A stretch of 43,861 bases of DNA, taken from the IMG/VR virus record IMGVR_UViG_3300032171_000006, positions 1 through 43,861 of that record. One strand, given 5' to 3'. Shown here in pieces: positions 1 through 43,861 of this stretch (positions within the stretch are counted from its first letter, which is position 1; every line of letters begins with the position of its first letter). The position numbers were made by a program, and so were the translations under genes. This DNA is from a virus (Duplodnaviria > Caudoviricetes). Below the pieces are notes generated by a model. The model saw only the letters and a program-made list of their open reading frames with translations, had not been told where the DNA came from and ran no database searches.

Positions 1-55
1 AGGTTAGTCATGAGTAAAAAGAAAGAGTTATTAGAGGAAGCCTTAATAAAGGCTA
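1..55. repeat. Terminal direct repeat, left copy (circular assembly overlap)
   Basis: Bases 1-55 are identical to 43807-43861; 55 bp is a typical assembler k-mer, and the repeat cuts through an RBS and gene start. Confidence 0.95.
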
Positions 56-198
56 TTGTGGCTTGTAATGGGATTATTGATTTATTGAGGGAAAAATTTG
101 GAAAAGAGTTGATGGTTGTTGGAGATATTAAAATAAACAATAAGTTTGAGAAAGGAAGGGATATTTATCTTGTCTTAAATATTGAAGAAATACCCTGA
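10..198 (+). CDS. Hypothetical early protein
   Basis: AGGAGG RBS across the circular junction and a promoter at 43769-43797. Confidence 0.75.
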   Translation: MSKKKELLEEALIKAIVACNGIIDLLREKFGKELMVVGDIKINNKFEKGRDIYLVLNIEEIP

Positions 199-265
199 AT
201 AAACTTTTTTATGTTAATTAGGTGAAATAGGTTAACATAGGTTAAGTAATTACCCGCCGATGAAG

Positions 266-282
266 TGTCTAACCGTTAGACA
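266..282. promoter_or_regulatory. Dispersed palindrome copy 1 (TGTCTAAC-C-GTTAGACA)
   Basis: Perfect 8-bp inverted repeat, recurring at 13283, 28429, 34624 and 38469. Confidence 0.7.
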
Positions 283-288
283 AATGGA

Positions 289-767
289 TGTAGAACCTTG
301 TAGAACAGTGTGGATGGTTTGTAGAACTTCTTACTATTTGTGTAGAACTGTGTAGAACTTCTACGAGCATCATTTATACTCTTCTGTAAAATCTTACTTA
401 ATAAGCAATAAATGACAGGGGTATATAAGTATCTATCTAGATTTAGAGTATTATAAGAGAGAGTTATATATATACTCTTAAGAGAGATATATAGAGACTA
501 GAGTTATAAGAGATATACTAGATAAGTTAATAGAGATAAACAGAGTATATAGCTATATACTTAGATATTAGTCCTAGTTGATATATATATCTCTAGTTAT
601 TAATTAATTATTTATTAATAAATATAATATTAAGGGGTGCGAATGGCGGTCTACAAAGTTCTACAAGATTCTACAAATGTCCATAAAAAATGGTAAAGTT
701 CTACAAAGTTCTACAGGAAATAGGGTTTTTTCTACAAAATGTCTACAAGAGTCTACAAGGTTCTACA
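289..767. repeat. Putative replication origin: inverted iteron arrays around an AT-rich core
   Basis: TGTAGAAC at 289, 299, 320, 341, 351; TCTACA with CTACA starting at 651, 661, 671, 701, 711, 732, 743, 753, 763; about 10-bp phasing; AT-rich non-coding core in between. Confidence 0.7.
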
Positions 768-813
768 CGGTGGGGATAATTTAAGAAATTTTAAAAAAAA
801 TCTTGATGAAGTA

Positions 814-842
814 TTGACAAAGTAATAGTTTGGATGTATATT
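814..842 (+). promoter_or_regulatory. Sigma70-type promoter
   Basis: TTGACA-17 bp-TATATT upstream of GAGGTG RBS and ATG 863. Confidence 0.8.
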
Positions 843-862
843 GTAAACAGAGAGGTGATTTC

Positions 863-1075
863 ATGAGCAACAAGAGGATTGAGCAAGCAATTAGGCTACA
901 AGCAGTTAACGAGGAAATTCGGGGTCATATTTTAGTGGCATGGAAATTGAGTGAGCTACTGGATTTAGAGACTAGTGTAGTTACTGAGCTAGCCGAGGAG
1001 TTGAGACTCAAATTTGCTGAAGCTGATAGTTTATGCGGGATGATAGAGGAAAAACTTAGTGAGCTTAAGGTGTAA
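863..1075 (+). CDS. Hypothetical helical protein
   Basis: ORF with GAGGTG RBS before ATG 863. Confidence 0.7.
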   Translation: MSNKRIEQAIRLQAVNEEIRGHILVAWKLSELLDLETSVVTELAEELRLKFAEADSLCGMIEEKLSELKV

Positions 1076-1086
1076 GAGAGAAGGAA

Positions 1087-1383
1087 ATGTTTAAGAGGTT
1101 TATTTGGTGGTTTAAGAGAAAGAAGTTAGTAGGCGAACTTAATATTTCTGTTGTAGATGATAAACAGGCTAAGGTAGTGTTTTTTATTTTGCGGGCGAGG
1201 AGACCATTTAAGAAAGGGGATAAATATGGGTTCGGTATTGTAAGGGAAGCCATGCCTTATTGTCGTATGTCTAAAGGTGCGTTGGCCAGTTCGGTTCATG
1301 ACGCCTTTAAAGAACATATAATTGGCTTTATTACAGAGATAATTGGCGATTTAGCTAAGAAGGGAGATATGGATGACGACTGA
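1087..1383 (+). CDS. Hypothetical protein
   Basis: ORF with RBS, tightly packed operon. Confidence 0.7.
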   Translation: MFKRFIWWFKRKKLVGELNISVVDDKQAKVVFFILRARRPFKKGDKYGFGIVREAMPYCRMSKGALASSVHDAFKEHIIGFITEIIGDLAKKGDMDDD

Positions 1384-1600
1384 TAAGAATAATGAACAGC
1401 GGAAAGAAGCGGGCAAAGAAGAGAATCCTTATAGCCTAGAATTAAACGACGCCGAATTAGAGTTTATAGAGGATATGTTATTTTTGGTTCGGGATATAAT
1501 TGCTGCCCCGCAAACAAAGAGGCATATTAGGGATATATATCGAGGATTAGTTGAGAAAGTAAAAACAATGAAGCAGAATAGGCGAATAATCCTTGTTTAG
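1373..1600 (+). CDS. Hypothetical protein
   Basis: Overlaps the upstream stop; GGGAG RBS. Confidence 0.65.
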   Translation: MTTDKNNEQRKEAGKEENPYSLELNDAELEFIEDMLFLVRDIIAAPQTKRHIRDIYRGLVEKVKTMKQNRRIILV

Positions 1601-1603
1601 GAG

Positions 1604-2011
1604 ATGAAAATGAATACTGAGACAGCATTAAAAGCTCTGAAGGTTATGTCGGAATTAAGGGTATGCCCGTTTCATTTATTAGAAGAAAGCGAATTGTCGC
1701 AGGATGTTAAAAGCATGATAGAAGAACTAAAGAAAGCGGGGGTAATTAATGAGAAACCACCTAAAATGATTTATAAATGTGATGTTGTTTGCGGGGACAA
1801 AAACAGGAAAGAATGCCGAATGAATACTCATAAGCTGTGTCTTACAGCTATTTATGGTGTATGCGGTGACAAAAAAGGAGGGATGGAAGATTTTTGGGAA
1901 TTATGGGAACGGTATCGTAAAGACCATCCAGAAATCTATAATGAGTTAGACCCTCTTTTTAGGAAACATGGAGTTTATGAAACCAGGGTGACAGAAATTA
2001 AGGAGGGATAA
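1604..2011 (+). CDS. Hypothetical Cys-rich protein
   Basis: ORF in operon, several Cys (CPF, CDVVC, ECR, LCL, VCG). Confidence 0.7.
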   Translation: MKMNTETALKALKVMSELRVCPFHLLEESELSQDVKSMIEELKKAGVINEKPPKMIYKCDVVCGDKNRKECRMNTHKLCLTAIYGVCGDKKGGMEDFWELWERYRKDHPEIYNELDPLFRKHGVYETRVTEIKEG

Positions 2012-2012
2012 C

Positions 2013-2393
2013 ATGTCTAAGATGATTGAGTTAATAGCTACTGGTATGTCGGACTTACTTGATAGAGTAAAAGAGATTGAATATGATAAAATAAGGGGAA
2101 TTGAAAGAGAAATTAAAGAAATTAGTCAGCGGTTAGAAGTTTTAGAAAAAGGATACGAAAAGCTAGCTAACAGAAAAATAAAGATTAGGCTAGATGAACC
2201 TTCTCAGTCAAGTAATATTGTAATTTTGTGTAAATTTGAAGAAATTGGGTTGGGGAAGTTTTTGAGACTAATATTAGATAAATTGGGAGTATATCTTGAT
2301 TTTAAAATAGTCGAAGATAATGACGATGTCAGTTTTGAACTTGAATCTTATCGTTGTGTTCCGATATTGAGAGAGAAGAGGAAAGAAAAATGA
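2013..2393 (+). CDS. Hypothetical coiled-coil protein
   Basis: AGGAGG RBS; heptad-rich N-terminal half. Confidence 0.7.
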   Translation: MSKMIELIATGMSDLLDRVKEIEYDKIRGIEREIKEISQRLEVLEKGYEKLANRKIKIRLDEPSQSSNIVILCKFEEIGLGKFLRLILDKLGVYLDFKIVEDNDDVSFELESYRCVPILREKRKEK

Positions 2394-2548
2394 ATTCAAT
2401 GATTAAACGATTGTTGCTTTCTTTTATTATTAGTGCTGTAGTTGTTGCCTTGTCTGTTTTATTTCCTAAGTGGATGGTTTTAATTATTGGGGTTATAGGT
2501 TTGACAGCCATAATTTATATGGCGTTATGGTTATTAGAGGATGATTAG
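2390..2548 (+). CDS. Small two-TM membrane protein
   Basis: ATGA overlap with the upstream gene; two hydrophobic stretches. Confidence 0.65.
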   Translation: MNSMIKRLLLSFIISAVVVALSVLFPKWMVLIIGVIGLTAIIYMALWLLEDD

Positions 2549-2588
2549 ATTGCTAGTCTAATGCGTTTATTATAAAAGGAGGTAAAAA

Positions 2589-2795
2589 ATGACTGAGCAT
2601 GGGTTTTATGTTGAAAGGTTGGACAATGGTTATGTAGTAAGGTATCCATTTCTTGTGGGTGCATCTAACGAGGGGAAAAAGATTGATGTTAGGTGGATGA
2701 TTAGGCGAGTAATTTGTCCAGACCATGAACGATTGGAATCTCTTCTTAAAGAGGCTATCAAAAATTTAGACGACCTTCATACTCTTCAATCATGA
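2589..2795 (+). CDS. Hypothetical protein
   Basis: AGGAGG RBS; VERLDNGYVV beta motif common in small phage proteins. Confidence 0.7.
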   Translation: MTEHGFYVERLDNGYVVRYPFLVGASNEGKKIDVRWMIRRVICPDHERLESLLKEAIKNLDDLHTLQS

Positions 2796-2926
2796 TTAGG
2801 AAAGCAGTTGCCAACACTGAACTCTGTTACTAGGCCTCCTTATGTCTTCCCTTTTTAGGGAAATAACTCAGGAGTAAGGGGCGTCCTGAAAAACGGATGC
2901 CCCACGCCTCCACTCAGAAAAGAGAG

Positions 2927-3172
2927 ATGAAATCTTTAATAGTTAAAGACAAAAAAATTATGGGAGGTATTCCCGTTATAAAAAATACAAGGATTCCTAT
3001 TTCGTCTATAATTTATCTATTAGCAAGAGGAAAGACACTTGAAGAAATTACTACCCGATATTATCCTTGTTTGGAAAAAGAGATATTAATAATGGCTCTT
3101 AGAGAATATATAAAAGAAGAAAGTGGAAGAAAAAAAAATGAGCAAGAACGAAGAAGAAATTCCGATTTATGA
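2927..3172 (+). CDS. DUF433-family protein (antitoxin-like DNA-binding domain)
   Basis: D-x-x-IMGGIPVIKNTRIPI..I...L..G.T.EEI...YP.L signature of DUF433. Confidence 0.85.
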   Translation: MKSLIVKDKKIMGGIPVIKNTRIPISSIIYLLARGKTLEEITTRYYPCLEKEILIMALREYIKEESGRKKNEQERRRNSDL

Positions 3173-3431
3173 GCCAAGTTATGGTGGTTATATGGACGCA
3201 AGAACGATAAGAATTAAACATCCTTTTAAATTTATTCTTCTTTTACCTCGTCCATGGACATTTAAATTTGAGGAGAAAAAGGAAGGGTCTTGTAACTTTA
3301 AATTTTGGGAAGGTTTAAAGTTATTTTTTAGTTTATTTACTAGTTTACTAAAATTAAGTTTTAAACTCATTTGGAATCAATTGATTGATAAGCAATATAG
3401 AGAGAAAGCATTTGAGGCGTTCGAAGATTAA
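3138..3431 (+). CDS. Hypothetical protein
   Basis: ORF in operon. Confidence 0.6.
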   Translation: MSKNEEEIPIYEPSYGGYMDARTIRIKHPFKFILLLPRPWTFKFEEKKEGSCNFKFWEGLKLFFSLFTSLLKLSFKLIWNQLIDKQYREKAFEAFED

Positions 3432-3585
3432 TGAATATATGTTTAATTAAAATGAACAAAATGTTCAGTTTTCTTGAATATTGATTTGACAAAAATTTGA
3501 CACGCTTTTTATAGATAACTGATTTATTTTAAATAAATTATCCCTTCTTTTAGATTCTTTCTTTTCTTTTACCTAGGATGGCGTA

Positions 3586-3600
3586 TGGTATAATTATAAT
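3586..3600 (+). promoter_or_regulatory. Extended -10 promoter candidate for the structural operon
   Basis: TG-G-TATAAT (3586-3594) followed by a second TATAAT; no good -35. Confidence 0.45.
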
Positions 3601-3623
3601 AGAGAAACGGATGGGGGTCTGTA

Positions 3624-3809
3624 TTGAGTAGTGATGACGAAATTAGAGAGGTTTACGAGGATGATATTATGCGAAAAACCCTATCTGTTTACCGTCGTAA
3701 AGGATTGACGCTGTTTTATAGAGATGGCGATATAAGCGTTCATAGCCTTTGGGAAGGGATAGTAGACGAGGAAGACTTGGAGTTACTTAATATTTTAGGG
3801 GAAGGATAA
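3624..3809 (+). CDS. Hypothetical acidic protein
   Basis: TTG start, TAATG coupling to the next ORF. Confidence 0.5.
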   Translation: MSSDDEIREVYEDDIMRKTLSVYRRKGLTLFYRDGDISVHSLWEGIVDEEDLELLNILGEG

Positions 3810-3937
3810 TGGGCGACTTTATTACTGGTGCGGTCGCCATCCAATTTCGGTTTGTTATCGGAATTGAATGGTTATTTGGTATTTTTGGTTTGTATATTCT
3901 GTATCGTTTATTAAAGCATTTTAGAAAGCGAGGATGA
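3809..3937 (+). CDS. Small membrane protein (42 aa, not in ORF track)
   Basis: MGDFITGAVAIQFRFVIGIEWLFGIFGLYILYRLLKHFRKRG; hydrophobic core with basic tail. Confidence 0.55.
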   Translation: MGDFITGAVAIQFRFVIGIEWLFGIFGLYILYRLLKHFRKRG

Positions 3938-4036
3938 TAACTAGAAACAGGGAAAGTGCCGTCGAAAGACGGAGGGGAGCTAAGGCCAATAATAACGAGC
4001 CTGTGAGGGAAGATGGCCTAAATAGAAAAGAGACCC

Positions 4037-4201
4037 ATGCCTTTTAAATCCAAAGCTCAGCGACGGAAATTTTATCAACTTTACAAGCAAGGAAAAATCT
4101 CTAAGGCCACTCTTATGGAGTGGGAGAGAGCTAGTAAGGGTAAAAAGTTACCCGAAAGGGTAAGACCAAAGAAGAAAACAAAGCGTCGGAGGAAAAAATA
4201 A
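4037..4201 (+). CDS. Small basic protein (54 aa, not in ORF track)
   Basis: MPFKSKAQRRKFYQLYKQGKISKATLMEWERASKGKKLPERVRPKKKTKRRRKK; TAATG coupling. Confidence 0.8.
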   Translation: MPFKSKAQRRKFYQLYKQGKISKATLMEWERASKGKKLPERVRPKKKTKRRRKK

Positions 4202-4401
4202 TGGCTAAGAAATCGTCAAGGAAGTGGATTCAGTCTGCTATTAAACATCCAGGTGCTTTAAGACGACAATTAGGAGTAAAGAAAGGGAAGAAAATCCCTG
4301 TTTCTGAACTCCGAAAAGCTGCCAAATCAAAGGGAAAACTTGGTCGGCGGGCTAGATTAGCCCTTACTTTGCGTAGATTACGCAAAAAACGGTCTAAATA
4401 A
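4201..4401 (+). CDS. Small basic protein
   Basis: WIQSAIKHPGALRRQLGVKKGKKIP motif familiar from environmental phages; very K/R-rich. Confidence 0.8.
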   Translation: MAKKSSRKWIQSAIKHPGALRRQLGVKKGKKIPVSELRKAAKSKGKLGRRARLALTLRRLRKKRSK

Positions 4402-4464
4402 TGCCGATTGGCACTTGGTTCGACAAAAGTCCGAACAAAGACCTCTTTAAAAAGGCGAAAAAAC

Positions 4465-6516
4465 ATGGCAAGAAACGAAAACAACGCCGAAAAAAGGCGA
4501 AAAAAGGCTGACCTCGACCTCGCTAAGACCGATATTATCGGTTTTCGGGGCGGGCAAAGTATAAATTTAGACAAAAAATCCAGAGATGGTGTTACTTTAC
4601 GGGAAAAATTAAGCGATTTTCTGTATTCTTTACTTAAAAAAGAGTTAGAAAACCAAGAATCACGCTTAAAATCCATAAAAAAGTGGCAAAATCTTTATAA
4701 AGGCAAGAAAAAACCGAAAAGTTTTCCATATCCTAACTGTGCTAACCTGGCAATTCCTATTACCAGGTCTAACACCGACGCTATTTTTGTTCGAATTATC
4801 GAAGCTATCTTTGGAAAGCGTAAAGTTTGGATTGTTCGGGCGAAAAAACCACAATATATTGAGTTGGCAAGGGAAATCGAGGAAGCACTTGACCATTTCC
4901 AGCGTCGGGTATTAAAGTTAAAACAAAAACTTCTTTCTCCGTTACTTCAAGCGGTTAAAATAGGTACTGGGATTGTTAAGGTAATTCCAGAAAAGAAAGT
5001 TAAAACCATTTATCGTTATGCGACCCAAGAGGAGATTGAGAATCCACAGATTAAGAAATATAGTCTTCCCAATACGACCAGGAAACTAGTAAAAATCGTT
5101 CAGACTATTTATGAAGGCCCGAACGTATATCCTGTTCCCAGGGAAGATTTTATTATTTCCTCAGATGCTAATGATGTTCAGGAAGCACTTTTAGTTGGTT
5201 TCCGCACTAGGATGCGGTATGCTGAGATAGAGCTTCGGGCAAGACAAGGGATTTATGATGAAAAAGCTATAGAGAACTTAGTTCATCCCGATGAATTTGA
5301 TGATGTTAAAAAGGGTAGAGCGGATTCTCAGGGTAAGGAATTAGAAAAGATTGACCCAGTTAAGGAATTTGATATCTGGGAGCTTTATTTGCGTTATGAT
5401 GTAGATAATGATGGTGAGGAAGATGATATTGTTGTTACTTTTCATTTAGAGAGCAAGACGATTTTACGGGCGATATACAATCCGATGTTTAGCGGATTCC
5501 GCCCGTTAGTTGCTTTTAAGGGTTCACCAATTGAATTTTCTTTCGATGGTGAGGGTGTTTGCGAGATTTTAGAGAAAGTCCAAGAAGAAATAGATGCTAT
5601 CCATAATGCCCGTTTGGATAGATTAGCTCAGATTAATGCTCCGATTGTCTTTTATCGGGCAGGATTAGGGTTGGATAATTTTACTCTTGAACCTGGTAAA
5701 GTTTGGTCAGTAGATGATTTACCAGAGAATGCGATAAAGATTTTTAACTGGCCAGAAATTTATCCTTCTACCGAACGAGAAGAAGATAGATTGGTTATGT
5801 ATGCTGATAGGGCAGTTGGTATTACACCAGCGGTTATGGGTGTTTCCACTGCCGAAAGACCAGTTGCTGCTGAAACAATTATCCTTCGGGAAGAAGCGAA
5901 TAAGAAGTTTAAGAATATCGCCGATAATATTCGAGATGGCATTATTGAGTTGGGTTATTCGCTACTTGAATATTTTGCTCAATATAGCCCGACCTATAGT
6001 TATTCGATTTACGAGGAAGGAAAGTTAATAACTAAGACAGTTAATTTCCCGATAGAGTTTATTAGAGATATATTCGAGATTAGTCTTGAAGCGTCGTCTG
6101 AACTTATTTCACAGGAAATTAGACGACAGATTAATCTAACTGTCTATCAATTACTTAGTGATTATATGACAAAGATAGCTGGCATGGTTCAGGCGGTTGT
6201 ATCGCCACAAGTGCCTAGCGATTTTAAGAGATTCTTACTTAAATCGGCCGAAGTAAGTGCGACGGTAGTCGAGAGGATACTTGAGGATTTTGACCTGAGA
6301 GATGCCGAGAATTTAGTTGTTGACGCAACCAAGACTATTGATACCGAGAAAGCGATTGCGATGTCACCAGATTTACAACCACCGCCACCGCCACCAGGAG
6401 CAGTGCCGATGACGTCAGAGGAGATGCCAATGACACCTGAAGGAATGCCACCGCAAGGGCAACCAATGCCACCGCAGCCACCTATGCCTGAGGAAATGGA
6501 AACAGCAGTAGGATAA
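4465..6516 (+). CDS. Portal (head-tail connector) protein, podovirus type
   Basis: About 680 aa; GTGIVKV, DFII, DVDNDGEEDDIVVTF, G.GVCEILEKVQEEIDAIHNARLD and PGKVW motifs; first large structural gene; start could be as early as 4408. Confidence 0.9.
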   Translation: MARNENNAEKRRKKADLDLAKTDIIGFRGGQSINLDKKSRDGVTLREKLSDFLYSLLKKELENQESRLKSIKKWQNLYKGKKKPKSFPYPNCANLAIPITRSNTDAIFVRIIEAIFGKRKVWIVRAKKPQYIELAREIEEALDHFQRRVLKLKQKLLSPLLQAVKIGTGIVKVIPEKKVKTIYRYATQEEIENPQIKKYSLPNTTRKLVKIVQTIYEGPNVYPVPREDFIISSDANDVQEALLVGFRTRMRYAEIELRARQGIYDEKAIENLVHPDEFDDVKKGRADSQGKELEKIDPVKEFDIWELYLRYDVDNDGEEDDIVVTFHLESKTILRAIYNPMFSGFRPLVAFKGSPIEFSFDGEGVCEILEKVQEEIDAIHNARLDRLAQINAPIVFYRAGLGLDNFTLEPGKVWSVDDLPENAIKIFNWPEIYPSTEREEDRLVMYADRAVGITPAVMGVSTAERPVAAETIILREEANKKFKNIADNIRDGIIELGYSLLEYFAQYSPTYSYSIYEEGKLITKTVNFPIEFIRDIFEISLEASSELISQEIRRQINLTVYQLLSDYMTKIAGMVQAVVSPQVPSDFKRFLLKSAEVSATVVERILEDFDLRDAENLVVDATKTIDTEKAIAMSPDLQPPPPPPGAVPMTSEEMPMTPEGMPPQGQPMPPQPPMPEEMETAVG

Positions 6517-6770
6517 TGAATATAAATAAAACCAGAATCAAGAATGATTTTGAAAAGCTAGAAGAATCATTTTTCTGGCAGGAATATATAAGCAGGATTA
6601 AGCGACTACGACAGATAGCGTCACGCAACTGCGAGACACTAGAAGTTGACCGAGTCCCTTTTTATCAGGGACAGTGTGCGGTTATAGATATGATTTTAAA
6701 ATTACCCGACCAGATATTAAAGGAGATAAAAGAATCCAAGGGGACAACTTCCACTGGAAGCCCCCAATAA
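6516..6770 (+). CDS. Small post-portal protein
   Basis: Conserved position after the portal; YQG.......L.LP motif. Confidence 0.7.
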   Translation: MNINKTRIKNDFEKLEESFFWQEYISRIKRLRQIASRNCETLEVDRVPFYQGQCAVIDMILKLPDQILKEIKESKGTTSTGSPQ

Positions 6771-6786
6771 ATACAGGAGGTAAAAA

Positions 6787-7659
6787 GTGACGGAAGAACA
6801 AAAGGGGATAACAGGAGAGTCGACTGCGACTTCGTCCCAGACGGATGAGCAGTCTTCGACCACTGCCCCCGAACAGCAAGTGGAGACCCCCGAAAAGTAT
6901 CGGGGAAAATCTCCAGAAGAACTGGCATCTATACTCCAGGAACAAGAAAAGCTGATGGGGCGTCAAGCCAAAGAGCTGGGTGACCTTAGGAAGCAAGTCG
7001 AGCAGTTCCAGAGTATGATGGCTCAGTTCGCACCGCAAATAGGTATAGGCCAGCCCCCAATGGGGCAGATGGGATTTGGTATTCAACCTGGCGTGCCTGA
7101 CCAATTCGGCCAGATACCCTACTATGGAGGTGGGGTGGATGGAGCTGAATTACCGCCAGATGAAATCCCGACTGTCCAGGATGTGGATAAGCTGGTCGAA
7201 ATGAAAATTCAGCAGCGGGAAGCTGAACGGATGGCGTGGGAAGAGCAGCGTCGAGTCATGGAAGCCAGTATGTATCTTAACACAGGGCGTGAGAATGCTA
7301 TTAAAAGGAATCCCAAGCTCTATGAGGGCATTGACCAGCAAGTGGCAACGACGATTTATAATTCGTTCTTGTCAGGAGCAATAACTCCGCTTCAGTTGGC
7401 TGACCCTCAGACTTGGGAGAAAACAGCCCTGATGGTAAGAGCAGCTATGGGCGAATATGACTTGAGCAAATATGTAAATCAACCTTCTCCGCCACCTGCT
7501 AGTATTCCCTACACTGAACGACCCCAAACTGTAAAACCATCAGAAGAGAAATCTTCTGCTACGCTGACCGAAGAACAAAAAATGTTCGTTCGGTTGGCTG
7601 GTTTTAATCCTGATGAATTTGCTAAGGAACTGGCGGAGGAGAAAGAAGGAGGGATGTGA
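6787..7659 (+). CDS. Capsid scaffolding protein
   Basis: PEKYRGKS.EEL.....E.EKLMGRQAKELGDLRK motif, acidic and coiled-coil, located between portal and capsid. Confidence 0.8.
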   Translation: MTEEQKGITGESTATSSQTDEQSSTTAPEQQVETPEKYRGKSPEELASILQEQEKLMGRQAKELGDLRKQVEQFQSMMAQFAPQIGIGQPPMGQMGFGIQPGVPDQFGQIPYYGGGVDGAELPPDEIPTVQDVDKLVEMKIQQREAERMAWEEQRRVMEASMYLNTGRENAIKRNPKLYEGIDQQVATTIYNSFLSGAITPLQLADPQTWEKTALMVRAAMGEYDLSKYVNQPSPPPASIPYTERPQTVKPSEEKSSATLTEEQKMFVRLAGFNPDEFAKELAEEKEGGM

Positions 7660-8156
7660 TGCAGATACAACCAGGAACACTCCATTTTTACAAGACTCAT
7701 ATTGTGGATTTAAAACGGTCAGAATGGGATAAGCAGAAATCAGACCCCAAGAAGGGAAAGTTTGTTTTTACAGGCAAAAAGGTCTATGTAAGACAAGACG
7801 ACTACCTTAAGAAGGGGACACGGCATCCATGGCGATTTGAGTGGGTTCAGTATGACCCTCATGGGGGATTCACTGTGCTAAAGACATATCAGTATCAATT
7901 AGGTGCTGATTTTGTCGTAGCTGGTGAAGACCCTTATTGGCCTGAAGGGTTAGAACCTGATGCTGAAGGGCATTATCGCTTTATGGATACTGTGCTGATG
8001 AAAATCCCTCTTGACCGTTGGACAGAAAAGCGGAAGCGGGAAATCGACCGAGCCAATCGAGAAGCTGATAATGTTCGACGGGCATTTGAACGTCGAGTAT
8101 CTGATGGTGATAAACGAGCTGTTATTACTCAAGAAGAACTTTATAAATTAGTCTGA
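7656..8156 (+). CDS. Conserved head-module protein
   Basis: FEWV...G.DFV...DTVLMKIP pattern typical of the gene between scaffold and capsid in environmental podoviruses. Confidence 0.65.
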   Translation: MMQIQPGTLHFYKTHIVDLKRSEWDKQKSDPKKGKFVFTGKKVYVRQDDYLKKGTRHPWRFEWVQYDPHGGFTVLKTYQYQLGADFVVAGEDPYWPEGLEPDAEGHYRFMDTVLMKIPLDRWTEKRKREIDRANREADNVRRAFERRVSDGDKRAVITQEELYKLV

Positions 8157-8224
8157 TTCTTACCTTCCTTCTTTAATCCAAACTCTCTCCGCTAGAAAAA
8201 CTCTTTCTAGGAGGAGAAAAACAA

Positions 8225-8656
8225 ATGGCTACTATTGGTTTTCGTCTGATAAAAGGCCCGAGTGTTATCAATCATCTCCCTGAAGCTGCGTCTCAGTCTT
8301 TTAAGGAAGGCGACCTTGTCCAGATTAGCTCTGGAAAGGTTGCTATTGTAACTTCAGACCAGACTGTCTATGGTGTAGCTCTGAAAGATGCTACTGGAAC
8401 AACTGGTTCTGATATTCCTGTTCTTGTTATTCAACCTGACCAGATTTTTTTGGCTCAGGCTGATACGACTACTGCCACTACTCAGGTTGGTGGTAAATAT
8501 GGTCTGAATATTGGGACAGCAGGGAGCATGAGTGTTGACATCGGGGATACTTCTACTACGACTGTTAGAATTGAAAAACTTGACCCTAGGGATGGAGCTA
8601 AGGCTAATGGTCGAGTTTGGGTAAAATTCGACCCCGATAAGCTCCAGAACCTGTAA
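8225..8656 (+). CDS. Capsid decoration/cement protein
   Basis: F.EGDLV......GVA beta-tulip-like pattern directly upstream of the MCP. Confidence 0.7.
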   Translation: MATIGFRLIKGPSVINHLPEAASQSFKEGDLVQISSGKVAIVTSDQTVYGVALKDATGTTGSDIPVLVIQPDQIFLAQADTTTATTQVGGKYGLNIGTAGSMSVDIGDTSTTTVRIEKLDPRDGAKANGRVWVKFDPDKLQNL

Positions 8657-8667
8657 GGAGGTAAGAA

Positions 8668-9585
8668 ATGGCTACTGTTGGAACTTGGTTTGATACTTCA
8701 ACCAATAAGGATATATTTAAGAAGGTTGTCCGCAAATGGTGGGATACGACCGACCGTGAACCTCATGAGGAATGGCGGAAACTCTGTCGAGACGAAAGAA
8801 CCTCTGATGAGTATGAACGCTTTGGTCGGTTCGCTGGTCTGCCTTACGGTGGTAAGGTAGAAGAGGGCGAAGAAATTCCTATCTATTCTCCGAAGTTCGG
8901 TAGCGTCAAAGACTACGAACAGGAGATGTATGCGATGGGTTTCCGTATTACCCACAAGATGAAGAAGTTTAATAAAGTTGGCCTGATGGAGAAACTGACT
9001 AAATCCATGAAGCGGGCAATGGTAGAGCTGAAGGATGTGGAAATCTTCAAGATGTGGAACAATCCGACCTCTACTACCTATGCTGCTGGTTTCGATGGTC
9101 TGTCCATTGCGAATAATTCACACACCTGCTTGGACGATGCTGGGACGACCTATGACAACTACCTTGGTTCATCTCTGAGTTATTCTGCTCTGGATAGTGC
9201 GAAAAATTATTTCGCCTATATGTATGATGACCAGGCTAATGTCTTCAGCACCAAACCTGACCTTCTGGTTGTGAATTACCAGCTTGAACGGACAGCTTTA
9301 GAGATTGTGAAATCTGACCGTGTGCCTCAGGAAATCAGCAATACTTATAACTACTACAAAGGTTGGATTGATGTCTTCAGCTCTATTCGTCTGACTAGCT
9401 CTACCGCTTGGATTGTGTTGGCTAAGAATCATCCTGATTATGGTTATTTCGTATTGACTTCCATGGACCCTGAAGTTGTTGTTAAAGATGCCCCTGACAC
9501 CACGCTGGATACGATTGTCCTGTCGCTTCAGTATTTCAAATACGGCGTAACTGACCCGAGACACGCTTATTTCGGCAACACTTGA
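8668..9585 (+). CDS. Major capsid protein (HK97 fold, Mu gpT-like)
   Basis: EGEEI, YAMGFRIT, GFDG.SI..N.H, LS...L, PDLLVV...L...A..I..S, LTS.TAW and G..DPR motifs; strong RBS; hairpin downstream. Confidence 0.9.
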   Translation: MATVGTWFDTSTNKDIFKKVVRKWWDTTDREPHEEWRKLCRDERTSDEYERFGRFAGLPYGGKVEEGEEIPIYSPKFGSVKDYEQEMYAMGFRITHKMKKFNKVGLMEKLTKSMKRAMVELKDVEIFKMWNNPTSTTYAAGFDGLSIANNSHTCLDDAGTTYDNYLGSSLSYSALDSAKNYFAYMYDDQANVFSTKPDLLVVNYQLERTALEIVKSDRVPQEISNTYNYYKGWIDVFSSIRLTSSTAWIVLAKNHPDYGYFVLTSMDPEVVVKDAPDTTLDTIVLSLQYFKYGVTDPRHAYFGNT

Positions 9586-9589
9586 TTTT

Positions 9590-9627
9590 AAGAAGGGGGA
9601 GGGATAATTTCCTTCCCCCTCTTATTA
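9590..9627 (+). terminator. Hairpin after the MCP (weak terminator or processing stem)
   Basis: AAGAAGGGGGAGGGA / TCCTTCCCCCTCTT stem with a short U-tract. Confidence 0.6.
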
Positions 9628-9640
9628 AAGGAGGGAAAAT

Positions 9641-10225
9641 ATGGCAATTACGATACCTAGTTCATCTACGACATATACATTAGCTGGTAACTTAACTATT
9701 AGTGGAACTGCGACTCTTACTAGCCCGAAAATCAGCACTTCGATTAATGATAGCAATGGGAATGAGATTTTCAAGCTGACAGCCACTGCCAGTGCGGTTA
9801 ATGAGTTTACTGTTGCTAATGCTGCTACTGGTAATGCTCCCACCATTTCAGCGACGGGTAGCGATACAAATATTGATATTAAGTTGACGCCCAAAGGAAC
9901 TGGTAATTTAGTTCTTGGTGCTGGGAATATTAAGTTCTCGGCCAGCGGGAAAGGCATTCTGGATAATAACGGTAACGAGCAGTTACTGTTTACTACGACT
10001 GCTTCTGCTGTCAATTATATCAATATTACCAATGCTGCCACAGGTGGGGCTGTTGAGATTGCTGCTGCTGGTGATGACACTGATATTGATTTGAAACTTA
10101 GCCCGAAAGGCAGTGGTTATGTTCAGTTTGGAACTCACACAGCTCTTGGTGCTGAAACATTGAGTGGTTACATTACGATTAAGGATTCTGGCGGAACACT
10201 TCGTAAGATTGGAGTTATATCATAA
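9641..10225 (+). CDS. Head or tail fibre-like protein with two internal repeats
   Basis: Two copies of I.D.NGNE....T.TASAVN.....NAATG....I.A.G.DT.ID.KL.PKG.G. Confidence 0.75.
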   Translation: MAITIPSSSTTYTLAGNLTISGTATLTSPKISTSINDSNGNEIFKLTATASAVNEFTVANAATGNAPTISATGSDTNIDIKLTPKGTGNLVLGAGNIKFSASGKGILDNNGNEQLLFTTTASAVNYINITNAATGGAVEIAAAGDDTDIDLKLSPKGSGYVQFGTHTALGAETLSGYITIKDSGGTLRKIGVIS

Positions 10226-10232
10226 TGGAACT

Positions 10233-10255
10233 GGGGCGGGTCTCCGCCCCTTTTT
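10233..10255 (+). terminator. Rho-independent terminator
   Basis: GGGGCGG-GTCT-CCGCCCC-TTTTT. Confidence 0.8.
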
Positions 10256-10273
10256 CCATTTCTGGAGGTAGAT

Positions 10274-10462
10274 ATGGGAAAGACTTTGGATGAACGGTTG
10301 GCTGAAATTCAGAGTGAAATGTTAAGTATTGGTGGTGAATACCAAAGGTTATTAGGGCAAAGAGAAGCTATTAACCAAAGGATTGATGAATTAATGCTAG
10401 CTCATGCCCGCTTGGAAGGTATATATTCATTGATTCTGGAATTAAAGAAAGAACAGGATTAA
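10274..10462 (+). CDS. Coiled-coil protein (possible fibre chaperone)
   Basis: Heptads; RLEGIYSLILELKKE resembles the C-terminus of 13726-13914. Confidence 0.65.
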   Translation: MGKTLDERLAEIQSEMLSIGGEYQRLLGQREAINQRIDELMLAHARLEGIYSLILELKKEQD

Positions 10463-10749
10463 TGGGTTATTGGGTCGAAGATAAGGAGACTGGCGGGCTT
10501 AGGTGTAAGTTTACACCTCATTGTTGGTTTTGTGAAACCTTTATGGAGTTCTCCAATATAAAGGTTCATAATTTTGAGGTTTCAGGAATAGAGAATCGAA
10601 GTTTTGCGATGGACGTCGAGATGATTTGTCCAAAATGTGGTAGTTGGGATGTATTTGGCGTAGCAATATCAAGGAGTCAATATGAAAAAATTTATAAAGA
10701 AATTACTGGCAAAGATTCAGCGGAAGAACAAAATATTCCCGTTAATTAA
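10462..10749 (+). CDS. Zn-ribbon protein
   Basis: CWFC ... CPKC. Confidence 0.75.
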   Translation: MGYWVEDKETGGLRCKFTPHCWFCETFMEFSNIKVHNFEVSGIENRSFAMDVEMICPKCGSWDVFGVAISRSQYEKIYKEITGKDSAEEQNIPVN

Positions 10750-11101
10750 TACGACTTGGCGAAGGACTAATGATATTATCGGGCATGAACCTTTATTCGA
10801 GATTAAATGTCGATTTTGTGGCTCTCGGATGATTCTAAGATATAGCCACGTTATAATGAAAGATGTTTGGTCTTGGGCGACCAACAAACCATCTAACAGC
10901 TTAGGATTTAAATGTCCTGAGTGTGCTTGGTTTGTTAGGTTTTATGTAGAGGATGAACCTGAATATCTAAAAAAAATTTTGGATTTAAGAAATGGAGCTA
11001 ACATTTTTTATCCACGTTATAAGGAATGGGCTGAAGAAGATAAAAGAATTGCTGAGCAGTTACAGGCACTTGGCTATTGGGGTGGCCGAGATGATGTATG
11101 A
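10682..11101 (+). CDS. Zn-ribbon protein (probable paralog of upstream gene)
   Basis: CRFC ... CPEC with similar spacing. Confidence 0.75.
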   Translation: MKKFIKKLLAKIQRKNKIFPLINTTWRRTNDIIGHEPLFEIKCRFCGSRMILRYSHVIMKDVWSWATNKPSNSLGFKCPECAWFVRFYVEDEPEYLKKILDLRNGANIFYPRYKEWAEEDKRIAEQLQALGYWGGRDDV

Positions 11102-12257
11102 ACCGATAATAGAAAAATTAAAAACTGTTGTAAAAAGTATAGCAAAGGTAAAACGACCAAAGAAAATTGATGTTTGTAAATTCCCTGTAAATAAAGTTAA
11201 TTACATTATTGGCTGGTCTCATGGATATGAGAACCTAGCTATGAAGTTTAAGGGCGAAAATTTTAACTATAAGCTCTGGGATAAACTAGCTGACCTAATG
11301 GCGAAATATGTTAACGCTATTAGGTTTTTTGCCTATATTTCGGAAAATAACTTTTATATCAGAAACAGCTTCTTGCCATTTCAGAAACAAGGCGATAAAT
11401 ACGATTTAAGAAAGTTGGATAAAAAATATATCGAAGAAATCAAAAAACGATTAGATAGTTATCACAAGAGAAAAATAACAACCATTATTTGTTTGGCGTC
11501 TTCAATTAAAGCTCACCGATGGCGAACCTGTCCATTTAACGGGCGAAACAATATTAATGGCACAACTGAAGATGTTAAGCGATTTTATGATGACAAAAAA
11601 ACTGTTCAAGTGTTTTTGAAATACTTAACCAATATGGTTAAAGAATTTGATAATGATTATGTCATCTGGGAATTGGTTAATGAACCCAATGAAAGTAATA
11701 TTGATTCATTGGTTAAATGGTATAAAAAAGCGATAAGAAAATTGGTTTCCTTGGGCGTTCCTTATAATCGGATTGCGATAGAGAAATTTAATTCGTCAAA
11801 ATTACTAGAATTTACTGACCTTGGAATCTGGATTTTTTGGCATGGGGTTAATTCTGTCGAGACGTTAAAACGATTTTTACGGCCAGGAACTGAAATGCGG
11901 GCGTTATATGATAGTAGCAAATCTAAATTCTGTGCTTCGGCCGATGGGGCTGACTATATGAAGAAAGCGATGGGTTTACTTCCTAATTGGTGGAGTAAAC
12001 AATTTAGGCGGGCTAGTTCAAGACAGATGGGGCATATGATTAGATACGACAAAGTAAAACGAGGTAATGGAATAGAATTTATGTCAGCGTCTGCCTTCCT
12101 TGATGGTAAGTGGCCTAATTTAAGGACGGTTATAAAGATAGCATCTAAAGGATTAACTAAACAAAAATGTAAAGTTTTAGATGTTGATTATCATGAGAAT
12201 CGTCGGCCAGAATTAAAAGCTATAAATGGTAAAGGGCTTTTTAAATGCTTAAATTAA
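11091..12257 (+). CDS. Glycoside hydrolase-like TIM barrel (clan GH-A, GH5-like)
   Basis: NAIRFF, VIWELVNEP acid/base motif, FWHG; probable start 11091 or 11094. Confidence 0.65.
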   Translation: MMYEPIIEKLKTVVKSIAKVKRPKKIDVCKFPVNKVNYIIGWSHGYENLAMKFKGENFNYKLWDKLADLMAKYVNAIRFFAYISENNFYIRNSFLPFQKQGDKYDLRKLDKKYIEEIKKRLDSYHKRKITTIICLASSIKAHRWRTCPFNGRNNINGTTEDVKRFYDDKKTVQVFLKYLTNMVKEFDNDYVIWELVNEPNESNIDSLVKWYKKAIRKLVSLGVPYNRIAIEKFNSSKLLEFTDLGIWIFWHGVNSVETLKRFLRPGTEMRALYDSSKSKFCASADGADYMKKAMGLLPNWWSKQFRRASSRQMGHMIRYDKVKRGNGIEFMSASAFLDGKWPNLRTVIKIASKGLTKQKCKVLDVDYHENRRPELKAINGKGLFKCLN

Positions 12258-12733
12258 ATTTTGATATAAAAGAAACCGATGCCAAAGAAGAAAAGTGGCA
12301 TGATGCTCCATGGACGGGAAAGTTTGTTAAAAAGTATCAGATGCACTTCAATAGCGGTTCTACTGAGCCACAAGCTGGTGAAACATTGACAGGGGCTGAT
12401 TCAGGAACTACAGCGGTGGTTTCCAGTGTTTCGGTATGTTCTGGGTCATGGGCTAACGGAGATGCTGCTGGAACAATTACTTTTACTTCAGCGGGGTCTG
12501 ACCAGTTTACAGCGGGCGAACAAATTAATGGAAGTGTTGGTGGGAATAATATGTTAACCTGCCTTGCTAGTGTTCAAGCTGGGCATGGGTTACTTCATCC
12601 CATGTCTAACATGACTAAGCGGGATGGTAAATGGTGGACTTCAGAACTTTATGATTGGTATTATCGCAAGCGTGATGAAAGCGATGCTGATATTGATGTT
12701 TCTGAAACAGATAGAGGAAAAGAGGAACCATGA
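12245..12733 (+). CDS. Virion protein with a G/S/T-rich beta domain
   Basis: GETLTGADSGTTAVV...SGSWANGDAAGTI...F.AGEQI motif of phage tail/structural domains. Confidence 0.6.
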   Translation: MLKLNFDIKETDAKEEKWHDAPWTGKFVKKYQMHFNSGSTEPQAGETLTGADSGTTAVVSSVSVCSGSWANGDAAGTITFTSAGSDQFTAGEQINGSVGGNNMLTCLASVQAGHGLLHPMSNMTKRDGKWWTSELYDWYYRKRDESDADIDVSETDRGKEEP

Positions 12734-13035
12734 GTGATACAATCTTAGAGAAAATCAAGCCTTTGCCTGGTAAAATGTATGTTAAGGTGGATGACAGGAC
12801 AAAGTCTATGGGACGAATTATTGTGCCAGAGCAGTATAGCCAGCTAAGTGAGACGGGAACGATAATCAAGATTAACGAGGATAAAGAAACTAAGGAAGCT
12901 GGTTTAAAAGAGGGGCAGCGGATTCTTTTTACTTTCTATGCTGGTGTTCATATCCAGTTACCAGAGACTTATACCGAGTCTCATCTTCATCGGATTTTAG
13001 CCCCGAATGAAGTATTAGCTATAATCGAGGAATAA
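12730..13035 (+). CDS. groES: GroES-like co-chaperonin
   Basis: IKPL.....V, GRIIVP mobile loop, GTII, LKEGQRILF..YAG and EVLAII motifs. Confidence 0.85.
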   Translation: MSDTILEKIKPLPGKMYVKVDDRTKSMGRIIVPEQYSQLSETGTIIKINEDKETKEAGLKEGQRILFTFYAGVHIQLPETYTESHLHRILAPNEVLAIIEE

Positions 13036-13036
13036 A

Positions 13037-13729
13037 ATGGGAGCTTATACTTTCTCTAATTTCAAGGCTTATTTAAAGCTGATGATGGGGCAGCGTTCTG
13101 ACCTCGAAAGTGTAAACTCTACCAATATGTATGGGGTCTGGATTAATGCTGCCTATATAGATATAGCGACCAAGAAAACATTACTTGGCACAAAAGCTGG
13201 GTTTTACTTTCCTCAGTTAGAGACGGTAGATACCAGCCAATCTACTGCGGACGGAACAGCCTACGTCAATGTGCCGTCAGATTGTCTAACAGTTAGACAA
13301 ATCTACGACGCTACAAACGATAGAGAACTTTCTTATATTCCGCCACAGACTTACTTTGCTTATACCGACCGTTCGGATACTTCGGCGGAAAGTGAACCGA
13401 CAGAGTGGACAAGGCATGGAACAAAAATCTATCTTCATCCGACGCCCGATGATGCTTATACACTCCATATCTATTACAAAAAAATCCCATCTTTATTAAG
13501 TGGGGATTCTGATACCACCGTCTTGGATGATGCGTGGGATGAGCCAATTCTTTATTTAGCTGCCTACAAGGCATCTGTTTGGCTTCATGAAAGCGATGAT
13601 ATGAAAACCTATAAGGAAGCCTTTTTAGACCAGATAGCTGGTCTTATTGGGCTTTATGATAGCGAAGAGGAAGCAAGGACTGGACGATTTCAACCTAGTA
13701 TTCTGTATCGTAAAGGGGGATATGAATGA
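13037..13729 (+). CDS. Head-tail adaptor (tail tubular protein A-like)
   Basis: WIN.A..DI, P.DCL, G.KIYLHPTPD.AYTL.IYY and ILY.A motifs. Confidence 0.8.
   Translation: MGAYTFSNFKAYLKLMMGQRSDLESVNSTNMYGVWINAAYIDIATKKTLLGTKAGFYFPQLETVDTSQSTADGTAYVNVPSDCLTVRQIYDATNDRELSYIPPQTYFAYTDRSDTSAESEPTEWTRHGTKIYLHPTPDDAYTLHIYYKKIPSLLSGDSDTTVLDDAWDEPILYLAAYKASVWLHESDDMKTYKEAFLDQIAGLIGLYDSEEEARTGRFQPSILYRKGGYE
13283..13299. promoter_or_regulatory. Dispersed palindrome copy 2
   Basis: TTGTCTAAC-A-GTTAGACAA inside the adaptor CDS. Confidence 0.65.
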
Positions 13730-13914
13730 TAGATATAAAGAAGAAATTGGAAGAAGTGGACAAGAGATTTAAGCAGCTAAAGGAACAAAGAGAATTGCTT
13801 TTACAGCAAATTGAACAAACAAACGCCGAACTTCTAAGGTTACAAGGGGAGTATCGGCTTTTATTAAAATTAAAGGAGGAAAATAATGGCAGCAGTAACA
13901 ACTCAAAGCGGTAA
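13726..13914 (+). CDS. Coiled-coil protein
   Basis: Heptads; LQGEYRLL motif. Confidence 0.7.
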   Translation: MIDIKKKLEEVDKRFKQLKEQRELLLQQIEQTNAELLRLQGEYRLLLKLKEENNGSSNNSKR

Positions 13915-14209
13915 TATAATTGAAGTTTCTTACCAGACTTCTGGTAGCGATTGGGATTATACTGATACTGGTTTAGATAGACTTAAAGTTAAAGCAATCT
14001 TTTGGCATCCGACAGCAGCGGGGGATATTTTACATATTAGAGAAGGAAGTAATAGCGGGCCAGCGATTGTTTATACTCAGGCTTCAGCAGCTAGTGATAC
14101 TAAGGCTTTTTATTTTGACGATGGTGTTTGGATGAAACCTTATATCCAGCTTTCTGACCAAACTTTCGGAACAGTAACGGCTACTACGATTATTTTTGTA
14201 TTAGCATAA
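13886..14209 (+). CDS. Small beta-sandwich virion protein
   Basis: AGGAGG RBS; beta-rich, located in the structural module. Confidence 0.65.
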   Translation: MAAVTTQSGNIIEVSYQTSGSDWDYTDTGLDRLKVKAIFWHPTAAGDILHIREGSNSGPAIVYTQASAASDTKAFYFDDGVWMKPYIQLSDQTFGTVTATTIIFVLA

Positions 14210-14210
14210 G

Positions 14211-14627
14211 ATGGCATTAGTTCAATCTACTGGACAAATAGTTAATGAAGGATTTATTGTTACTGGTAGATGTTTATATGATTCAGATGCCAGTCATCCT
14301 TTATACGTAGCTTATGGAACGGGAACTACTGCTGTTTCCTCTAGCGATACTTCCCTGGAAAGTGAAGTAGATAGAGTTTTAGCTACGGCCACAGAAGAAA
14401 CAGATTATGTCGCAGAAGCCACTACTATTTTAGGCCAATCAGTAGTTTTATCGGCCAGTTTTAGTATAACCTCTGATGTCACCCCGACTGAAGTAGGAGT
14501 ATTTGATGCGTCTAGCGGGGGGAATATGCTTTATCGGGCAGTAATTCCTCTTGCTGATAGACGGAATTTAGTTACGGGTGATACATGGGTAGTTAATATA
14601 TGTCTTAAACCAGAGCAAGGAACATGA
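14211..14627 (+). CDS. Tail collar/fibre-anchor-like protein
   Basis: YVAYGTGT......DTSL.SE..R and EVGVFDASSGGNML.R motifs. Confidence 0.7.
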   Translation: MALVQSTGQIVNEGFIVTGRCLYDSDASHPLYVAYGTGTTAVSSSDTSLESEVDRVLATATEETDYVAEATTILGQSVVLSASFSITSDVTPTEVGVFDASSGGNMLYRAVIPLADRRNLVTGDTWVVNICLKPEQGT

Positions 14628-15013
14628 TAACTAATACAGGACTTTCGGAAATTTGTAAGCTATTAGGTAATTTGTCTAATGGCACAGAGTTTACCTATAT
14701 AGCGTATGGTACTGGAACTGGAGCTGAAAGTTCTAGTGATACAACCTTAGGAAGTGAGACAGACAGGGGACTAGCGACCATGGAACTTGTTTCCACTTTA
14801 GCTCCTCAGGATACAGTTAAATGGTATCGTTACTTTATCACAGATAGTGATGTAACAATTGCTGAAGTTGGGGTTTTTAATGCTTCCTCAGGCGGGGATA
14901 TGTTAGGGCGGAAATTATTAAGTCCGACTGTATTCGCTGGAAAGGGAAGTGTAATTTATGTAGAGTTTAAAGCCATGATTTCTGATGGGGGGTATAGTGG
15001 CGGTTCGACCTAA
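14624..15013 (+). CDS. Tail collar/fibre-anchor-like protein (paralog)
   Basis: ITNTG, YIAYGTGT...DTTL.SE..R and EVGVFNASSGGDML.R motifs. Confidence 0.7.
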   Translation: MITNTGLSEICKLLGNLSNGTEFTYIAYGTGTGAESSSDTTLGSETDRGLATMELVSTLAPQDTVKWYRYFITDSDVTIAEVGVFNASSGGDMLGRKLLSPTVFAGKGSVIYVEFKAMISDGGYSGGST

Positions 15014-15914
15014 GCTCTCTGTTTCGATGATAGTCAGGAACGAGCAAGAGAATATTGCTCAGTGTCTTAGTTCGGTTAAAGGGGCGGATGAGATAGTTGT
15101 TGTAGATACGGGTTCAGAAGATGAAACAGTTAAGATAGCAGAGAATATGGGGGCTAAGGTATTTCTTTTTCCTTGGCGTGATAATTTTGCTGAAGCGTAT
15201 AATTTCGCTGATTCTAGATGCTCTGGTGATTGGATTCTTTCAATAGATGCTGACGAGAGATTAGAAGAAGGCGGAATAAAAAAGATAAGAAAGATAATTA
15301 AAGACGAGCAATCAGATTATATTGATTGTAAGATAGAATACGAGAAAAGTTATCATTATTTCCCCAAGCTAATAAGGAAGACTGATTATAATTATTGGAT
15401 TGGGGCTGCTCATCGAACATTAGTCGGTAGGTGGCGATGGAATAAAAGAGATATTACGATTTATGCTCATAGAAGCGTTAGCCATCGTAAAGACCCAGAT
15501 AGAACACTTAGGATTTTAAAGCGGGAATTAGAGAAATATCCTGAGTTATTGAGAGAACGCTTTTTTTATGCGATGGAATTAACGGTTAGGCAGAAATGGT
15601 TCGAAGCGTTATCTCAGTTCAAGATTTTTCTTTCTAACCTTTCTTCGGATTGGTTGGAAGAAGAGATAAAGAAGGCTCATGTAGCTGAAGCTCATTTAAT
15701 GTGTGCCAAGATATATAGACAGCTTAATTGTATGATTGAGTCTAGGGCTTCAGCGATTAAGGCTTTAGATATAGCGCCTGAGTTTAGGGAAGCAGCCGAT
15801 TATTTAGCCTTTATTTCTCATGGACGAGAGAGAGAAGAATATTTAATGATTAAAAAAGAATTGACCAATGAAGGTGTCCTTTTCATAAGGAAGGGTGATT
15901 GGTGCGATGCCTAA
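14985..15914 (+). CDS. Glycosyltransferase family 2 with TPR-like C-terminus
   Basis: LSVSMIVRNE, DEIVVVDTGS.D.T, W.DNFA.A.N and WILSIDADE (DxD) motifs; helical C-terminus. Confidence 0.92.
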   Translation: MGGIVAVRPKLSVSMIVRNEQENIAQCLSSVKGADEIVVVDTGSEDETVKIAENMGAKVFLFPWRDNFAEAYNFADSRCSGDWILSIDADERLEEGGIKKIRKIIKDEQSDYIDCKIEYEKSYHYFPKLIRKTDYNYWIGAAHRTLVGRWRWNKRDITIYAHRSVSHRKDPDRTLRILKRELEKYPELLRERFFYAMELTVRQKWFEALSQFKIFLSNLSSDWLEEEIKKAHVAEAHLMCAKIYRQLNCMIESRASAIKALDIAPEFREAADYLAFISHGREREEYLMIKKELTNEGVLFIRKGDWCDA

Positions 15915-17193
15915 ATTTGTTTTTCATATAAACCCCTTAGAGCATGGGTATGATTCTAGCCGACCCATGTCTAAGATGAATCCTTTATTTGCTAATTATC
16001 CGACCATTAATTGTCGAATTGAAGATAATAGGGTAATTAAACGCTGGGGATATTCATTAGATAGGAATTTAGGTGTTGGGACAGTCGGACAACATGTAGT
16101 TGTTTTTGATAAAGCAGCCAGCACTACTTATACCTTATTCCTTACTGAGACTGACCTTTGTAAACGGGAGAGTGGGTCGGGAAAAACTTTTTCTTATCAG
16201 ACCGAAACTTATACGACAGGAACAATAACAGATATTACTGGGGCAGTAGTAACAGGAAGCGGAACAAGCTGGACAACATCGGGCGTGGCTGCGGGCGATT
16301 ATTTTATCCTTGATGTTGACCATTCTTCCGATGCTGAACCCGATACTAATTGGGCGACAATCCAGTCTGTGGATTCGGATACACAAATAACTTTGAGTAG
16401 TAATTACACAGGAACAACTGGCGTTTTAAGTAATACTTATAAGATTCGGAAAGTTTATTCTGTGCCAAGTAATGAACGCTGGGCATGGACAATAGTTGGG
16501 GATAAATTCATTTTTACTAATGGTAATGTAGATGTTCAATACTGGGATGGAAGCGGGTATGCTTCAGCATTAGATAGCACTTATGCTAAGAAGGCCAGAT
16601 ATTGTATTGAATATGCGAATAGACTCTTCTTGGCCGATGTAGAGATTTCAGGAAGCAGAGAACCTTATACCATTATGTGGTCGAAAGAAGGTGACCCCAC
16701 AACTTTCGACCCTGCGGAGCAAACTGCTGGACAGGCTGATATTCTTGATACAGCAACCAAGATAACTGGCTTAGGCAAGGTAGGAACTAATTTAGTGGTT
16801 TATCAGGAAGAAGCTATTAGTGTTTGGGGGAGAACTGGGGTAGCATCTTCACCTGTAACCAGATTGAGTTATTTAACTGGAATAGGGCTTTATGCTCCAT
16901 ATAGCTTGGTTCATTTTTTAAGCACTAACGCTTTTTTAGGGCGTGATGATTTTTATATAATGGTTGGCACAGCACCGCAACCAATTGGAGAGAAGATTAG
17001 GCATTTATTTTTTGATTTAGTTGATGAGAATGAGTTACAGAAAGTATGGGCGGTTAATTTTAAAAGAAAGAATGAAATTTCCTGGTTTGCTAATACCAGC
17101 GATGGTTTATTAGCGTTTACTTGGAATTATAAAAATAAAGAATGGTCAATTTATCAATTTGACGATGTTATTAATGGGGCGGGGACACTCTAA
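15907..17193 (+). CDS. Tail nozzle/stabilisation protein (beta-propeller), N-terminal part
   Basis: FTNG....Q.WDG, NRLFLA, IMWS..GDP, ITGL, GIG..AP.S and IGEKI motifs. Confidence 0.8.
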   Translation: MPKFVFHINPLEHGYDSSRPMSKMNPLFANYPTINCRIEDNRVIKRWGYSLDRNLGVGTVGQHVVVFDKAASTTYTLFLTETDLCKRESGSGKTFSYQTETYTTGTITDITGAVVTGSGTSWTTSGVAAGDYFILDVDHSSDAEPDTNWATIQSVDSDTQITLSSNYTGTTGVLSNTYKIRKVYSVPSNERWAWTIVGDKFIFTNGNVDVQYWDGSGYASALDSTYAKKARYCIEYANRLFLADVEISGSREPYTIMWSKEGDPTTFDPAEQTAGQADILDTATKITGLGKVGTNLVVYQEEAISVWGRTGVASSPVTRLSYLTGIGLYAPYSLVHFLSTNAFLGRDDFYIMVGTAPQPIGEKIRHLFFDLVDENELQKVWAVNFKRKNEISWFANTSDGLLAFTWNYKNKEWSIYQFDDVINGAGTL

Positions 17194-17705
17194 TGGCTAC
17201 ATACACAGATTATTTTCAGCGTGATATAGCAGTAACGGATTCTGCTAGCGTCGTTGATTTAGGCCAGATTTATTATGATTATATAATTGGCGAGAACGGG
17301 CAGGTATTCCTTTATGGCGACTTTGAAAGCGATGCGGGGGAAAAGATAAAAGCTACCTGGGTAAGTAAAGCATTAGATTTTTCAGACGCCGACCCAAAAT
17401 TAGGTGATATTTTTAAAACAGTAGATAAAGTAAGATTAGAATATCGAGATGTATCGGCTAATACGCCAGTAACAATTTATATTAGCACTGATAATGGGGT
17501 TACTTGGGTTAGTAGCTCAAGGACACTCGGAACGGGCGATGGTAAAGTAAAGACTGCTGATTTTTATTTTCTTGACCAAACTAGCGGAATTACGGGACTT
17601 TATTTTATGTTTAAAATTGAATCAGAATCAGCGTCCACTAAGTTTGAATGGAATAGCTTAAAGGCGTTTGTTACGCCTAGGGGTGAATGGTTTGAGGTAA
17701 GTTAA
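17193..17705 (+). CDS. Nozzle C-terminal-like domain as a separate gene
   Basis: D.G..I.A.W.SK.LDF.....FK.V and STDNG.TW motifs; TAATG coupling. Confidence 0.65.
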   Translation: MATYTDYFQRDIAVTDSASVVDLGQIYYDYIIGENGQVFLYGDFESDAGEKIKATWVSKALDFSDADPKLGDIFKTVDKVRLEYRDVSANTPVTIYISTDNGVTWVSSSRTLGTGDGKVKTADFYFLDQTSGITGLYFMFKIESESASTKFEWNSLKAFVTPRGEWFEVS

Positions 17706-18886
17706 TGCCTATTGAAAGAGTATTAAATTTACCATTTCCTGAAAGCTTAACGGATGTTTCTACTATTCGGGATTATCTCCAGAGATTATATATAGCCTTG
17801 ACTGAAAATTCTTATTTGTTAATTGAGGATATACAAAGAGAAGCCAATCCTGATGCTTCTTATGTAGTAGTATCAAGTAATGATAATTTAACCAATGAAC
17901 GAGTATTAACTGCTGGCACAGGAATAGGCATAACCGATGGTGGAGCTAATTCTACTATTACGGTTAATCTTAGCCATTTAGGCCTAGAAAATCTTTCTGA
18001 CCCGAATGATGATAGATTGCTTCTTTGGGATGATATTGACGGGGCAATAAAGTGGGTAGATATAGGTTCTGGCCTTAACTATGACCATGCTACCTATACT
18101 CTTTCTACGACTGGCCTAGCTCCAGACACAGCATCTTATGTAACGGTTACGAGTGAAGCTGATTTGAGTAATGAAAGAGTATTGACAGCAGGAACGGGAA
18201 TTAGCATTAGTGATGGTGGAGCAGGCGGGAATATAACTATTTCTACTAATGATTCTCAAATTGACCATGATTCCCTTTTAAATTTTGTGGCTGAGGAGCA
18301 TATTAGATGGGATTTGACTGGTATTGAGACAATACATCTCGACCGTATTCCAGCTACATTAACAGGAAAGGATGCTGATACAGTAGATACCTACCATCTT
18401 GACCAGGATGTAAGGACGACTGCCAGTCCAAGTTTTGCGGGGTTGAATCTTGGTAGTAAATTCCCCCAAACGACAGCGAAAGCTGGAGCATATCTTTCAG
18501 TAAATCAATCGGTTCCTACTAATACATATACAACAATAATTTTTGATACTGAATGGTATGATTATAGTGGTTCATATGATACATCTACAGGCGAATTTAC
18601 CGTCCCAACTTCGGGAACATATGAAATAACAGCAAGAGCAACTGTAAATATGCCAGTTGACACCCCGCTTGAACTTCAGGTGTTAGTTAATGGTGTTTCA
18701 AAATTATATTCTATTGTGTGGCAACCAACAGACTCGAAAAATCTTTTGGTTTTTATAATGGGGCATTTAGATTTGGTTGTGGGTGATGTTGTAAAAATTC
18801 AACTACAGCAAAAAAGTGGAACCACAAAGGATATTATTGGAGCAGAAAACGCAACAAATTTTAATATTCATATTTTATCGGTATAA
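17705..18886 (+). CDS. Tail fibre / receptor-binding protein with C1q-like tip
   Basis: Two NERVLTAGTGI.I.DGGA repeats, DADTVD, and C1q-type FD......YD.STG.FT.P.SG.Y ... L..GD.V motifs. Confidence 0.8.
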   Translation: MPIERVLNLPFPESLTDVSTIRDYLQRLYIALTENSYLLIEDIQREANPDASYVVVSSNDNLTNERVLTAGTGIGITDGGANSTITVNLSHLGLENLSDPNDDRLLLWDDIDGAIKWVDIGSGLNYDHATYTLSTTGLAPDTASYVTVTSEADLSNERVLTAGTGISISDGGAGGNITISTNDSQIDHDSLLNFVAEEHIRWDLTGIETIHLDRIPATLTGKDADTVDTYHLDQDVRTTASPSFAGLNLGSKFPQTTAKAGAYLSVNQSVPTNTYTTIIFDTEWYDYSGSYDTSTGEFTVPTSGTYEITARATVNMPVDTPLELQVLVNGVSKLYSIVWQPTDSKNLLVFIMGHLDLVVGDVVKIQLQQKSGTTKDIIGAENATNFNIHILSV

Positions 18887-18916
18887 TGACCCAAAAAGCA
18901 AAACTCATGGAGAGCC

Positions 18917-19351
18917 ATGGATAAAAAATATATCGCCCCATATATCCTCAGGAAAGAATATGAATGTCCATGCTGCCAGCGGATACCTTATGATTTAGAG
19001 AAACATGGTATTATAATGCCTTATAATATTCTTTTTGAATCCTTTGAGTTGATACGAGAGAAATGGGGAAAACCAATCAGGATTTCCAGTGGTTACAGAT
19101 GCCCGAAATTTAATCGAGCAATTGGCGGGGCAGAATTAAGCATCCATCTTTTTGGATTAGCATTGGATTTAGACCTTGATTCAGTTCAGGAAGTTAGGAT
19201 GTTAGACCAGTTAATTGAGAGATGGTTACCTGAATTAAGACGGGGAACTTATGAGGAAACTGGCACTTTTATTCATATAGATGTCGGTTATTTTATTACC
19301 CCAAAAGTATTGGAGGAATGGCGTGAAACAGCTAGATGGACAGATTATTAA
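18917..19351 (+). CDS. Peptidase M15 endolysin
   Basis: E..CPCC, PIRISSGYRC..FN.AIGGA..S.H..G.A.D and FIHID motifs. Confidence 0.92.
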   Translation: MDKKYIAPYILRKEYECPCCQRIPYDLEKHGIIMPYNILFESFELIREKWGKPIRISSGYRCPKFNRAIGGAELSIHLFGLALDLDLDSVQEVRMLDQLIERWLPELRRGTYEETGTFIHIDVGYFITPKVLEEWRETARWTDY

Positions 19352-19838
19352 AAAGCTAATAGCACCATCACCAAGATTAAAACCGTTTATAGTAAAGGAT
19401 TTTCAGAATGACCAGAGGTTAGCAATCATCGCTGAACAACTTTACGAACGGCCATTATGGATGCCTGATGAGGGGCGGAATTATGACGCTATTTGGCAGT
19501 TAATTTATGCTAGCCTGCTTAATCCCTTGAATGTCTTTTACGAGATTGGCAACATGAAGGGAATAGTTGGGTTTATGAATGTATTTAAAGGGCATAAGGG
19601 TGAATTTGTCCTTATGCTTTTTGATAAATATACCCATAGAATCCATAAAGACGTAGAGAAAATTATTAAACTTATTGCTGATGCTTTTGAGTTAAAGCGT
19701 TTATTTACTCAAACGCCCGATGAGAAAATGGCTAAACTTTATGAGATGCTGGGCTTCAAGATTGAGGGGCGTCAGAAATATGGATTCAAATGGGATGGTA
19801 AGTTTTATACAAACATTTTGCTAAGGAGATTATTTTAG
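19281..19838 (+). CDS. GNAT-family acetyltransferase
   Basis: LYE.LGFK.EG.......DG RimJ/L-like motif; position before ejection genes; real start may be GTG 19323. Confidence 0.75.
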   Translation: MSVILLPQKYWRNGVKQLDGQIIKKLIAPSPRLKPFIVKDFQNDQRLAIIAEQLYERPLWMPDEGRNYDAIWQLIYASLLNPLNVFYEIGNMKGIVGFMNVFKGHKGEFVLMLFDKYTHRIHKDVEKIIKLIADAFELKRLFTQTPDEKMAKLYEMLGFKIEGRQKYGFKWDGKFYTNILLRRLF

Positions 19839-19847
19839 GAGGCAAAA

Positions 19848-20309
19848 ATGCACCCTATTGTTCTTGGTTCTTTAATATCAGCGGGGGCTGGTTTATTGGG
19901 GAAATTATTTGGTGGCGGGGGAGACGATATTTTTAAAGGTCAACCCATTCAATATCAACCCATGCTTTCCCCGCAGGAACAAGCCTTAAGGAATGCTATT
20001 GCTCAGCGAATGATGTCTTATTTAAGTATGTCAGCACCGCCCGTTTCCCCTGGTGCTTATGATGCTATGAATATCCTTTATAACACTTTTCTTGGACGCC
20101 CTTACCCTTCAATGCCACAGACACCTACTGGTGGATTTTTTGGTGGAATGATGCCTAGGCAACCCATGAATTGGACAGGATTAGGTTGGAGTCCGCAGGT
20201 TTTTCAAAACCTTATGAATCAGACTAGAATTAATCCTATGATGTTACGTGGCGGTGGAGGTGCGTTACCTAGGGGCGATTTTCCAATGAAAAGAGGATTA
20301 GCTTTTTAA
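19848..20309 (+). CDS. Putative ejection/pilot protein
   Basis: N-terminal LISAGAGLLGKLFGGGG; P/G/M/Q-rich. Confidence 0.65.
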   Translation: MHPIVLGSLISAGAGLLGKLFGGGGDDIFKGQPIQYQPMLSPQEQALRNAIAQRMMSYLSMSAPPVSPGAYDAMNILYNTFLGRPYPSMPQTPTGGFFGGMMPRQPMNWTGLGWSPQVFQNLMNQTRINPMMLRGGGGALPRGDFPMKRGLAF

Positions 20310-20321
20310 AAGGAGGAAAAA

Positions 20322-20693
20322 ATGAGTTTATGGTGGAATCCAAATAACCCACCCCCCCCATCAGGATGGACTTCACCAGAAGAAGCTTGGCGGAATTGGT
20401 ATTTTAATCGCATAAGAAATAATTTTCCCATAACATTACCGCCCTATTTCTTTACTCCTTCTCCCTCTCCATTTTTACCCCCTTCTCCTTCTCCGTTCGA
20501 ACAACCAATTCCCCCAGGTATTCCTAGACGACCATTACCTTCTCCATTCAGCGGTGGAGTCACGCCTGGCAGAATAAGTCCGTTACCGTCTAATTTATTT
20601 GGTTCGTTTAGAAGGTCTTTTAAAAGAGTAAGAGCTAAAAAGAAAAGAGAAGGTGGAGGAAGAAGGCGGAATTCGGCAGGGATAAGAATTTAG
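20322..20693 (+). CDS. Pro-rich low-complexity protein with basic tail
   Basis: AGGAGG RBS; PSPSPF repeats. Confidence 0.65.
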   Translation: MSLWWNPNNPPPPSGWTSPEEAWRNWYFNRIRNNFPITLPPYFFTPSPSPFLPPSPSPFEQPIPPGIPRRPLPSPFSGGVTPGRISPLPSNLFGSFRRSFKRVRAKKKREGGGRRRNSAGIRI

Positions 20694-20710
20694 GTAGATA
20701 TTATGTAAAG

Positions 20711-20911
20711 ATGAAAAATTATTTAGAGACTTCTTATTTTATAAATATCTTTCCCCAGAATCCCACTCAGACTAGATATATAAGGTTTATGAAACAACCA
20801 TGGTCGCCATTAACCAGTCAGTTTGATAAAGCAAAAAAAGAGTGGGATAAGTTAATGAAGGATGTCTGGCGGACAAGATATTTAGAGGAGGCTAACAATG
20901 CGTTACTATAA
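20711..20911 (+). CDS. Hypothetical protein
   Basis: ORF in operon. Confidence 0.5.
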   Translation: MKNYLETSYFINIFPQNPTQTRYIRFMKQPWSPLTSQFDKAKKEWDKLMKDVWRTRYLEEANNALL

Positions 20912-21485
20912 TCCATATTCAAGAAGCCAGCGACGGAATCCTTTGCTAGCCACCAGTCCATATAATAAACCGTTAATTGGGCTTCCCCCTATGCATCTTA
21001 GACAACAAAATGAACCTCAGGTTAAGGCATGGCATCCCAGTCAATATAGATTATATAATCCTTATTCTTTTCAACCGAGCCGTAGCCCATTACAAACACC
21101 TATGATTGGCGGGGGATTTACACCACCAGTAACCTTAACTTCCACGGGAATGCCTTATTATAGAGCGCCACAAACATATAGAGGAGCTACGCCAAGAGTG
21201 ACTGTTGGACAGAATATGGCATTTAGGCCATCTCCTTATGCTTCACCCGCTTATTCTCCTCAAGCTCCACAGCAGCCACCTTTATCTGGAACATTAAATC
21301 AACTTATGAGTTTTGCTCAAAATATGGGTATTGCCCCACAAACTCTTCAAACTTATTTAAGAGCAAGAGGGGGTGACCCTTATTCTATTAATCTAGCTGA
21401 TTTTCTCCAGTGGTGGCAGAGATTTCAAGACTTAGGTTCTCCATATGGTTCGCCTACACAAACCCCCTCGATGGGAGGGGTATGA
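20898..21485 (+). CDS. P/Q/Y/S-rich low-complexity protein
   Basis: GAGGAGG RBS; YNPYS repeats; almost no acidic residues. Confidence 0.7.
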   Translation: MRYYNPYSRSQRRNPLLATSPYNKPLIGLPPMHLRQQNEPQVKAWHPSQYRLYNPYSFQPSRSPLQTPMIGGGFTPPVTLTSTGMPYYRAPQTYRGATPRVTVGQNMAFRPSPYASPAYSPQAPQQPPLSGTLNQLMSFAQNMGIAPQTLQTYLRARGGDPYSINLADFLQWWQRFQDLGSPYGSPTQTPSMGGV

Positions 21486-22771
21486 TGATTGACCTCACTA
21501 AAATACCAAAGGGAGCTAAAGCCATTGAGGAGATGGAGGGGTGGCCTACATATATAAACCCATCGCTTTTTCAGGGGGTTTCTTTTTATAGAAATCCCAA
21601 ATGGTTAGTTGGTTTACCTGATTATCCCGAAGGTGCTGGAGTTATCTGGAATCCTTATACTGGATATACATTGCGAGATGAATTATTTAACAAATTAAGA
21701 GAATGGTCACGGAAAGGAATAGAAGTTACTCCAGAATTATTAAAAGAAACTTTTCCAAAGAGGATTGGGGCTAATCCTTATAAATTTTGGTCTCAATACT
21801 CTGGGGGGCGAAACATGAATACAAATTTTCCTATGGGTATTTCTCCATGGCAACCTCAACCTTTTTTGCCTAATCTACAAATGCCAGGTCAATTTAGCCA
21901 ATTTGACCCAGAAAGAGACCTTCCGCCAAATTGGCGAGACCTTATTCAGCAAGACCCTTCCAGAGAACGTTACCTTTCTACCGACCAATTTACTGACCAA
22001 TTTCAGTTTAATTATCCCTGGCAATGGGATATGGCTAGTAGCATATATTCCCAGTTAGCTGGCGGTATAGAACTTCCTACGCCTTGGCAATGGACAATTG
22101 GAAGTAATATCTTAAGTGGTATAGCTAGAACGGGGCTTCCCGTCTCTCAGGAAGGATGGTATCAAAGGGCTAAGCAAGTTTCTGATATTGCTATAGCTGA
22201 CCAGATAGCCAACGCTGCTGAACAAGCTGGCCTTACTGGTCTTCGTTGGTCAACACCTTTGGGTAGAACCGCCCAGGATATAGCAGGTAGAATCGCAGCT
22301 CAGACAGGCCTTGAAAGAGAAGCTAGAGAATTAGCTGCCTTAGAAGCTGCTAGACAGCGTCAATTATCTGCTCTTGGCCAATTATATACTTATGGTCAAG
22401 GTCAGGCTGGATTAACTCAGGCAGCATTACAGGCTCAGTTACAGGCTCTTAGCGGGCTTACTGGACTTGGTGGAATGTATGCCCAGTTACCGCTTCAAGT
22501 ATCTGACCAGATGATGAGACAAGCTCTTATTCAGCAACAGCTTGAGATGAATCAGATGTTCCCGCCCTGGATGCAGGCGATGTTTGGAATGATGGGCAAT
22601 CAACCTGCTTATGCTCCTCAGATGTATCAACCTTCCTTCCTGACGCAACTACTCGGTATTGTTCCGTCTGTTTTACCATGGATATTGGGCGGTAACCAAG
22701 GACAACAGAATTCCTTTATGTATATGTCTTCCCCTACACAGCCTAATCCTTGGGATTATCAATACGGTTAA
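21482..22771 (+). CDS. Putative DNA ejection (pilot) protein
   Basis: Q/G/A-rich helical segment (AAEQAGLTGLRWST...QIA/QLSALG) typical of podovirus internal proteins. Confidence 0.7.
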   Translation: MMIDLTKIPKGAKAIEEMEGWPTYINPSLFQGVSFYRNPKWLVGLPDYPEGAGVIWNPYTGYTLRDELFNKLREWSRKGIEVTPELLKETFPKRIGANPYKFWSQYSGGRNMNTNFPMGISPWQPQPFLPNLQMPGQFSQFDPERDLPPNWRDLIQQDPSRERYLSTDQFTDQFQFNYPWQWDMASSIYSQLAGGIELPTPWQWTIGSNILSGIARTGLPVSQEGWYQRAKQVSDIAIADQIANAAEQAGLTGLRWSTPLGRTAQDIAGRIAAQTGLEREARELAALEAARQRQLSALGQLYTYGQGQAGLTQAALQAQLQALSGLTGLGGMYAQLPLQVSDQMMRQALIQQQLEMNQMFPPWMQAMFGMMGNQPAYAPQMYQPSFLTQLLGIVPSVLPWILGGNQGQQNSFMYMSSPTQPNPWDYQYG

Positions 22772-22782
22772 GGAGTAAGGCA

Positions 22783-23787
22783 ATGGCTATTTACTATAAT
22801 CCGATGCAAGTATTAGGGCAGATGACCCAGCAGAATCCTTTTTATAACCCTTTTTCGCCTTACCCGAATATTGGGGGCATAGGAACAATGCTTCAGCAGC
22901 TCTATGCTCTTAAGCAATTACAGGAGCAGCAACAATTAAAACAGGAACAATGGCAGAAGGAGTACGAATTAGCTCAAAAAAGAGTGGGGTTAACTGAGAA
23001 AGGACTGGAACTTGAGGAGCAACGATTATATAAACCAGCCGATTGGATAATAAAAGCTAAGGCTCTTTCAGAAGCAACAGGGAAACCATTATCAGAGACA
23101 ATCCCAGCAGTTCTTGGTTATACTTCTCCAGAAGAAAGATTAAGAATGACAGAAGAGACCGAGAAAATAAGGGCTAAATATAGACAACCAAGCACTTTTA
23201 GAGAAAAATTAAAAGAGATTAAAGAAGCCTATAAACAAGGTGTTATTAGTAGTAATGAGTTTAAAGAGGGATATAAAACTTTATTAGGCATTCAGAAATC
23301 AGGTGGCGATTTGACTCAGTATCAGGTTATGAATGCCAGGGAAAATATCGCTAGAAATATTAGAACGCTTTATAATAATTACATTAAGCAACGATTTGGA
23401 ACACAACCAAAAGGTAAAATAGAGAGGGTATTAATTAAACCCAAGACAGAAGATGTATTAGCCCTCATTCCCCAAGGAATTGACCTTAGATTTCCCCAGA
23501 AATTCAATATAGCATTAGCAAGATTAAAGAATGGAGTAGCGACAGAAGAAGACAGAAGGATTGTTAAAACTTATCTCGATATGGCAGACGAAGTAAGGAA
23601 TATTATAGAGAATATGAGGGCAGGAAGAATAAATCTTGGGAAAGATGAGATTTTAAAAGAAGTAGCAAGGCAGCGAAGAGAAGAAGGTTGGGATATGAGA
23701 TGGTTTAAATTCTGGCTAGATAATCCTGACCTTTGGTATGGTGAAAAGATTTTGGGTTATGAATATGAAGTAAAGAAAAATGAGTAA
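22783..23787 (+). CDS. Putative ejection protein
   Basis: YNP/Q-rich N-terminus plus coiled coil; position in the module. Confidence 0.65.
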   Translation: MAIYYNPMQVLGQMTQQNPFYNPFSPYPNIGGIGTMLQQLYALKQLQEQQQLKQEQWQKEYELAQKRVGLTEKGLELEEQRLYKPADWIIKAKALSEATGKPLSETIPAVLGYTSPEERLRMTEETEKIRAKYRQPSTFREKLKEIKEAYKQGVISSNEFKEGYKTLLGIQKSGGDLTQYQVMNARENIARNIRTLYNNYIKQRFGTQPKGKIERVLIKPKTEDVLALIPQGIDLRFPQKFNIALARLKNGVATEEDRRIVKTYLDMADEVRNIIENMRAGRINLGKDEILKEVARQRREEGWDMRWFKFWLDNPDLWYGEKILGYEYEVKKNE

Positions 23788-26700
23788 TGGAATGATTGAC
23801 CCCTGGCTTGAGGAATATCGAAGAATACTAGAAGAATCGCAATCTGTTTCTACCCAAACTACAACAGACCCTCTTTTACAACGATATAGAGATATTTTAA
23901 ATCAATCAGAGACTGCGGGCGTTAAAATTGAAAGTATTGCTGGTCTTAAATACGAAAAGCCAGATATTGCGACTATTTTACGAATGAAACAAGTAGAAGA
24001 AGGTGAACCACAATTACCACTTGAGAAACAAGTTGCCAGAAAAGGGTATGCTTTTCTCTATGGATTAGGGGCGGAAGGAACATTGGGGTTTGGCCCAAAA
24101 GTTTTAGGGTTAGAGGAATTACCAGAACCCACCGAAACGGAGCAATTAATTGAGCAAGTCGGAAGATTTATTGGATTTTTGGGCCTACCAATTAAGGGTG
24201 CTGGTTTAATAGTCAAGGGTGGAGAGAAACTTTTAGGTAAATATGTAACCAAAGGATTATTAAAACTTATTCCAGGGGTTAGTAAAAAATTAGGTGGACA
24301 GGCGGTAAAAGCACTAGGAAAATATTTTGCTAGAGAAGCAGCGACATTAGGAATAGCATCAGGATTAGCTGAAATAGGAGAAAGACCAGAGGAAACTCCA
24401 GAGAGAGCTGTTTCTGGGGCTAAGATTGGCACGGTATTCGCTTTAACTGGCCTTCTTACTCCAACTAAATACCCCGCCCTTAATATGATTGTTCGCCAGA
24501 TTGGTTCGAGAGTCCTTGGGAAATTAGCTGGCGAGTATTCATTTGAAGGGATTTCTCCTCAGACATTCTTTAATGAATTGCTTTATACTTATTTTTCTTT
24601 AAGAGGACGACCAGTTCAAGATGTTATAGCTAGAGAGTTAAGATTATATGAAAAAGAATTAAATAATCTAGCTAAAGAAGCCCAGCAAAAAATTGCCCGT
24701 AAAGCCTTAATGCCAGCCCCCACTTTTGAAGCAACTGAAACGGGGCAGATATGGAGAAGGGGGGAAGTAATAAATCCTCAAGAAATAATTAGAAATGTTA
24801 AAGAAAGAATTACCACTGAAGTAGAGCCTATCGAAAGACCTATTGAAAAACCAGTAGAAAGAGTTACTGAAGCAGAACGTAAATTTACTCAACAGGTATA
24901 TGAAAAATTAAGAACTGGAAAGGAATTAACCCCAGAAGAAAAAAGAATTCTGTCCGAAATGGGTATTTATGAGGAAGTTAAGCCGGGGATAGCAGAGGGG
25001 GCAATAGAAACTAGGGTTACTGAAGGATTAAGGGAAATTCCTACGCCAGAGACTCAAGAAGTATATTTTGGAATAGACCCTTTTAAGGGATTAAAAGAAT
25101 TAGATAAGACTCTTTTGGAATCAGCTCAAAAATATGCTAGGGAACAAATAAAGAAAGAAGTTGTAAAGCCAAGAATAAAAGAAGAGGTTAGGCCAGAACC
25201 AGTTGAAGGGGTGGTTGAATTCAGGCCTAATGAACCTTATGTATTACCGACCAATAGACCAGTTGAAATAGTAAAACAATTTAATGAGAATTCTCAGGTA
25301 TTAGCCCGCCATGAAGTTGAACCCTTAAAGAATGTTCGAGATTTACCACCTAAAAAATTAAAATGGTGGATAGAGAACCCTATACGAATATTCGAAGATT
25401 ATCCAATTTTAAAGAAACTTATATATGACCCCATCAAAACAGCCGAAGACCGCCAGGCTAGAGAGTTTGATAACATCAAAAAAACAGTTAAAGAATTCAA
25501 GCGAATGAAAAATGTTTCCTCTAGAAGACTTGGTATTTATGCTATAGCTCAGCAGAAAGGTGGTAAAGCTATCTTAGAATCCATGGGAATTAAGAAGATT
25601 CCTAAATTAACACCACAAGAACAACAAATATATAATCAAGTTAGAGGAATTTTAGAGGAAACATTTAATCAAATAAATAGAGCCAGAGAATTAGCAGGGT
25701 TAGAACCGATTAAAAAAGTTGAAAATTATTTTACTTTTATGCGAAATGCTGCCACCTTAGAACAATTAGGACACAGCCTTATAGCCGAACGAGATATGAA
25801 AGTATTAGAAACCCATCTGAATGCTCCCGCTTTTAAATATGCTATTCCAAGAAAACATATTAAAGCACCAGTTGAGTTAGACTTCTTTAATGTTTTTACT
25901 AATTATATGAATACCGCTTTAAGGTTTATTCATAAAGCCCCTGTAATAGCCAAAGGAAGACTGATGCTAAGTGATGTAACTTTACCTACTGGCGAAAGAA
26001 TTTCATTAAGAGAACAAGCACCTATTCTTGCTAATGAAGTAGAACAGTGGCTTGACTATAATGCTGGCCAGATGGTGAGAGAACAATTACCAGCATGGTT
26101 TAAAGATAAAGCCAGGAAATTAAGTCGAAATATAGGAACTTCAGTATTATCTTTTAATGTCCGCCCTGGACTCATTCAGCCAACAGCACTAAGAAACAGC
26201 TATATTATCTTGGGAGAAAGATTTTTTGCTGATGGTTTAATTAGGAACGTTATTCCCTCGCAACGAAAATTCGCCTTAGAGAATAGTCGAGTATTAAAGA
26301 GTCGTAAGTTTGATGTTCATGCCACAGATATTTTTACGAATAATCCAGGAAAGTTACGGTCAATCTTATTGAGTAAACCTCAAGAAGCAATCAGATTTAT
26401 GGCTCAAAAAGGGCTTCTATTAATGAAGTGGCTGGATATGGAAGCAGCCACCGCAACATGGTTAGGTGCTTATAGGAAAGCTATTACCCCTCGAAATAAA
26501 GGTGGCCTTGGATTAAGTAAATCAGAAGCCAGAATTTATGCGGATGATATTGTTACTAAGACTCAGGCGTCGGCTCAACCTAGTGATATAGCTAAAATCC
26601 AACGAACTACTATGGGTAGGCTGGCGACTATCTTTCAAACATTTGTTATAAATGAATGGAACTTTTTATCTAAAGAAGTATTTAGGGCTAAAATTCCTCC

Positions 26701-27151
26701 TGGGGAGAAGGTTGCCCGTATTGCCCGCCTTGTATTAGCTACTGCCATTATCAATGCTTTATTTGAAAAAGGATTAAATATTCGTTCGCCATTCCCATCA
26801 CCAGAATGGGCTGTTCAACGAGCAATAGAAGAAGGGAAAGAAACCAAACAAGTAATCGGAGAAGGATTAAAAGAAATGATGGAGCAAGTTCCAATTATTG
26901 GTGGTGCTATTAGGTGGTCAACGCCTTACAGGACAGCATGGCCAGCAGCTTTACAGGTAGCTGAAGGAACGATGCAGCTTCTTACTAAAATGCTTACTCA
27001 ACTTGACCCAACAAAGTTAAATAAACAAGACCTTGAAACAATCGGAAGGCTTTTAGGTATTCCTGGAACATCACAAGTTATGAAATATTTGCGTCGTCGC
27101 CAAAAAGGAATGAGTCATGCTGAAGCCATAATAGGGATTAGGCAAGACTAA
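23780..27151 (+). CDS. Large internal virion/ejection protein
   Basis: 1123 aa helical protein; AD..V.KTQ...FQTF and QVP.IGG motifs of large polyvalent-type ejection proteins. Confidence 0.75.
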   Translation: MSNGMIDPWLEEYRRILEESQSVSTQTTTDPLLQRYRDILNQSETAGVKIESIAGLKYEKPDIATILRMKQVEEGEPQLPLEKQVARKGYAFLYGLGAEGTLGFGPKVLGLEELPEPTETEQLIEQVGRFIGFLGLPIKGAGLIVKGGEKLLGKYVTKGLLKLIPGVSKKLGGQAVKALGKYFAREAATLGIASGLAEIGERPEETPERAVSGAKIGTVFALTGLLTPTKYPALNMIVRQIGSRVLGKLAGEYSFEGISPQTFFNELLYTYFSLRGRPVQDVIARELRLYEKELNNLAKEAQQKIARKALMPAPTFEATETGQIWRRGEVINPQEIIRNVKERITTEVEPIERPIEKPVERVTEAERKFTQQVYEKLRTGKELTPEEKRILSEMGIYEEVKPGIAEGAIETRVTEGLREIPTPETQEVYFGIDPFKGLKELDKTLLESAQKYAREQIKKEVVKPRIKEEVRPEPVEGVVEFRPNEPYVLPTNRPVEIVKQFNENSQVLARHEVEPLKNVRDLPPKKLKWWIENPIRIFEDYPILKKLIYDPIKTAEDRQAREFDNIKKTVKEFKRMKNVSSRRLGIYAIAQQKGGKAILESMGIKKIPKLTPQEQQIYNQVRGILEETFNQINRARELAGLEPIKKVENYFTFMRNAATLEQLGHSLIAERDMKVLETHLNAPAFKYAIPRKHIKAPVELDFFNVFTNYMNTALRFIHKAPVIAKGRLMLSDVTLPTGERISLREQAPILANEVEQWLDYNAGQMVREQLPAWFKDKARKLSRNIGTSVLSFNVRPGLIQPTALRNSYIILGERFFADGLIRNVIPSQRKFALENSRVLKSRKFDVHATDIFTNNPGKLRSILLSKPQEAIRFMAQKGLLLMKWLDMEAATATWLGAYRKAITPRNKGGLGLSKSEARIYADDIVTKTQASAQPSDIAKIQRTTMGRLATIFQTFVINEWNFLSKEVFRAKIPPGEKVARIARLVLATAIINALFEKGLNIRSPFPSPEWAVQRAIEEGKETKQVIGEGLKEMMEQVPIIGGAIRWSTPYRTAWPAALQVAEGTMQLLTKMLTQLDPTKLNKQDLETIGRLLGIPGTSQVMKYLRRRQKGMSHAEAIIGIRQD

Positions 27152-27348
27152 TGTTAAAGTTAATAATAACCAGCTCTATTGCCCTTGTTATCTACTGTCT
27201 CATCATGATAGGGGCGTATATCTGGGCTACATATTACCCCGACGCCCCTTTCCTTGCCTTCGCTACTCAACTAACAATTGGTTTTGTGGCTTTTATTACT
27301 AAACGCCTTATTCAGAAACAGGATAAATATAATTCAAAAAATGAGTAA
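27151..27348 (+). CDS. Holin-like two-TM protein
   Basis: Two TM segments and a basic C-terminus. Confidence 0.6.
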   Translation: MLKLIITSSIALVIYCLIMIGAYIWATYYPDAPFLAFATQLTIGFVAFITKRLIQKQDKYNSKNE

Positions 27349-28009
27349 GTATATCAAAATTTTGAGCATCGTTAATAACATATTGCGGTCAGGTTTACTG
27401 TTAATCTTAGTATTGGCTCTTATTTGGGGTGTTATCCAGCTTCAGAAATGTAATGAACCCAAAGTAGAAACCCCGTCTAGTCCAGCTATTAAGAAAGAGG
27501 TTTACCGCCCGCCCGTAGTTAAGACGCCTATTACTCCCGATAAACCGCCCGTAGAAAAAAAGAAACTCCCCATCCCTTCTGAACTAGTAAAGAGAACAAT
27601 TGAACTCAAAACTGAAACACTAGAAGGGCGAACGATTAACATTATTCTGGTAGAGGATAAAAAGTCAAATTTTTATACGGTCGCAGGACAGGAAGTCAAA
27701 GTTACTATAACAGAATGGAAGCCTAAATTAATAGCCCCCGAATTTAAGTTCGGATATTCTTTGGTCGCCAGCAACAAAATATATCATTGCCTTTCTTTAG
27801 ATTATATCCGAGTGTGGCGATTTTATCTTGGGTCAGAGATTGGCGTAGGTGTTAAGAATAGATATTTCGATGATTATTTAATCGGGCTTAGTCTTAAATA
27901 TAAAATCTGGGAACTAAGCGATAATAAAAATTCTTATCTTTTCAGCTTGACAGCTGGCTACAATTTCTTAAATTCTAAACCTTATATAGGTATTAATTTG
28001 AAATTCTAG
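27341..28009 (+). CDS. Membrane-anchored protein with C-terminal amphipathic beta strands (spanin-like candidate)
   Basis: N-terminal TM, P/K linker, C-terminus YIGINLKF; lysis-gene neighbourhood. Confidence 0.5.
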   Translation: MSKYIKILSIVNNILRSGLLLILVLALIWGVIQLQKCNEPKVETPSSPAIKKEVYRPPVVKTPITPDKPPVEKKKLPIPSELVKRTIELKTETLEGRTINIILVEDKKSNFYTVAGQEVKVTITEWKPKLIAPEFKFGYSLVASNKIYHCLSLDYIRVWRFYLGSEIGVGVKNRYFDDYLIGLSLKYKIWELSDNKNSYLFSLTAGYNFLNSKPYIGINLKF

Positions 28010-28018
28010 GAGGATAGA

Positions 28019-28246
28019 ATGGGAGAGATTAACGGGGATTTCAAGATGAAAACCGCTGAATGGCAGGGTTATGTTAAACGGGCATTGGAAGATATTGCTG
28101 GTTCGCAGAAAGAAATTAAGCACCGCCTTGAGAAGCTAGAAACAAGAATCACAGGCGTTCAGGTAAAAGTCGGGGCTATCGGGGGAACTGTGGCATTAAT
28201 AGTAACTATTGTTACTTTGCTTTTAAAACATTTTTTATTCGGATAA
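28019..28246 (+). CDS. Coiled-coil plus C-terminal TM protein (XhlA/holin-like)
   Basis: RLEKLETRI coiled coil followed by a hydrophobic tail. Confidence 0.6.
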   Translation: MGEINGDFKMKTAEWQGYVKRALEDIAGSQKEIKHRLEKLETRITGVQVKVGAIGGTVALIVTIVTLLLKHFLFG

Positions 28247-28250
28247 TGGT

Positions 28251-28730
28251 ATGAGAAAGGTTTTGGTGGTCACTATCATATTTATCATATTTGTTATACC
28301 TGGCCATCTTAACCTTTCTCCTGAAGATATAGCTATATATGTTTCTAAGGCCGACCTTTATAAAGAGCTGTTTAAAGAGCCATTTGAAATTTTATTGCTC
28401 CAGACTTGGGATGGTAAGATTTATACATTGTCTAACCGATTAGACAATCAGATTATTATCCCGATTTATTATCTTAAAGAGATATTAGCTAAAGATGGTT
28501 ATAAAATCTCTGACCTTATTGTTGTTATCCATAACCATCATTTTATTTTTAGGTTCTCTAAAGCCGACCTTAGATATTACCGCCTTCTTAAACAAGAGGG
28601 ATTTCATGGTTTATTCTTATTATATCTCCAATCTACAGGGGGAGTGAAGCGATATGTCGAAATCAATGGAAAAGCTGAAGCAGAAAGTCTTGAAAGAAGC
28701 ATTAGCCGAATGGCGGGCAAAACATATTGA
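28251..28730 (+). CDS. JAB/MPN-like domain protein with N-terminal hydrophobic segment
   Basis: Upstream E (PFEILLL) and IHNH......S..D metal motif. Confidence 0.55.
   Translation: MRKVLVVTIIFIIFVIPGHLNLSPEDIAIYVSKADLYKELFKEPFEILLLQTWDGKIYTLSNRLDNQIIIPIYYLKEILAKDGYKISDLIVVIHNHHFIFRFSKADLRYYRLLKQEGFHGLFLLYLQSTGGVKRYVEINGKAEAESLERSISRMAGKTY
28429..28446. promoter_or_regulatory. Dispersed palindrome copy 3 (imperfect)
   Basis: ATTGTCTAA-CCGA-TTAGACAAT. Confidence 0.55.
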
Positions 28731-28950
28731 CCAATGGGAGAAGAATTTACAGGTCGCTATTGCTATCCGTGACGACCCAGACGCCAGTAACAAAGATAAA
28801 AATGAAGCTATAAAGATTATCAGCCGAATGCTAGGTATCCTTCAGCCCGAAAGAGTGGGGAGTAAAGAAAAGAAAGAAGAACCCAAAAAGAAAGAGCCAG
28901 AATTAAGCCCCGAAGAGGAAAAATTGCTTGAGCAGATTCTCAATGAATAA
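28654..28950 (+). CDS. Putative terminase small subunit
   Basis: Helical protein (D..ASNKDK.EA.K.I..MLG) immediately upstream of TerL. Confidence 0.55.
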   Translation: MSKSMEKLKQKVLKEALAEWRAKHIDQWEKNLQVAIAIRDDPDASNKDKNEAIKIISRMLGILQPERVGSKEKKEEPKKKEPELSPEEEKLLEQILNE

Positions 28951-28952
28951 CC

Positions 28953-30557
28953 ATGAAATACTCTATCGCCTTCCTTAGAAAACTTTGTGACTCATCCTTC
29001 TTTTATTTTGTCAAAATTATCGGTGGCTCTGTTCCCGAAGCGGGCGGAGATGTAAGCAAAGAAATTCATAAGCCCATCTGTGACTTTATTCAAAATCCCC
29101 TAAACAAGAGAATAGGAATTGCTCTACCCAGAGATTGGTTTAAAAGCACTGTATTTACTAGATGGAATGTTGTTTGGAATTATCTTCAAAACCCTGAATG
29201 TCGACAGTTAGTCGCTTCGGAAAATGAAAGAATTGTTACTAACTTCATGGATTGGATTCAAAAACAATTCTTATACAATGAACTTTTAAGAAAAGTTTAT
29301 TATGACAGATTAAAAGATGTTACAGAAGAATGGACAAAGAAAAACAGATGGTCAAAAACTGCTATCGAATTACCTCGTAAAGGCATTTATGCTGAACCAT
29401 CTATTCAGGCTATTGGTGTAGGCGGGGCAGCACAATCAGGGCATTATGATTTTATCCATATAGACGACCTTGTTGGAGAAAGAGCTATTGAGTCGCCATC
29501 TATTCTTGAAGATGCTATGAGGTGGTTTGATAATGTAAACGAATTATTAAAGAATCCAGATTGGACAGATGCTAATGGAAGTAGAATTAAGATAGTGGGG
29601 ACTCATTGGGCATTAGGAGATTTCTTCTGCTATATTCAGGAAAAATATCCGCAATATGTATGGAAAATAGTTCCCGCCCTCAAATCAACTGAATTATGTA
29701 AAAAGCGACAGCGACCCAATATTCATTATATTAATAATCCTAAAGTCGAGGAAGAGGAAAGTAATTTCCCTCTCTTTCCTACCTCAATATATAAAGAAAT
29801 GAAAGCTGACCCAGAAAGACAAGTTATCTTCTGGTGTCAACATATGAATATGCCTCAAAGTAGTGAAGGATTCAATAAATTTGAAGCTGATTGGATAAGA
29901 TATTATCATTTTGAGAAAGACGAAAATGGGCAGGATATAATTGTATGCGACGATGATGGCGAAGAATTTCCTGTTAACTCGATTTTATGGTATGGACTTA
30001 TCGACCCTGGTGGATTTACTGAAAAGAAATTAACTAAGCGAAGTTCCAAGAATGCTATTTTAGTTGCTGGGCAGCCTAAAAATTCAATCAAGAAATTTGT
30101 AAGATATACATGGTCAAAAAGATTGAAAACTCCCTCGGATTTTCTTGACGAAATCTTTAAAGCCCATAAGGAATGTAATGTTGTTCATTGGAAAATAGAA
30201 ACAGTAGCTGCCCAGGAATATATACGAAGAGATATTCTAGAAGCAGCTAGAGAAAGGGGAATAGCTTTACCTATTTCCCCAATGGAAGCTGATGTTAGAA
30301 AAGATGCGAAAGATATAGACATTCAAGCATTGATTAGTCCGTTATTTAACGGTGAAATATATATTCATAGGTCAATGGCTGATTTAAGGCATGAAATAAT
30401 CAATTACCCCAACTCTTTAACCGTAGATTTACTTGATATGTTGGCTAAGTTCTATAAATTCTTTGGTCGCAGGAAGAAAGTAAGTGACCTTGAAGAATGG
30501 AATCGCCGAAGGAATAGAATGATTAGTAGAGCTAGAAATCCCGTGACGGGGTATTAG
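28953..30557 (+). CDS. terL: Terminase large subunit
   Basis: LPRDWFKST Walker A variant, G.HYD.I.IDDLV Walker B, VGTHW...D, Q.MN.P, IDP nuclease motif, IE..AAQ and DLLD motifs. Confidence 0.92.
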   Translation: MKYSIAFLRKLCDSSFFYFVKIIGGSVPEAGGDVSKEIHKPICDFIQNPLNKRIGIALPRDWFKSTVFTRWNVVWNYLQNPECRQLVASENERIVTNFMDWIQKQFLYNELLRKVYYDRLKDVTEEWTKKNRWSKTAIELPRKGIYAEPSIQAIGVGGAAQSGHYDFIHIDDLVGERAIESPSILEDAMRWFDNVNELLKNPDWTDANGSRIKIVGTHWALGDFFCYIQEKYPQYVWKIVPALKSTELCKKRQRPNIHYINNPKVEEEESNFPLFPTSIYKEMKADPERQVIFWCQHMNMPQSSEGFNKFEADWIRYYHFEKDENGQDIIVCDDDGEEFPVNSILWYGLIDPGGFTEKKLTKRSSKNAILVAGQPKNSIKKFVRYTWSKRLKTPSDFLDEIFKAHKECNVVHWKIETVAAQEYIRRDILEAARERGIALPISPMEADVRKDAKDIDIQALISPLFNGEIYIHRSMADLRHEIINYPNSLTVDLLDMLAKFYKFFGRRKKVSDLEEWNRRRNRMISRARNPVTGY

Positions 30558-30855
30558 CTTTTAATTTCTCTTCTATCTCTTTTATCTCTTCATCAGAAAG
30601 AAGCTCTACCCTTGAGAGATGACATTCCCATCGAGCTTTAGTTGCCACTCTTTTTAAGAAAGAAACAGCAAGGTCTTTACATAACCCGTTCGATAGAGCC
30701 TTTTCGAATTCTCCTGATTTAAATTCATAAGGGGCTATTGCCTGTTCTGGAATAAATAGAGAATAAGTTACGGTAGTTGTAGTTTTAGCTTTACATTTGA
30801 TTAATAAATCCCCACCTTTAAATTGTGCCTCGATACTAAATTTAAATTTTTCCAT
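30532..30855 (-). CDS. Hypothetical protein
   Basis: Last ORF of the minus arm; converges on and overlaps terL. Confidence 0.65.
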   Translation of the reverse strand: MEKFKFSIEAQFKGGDLLIKCKAKTTTTVTYSLFIPEQAIAPYEFKSGEFEKALSNGLCKDLAVSFLKRVATKARWECHLSRVELLSDEEIKEIEEKLKANTPSRDF

Positions 30856-31211
30856 TACAATAACTCTCCTATATCTTCTCCATACGCCACATCACTATCC
30901 CGTGGAATATCATCCTGGTCGCCAGCTATCTTCTTTATTGCTTTAATAATCTCGTTGCTATACTCTACTGGAAAATAAACCACCATATACTTGCCCGATT
31001 TTCCTTTATTTCCCTTGGTTCGCTTCCAATGTATTTGCCCGTTCCAGTCAAAAAACGGGGCGATACCTATACGGTTATAAACATGATTCCAATGAATATA
31101 CCACCCGTCATTAGTCGTATTCCCGTCCTTTTTCCTATAAACCTTAATCCCTTGAAACTGAGCTAGAAAATCACCCGTATAAAATTTATTGCTCTTTCTT
31201 ACTTTGGGCAT
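30855..31211 (-). CDS. Hypothetical protein
   Basis: ORF in operon; W/Y-rich beta protein with acidic tail. Confidence 0.7.
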   Translation of the reverse strand: MPKVRKSNKFYTGDFLAQFQGIKVYRKKDGNTTNDGWYIHWNHVYNRIGIAPFFDWNGQIHWKRTKGNKGKSGKYMVVYFPVEYSNEIIKAIKKIAGDQDDIPRDSDVAYGEDIGELL

Positions 31212-31533
31212 CCTTATTCCTCGCTGTCTCTAATCCATGTTTAAGGCCTAAAAAATAATTTTCCTGAATTACGATTTCTTCTGTAAATGGAAAATAATCA
31301 TCGGGTTCTGGTATTTCTATTCCCTTTTTATACCAATCCTCAAAATAATCTCGTTTTATTTCTTCTAATTGAGCTAAGGCTTCCTCAATAGTCTCACCAT
31401 CTCCCACAAAGGCATATCTACCTAATTCTGGTATTTCTGCTCTCCATCCGCCACCCCATTCTTTTGGTGTGGGGGTTAGTTCAATTTTATAGCGTAGTTT
31501 TAAATAATAGTCTAAGTCTTTTTTCTTTTCCAT
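31186..31533 (-). CDS. hicB: HicB-family antitoxin-like protein
   Basis: LDYYL.L.Y.IEL......GGGW.AEIPELG.....GDGET.EEAL..L.......G..IPEP. Confidence 0.88.
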   Translation of the reverse strand: MEKKKDLDYYLKLRYKIELTPTPKEWGGGWRAEIPELGRYAFVGDGETIEEALAQLEEIKRDYFEDWYKKGIEIPEPDDYFPFTEEIVIQENYFLGLKHGLETARNKDAQSKKEQ

Positions 31534-31660
31534 TTTTCTCTTTTAGCTTGGTCTAATAATTTTTTGATTTTCATCTTTTGCTGTTTGCTTTTAGCATTCT
31601 TATAACAAAATTCAATAAAAGACACAGGAACATCAACTATGTATTTAACTTCTTTCTTTT

Positions 31661-31915
31661 TCATTTCTCTCTCCATGGAACATCTACTATTTCATCTTTA
31701 TCAAGAGACTCTCTGACTCCAAACGTTCCTTCCCATTTACCCATATTGATAATAAAATCTACATTCTGGGCGAATGCTTTATCATAGTAGCCCAACTTAT
31801 CGATAGCATCCTCTTCATCTTGGGCGACCAGTAAAAAACTATTCCTTTGTTGATTCCCTATGTCCCCAATTACCGTCTCAATGTAATAAACATAAACAAT
31901 AGGGTCTTCAGACAT
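31661..31915 (-). CDS. Hypothetical acidic protein
   Basis: LVAQDEEDA motif; RBS. Confidence 0.65.
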   Translation of the reverse strand: MSEDPIVYVYYIETVIGDIGNQQRNSFLLVAQDEEDAIDKLGYYDKAFAQNVDFIINMGKWEGTFGVRESLDKDEIVDVPWREK

Positions 31916-32198
31916 TTCGTTTCCCCTTTCTTATATCTAAAACTTCGTCCAGCTTTATTTGTCTGGACGGGCTGTAATAAATAGTCAGTTTAAGATATCT
32001 CAATAACTCATTTAGAATCCTATTTACTGGAAGCCAATATTCTTTTGTCACCATCATCCGAGAACTTATTTTATCCGTATAAACAACCTTTATATCTGTT
32101 TTGTTTCTTAATCCCTCTATCCTAGACCGCAAGTAAACAAATCCACATAATAGTAACGCTAAATTCACCGCCCATAAAATTAAGAGTAATTTAAACAT
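31908..32198 (-). CDS. N-terminal TM protein
   Basis: Hydrophobic N-terminus. Confidence 0.65.
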   Translation of the reverse strand: MFKLLLILWAVNLALLLCGFVYLRSRIEGLRNKTDIKVVYTDKISSRMMVTKEYWLPVNRILNELLRYLKLTIYYSPSRQIKLDEVLDIRKGKRNV

Positions 32199-32199
32199 C

Positions 32200-32538
32200 T
32201 CACTTCTCCTTTGGTAATAAACTTTTTAGGAATTCTAATTCTGCTTCTGCTCGTTCTTTACAAACAGGACATACCATTCCGTATCCAAAAATTTCTCCAA
32301 TAAATATATTATGCGTCTCTACTTGATGTATAAGCCATTCAACATAGGGTGTATTACGACAGTCTGGTTCTCCTGTTTTTAGGTAAACAGGGCATCCCAC
32401 GCATCTTTTTTTATAAAACAAATGACATAAAGCACAATTATCACCACCTCTATCTACACCTTCGCCCCCAACAATATCTTCCCATTTCTTTATTGATTCT
32501 TTCAAGGCCCCAAGCGTTTCTTTATCCATTATCTTCAC
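32200..32538 (-). CDS. Cys-rich phage protein
   Basis: L..SI.KW..I.........C.LC......C.GCPV...TG...C..TPY motif. Confidence 0.75.
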   Translation of the reverse strand: MKIMDKETLGALKESIKKWEDIVGGEGVDRGGDNCALCHLFYKKRCVGCPVYLKTGEPDCRNTPYVEWLIHQVETHNIFIGEIFGYGMVCPVCKERAEAELEFLKSLLPKEK

Positions 32539-32909
32539 CCTAATAAATCATTCCAAGATAAAGGCATTTCCGCCCGATTAATCCCTTCCCATGCTTCCCA
32601 CCAGTTTTTAGGGGCACTACCCCCCTCGAAATTACCCTCTAGAACGCCCTCAGACGCCCGTAGAGACGAGTTTATACCCGAATGAATACCAGACCCTTTG
32701 GAAGCCATTTTCCGCTTTTCTACGGCCTTCTCAGCCCGTTTTTGCTCGAACGTCATAGCTTGTTTCTTGCTTTTAATTTCAGTTTTAAACTCTTTCTCCA
32801 GCCCTTGGATATATTTTACTAATCTCATGGCACAACGCCCACAGATTACTTCACAGTCTTTTCTTATATTGCCCTTAACTTCCCGTCCACAAATATAACA
32901 TCTAATCAT
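32535..32909 (-). CDS. Zn-finger protein
   Basis: CYIC ... CGRC. Confidence 0.7.
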   Translation of the reverse strand: MIRCYICGREVKGNIRKDCEVICGRCAMRLVKYIQGLEKEFKTEIKSKKQAMTFEQKRAEKAVEKRKMASKGSGIHSGINSSLRASEGVLEGNFEGGSAPKNWWEAWEGINRAEMPLSWNDLLG

Positions 32910-32933
32910 TGTTCTTCTTCCATTATATCCTAT

Positions 32934-33149
32934 TTAATCATCATTGTCAACAGATTTTTTATAATCTGTCTCATAGAATCCCGCCCCTTTAAAATGGACG
33001 AACGGGATAGTCGGTAGTTTCTCCCATTCTCTTTTACGGCATTTCGGGCAGGGAGTAGTCTCCATCGCAAACTGGATATACTTATTACTGGGTAGCAGGA
33101 CTTCCTTAGTCGTTCCACACCACTTACATTTAAAAACATAAAGAGGCAT
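32934..33149 (-). CDS. FmdB-family zinc-ribbon protein
   Basis: MPLY.FKC..CG ... CPKC ... FKGAGFYETDY. Confidence 0.88.
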   Translation of the reverse strand: MPLYVFKCKWCGTTKEVLLPSNKYIQFAMETTPCPKCRKREWEKLPTIPFVHFKGAGFYETDYKKSVDNDD

Positions 33150-33164
33150 AGCAGCCCCCTTCTA

Positions 33165-33383
33165 TTAAAGATTTAATGCTTTAATAGCCTCTGGAAGCCA
33201 CCAATAAGTCGGGCGATAAACTTCTTCTCTATTCTGGTTGTGTTTCAGCACTAATACATATCGCTTATCATCCATTACAACATGAGCTTTCCCCCCATAT
33301 TCATCTTCTAAGGAGATTATTGGCTTTGTAATACTCCCCGATTCCAGTTTAATCTGGTTATAAGTCTTAACTTTCCGATACAT
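33165..33383 (-). CDS. Hypothetical protein
   Basis: GGAGG RBS. Confidence 0.6.
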   Translation of the reverse strand: MYRKVKTYNQIKLESGSITKPIISLEDEYGGKAHVVMDDKRYVLVLKHNQNREEVYRPTYWWLPEAIKALNL

Positions 33384-33648
33384 TTTTACCCTCCTTTTTT
33401 AACTTTTTCCTTCGCCGTTTTTCGGCCTGTAATGTTTTAATAAGCCAATCAAGGCGTTCGTTGCTCATCCGTTCTCTATTCTTTAAGGTCTCCCAATCAT
33501 CACGGTAAACAACATAGGAAATCTTATTTTTTCCTTTTTGCTCAAAAACGACCATATGGGATAACCCACAATCGCAACAAGTAAACCAATAAGCCTTTTT
33601 AAATTCATAATACTGCGGTTCTCCGTTCATTACACTATAAGTCTTCAT
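33367..33648 (-). CDS. Hypothetical protein
   Basis: CCDCGL.H motif seen in phage proteins. Confidence 0.7.
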   Translation of the reverse strand: MKTYSVMNGEPQYYEFKKAYWFTCCDCGLSHMVVFEQKGKNKISYVVYRDDWETLKNRERMSNERLDWLIKTLQAEKRRRKKLKKEGKNVSES

Positions 33649-33863
33649 CTCTCCTCCTTTAATTCTATTGCTCTATCCTCATTAAGAGCCAAGAAAAACT
33701 TTAACCATTTAATAAACCCTTTACTTACTTTCTTTCGGCAATACCATTGCATTAAAGTCGCTATTTTATGTTCGCCCTTGGTAAGCATTACCGTTTCCTC
33801 TTGTTCTGGTCGGTCTGGTGCTGGATAAATAAGATGATGTTCTTGTATTACTTGCTTACCCAC
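33645..33863 (-). CDS. Degenerate HNH-like small protein
   Basis: EHHLIY.......ETV.L..GEH; probable GTG start at 33863. Confidence 0.5.
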   Translation of the reverse strand: MGKQVIQEHHLIYPAPDRPEQEETVMLTKGEHKIATLMQWYCRKKVSKGFIKWLKFFLALNEDRAIELKEER

Positions 33864-34038
33864 GCCTTTTATCCTTTCTGTTTGATGGAAATAAAATTTC
33901 CCGCCTAGCTTCGGCGGAGGATAAATGTTTCTTTCGACAACTGTTTGAGCAATATCTAATAAACGGGCTGTCAGTAACAAATTGTTTACCGCAGCACCAA
34001 CATTTACGAGAGTATAAGTCGGCTTGTGTCTGGCACAT
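33856..34038 (-). CDS. Zn-finger protein
   Basis: C..CGK.F.......YCS.SC motif. Confidence 0.7.
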   Translation of the reverse strand: MCQTQADLYSRKCWCCGKQFVTDSPFIRYCSNSCRKKHLSSAEARREILFPSNRKDKRRG

Positions 34039-34048
34039 TTTTATCCCC

Positions 34049-34288
34049 CTAATCTTCTGATAGTGCCTTTTTTATTTCCTTTCTTAAAAGTCTTCTTTGT
34101 ATTTCCCTGCCCAGCTCTTGATATATCCCATAACCACTACATAAGTAAGGCCCATGGCTATCAACATTTGCTTGGAGCATTAAGAACATATCCACTAACC
34201 TATCATCATCCAACGCTGTAAGCGGTAACACTTTAACTTCACCCTCAATTTTTTCCTCTTTTTTTTCTTTCTTCTGTTTCTTTTTCAT
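34049..34288 (-). CDS. Hypothetical protein
   Basis: GGAGG RBS. Confidence 0.65.
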   Translation of the reverse strand: MKKKQKKEKKEEKIEGEVKVLPLTALDDDRLVDMFLMLQANVDSHGPYLCSGYGIYQELGREIQRRLLRKEIKKALSED

Positions 34289-34622
34289 TTTTACCCTCCT
34301 TTAACTTTCCGATTAATAAATCCATATAATTCCTTAAATCTACATCAGTATCAATCAACGATTCGTTCTTCGGCCGAGTATTTCCGCCCGCTAATTTCAT
34401 CAATCTTACCAGTTTATGAAGGATAAAAAACTTTATTACCCCGATTGGTGTCTTAACATCTATATCGAATATCTTACATAGCTCGGTCAGAGTATTAAAA
34501 TTGTAATATACATCATTACTGAACGCATAATCAGTATTCTTGGCGACCAGTAATTCTCTGGCCTTTTTATTAATCTCATCGCTTATTAAAAGTAAATTCT
34601 CAATTCTCATTTTATCCTCCAT
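34245..34622 (-). CDS. DUF1599 / nucleotide-modification-associated-domain-like helical protein
   Basis: L..KN.DYA...D...NF ... K..RL ... ESL.D...DL.NY..L motif. Confidence 0.7.
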   Translation of the reverse strand: MEDKMRIENLLLISDEINKKARELLVAKNTDYAFSNDVYYNFNTLTELCKIFDIDVKTPIGVIKFFILHKLVRLMKLAGGNTRPKNESLIDTDVDLRNYMDLLIGKLKEGKNEKETEERKKRGKN

Positions 34623-34623
34623 T

Positions 34624-34640
34624 TGTCTAACGGTTAGACA
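34624..34640. promoter_or_regulatory. Dispersed palindrome copy 4
   Basis: TGTCTAAC-G-GTTAGACA; the reverse complement of 34618-34644 matches 262-288 at 26 of 27 positions. Confidence 0.7.
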
Positions 34641-35100
34641 TTTCGGGCAAGTAATTCATTTCCGCCACAAAATCTTTAAGAAACTCAATCCCATCCCGTA
34701 ATTTAGTAAACGCTATATCGGCCGTCCTTTGGACAAACTCATATAAATACGCCTCAGTTTTAGGCATATCGTTAATATAAATTATAAACTTTCCTTTCGC
34801 TCTGGCATACCCTATCTCGGCCGATGTTCCCGAATGCCTACTGTCGCATCGACGAAGGTAAGCAAAGACTATATCCGCCCTGTCAATCTTCATGTAGTCG
34901 GCGAACAAAAAAACCTTGTTCTCTTCATGCTCTTTCTTTAGGCGATAATATCCATAATCTATCTGGTCAATAGGCGACAGCCACTCCACAGGCAGACCTT
35001 CAAGAGCCTTCATTACTTTAGGTCGCCAGCGGTCTTCTTTGGCAATATCGCCAGCCAAGTAAATCTTAAGCATCATTCTTTTCTCTTTCCTCAGAATCAC
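34627..35100 (-). CDS. Nucleoside 2-deoxyribosyltransferase / DNPH1-like N-glycosidase
   Basis: KIYLAG, D...IDRADIVFA and SGT.AEIGYA.A.GK motifs. Confidence 0.88.
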   Translation of the reverse strand: MILRKEKRMMLKIYLAGDIAKEDRWRPKVMKALEGLPVEWLSPIDQIDYGYYRLKKEHEENKVFLFADYMKIDRADIVFAYLRRCDSRHSGTSAEIGYARAKGKFIIYINDMPKTEAYLYEFVQRTADIAFTKLRDGIEFLKDFVAEMNYLPEMSNR

Positions 35101-35257
35101 AATAATCTTTAAATGTTTTTATAATTTTTTCTATATCTTCTTTACTGAATTTTTCCCAACTGGGACACCATAAAACTAATCCAGTGTATTTACAAAGAGG
35201 ATATAATCCTTGAATATAGGCATATAATCTAGGTAAAAAATTATTTTTATTTTTCAA
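35066..35257 (-). CDS. Hypothetical protein
   Basis: ORF in operon. Confidence 0.5.
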   Translation of the reverse strand: MKNKNNFLPRLYAYIQGLYPLCKYTGLVLWCPSWEKFSKEDIEKIIKTFKDYCDSEEREKNDA

Positions 35258-35510
35258 AGAAAACCTCCCCGTTTTCCTTTTGTTTTTCTTCCTCGTAAGG
35301 GTTTATCCGTCGTCTGAAAAATTCCTGCTTTACGCATTCAAGCACCCCAATAACTTCGTTATAATCAGTGTAGCATAATCGAGGCTTCCTTGTCAAGTAA
35401 AAACATATTAACCGCACAATCATATAATTTAATTCACCAGGCGTCTTGATTTCAGGGAACTGAGTCTTTGAATTAAGAATCTCTCGGCGTTCTTTTTTAA
35501 TATAAGGCAT
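35247..35510 (-). CDS. Conserved phage protein (MPYIK family, DUF6899-like)
   Basis: MPYIK..R ... GELNY.I ... Y..YNE.IG.LEC.K.EF.RR...PYE..K..ENG. Confidence 0.75.
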   Translation of the reverse strand: MPYIKKERREILNSKTQFPEIKTPGELNYMIVRLICFYLTRKPRLCYTDYNEVIGVLECVKQEFFRRRINPYEEEKQKENGEVFFEK

Positions 35511-35512
35511 TT

Positions 35513-35761
35513 TTATCCTTCTTTATTAACTATTTCCCATTCTAAACGATATATTTCCTCTTCAGTAAAACCCATATCTATTCCACCATCCTCTCTATAT
35601 CCACATCCGCACCACCAATACCATGGTCGTTGAGGGGGATTGGTAGGGTAAATATAATTCTCATATCGTTTTATCATTTTTTTACCGCATTCAGGACAAA
35701 TTTTCATTTCTTCATCTCCTTTTTCTCGAATAAGTTTTTCCGCACCAAGTAAATTTCCCAT
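35513..35761 (-). CDS. Zn-ribbon protein
   Basis: CPECG ... W.WWCGCG; real start probably at MKICPEC. Confidence 0.65.
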   Translation of the reverse strand: MGNLLGAEKLIREKGDEEMKICPECGKKMIKRYENYIYPTNPPQRPWYWWCGCGYREDGGIDMGFTEEEIYRLEWEIVNKEG

Positions 35762-36482
35762 TAATAATTATCGGAACATAATAAGTAAAATATCCTTTAG
35801 AATCAAAAAAGAAAACCCCGAAAGCATTTACCCAGCGATTAGGCTTATTTCTTCGATAACTAGGGTTTAAATCACAAAGGCAGCCTAAACTTTGCCCAAC
35901 AATTGGCTTTTGCTCATAATTAGCTTTAGTATAAGCCTGAACATCATGAACATGACCATAGAAAATATTATCCCCCATTTCTGTCACTGTCTTGGCAGCA
36001 TGATATTTATTCCAATACCAGCCATGAATAAAATTAGCATGCCCTACTCGATAAGCCCGCCCTTCTTCAACTACTTTATAACCACGTTTTTCTAGATGAA
36101 GATTATAATCCAACCCAATAAGCCCTTCTACTTGAGGATTGGCTGCTATCCAACTTGCCAATCTAGCATCATGATTCCCAATAAGAAATACTTTCTTTTC
36201 TTTAGTGAATTTGTCAATGATATCCAGAATCTGATTAGCCAATTCAAAATCATGCTTTAATCTCCGCCCTTCACGCAGAATATAATTATTCTCAGTGTAA
36301 TTAGAAATAATATCAAACTCAATAAAATCGCCCATAATAATAGTTTCATCTGGTCGAAAATCTTTACCAAACTCCAAAGCTGCCCATAAAGCATCCGCTG
36401 TTCCATCTTCCCATCCTCGACGAGTGGGAATAGTGGTTACATGTATATCGGGAAGAGCGAGAACTGTATATCCCTCTTTCAA
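35712..36482 (-). CDS. Calcineurin-like metallophosphoesterase
   Basis: DIH, GDF, GNHD, HG and GHVH motifs; GCLC. Confidence 0.9.
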   Translation of the reverse strand: MKEGYTVLALPDIHVTTIPTRRGWEDGTADALWAALEFGKDFRPDETIIMGDFIEFDIISNYTENNYILREGRRLKHDFELANQILDIIDKFTKEKKVFLIGNHDARLASWIAANPQVEGLIGLDYNLHLEKRGYKVVEEGRAYRVGHANFIHGWYWNKYHAAKTVTEMGDNIFYGHVHDVQAYTKANYEQKPIVGQSLGCLCDLNPSYRRNKPNRWVNAFGVFFFDSKGYFTYYVPIIINGKFTWCGKTYSRKRR

Positions 36483-36685
36483 TTCACCGACTCCTTGACA
36501 GGCTTAAAGAAGGCATCCAGCATTTTTCTTTCTATTATCTTGCTGGCCTCTTCGATTGAATGAGTAATTACTTTCTTGGTCGGTTGATCGTCATTCATTT
36601 CAACAAAGAATAGTAAGTAATGCCCGTCGGGTAACTGCTCAATAACAACAGTAAGGGTATCCGAAGTAGTAATTAATGTTGTCAT
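36479..36685 (-). CDS. Hypothetical protein
   Basis: GGAGGT RBS. Confidence 0.65.
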   Translation of the reverse strand: MTTLITTSDTLTVVIEQLPDGHYLLFFVEMNDDQPTKKVITHSIEEASKIIERKMLDAFFKPVKESVN

Positions 36686-36719
36686 TCTTACCTCCGTGTA
36701 AAACTATTGATTTTTTATC

Positions 36720-36908
36720 TTACTTATTCTTCTCTAATTTTTTAATTTCAAATTCTACCCATCGCCTAAAACCATCTAGATGATGCACTTTTTTTCTGAG
36801 TTCATGAAGCCGTGCTTCTGTTTTATGGGCAAAAACCACAAAACACAAACAAAGCACCAAAAATGGGATGCCCATAAATAACATTATTGCTTCCATTTTT
36901 ACCTCCAT
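36720..36908 (-). CDS. Small TM plus coiled-coil protein
   Basis: Hydrophobic N-terminus. Confidence 0.6.
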   Translation of the reverse strand: MEVKMEAIMLFMGIPFLVLCLCFVVFAHKTEARLHELRKKVHHLDGFRRWVEFEIKKLEKNK

Positions 36909-37921
36909 TTCTTTTGGTATTGATTATCCCTAAATGGGTCATCGCCCTCGTAATGCCATTCGCCATCAGGGATAAATTTCGCCCCCTGGACTATTTTGAA
37001 ATACAATATCTTCCCGTTCGGATTCTCTTCCGTCCGCCAATTCTTAGCTTTCACAATCTTAATCCGCCCAGGGTCAATAGATAAATAAAGCCTGGGTTTT
37101 TCCAGCGAAAAACTACCGCCACGCCCATAATCCCGCCCTCTTTCTTTCTGAATAGCAATAATAGCGATTCCTTTTACTAATCGCTTATGAATCTCTGCTA
37201 TCTGGTTAGCAATCATATAAAAATTATCCCCGATTTCCAAATAATCAATAATATTTATATCATCTGGACGAATAACATCATGGAAATCAGATGACCTCTC
37301 GAATGGGAAGAATCGCCAATCCTTTAATTCCATTCCCTCAAATTTCCCTAACCGTTCTTTTAATTCAGTTTCCCCCATTTCTGAGTTAAAGTAATAAATA
37401 TCATGTTTATCCATATTCATCTTAATGAAATTAAACAGAAAACAAGTCTTTCCTGCGTCTGAATGCCCAGCGACCACAATGATATTGCGGGGAAATATCC
37501 TGACCATCTTCTCAATCCCGAACGGCCAAAGCAAAGAAATCTCTTCAACAGGGGCATTAACAAAATCCATAAGCTCGACATCGTCATCCACCCGACGCCA
37601 GACTCCTGCTCGCCTTTTAGACCTCTCAATAAGCCCATCCTTTTCCATGCGGGCAAGTATCGCTGAGACATTCTTCTTATCCTTTTTCTCTTTAATCCCC
37701 AGCTCATGATAGATATCCTTGTTCGTAAATACTCCAACCTGTTTCTCTACCCATTCTCTTACCTCTTCGGCCAACACTCTATCGGGATTAATTTTAACTT
37801 GGATTGTAGCCAGTTTTTCCTTGGCCTCTTCCAGATTCTCGGCGTCCAAGGATTTCTTAAGGTCTTCAAGAAAAACATAAAAAGAGAATTTGTCCAATAT
37901 TGTTTTTGTTTCATCGTTCAT
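36899..37921 (-). CDS. Winged-helix plus SF4 (DnaB/RecA-fold) helicase, probable replication initiator
   Basis: wHTH (FT.KDIY.ELG ... L.RM.KDGLIER....G.W); Walker A AGHSDAGKT; YFNSEM; Walker B IIDY; IAIQK. Confidence 0.85.
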   Translation of the reverse strand: MNDETKTILDKFSFYVFLEDLKKSLDAENLEEAKEKLATIQVKINPDRVLAEEVREWVEKQVGVFTNKDIYHELGIKEKKDKKNVSAILARMEKDGLIERSKRRAGVWRRVDDDVELMDFVNAPVEEISLLWPFGIEKMVRIFPRNIIVVAGHSDAGKTCFLFNFIKMNMDKHDIYYFNSEMGETELKERLGKFEGMELKDWRFFPFERSSDFHDVIRPDDINIIDYLEIGDNFYMIANQIAEIHKRLVKGIAIIAIQKERGRDYGRGGSFSLEKPRLYLSIDPGRIKIVKAKNWRTEENPNGKILYFKIVQGAKFIPDGEWHYEGDDPFRDNQYQKKWR

Positions 37922-37939
37922 CTTTTTCTTCGGGCGAAA

Positions 37940-37968
37940 ATAATAATTTCGAAATTAAAAATTGTCAA
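37940..37968 (-). promoter_or_regulatory. Sigma70-type promoter for the helicase gene
   Basis: TTGACA-17 bp-TATTAT on the minus strand. Confidence 0.65.
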
Positions 37969-38205
37969 GGCGAAATATTTAACCACATCATCCCAACTAC
38001 CGTCAATCTCAAAAAAAGTAATATACCAAAGCTCTTTCTTTAAATGTTTCCAATGATTATGAAATTCAAAATCAATCTTCATTTTCTTTCTCCCTTAATT
38101 CTCTTATTGCCTCTCTTAGTTCCAAATAACACCAATCCAATCCTTCTTCATCTCCGCCGTTCTCTACCCAGATTCTAGCAATAGTTTCAATTAATTTTTT
38201 ATCTG

Positions 38206-39024
38206 TCATTTCTCTTTCTCCTTTAATTTTTTAAACAATAAATCAATCGTCTCATAAAAATAACCAATTACTTTATCTCGATAAGTCTCAAAAAAACTTA
38301 CTACACCTAAATCATGGTAATGCTGATGACATTCTCGGCACAAAGGAATCACCCAATCCTTAGGTGCCCCCGCACCTCTAGTCTTAGGAAAATGGGCTTT
38401 ATCTGCTTTCCTATTAGGATGAAAAATACATCCATGGTTTTCTACATATTCCAGGTAATTACTCGGAATGTCTAACATGTTAGACACTTCTTCTTCGGCT
38501 GGCGGTAATTCTGGTTTCCCTAATTCTTCTCTTACTAACTGAATCAAATCCGACCGAGAAAGCGATACCGCTGATTCAATCCACCTCTTTGGGTCTCTCT
38601 CGACTACTGGCTCAATTATCTTAAGTTTTCCATGCCCGATTTTCTTAATAGTCTCAGGATTAATGTTGAGTTTCTGTGAATATAATTCATAAATCTTAAT
38701 AAATGAATAGGCCGTTGACCGCTTAATTGAAATCTCTGGCGACCCAAGAAATTCTGTAAAGCTATCACAATTTAAATATTCATATAGTTTGTTATCTCGA
38801 ATTGTCTTTAAAAAGAAGCCGAGCAACAAAATATTTTCCTCTAATTTATCTCGCAAAGTTAAGACGCCAGTATAAAGCGAAAATGCTATTTTTACCTTCT
38901 TATCTTCATCTGTTAGCATCAATCTTGTTTTATAACAATCACTTGAGCAATCAGTATAACCTTGTTCACAATACATCCCATCTTCGTTATATCTAAAGAA
39001 ATGACAATCAAATTTGTCTATCAT
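38206..39024 (-). CDS. HTH plus DUF968/HNH-like Zn-binding protein
   Basis: IRDNKLY.....SF.EFL.......RSTAY.FI HTH-like segment; C-terminal C..H...AH....G.G....IPLCR.CH...H. Confidence 0.7.
   Translation of the reverse strand: MIDKFDCHFFRYNEDGMYCEQGYTDCSSDCYKTRLMLTDEDKKVKIAFSLYTGVLTLRDKLEENILLLGFFLKTIRDNKLYEYLNCDSFTEFLGSPEISIKRSTAYSFIKIYELYSQKLNINPETIKKIGHGKLKIIEPVVERDPKRWIESAVSLSRSDLIQLVREELGKPELPPAEEEVSNMLDIPSNYLEYVENHGCIFHPNRKADKAHFPKTRGAGAPKDWVIPLCRECHQHYHDLGVVSFFETYRDKVIGYFYETIDLLFKKLKEKEK
38469..38486. promoter_or_regulatory. Dispersed palindrome copy 5
   Basis: TGTCTAAC-AT-GTTAGACA perfect 18-bp palindrome. Confidence 0.65.
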
Positions 39025-39211
39025 CTAATTCTTCTCCATATCGGTCTTTATATTCTTTACGCAAAATTTCTATAGCTTCTTCTAATCCTTCTAATAATTT
39101 TACATATAATTTTCTTGTTTTAGCATCCCATTCACCCCAAGCAAACGCAAATTCGCCCGCAACATCTTGAATCCACTCAATAGCTTCTTTTAAGGCTTCT
39201 TTATCACTCAT
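39008..39211 (-). CDS. Hypothetical protein
   Basis: MSDKEALKEA start with ATGA overlap. Confidence 0.6.
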   Translation of the reverse strand: MSDKEALKEAIEWIQDVAGEFAFAWGEWDAKTRKLYVKLLEGLEEAIEILRKEYKDRYGEELDDRQI

Positions 39212-39405
39212 TGAATCTTCCCCGCCACCTGAAAAAGCCCAGCCAACACCGCACAGACGCATCCCATTAACCAACAAGCAACCGCCCAAAGAGATAGCTT
39301 CTCATGTTCGATTTTCCAGCTTGAAGGAATATTGTTCTTTTGCCAAACCAATATCCATCCGATTATCCAAAATAATATTGCTGCCCCCAAAAACCCGATA
39401 ATCAT
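39208..39405 (-). CDS. Small two-TM membrane protein
   Basis: GGAGG RBS; two hydrophobic segments. Confidence 0.65.
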   Translation of the reverse strand: MIIGFLGAAILFWIIGWILVWQKNNIPSSWKIEHEKLSLWAVACWLMGCVCAVLAGLFQVAGKIQ

Positions 39406-39537
39406 TTTAATCCTCCCAGATTGAAATTAATTTATTACAATATAAACATCTCACTATGAACCAACCATCTTGGCAAACAATAAATCTTTTGTGTTTCCCT
39501 AATAGGCATAATAATCGTCTAATTAATTTTGTCATAT

Positions 39538-39747
39538 TTACCCACCTAGCTTAATTAATTCGATTGCCTTAAGGATTTTTCTCAAAAACATAATAATGAA
39601 TCCTCCCGTTCCCATAATAAAACAAATAATACTAATCACTCCAAATTTTAAAAGTTGTTTTTCCTCAAATTCATTCGCAAAGACAAAAAAGAATATAAGC
39701 CCTAACACTAAAAGAATAAAACTTATCACCAATCCAAAAGTTTCCAT
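39538..39747 (-). CDS. Small two-TM membrane protein
   Basis: Two hydrophobic segments; AGGAG RBS. Confidence 0.7.
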   Translation of the reverse strand: METFGLVISFILLVLGLIFFFVFANEFEEKQLLKFGVISIICFIMGTGGFIIMFLRKILKAIELIKLGG

Positions 39748-39748
39748 T

Positions 39749-40054
39749 TTAAGTCTCCTTTAATTTTTCTTTTAATTGTTCCCATCTTTCCTGAATATCT
39801 TTTAATGATACTCTTAAAGTCCTGGCCAGCGATTCTTGGACAATCTCTTTCTTTTTCTCCAATGGGATGCTTTTATACATGTAGTTTCTTACCGATTCTT
39901 TCATTGGTCGCCCCTTTAAAACATAAAAATAGACACCCATAACAAAACAATAAGCTGGGCAAAAAATTTCGCAATTATCTTCACAATCAAACTCCCTTGA
40001 CCATTCATTACAAAATTCCTTAAATAAATCTAATAAATCAATCTCCTTTCTCAT
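39749..40054 (-). CDS. Hypothetical protein
   Basis: ORF with ATGA coupling; Cys cluster. Confidence 0.65.
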   Translation of the reverse strand: MRKEIDLLDLFKEFCNEWSREFDCEDNCEIFCPAYCFVMGVYFYVLKGRPMKESVRNYMYKSIPLEKKKEIVQESLARTLRVSLKDIQERWEQLKEKLKET

Positions 40055-40881
40055 TTTCCTTTTACATACTCATTATAGAAATAACATATTGGTTGATACC
40101 GTTTACATCCTCGGCACTGCCAATATGCTTTCTCGCCCGATTTGTCCTTATTATAAGGCAGAAACCGCCTTACATATTCTGGCGGGAAAGGTTTTTGCTC
40201 TTCAATTGCTTTCCTTAACCTATCTGCCCGAGCAAGTATTTCAATCCAATTCTCTTTTAATTCTACTGGCTTAAACCTTAGTGTCCACGCCCGTAAATCT
40301 ACTGATTTATATTCCTGTTGCCTGAGAGATTTATCTTTCAGATTCCATACGGTATAACTTGGCATATTTCCGACCAGAAAAAATACTACCAGCCCAATCT
40401 GGGTAACCCCATAAGCATAGCAATAAGTCTTCATTCGAGTAACCCATTGAGGAGCATCACGGACTACATCAAAATTCTCTGATGACTGAGCAATAGATTT
40501 GATTTCGATAAGTCCAAACTCAGGATGAATATCATCGACGGTGCAACAAATTCCATCCTTTTGAATGGTTGGGCATTCCTGGGCAATCGCCCTTTCTATC
40601 ACCCGACCTCGCAAAAATTTCATCGCTGACTCAGCGTCCAAGGAAGGAAGGTCAGGAATCACTCGACTGTAATAAGCTGGTAAAGGACAAAGCCCGTCAA
40701 GGTCACTGGCATGGATATGCTCTTTCCGCCCTTCAGGGTCATACTGGATTGCTCGCATCTCTCGATGACCTTCAACAAGGTCAATAATCCTTTGTTTGTA
40801 AGTCTCGGCTAGCTCTTTAGATTCTTTGATAATCATTTTTTCTTTTAGCCAATTCTTTCTCGATTTCCAATAAATAAGCAA
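40051..40881 (-). CDS. Cas4-like PD-(D/E)XK exonuclease
   Basis: IHASDL..LCP..Y, D......IEIKS, Y...Y and C..C.....C motifs. Confidence 0.85.
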   Translation of the reverse strand: MLIYWKSRKNWLKEKMIIKESKELAETYKQRIIDLVEGHREMRAIQYDPEGRKEHIHASDLDGLCPLPAYYSRVIPDLPSLDAESAMKFLRGRVIERAIAQECPTIQKDGICCTVDDIHPEFGLIEIKSIAQSSENFDVVRDAPQWVTRMKTYCYAYGVTQIGLVVFFLVGNMPSYTVWNLKDKSLRQQEYKSVDLRAWTLRFKPVELKENWIEILARADRLRKAIEEQKPFPPEYVRRFLPYNKDKSGEKAYWQCRGCKRYQPICYFYNEYVKGK

Positions 40882-41152
40882 AGTCTTTCCAATTGTAACA
40901 ATCGCTTTGATAAATTACTTGTTTCAGCTCGTTTCTCATTTGTTTTAATTGATTGGTCGATAAATTAGAAAAACTTTTCATTTTTCTATCCTCCTTTTTT
41001 AAGAAATAATAACATTGTTCATCATAAAAATCGCAAGGGAAAGGCATTATTTCCTTATCAAATTTTCTCCAGTTAAAAGAACATCCTTTCCCTGTTTTCT
41101 TAAATTTTTTTTCATCAAACCATAAACAAATTAAAGGAAAATTACACGGCAT
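40817..41152 (-). CDS. Hypothetical Cys-rich protein
   Basis: ORF in operon; may be two fused small domains (internal RBS before MKSFSN). Confidence 0.55.
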   Translation of the reverse strand: MPCNFPLICLWFDEKKFKKTGKGCSFNWRKFDKEIMPFPCDFYDEQCYYFLKKEDRKMKSFSNLSTNQLKQMRNELKQVIYQSDCYNWKDFAYLLEIEKELAKRKNDYQRI

Positions 41153-41692
41153 TTATTTTCTCCTTAAAATATAATCCTCAATCAATCTGGCCATCTCTAC
41201 AACAAAGTCCCCGCCGACTTTTTCACCTACCTGAATGAACGCAACTCCCAACTCTACCGCCGCTTTAATCGCTACCTGCCGACTAATCAGAACATCACGC
41301 CAACTGCTTTGCTCGCCCTCGTTATCTACTGTCTCATCAGGAAATTGTTCTTCTTCGACTGGCTCTTTATCAATCTGCTCACAAGGAATAATATTTTTGA
41401 TATTCAGCCACTTACCTTTCGCCTTCCAGGCTTCAACTTCTATCTCATCGCCTTCTTTTAGATTCTGGACAGTTTCTCGCAAGTCAGCGGGGACTTTTTC
41501 GTTCAAAAATATACTTACCCAGACATTACCTACTTTGGAATCACCAATCTGGCACGCCCAACGGTTATTGTCTGGATTCCAATTGATTTTTTTGATTTTT
41601 CCCATTAATTTCATTGCTCGCACTCCAAAAACATCGTCAAAATCCTTAATTAACTGAAAGAGGTTCCCCGAAAATTCGATAGTAGATTTCAT
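41153..41692 (-). CDS. Single-stranded DNA-binding protein (OB fold)
   Basis: GKIKKI, W.S.F, LKEGD.IEV, NIKNI; acidic linker; I.RQVA.KAAV tail. Confidence 0.65.
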   Translation of the reverse strand: MKSTIEFSGNLFQLIKDFDDVFGVRAMKLMGKIKKINWNPDNNRWACQIGDSKVGNVWVSIFLNEKVPADLRETVQNLKEGDEIEVEAWKAKGKWLNIKNIIPCEQIDKEPVEEEQFPDETVDNEGEQSSWRDVLISRQVAIKAAVELGVAFIQVGEKVGGDFVVEMARLIEDYILRRK

Positions 41693-41843
41693 CCGAATAC
41701 CAACGTCTCATTAAATCTCTGTCAATCGGGTAAATATTACCACATCGAGGACACATCACCTTACCCATCCCTACATACTCCATCCTTAAAAAGTCAATAC
41801 ACTTTGGACAATAATAAGGTTCACGGAAAGCGTCTTTCACCAT
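41646..41843 (-). CDS. Zn-ribbon protein
   Basis: CPKC ... CPRCG. Confidence 0.7.
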   Translation of the reverse strand: MVKDAFREPYYCPKCIDFLRMEYVGMGKVMCPRCGNIYPIDRDLMRRWYSDEIYYRIFGEPLSVN

Positions 41844-41958
41844 ATCTAATCACTCCTTTCAATTTATTTATAGCTGTGCCAATAATACTTAACGCCCCAA
41901 TAATAATTCCGCCCCAGAAAATTATTGTTATCACATCCATTTGCTCGCCTCTCTATTA

Positions 41959-41987
41959 AATATAAGCGACTAACATCGATTTGTCAA
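41959..41987 (-). promoter_or_regulatory. Sigma70-type promoter for the replication/recombination genes
   Basis: TTGACA-17 bp-TATATT, same hexamers as 814 and 43769. Confidence 0.8.
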
Positions 41988-42121
41988 GTTTTAATCCATT
42001 TGCTCGCCAATATTTTCATTTCACGACAAACCACTGTTTTATAATCAAAAAAATATCCTGTTGCTAGAATATTTCTAAATTCAACTGGAACAATAATATT
42101 GTTTTCTTCTTAAATCCTCCT

Positions 42122-42289
42122 TTAATTTAGTTGTTCTAAATATTGATCAATATCCTGATAAACGAGCAAAATGCGTGATCGCCATAAAGTGAGATCACTT
42201 CCTATTCCCCTAAAATTCCCAAGATCATCAAAGATCAGCCGTAATTTTTTACTGATCTCTTTTAATTTCTCTTGATCCTTTTTTCTCAT
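42122..42289 (-). CDS. Small helical protein (55 aa, not in ORF track)
   Basis: MRKKDQEKLKEISKKLRLIFDDLGNFRGIGSDLTLWRSRILLVYQDIDQYLEQLN; AGAGGA RBS. Confidence 0.65.
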   Translation of the reverse strand: MRKKDQEKLKEISKKLRLIFDDLGNFRGIGSDLTLWRSRILLVYQDIDQYLEQLN

Positions 42290-42363
42290 CTTGTCCTCTT
42301 TTAATTAGTTTGATCATCATTTAATTGTTCATAAATAAAATTATTGATTCCCCGAATAAGATC
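42145..42363. other. GATC cluster
   Basis: GATC at 42145, 42177, 42193, 42223, 42233, 42254, 42274, 42312, 42360. Confidence 0.9.
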
Positions 42364-42510
42364 GTGAATCTCATCATCAAGTCGAGAATAAAAGTTAATC
42401 TTTGGATTTTTATGTTTTTCTGCGTCGAACAACAAAAAAGAAGTCAATTCATAAGCCTTACTTAAATATTCCTTTACTTTCTGCAATTCTTTTAATTGTT
42501 TACCAGTCAT
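42301..42510 (-). CDS. Small helical early protein
   Basis: AGGAGG RBS. Confidence 0.7.
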   Translation of the reverse strand: MTGKQLKELQKVKEYLSKAYELTSFLLFDAEKHKNPKINFYSRLDDEIHDLIRGINNFIYEQLNDDQTN

Positions 42511-42521
42511 CTTATCCTCCT

Positions 42522-42686
42522 TTAAAATTTCTTATATGGTCGGGGATTGGAGAGTCTTTCGAAGTAAGTGCAAACTCGACCATATTTTTGACCAAAGGCA
42601 CAAATAGCACAATTTACCATTTTCTCGCCATTTTCAATTAAGGTGGACTCTCGATAATAAGGACACTCGTTTAATTTTCTTTTCAT
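42522..42686 (-). CDS. Small Cys-containing protein (54 aa, not in ORF track)
   Basis: MKRKLNECPYYRESTLIENGEKMVNCAICAFGQKYGRVCTYFERLSNPRPYKKF; AGGAGG RBS. Confidence 0.65.
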   Translation of the reverse strand: MKRKLNECPYYRESTLIENGEKMVNCAICAFGQKYGRVCTYFERLSNPRPYKKF

Positions 42687-42689
42687 TTT

Positions 42690-42911
42690 TCAATCCTCCT
42701 TAAATTGAATGTCTTTATTTCCAAGATATTGGAAGCCCGCTATTGTTCCATCCTCTAATTTTACTGAAAATTTAATTGGGCATCCATCTTTTTGCTCGTA
42801 TATCATATAAATTTCGCCCTCAAAATCCTCATCTAGTCTCCTAAAATCTCCGCCCCATGGACACAAATTCAAAGCCCAATATCCCGTCTCCTTAGCAATT
42901 TTTACTTTCAT
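42690..42911 (-). CDS. Small SH3-like early protein
   Basis: AAGGAG RBS before ATG 42911 (MKVKIAK); the longer predicted N-terminus runs through the ribozyme. Confidence 0.7.
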   Translation of the reverse strand: MKVKIAKETGYWALNLCPWGGDFRRLDEDFEGEIYMIYEQKDGCPIKFSVKLEDGTIAGFQYLGNKDIQFKED

Positions 42912-42934
42912 TATTTTTCTCCTTTTATTTTTTT

Positions 42935-43001
42935 TGGCCTGTCTCATCGGTCCCCAGGCGGCCATCCCTGGGGAGACTCGGGATTACTCCCGAGTTTCGA
43001 C
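42935..43001 (-). ncRNA. Type II hammerhead ribozyme
   Basis: GUC-GAAAC-UCGGGA-GUAA-UCCCGA-GUC/UCCCCAGG-GAUGGCCG-CCUGGGGA-CCGAUGA-GAC-A-GGCCA: full core, stems I-III, GUC cleavage triplet and loop I/3-prime pseudoknot. Confidence 0.92.
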
Positions 43002-43124
43002 TTAATAAGAGCTACGATAACAATCTCGGTCGATAAAAACTTCTGGGAAGATAATTTTGGCAATCAATTCTCTAACTTTCCAAAATTTTAACTTGTCATC
43101 AATAAACAACCAAACCTTTCTCAT
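43002..43124 (-). CDS. Small early protein (40 aa, not in ORF track)
   Basis: MRKVWLFIDDKLKFWKVRELIAKIIFPEVFIDRDCYRSSY; AGGAGG RBS; stop abuts the ribozyme. Confidence 0.6.
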   Translation of the reverse strand: MRKVWLFIDDKLKFWKVRELIAKIIFPEVFIDRDCYRSSY

Positions 43125-43145
43125 TTTATCCTCCTATAAAAATCT

Positions 43146-43206
43146 CTGGCCGTCCCGACTCGAACGGCCAAGACGGCCAGGTAAGCCAGAAGCCCAAAAA
43201 CGGCCA
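43146..43206 (-). ncRNA. Structured intergenic RNA with a T-loop-like hairpin
   Basis: CUGGCCGUC/GACGGCCAG 9-bp stem enclosing CCG-UUCGAGU-CGG; three UGGCCGU copies. Confidence 0.55.
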
Positions 43207-43211
43207 AGGAA

Positions 43212-43403
43212 TTAATCATCTTTAATTTCTCCAATTTGTTCTAATTCATATACCCATTTATAAAACTCATTTAAGGTAGAACAAGTTATTCCATGTTCAA
43301 CTAATCCCCATCTGTCTTTTACTTCCCCATCATAAAAACCACTTTCAGTAAATTGTAATATCAAGGTTTTTCCGTCCTTAAGGTTTCTTCTTAATAACTC
43401 CAT
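43212..43403 (-). CDS. First early gene, acidic hypothetical protein
   Basis: AAGGAG RBS, directly downstream of a promoter. Confidence 0.7.
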   Translation of the reverse strand: MELLRRNLKDGKTLILQFTESGFYDGEVKDRWGLVEHGITCSTLNEFYKWVYELEQIGEIKDD

Positions 43404-43434
43404 TTAATTCTCCTTTAATTAAATTTACACCTAG

Positions 43435-43463
43435 ATTATACCATACTTCCCTATAAATTACAA
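43435..43463 (-). promoter_or_regulatory. Strong leftward early promoter
   Basis: TTGTAA-17 bp-TATAAT with TG extended -10. Confidence 0.75.
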
Positions 43464-43768
43464 TCCCCTAATACCAAAAAACCATTAAAACCAATACTTA
43501 AATTAACAATCTTTTATCCTATATCTATTATCCTATATAAACCAACAGGGGAGAGATAAGCCACCATCCCGCTTCCCTCACTCTTCCCGTCACATTATCC
43601 CCTTACCCAGCCAGCCAAAGAGCCACCCGAGACCCCCCATTGGCCTCAGGCGGGGGGATAATCCCTTCTTTTTAACGCAGAATATTTTTTAAAGCATTTG
43701 AGGCTTGAAGTCACAGATTGTGATTTTAAGGCTTAATTTGAGGTTATGGATTATTTTGATATGGGGGG

Positions 43769-43797
43769 TTGACATATGGTGACTTGTGGAGTATATT
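43769..43797 (+). promoter_or_regulatory. Rightward sigma70-type promoter
   Basis: TTGACA-17 bp-TATATT, then AGGAGG and ATG. Confidence 0.8.
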
Positions 43798-43806
43798 ATA
43801 TATAGG

Positions 43807-43861
43807 AGGTTAGTCATGAGTAAAAAGAAAGAGTTATTAGAGGAAGCCTTAATAAAGGCTA
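43807..43861. repeat. Terminal direct repeat, right copy
   Basis: Identical to 1-55. Confidence 0.95.

What the first reader, a model, noticed from the sequence alone, without database searches (positions are those of the whole stretch)
42145..42363. GATC island: 9 sites in 219 bp in a genome otherwise purged of GATC
Seen: a manual scan of the whole window found only 10 GATC, one at 36586 and nine here. Composition predicts roughly 130-150 genome-wide and fewer than 1 in 219 bp. Elsewhere Asp codons before C are consistently GAC. The island spans two small early ORFs in different codon phases, so it is enriched rather than merely unpurged. It lies about 160 bp upstream of the replication-gene promoter and within the first early transcript. 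Known: E. coli oriC has a comparable GATC density that is read by Dam/SeqA, and GATC is a target of DpnI/DpnII-type and some phosphorothioate systems. Inference: a methylation sensor or timer, a decoy for a host GATC enzyme, or a programmed cut site near the genome end. I know of no described equivalent.
Basis: partly seen in the sequence, partly recalled or inferred. Interest (0 to 1): 0.82.

Follow-up and report, generated by a model that had tools for sequence, protein, structure and literature searches.

The report
Conserved GATC array inside phage gene
A marine-sediment phage has erased the word GATC almost everywhere but packs seven copies into one 55-codon early gene and keeps three at matching codons in two relatives, so the cluster is likely a selected signal, which a host methylase would mark and a phage protein would read to license packaging.

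Summary
Observation confirmed. The genome has 10 GATC against about 146 expected, 9 of them in 42145-42363. Of codon pairs that could spell GATC, 1 of 963 do so in 83 other genes, against 7 of 10 in gene A (42122-42289).

The unit is gene A, not the replication promoter. Two related GATC-purged phages carry a 47-49% identical gene A, reversed and about 1.5 kb from that promoter. Both keep GATC at the same three codons although 10 of 24-25 synonymous positions differ. Gene A is the only protein shared across the variable early cassette. Contigs of three other runs carry the same sites, so chimera and recent import are unlikely.

The mechanism is not shown. Best reading: a methylation-read cis array with P1 pac-like architecture that licenses packaging (0.3). 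Rivals: a switch on gene A, an RNA-hairpin by-product, a programmed cut. It is not a P1 pac member: it lies outside the small terminase gene and only 3 of 9 sites fit the hexamer. The host is unknown and n is three lineages. This scan noted retained-site islands on other viral DNA before (unchecked notes).

The parts
42122..42289 (-). Gene A, 55 aa, predicted two-helix hairpin; carries 7 GATC; the only protein shared across the early cassette with both relatives
   Evidence: (pLDDT 92, helices 3-24 and 31-54)
42145..42277 (.). Array of 7 GATC in 133 bp inside gene A (7 of 10 GATC-capable codon pairs used)
42254..42257 (.). Conserved site 1 (codons 11-12: E-I in window, K-I in L002, E-I in L025)
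42233..42236 (.). Conserved site 2 (codons 18-19: L-I, E-I, K-I; the amino acid changes, the third-position G and ATC are kept)
42193..42196 (.). Conserved site 3 (D-L, codons 32-33 in window, 34-35 in relatives)
42230..42260 (-). Inverted repeat or hairpin closed by conserved sites 1 and 2 (21 nt apart); 3 of 11 pairs change on both sides
   Evidence: not beyond a synonymous null once GATC is fixed
42140..42153 (.). Perfect 14-bp palindrome centred on the GATC at 42145
   Evidence: sequence
42301..42510 (-). Gene B, 69 aa, no homolog found; 2 GATC (42312, 42360) in the half next to gene A, compatible with default codon use
41959..41987 (-). Sigma70-type promoter match (11 of 12) upstream of the replication arm; close to the island only in this genome
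43435..43463 (-). Promoter match for the early cassette (10 of 12, extended TG)
43500..43800 (.). Non-coding block between divergent promoters, partly conserved in L002; likely region of the virion DNA ends (inferred)
   Evidence: shared motif at window 43622 and L002 3341

Best explanation
Gene A carries a dense GATC array that is kept across related phages while the rest of the genome is purged, and the array is likely a cis-acting signal that a host GATC methylase would mark and a phage protein would read before the genome is cut for packaging. Such a checkpoint would explain the paradox. Only genomes with a methylated array would be packaged, so the array would not be a restriction liability, while stray GATC elsewhere would be and is purged.
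For: 1 of 963 GATC-capable codon pairs used elsewhere, against 7 of 10, 3 of 6 and 4 of 4 in the three gene A copies; P=9e-4, 9e-3 and 5e-4 even without avoidance. Three sites sit at homologous codons at 61% nucleotide identity, with 10 of 25 and 10 of 24 synonymous codons differing. Four further window sites coincide with amino-acid differences from the relatives, and L025 has its own extra site in a C-terminal extension, which suggests selection on number or density (capable-pair excess P=0.008). L025 has 0 GATC in its first 4.7 kb and 7 in its last 760 bp; the L002 record has 5 in 22,011 bp, 3 in gene A. The array is 0.5 kb (L002) to 1.3 kb (window) from the conserved non-coding block. P1 pac has seven GATC hexamers in 161 bp inside a coding sequence (PMC10028697, passages).
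Against: No methylation, binding or cutting was shown. The array is not in the small-terminase candidate (28654-28950), which has no GATC and lies about 13 kb away. Its distance and orientation to the presumed end differ between relatives. Only 3 of 9 sites fit P1's TGATC(A/G) (contexts). No convincing phage methyltransferase was found: one weak PADLOC hit (E 8e-4, ORF 1604-2011) and no catalytic motif in a real gene. The host and its methylases are unknown. The two relatives are 82% identical in gene A, so there are only two well-separated lineages, and L025 was found through gene A itself. The genome ends are inferred, not mapped.
Confidence: 0.3

Rival explanations
1. The array is an expression switch on gene A: a host or phage protein binds the sites according to methylation state and blocks or permits transcription, reporting whether the present or previous host methylates GATC (works like Mu mom or P22 gtr control).
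For: The sites travel with gene A through a change of position, orientation and promoter. In L002 and L025 gene A heads its own small operon with a TTGATT-17-TATAAT promoter match (read by eye). Two conserved sites are two helical turns apart.
Against: The sites are in the coding region, 30-145 nt after the start codon, not in a promoter. The one upstream site in L025 is absent from L002. There is no overall helical phasing.
Confidence: 0.22
2. The sites are a by-product of a conserved mRNA or single-stranded DNA hairpin, and further sites accumulated because the cost was already paid or the region is shielded by bound protein.
For: A hairpin over codons 10-20 is predicted in all three copies. 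3 of 11 pairs change on both sides, reached by 16 of 500 shuffles. Local folding beats synonymous recodings (p<0.001, 0.011, 0.042). Other avoided words survive in hairpins: GGACC 42949 and GCCGC 42958 in the hammerhead, and CCGG in the L002 hammerhead and terminator.
Against: With GATC held fixed, the hairpin is no stronger than the null (p=0.058, 0.38, 0.73), and whole-ORF folding is ordinary (p=0.10, 0.36, 0.46). Any two GATC pair by palindromy. The three double changes are one lineage split. The hairpin leaves conserved site 3 and the extra sites unexplained, and the 1.1 kb beyond the island has 0 GATC against 3.6 expected.
Confidence: 0.17
3. The array is a programmed target for destruction: a GATC endonuclease, or an RNase reading GAUC, cuts gene A or its mRNA and spares the rest of the purged genome, acting as a fuse or timer.
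For: Selection on density suits a target. In both relatives a cut would remove only gene A's small operon and the terminal block. A palindromic word cannot separate DNA-level from RNA-level reading.
Against: In the window a cut would also separate the early promoter and cassette. A double-strand break near an entering end is normally costly: leading-region sites decide restriction sensitivity in PMC12455610 (abstract, Type I system). Two conserved sites are predicted to be base-paired in RNA. The other avoided words point to ordinary DNA restriction pressure.
Confidence: 0.15
4. The array is an oriC-like replication or sequestration element read by a Dam/SeqA-type system.
For: The density is like oriC (recalled); the region is AT-rich; it lies next to the replication promoter in this genome.
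Against: It is about 1.5 kb from that promoter in both relatives. There is no 10.5-bp phasing, and the oriC 13-mer match is at most 9 of 11. An iteron-like, AT-rich block that looks more like an origin lies at about 290-770 (DnaA-box-like repeats at L002 2300-2380).
Confidence: 0.08
5. Gene A was recently imported from genomes that do not avoid GATC and has not yet been purged.
For: It sits in a hypervariable cassette, and gene B's two sites fit default codon use.
Against: No homolog outside this phage group was found: 3 proteins among 5.8 billion, and 2 family members plus one marginal unrelated-length hit among 1.84 billion. The count of 7 exceeds even a non-avoiding expectation (P=9e-7 by base composition). 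The sites persist across deep divergence.
Confidence: 0.05

Closest known systems
Phage P1 pac site (PMC10028697, passages; PMC12707154, passages)
   Same: Seven GATC-containing sites within about 130-160 bp, inside a phage coding sequence; in P1, methylation governs cutting for packaging.
   Different: P1 pac lies in the small-terminase gene pacA and has a TGATC(A/G) consensus, and P1 encodes its own methylase (dmt). Here the array is in an unrelated 55-aa early gene, 3 of 9 sites fit the hexamer, no convincing methylase is found, and the rest of the genome is purged of GATC.
Restriction-site avoidance in phages (Rusinov 2018, PMC6286503, passages)
   Same: Genome-wide depletion of GATC and other short palindromes.
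   Different: The passages read describe depletion only. Here one gene runs against the depletion and keeps the sites across lineages.
Methylation switches at Mu mom (OxyR/Dam) and P22 gtr (seen only as reference titles in PMC4461284 and the search listing of PMC2909390; mechanism recalled)
   Same: A few GATC sites in a phage locus read by methylation state.
   Different: Those sites lie in promoter regions of enterobacterial temperate phages. These lie in a coding region, in a phage with no integrase hit and an unknown host.
E. coli oriC GATC cluster, Dam/SeqA (recalled)
   Same: Similar local density in AT-rich DNA.
   Different: No phasing, no convincing 13-mer, no adjacent DnaA boxes; an origin-like block lies elsewhere.

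Membership tests
P1-type methylation-dependent pac site | Cluster of about seven GATC sites within about 160 bp of coding sequence | tested here: met
   7 sites in 133 bp of gene A; P1 figure from PMC10028697
P1-type methylation-dependent pac site | Located inside the small terminase gene | tested here: not met
   The small-terminase candidate 28654-28950 (assigned by position before terL) has no GATC; gene A has no family hit
P1-type methylation-dependent pac site | TGATC(A/G) hexamer consensus | tested here: not met
   3 of 9 sites (42145, 42177, 42312) fit on either strand (contexts)
P1-type methylation-dependent pac site | Phage-encoded Dam-type methyltransferase | tested here: inconclusive
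   No hit in Pfam (35 ORFs), PHROGs or NCBIfam; one weak PADLOC hit among 30 ORFs, E 8e-4; not every ORF went to every library
P1-type methylation-dependent pac site | Terminase binds and cuts there depending on methylation | not testable with these tools
   Only assembled contigs are available; no read ends or modification calls
oriC-type Dam/SeqA element | GATC sites phased on one helix face | tested here: not met
   Rayleigh p=0.42 at 10.5 bp for 9 sites; only a nominal p=0.03 at 10.0 bp for 7 sites, among 12 tests
oriC-type Dam/SeqA element | 13-mer unwinding repeats and DnaA boxes beside the cluster | tested here: not met
   Best 9 of 11 to a recalled 13-mer consensus; no repeat family in the island
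oriC-type Dam/SeqA element | Host encodes Dam and SeqA | not testable with these tools
   Host not identified
Restriction-site avoidance | Genome-wide depletion of short palindromes on both strands | tested here: met
   CGCG 0 observed against 42 expected, CCGG 1/68, GCGC 2/57, GTAC 3/66, GATC 10/146
Hammerhead_II ribozyme (neighbouring element) | Rfam RF02276 score above the gathering threshold | tested here: met
   43.6 bits against 37 at 42933-43002; the L002 copy scores 36.7

The most novel reading that the evidence does not exclude
A phage that escapes GATC restriction by purging the word keeps one array of it, inside a dedicated small gene, as a methylation checkpoint. The gene's own product or the terminase lets only genomes marked by the host's GATC methylase be packaged, so the phage reads the host's defence mark to license its own progeny.
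Probability: 0.25. Interest if true: 0.88.

Novelty: new variant of a known kind. Interest (0 to 1): 0.7.

Why it matters
Site avoidance is usually read as purely passive: fewer sites, less restriction, above all in the first-entering DNA. If the array is read through methylation, it is a P1-like epigenetic control in an unrelated phage group that depends wholly on the host's enzyme. It would also give a sequence-only way to find such elements, by looking for avoided words conserved at synonymous sites. The pattern is strong; the mechanism is open.

Tried and rejected
Relatives.
- blastn of 41800-43861 against 50,697 phage records found nothing.
- Terminase and capsid match cultured phages only at 20-30% identity.
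- L001, L003, L004, L005, L024, L029, L043 and L044 are one 23,405-bp record, 100% identical where compared, and were not counted as independent.
- L046 was a chance pattern match in an unrelated, non-avoiding contig (36 GATC against 29 expected).
- Of 17 stretches from the palindrome search, 10 were unrelated non-avoiding contigs and were dropped.
- Five further close fragments (L006, L007, L032, L035, L042) hold 2 GATC in 43,934 bp but do not reach gene A.
- The 15 distant portal relatives (L008-L022, 45-51%) mostly cover structural genes; 7 have no GATC. The four sites at L021 160-288 lie in a weakly avoiding GC-rich contig and were not counted.

Gene A function.
- No hit in Pfam, PHROGs or PADLOC.
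- Atlas hits 0.77 or lower.
- Foldseek gave no match at E<=0.001.
- No oligomer prediction was obtained.

Host.
- A portal profile found nothing in GTDB contigs.
- The HicB-like gene matches Deltaproteobacteria, KSB1 and other MAGs at only 36-60%.
- A DNA search of 401 genomes gave one HicB match and two low-complexity matches, with no spacer.

Reads.
- No RNA holder was listed.
- Contig depth dips over the cassette in X2 and X3, but contig depth cannot rank regions, so this was not used.
- Laying four runs on L025 found no gene A copy.

Literature.
- Searches requiring all terms for a GATC cluster in a phage returned 0 papers.
- Looser searches gave only avoidance, P1 and Mu/P22 papers.
- Subscription papers, including the original P1 pac work, are not in the library.

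Full report
WHAT THE WINDOW IS. It is a complete circular-mapping phage genome of 43,861 bp with a 55-bp terminal overlap, classed by IMG/VR as having direct terminal repeats. It encodes an SU10-type portal, capsid, large terminase, DnaB-like helicase, HNH protein and M15 peptidase. The runs that hold it are labelled marine sediment or marine metagenome. Structural genes run on the + strand from 43814 round to 30557. Early and replication genes run on the - strand from 43403 to 30532, and divergent promoter matches flank a non-coding block at about 43465-43770. Cultured relatives are remote (20-30% identity). The host is unresolved; sigma70-type promoter matches and the peptidase point to a bacterium (inference).

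THE OBSERVATION. There are exactly 10 GATC against 145.8 expected, 9 of them in 42145-42363. This is enrichment, not just a failure to purge: 0.64 are expected in 219 bp without avoidance, P=2.7e-8. The purge is at codon level. In 83 other genes 1 of 963 GATC-capable codon pairs spells GATC. Asp before C is GAC 97 times and GAT once, although GAT dominates elsewhere (536 to 106). The phage also avoids CGCG, CCGG, GCGC, GTAC, TGCA, GGWCC and GCSGC, the usual signature of restriction pressure (PMC6286503, passages). None of these is concentrated in the island. An X2 contig spans 42003-43527 with no difference. An X3 contig spans 41867-42543 with two substitutions, neither in a GATC. An X4 contig covers 42063-42325 unchanged (four runs, three studies). 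A chimera is therefore unlikely.

THE UNIT IS GENE A. Seven sites lie in ORF 42122-42289 (7 of 10 capable pairs; P=9e-4 under the genome's codon use with no avoidance). Two lie in the adjacent half of ORF 42301-42510 (2 of 6; P=0.32). Gene B has no homolog. Gene A has two, at 49% and 47% identity, and a profile search of 1.84 billion representatives added only one marginal 155-aa hit. L002 was found through the exonuclease, so it is an unbiased sample. It has 5 GATC in its 22,011-bp record, 3 of them in gene A. L025 was found through gene A. It has none in its first 4.7 kb and 7 in the last 760 bp, 4 of them in gene A.

The same three codon positions carry GATC in all three copies. Before Ile19 the residue is Leu, Glu or Lys, yet the third-position G and the rare ATC codon (14% of Ile) are kept. 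Window and relatives are 61% identical in nucleotides, with 10 of 25 and 10 of 24 synonymous codons different; the two relatives are 82% identical to each other. The window's four extra sites coincide with amino-acid differences from the relatives, and L025 has its own extra site at the C-terminus. In both relatives gene A is reversed, has its own promoter match, and lies about 1.5 kb from the replication promoter. It is the only protein-coding match across the variable early cassette; the other matches are RNA hairpins. So the sites follow gene A, not the replication promoter. The caveat is that there are three copies and two well-separated lineages.

THE PROTEIN. It is predicted as a two-helix hairpin (pLDDT 92) with near-neutral charge (11 basic, 9 acidic). 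It has no family or fold match. Nothing shows that it binds DNA.

A COMPLICATION. Conserved sites 1 and 2, 21 nt apart, close an inverted repeat in all three copies. Three of 11 pairs change on both sides, reached by 16 of 500 shuffles. Local folding exceeds synonymous recodings, but not once GATC is held fixed (p=0.058, 0.38, 0.73), and whole-gene folding is ordinary. Other avoided words do survive in structured RNA nearby: in a Hammerhead_II ribozyme at 42933-43002 and in its L002 counterpart. A structure by-product is therefore a real rival, but it leaves site 3 and the extra sites unexplained.

HOW IT MOST LIKELY WORKS. A purge to 1 of 963 pays little if nine equally vulnerable sites remain, so the island sites must differ in kind: methylated, shielded, or meant to be recognised (inference). 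Leading-region sites are normally the costly ones (PMC12455610, abstract and outline, a Type I system). The closest architecture is P1 pac, with seven GATC hexamers in 161 bp inside pacA, bound when hemimethylated and cut after further methylation (PMC10028697, passages; PMC12707154, passages). I commit to a methylation-read cis array that licenses genome-end processing or packaging (0.3). It would account for retention, density, position 0.5-1.3 kb from the conserved non-coding block, and the purge elsewhere. Against it: the array is not in the small-terminase candidate, 3 of 9 sites fit the P1 hexamer, its distance and orientation vary, and no convincing phage methylase was found. Rivals are an expression switch on gene A (0.22), a hairpin by-product with local tolerance (0.17), a programmed cut of DNA or mRNA (0.15), an oriC/SeqA-like element (0.08; no phasing or 13-mer) and recent import (0.05). 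The three readings in which a GATC-specific protein acts on the array without destroying it (packaging licence, expression switch, oriC-like) sum to about 0.6.

KNOWN OR NEW. It may work like P1 pac but is not a member of that family. Searches for a retained GATC cluster in a GATC-avoiding phage returned no paper (looser searches). The library lacks most subscription papers, and I read no supplements. PMC10644984 (passages) was not relevant, since T5-like genomes are GATC-abundant. PMC4461284 gave only reference titles on Mu mom, and PMC2909390 was seen only in a listing. The oriC and mom mechanisms are recalled. Earlier notes of this scan describe retained-site islands in actinobacterial phages and in a giant virus; I did not check them, and they only prompted the shielding rival. 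None was on this genome or its relatives.

VERDICT. This is a real, statistically extreme and evolutionarily kept feature, tied to one small gene, with an unproven mechanism. Interest 0.7; new variant of a known kind.

Noticed in passing
window 42933-43002 (-); L002 4856-4931 (+): Type II hammerhead ribozyme in the early cassette (Rfam 43.6 bits; L002 36.7 bits). The window copy has CCGAUGA in place of the core CUGAUGA; the L002 copy has the canonical core.
   Followed up: partly
window 43117-43248; L002 4453-4581: Conserved non-coding stretch (74% identity) with a 14-pair GC-rich hairpin just before a ribosome-binding site. It was called terminator-like in the window, but L002 lacks a clear U tract.
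   Followed up: partly
window 37607, 40130, 41310, 41942, 42001, 42622 (-); L002 4089-8871; L025 1569-4685: Polar motif GGCGAG(C/A)A on the sense strand of the early/replication arm (6 of 7 copies in the window, 8 of 8 in L002, 12 of 12 in L025), in tandem just upstream of the early promoter in both relatives; an operator- or antiterminator-like word.
   Followed up: partly
window about 290-770; L002 2300-2380: Origin-like block: TCTACAA repeats (DnaA-box-like TGTCCACA in L002) flanking an AT-rich tract, next to a conserved 17-bp palindrome at about window 267-283 that is shared with several relatives.
   Followed up: partly
window about 42020-42121 (-): A strong ribosome-binding site after gene A is followed by a short frame without a start codon; it looks like a decayed gene (sequence).
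   Followed up: no
L025 407-571 (-): manA-like RNA match (37.5 bits, E 1.2e-6, below the gathering score of 55.2) in the replication arm of the relative.
   Followed up: no
window 12730-13035, 14985-15914, 10992-12257, 31186-31533, 2897-3172: GroES-like co-chaperonin, family-2 glycosyltransferase, GH5-like protein, HicB-like protein without an evident HicA, and a DUF433 gene.
   Followed up: no
window 4201-4401 and neighbours; L002 123-323; L006 3268-3459: Very basic small proteins conserved just upstream of the portal gene; candidate DNA-condensing proteins.
   Followed up: no
L002 354-428; L006 2438-2512: Relatives carry a single tRNA gene (Trp; Met) upstream of the portal region; Rfam found none in the window.
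   Followed up: no
L008-L022: Among 15 distant portal relatives, 7 have no GATC at all, while others avoid CGCG, AGCT or GTAC instead; the avoided word set shifts by lineage.
   Followed up: no
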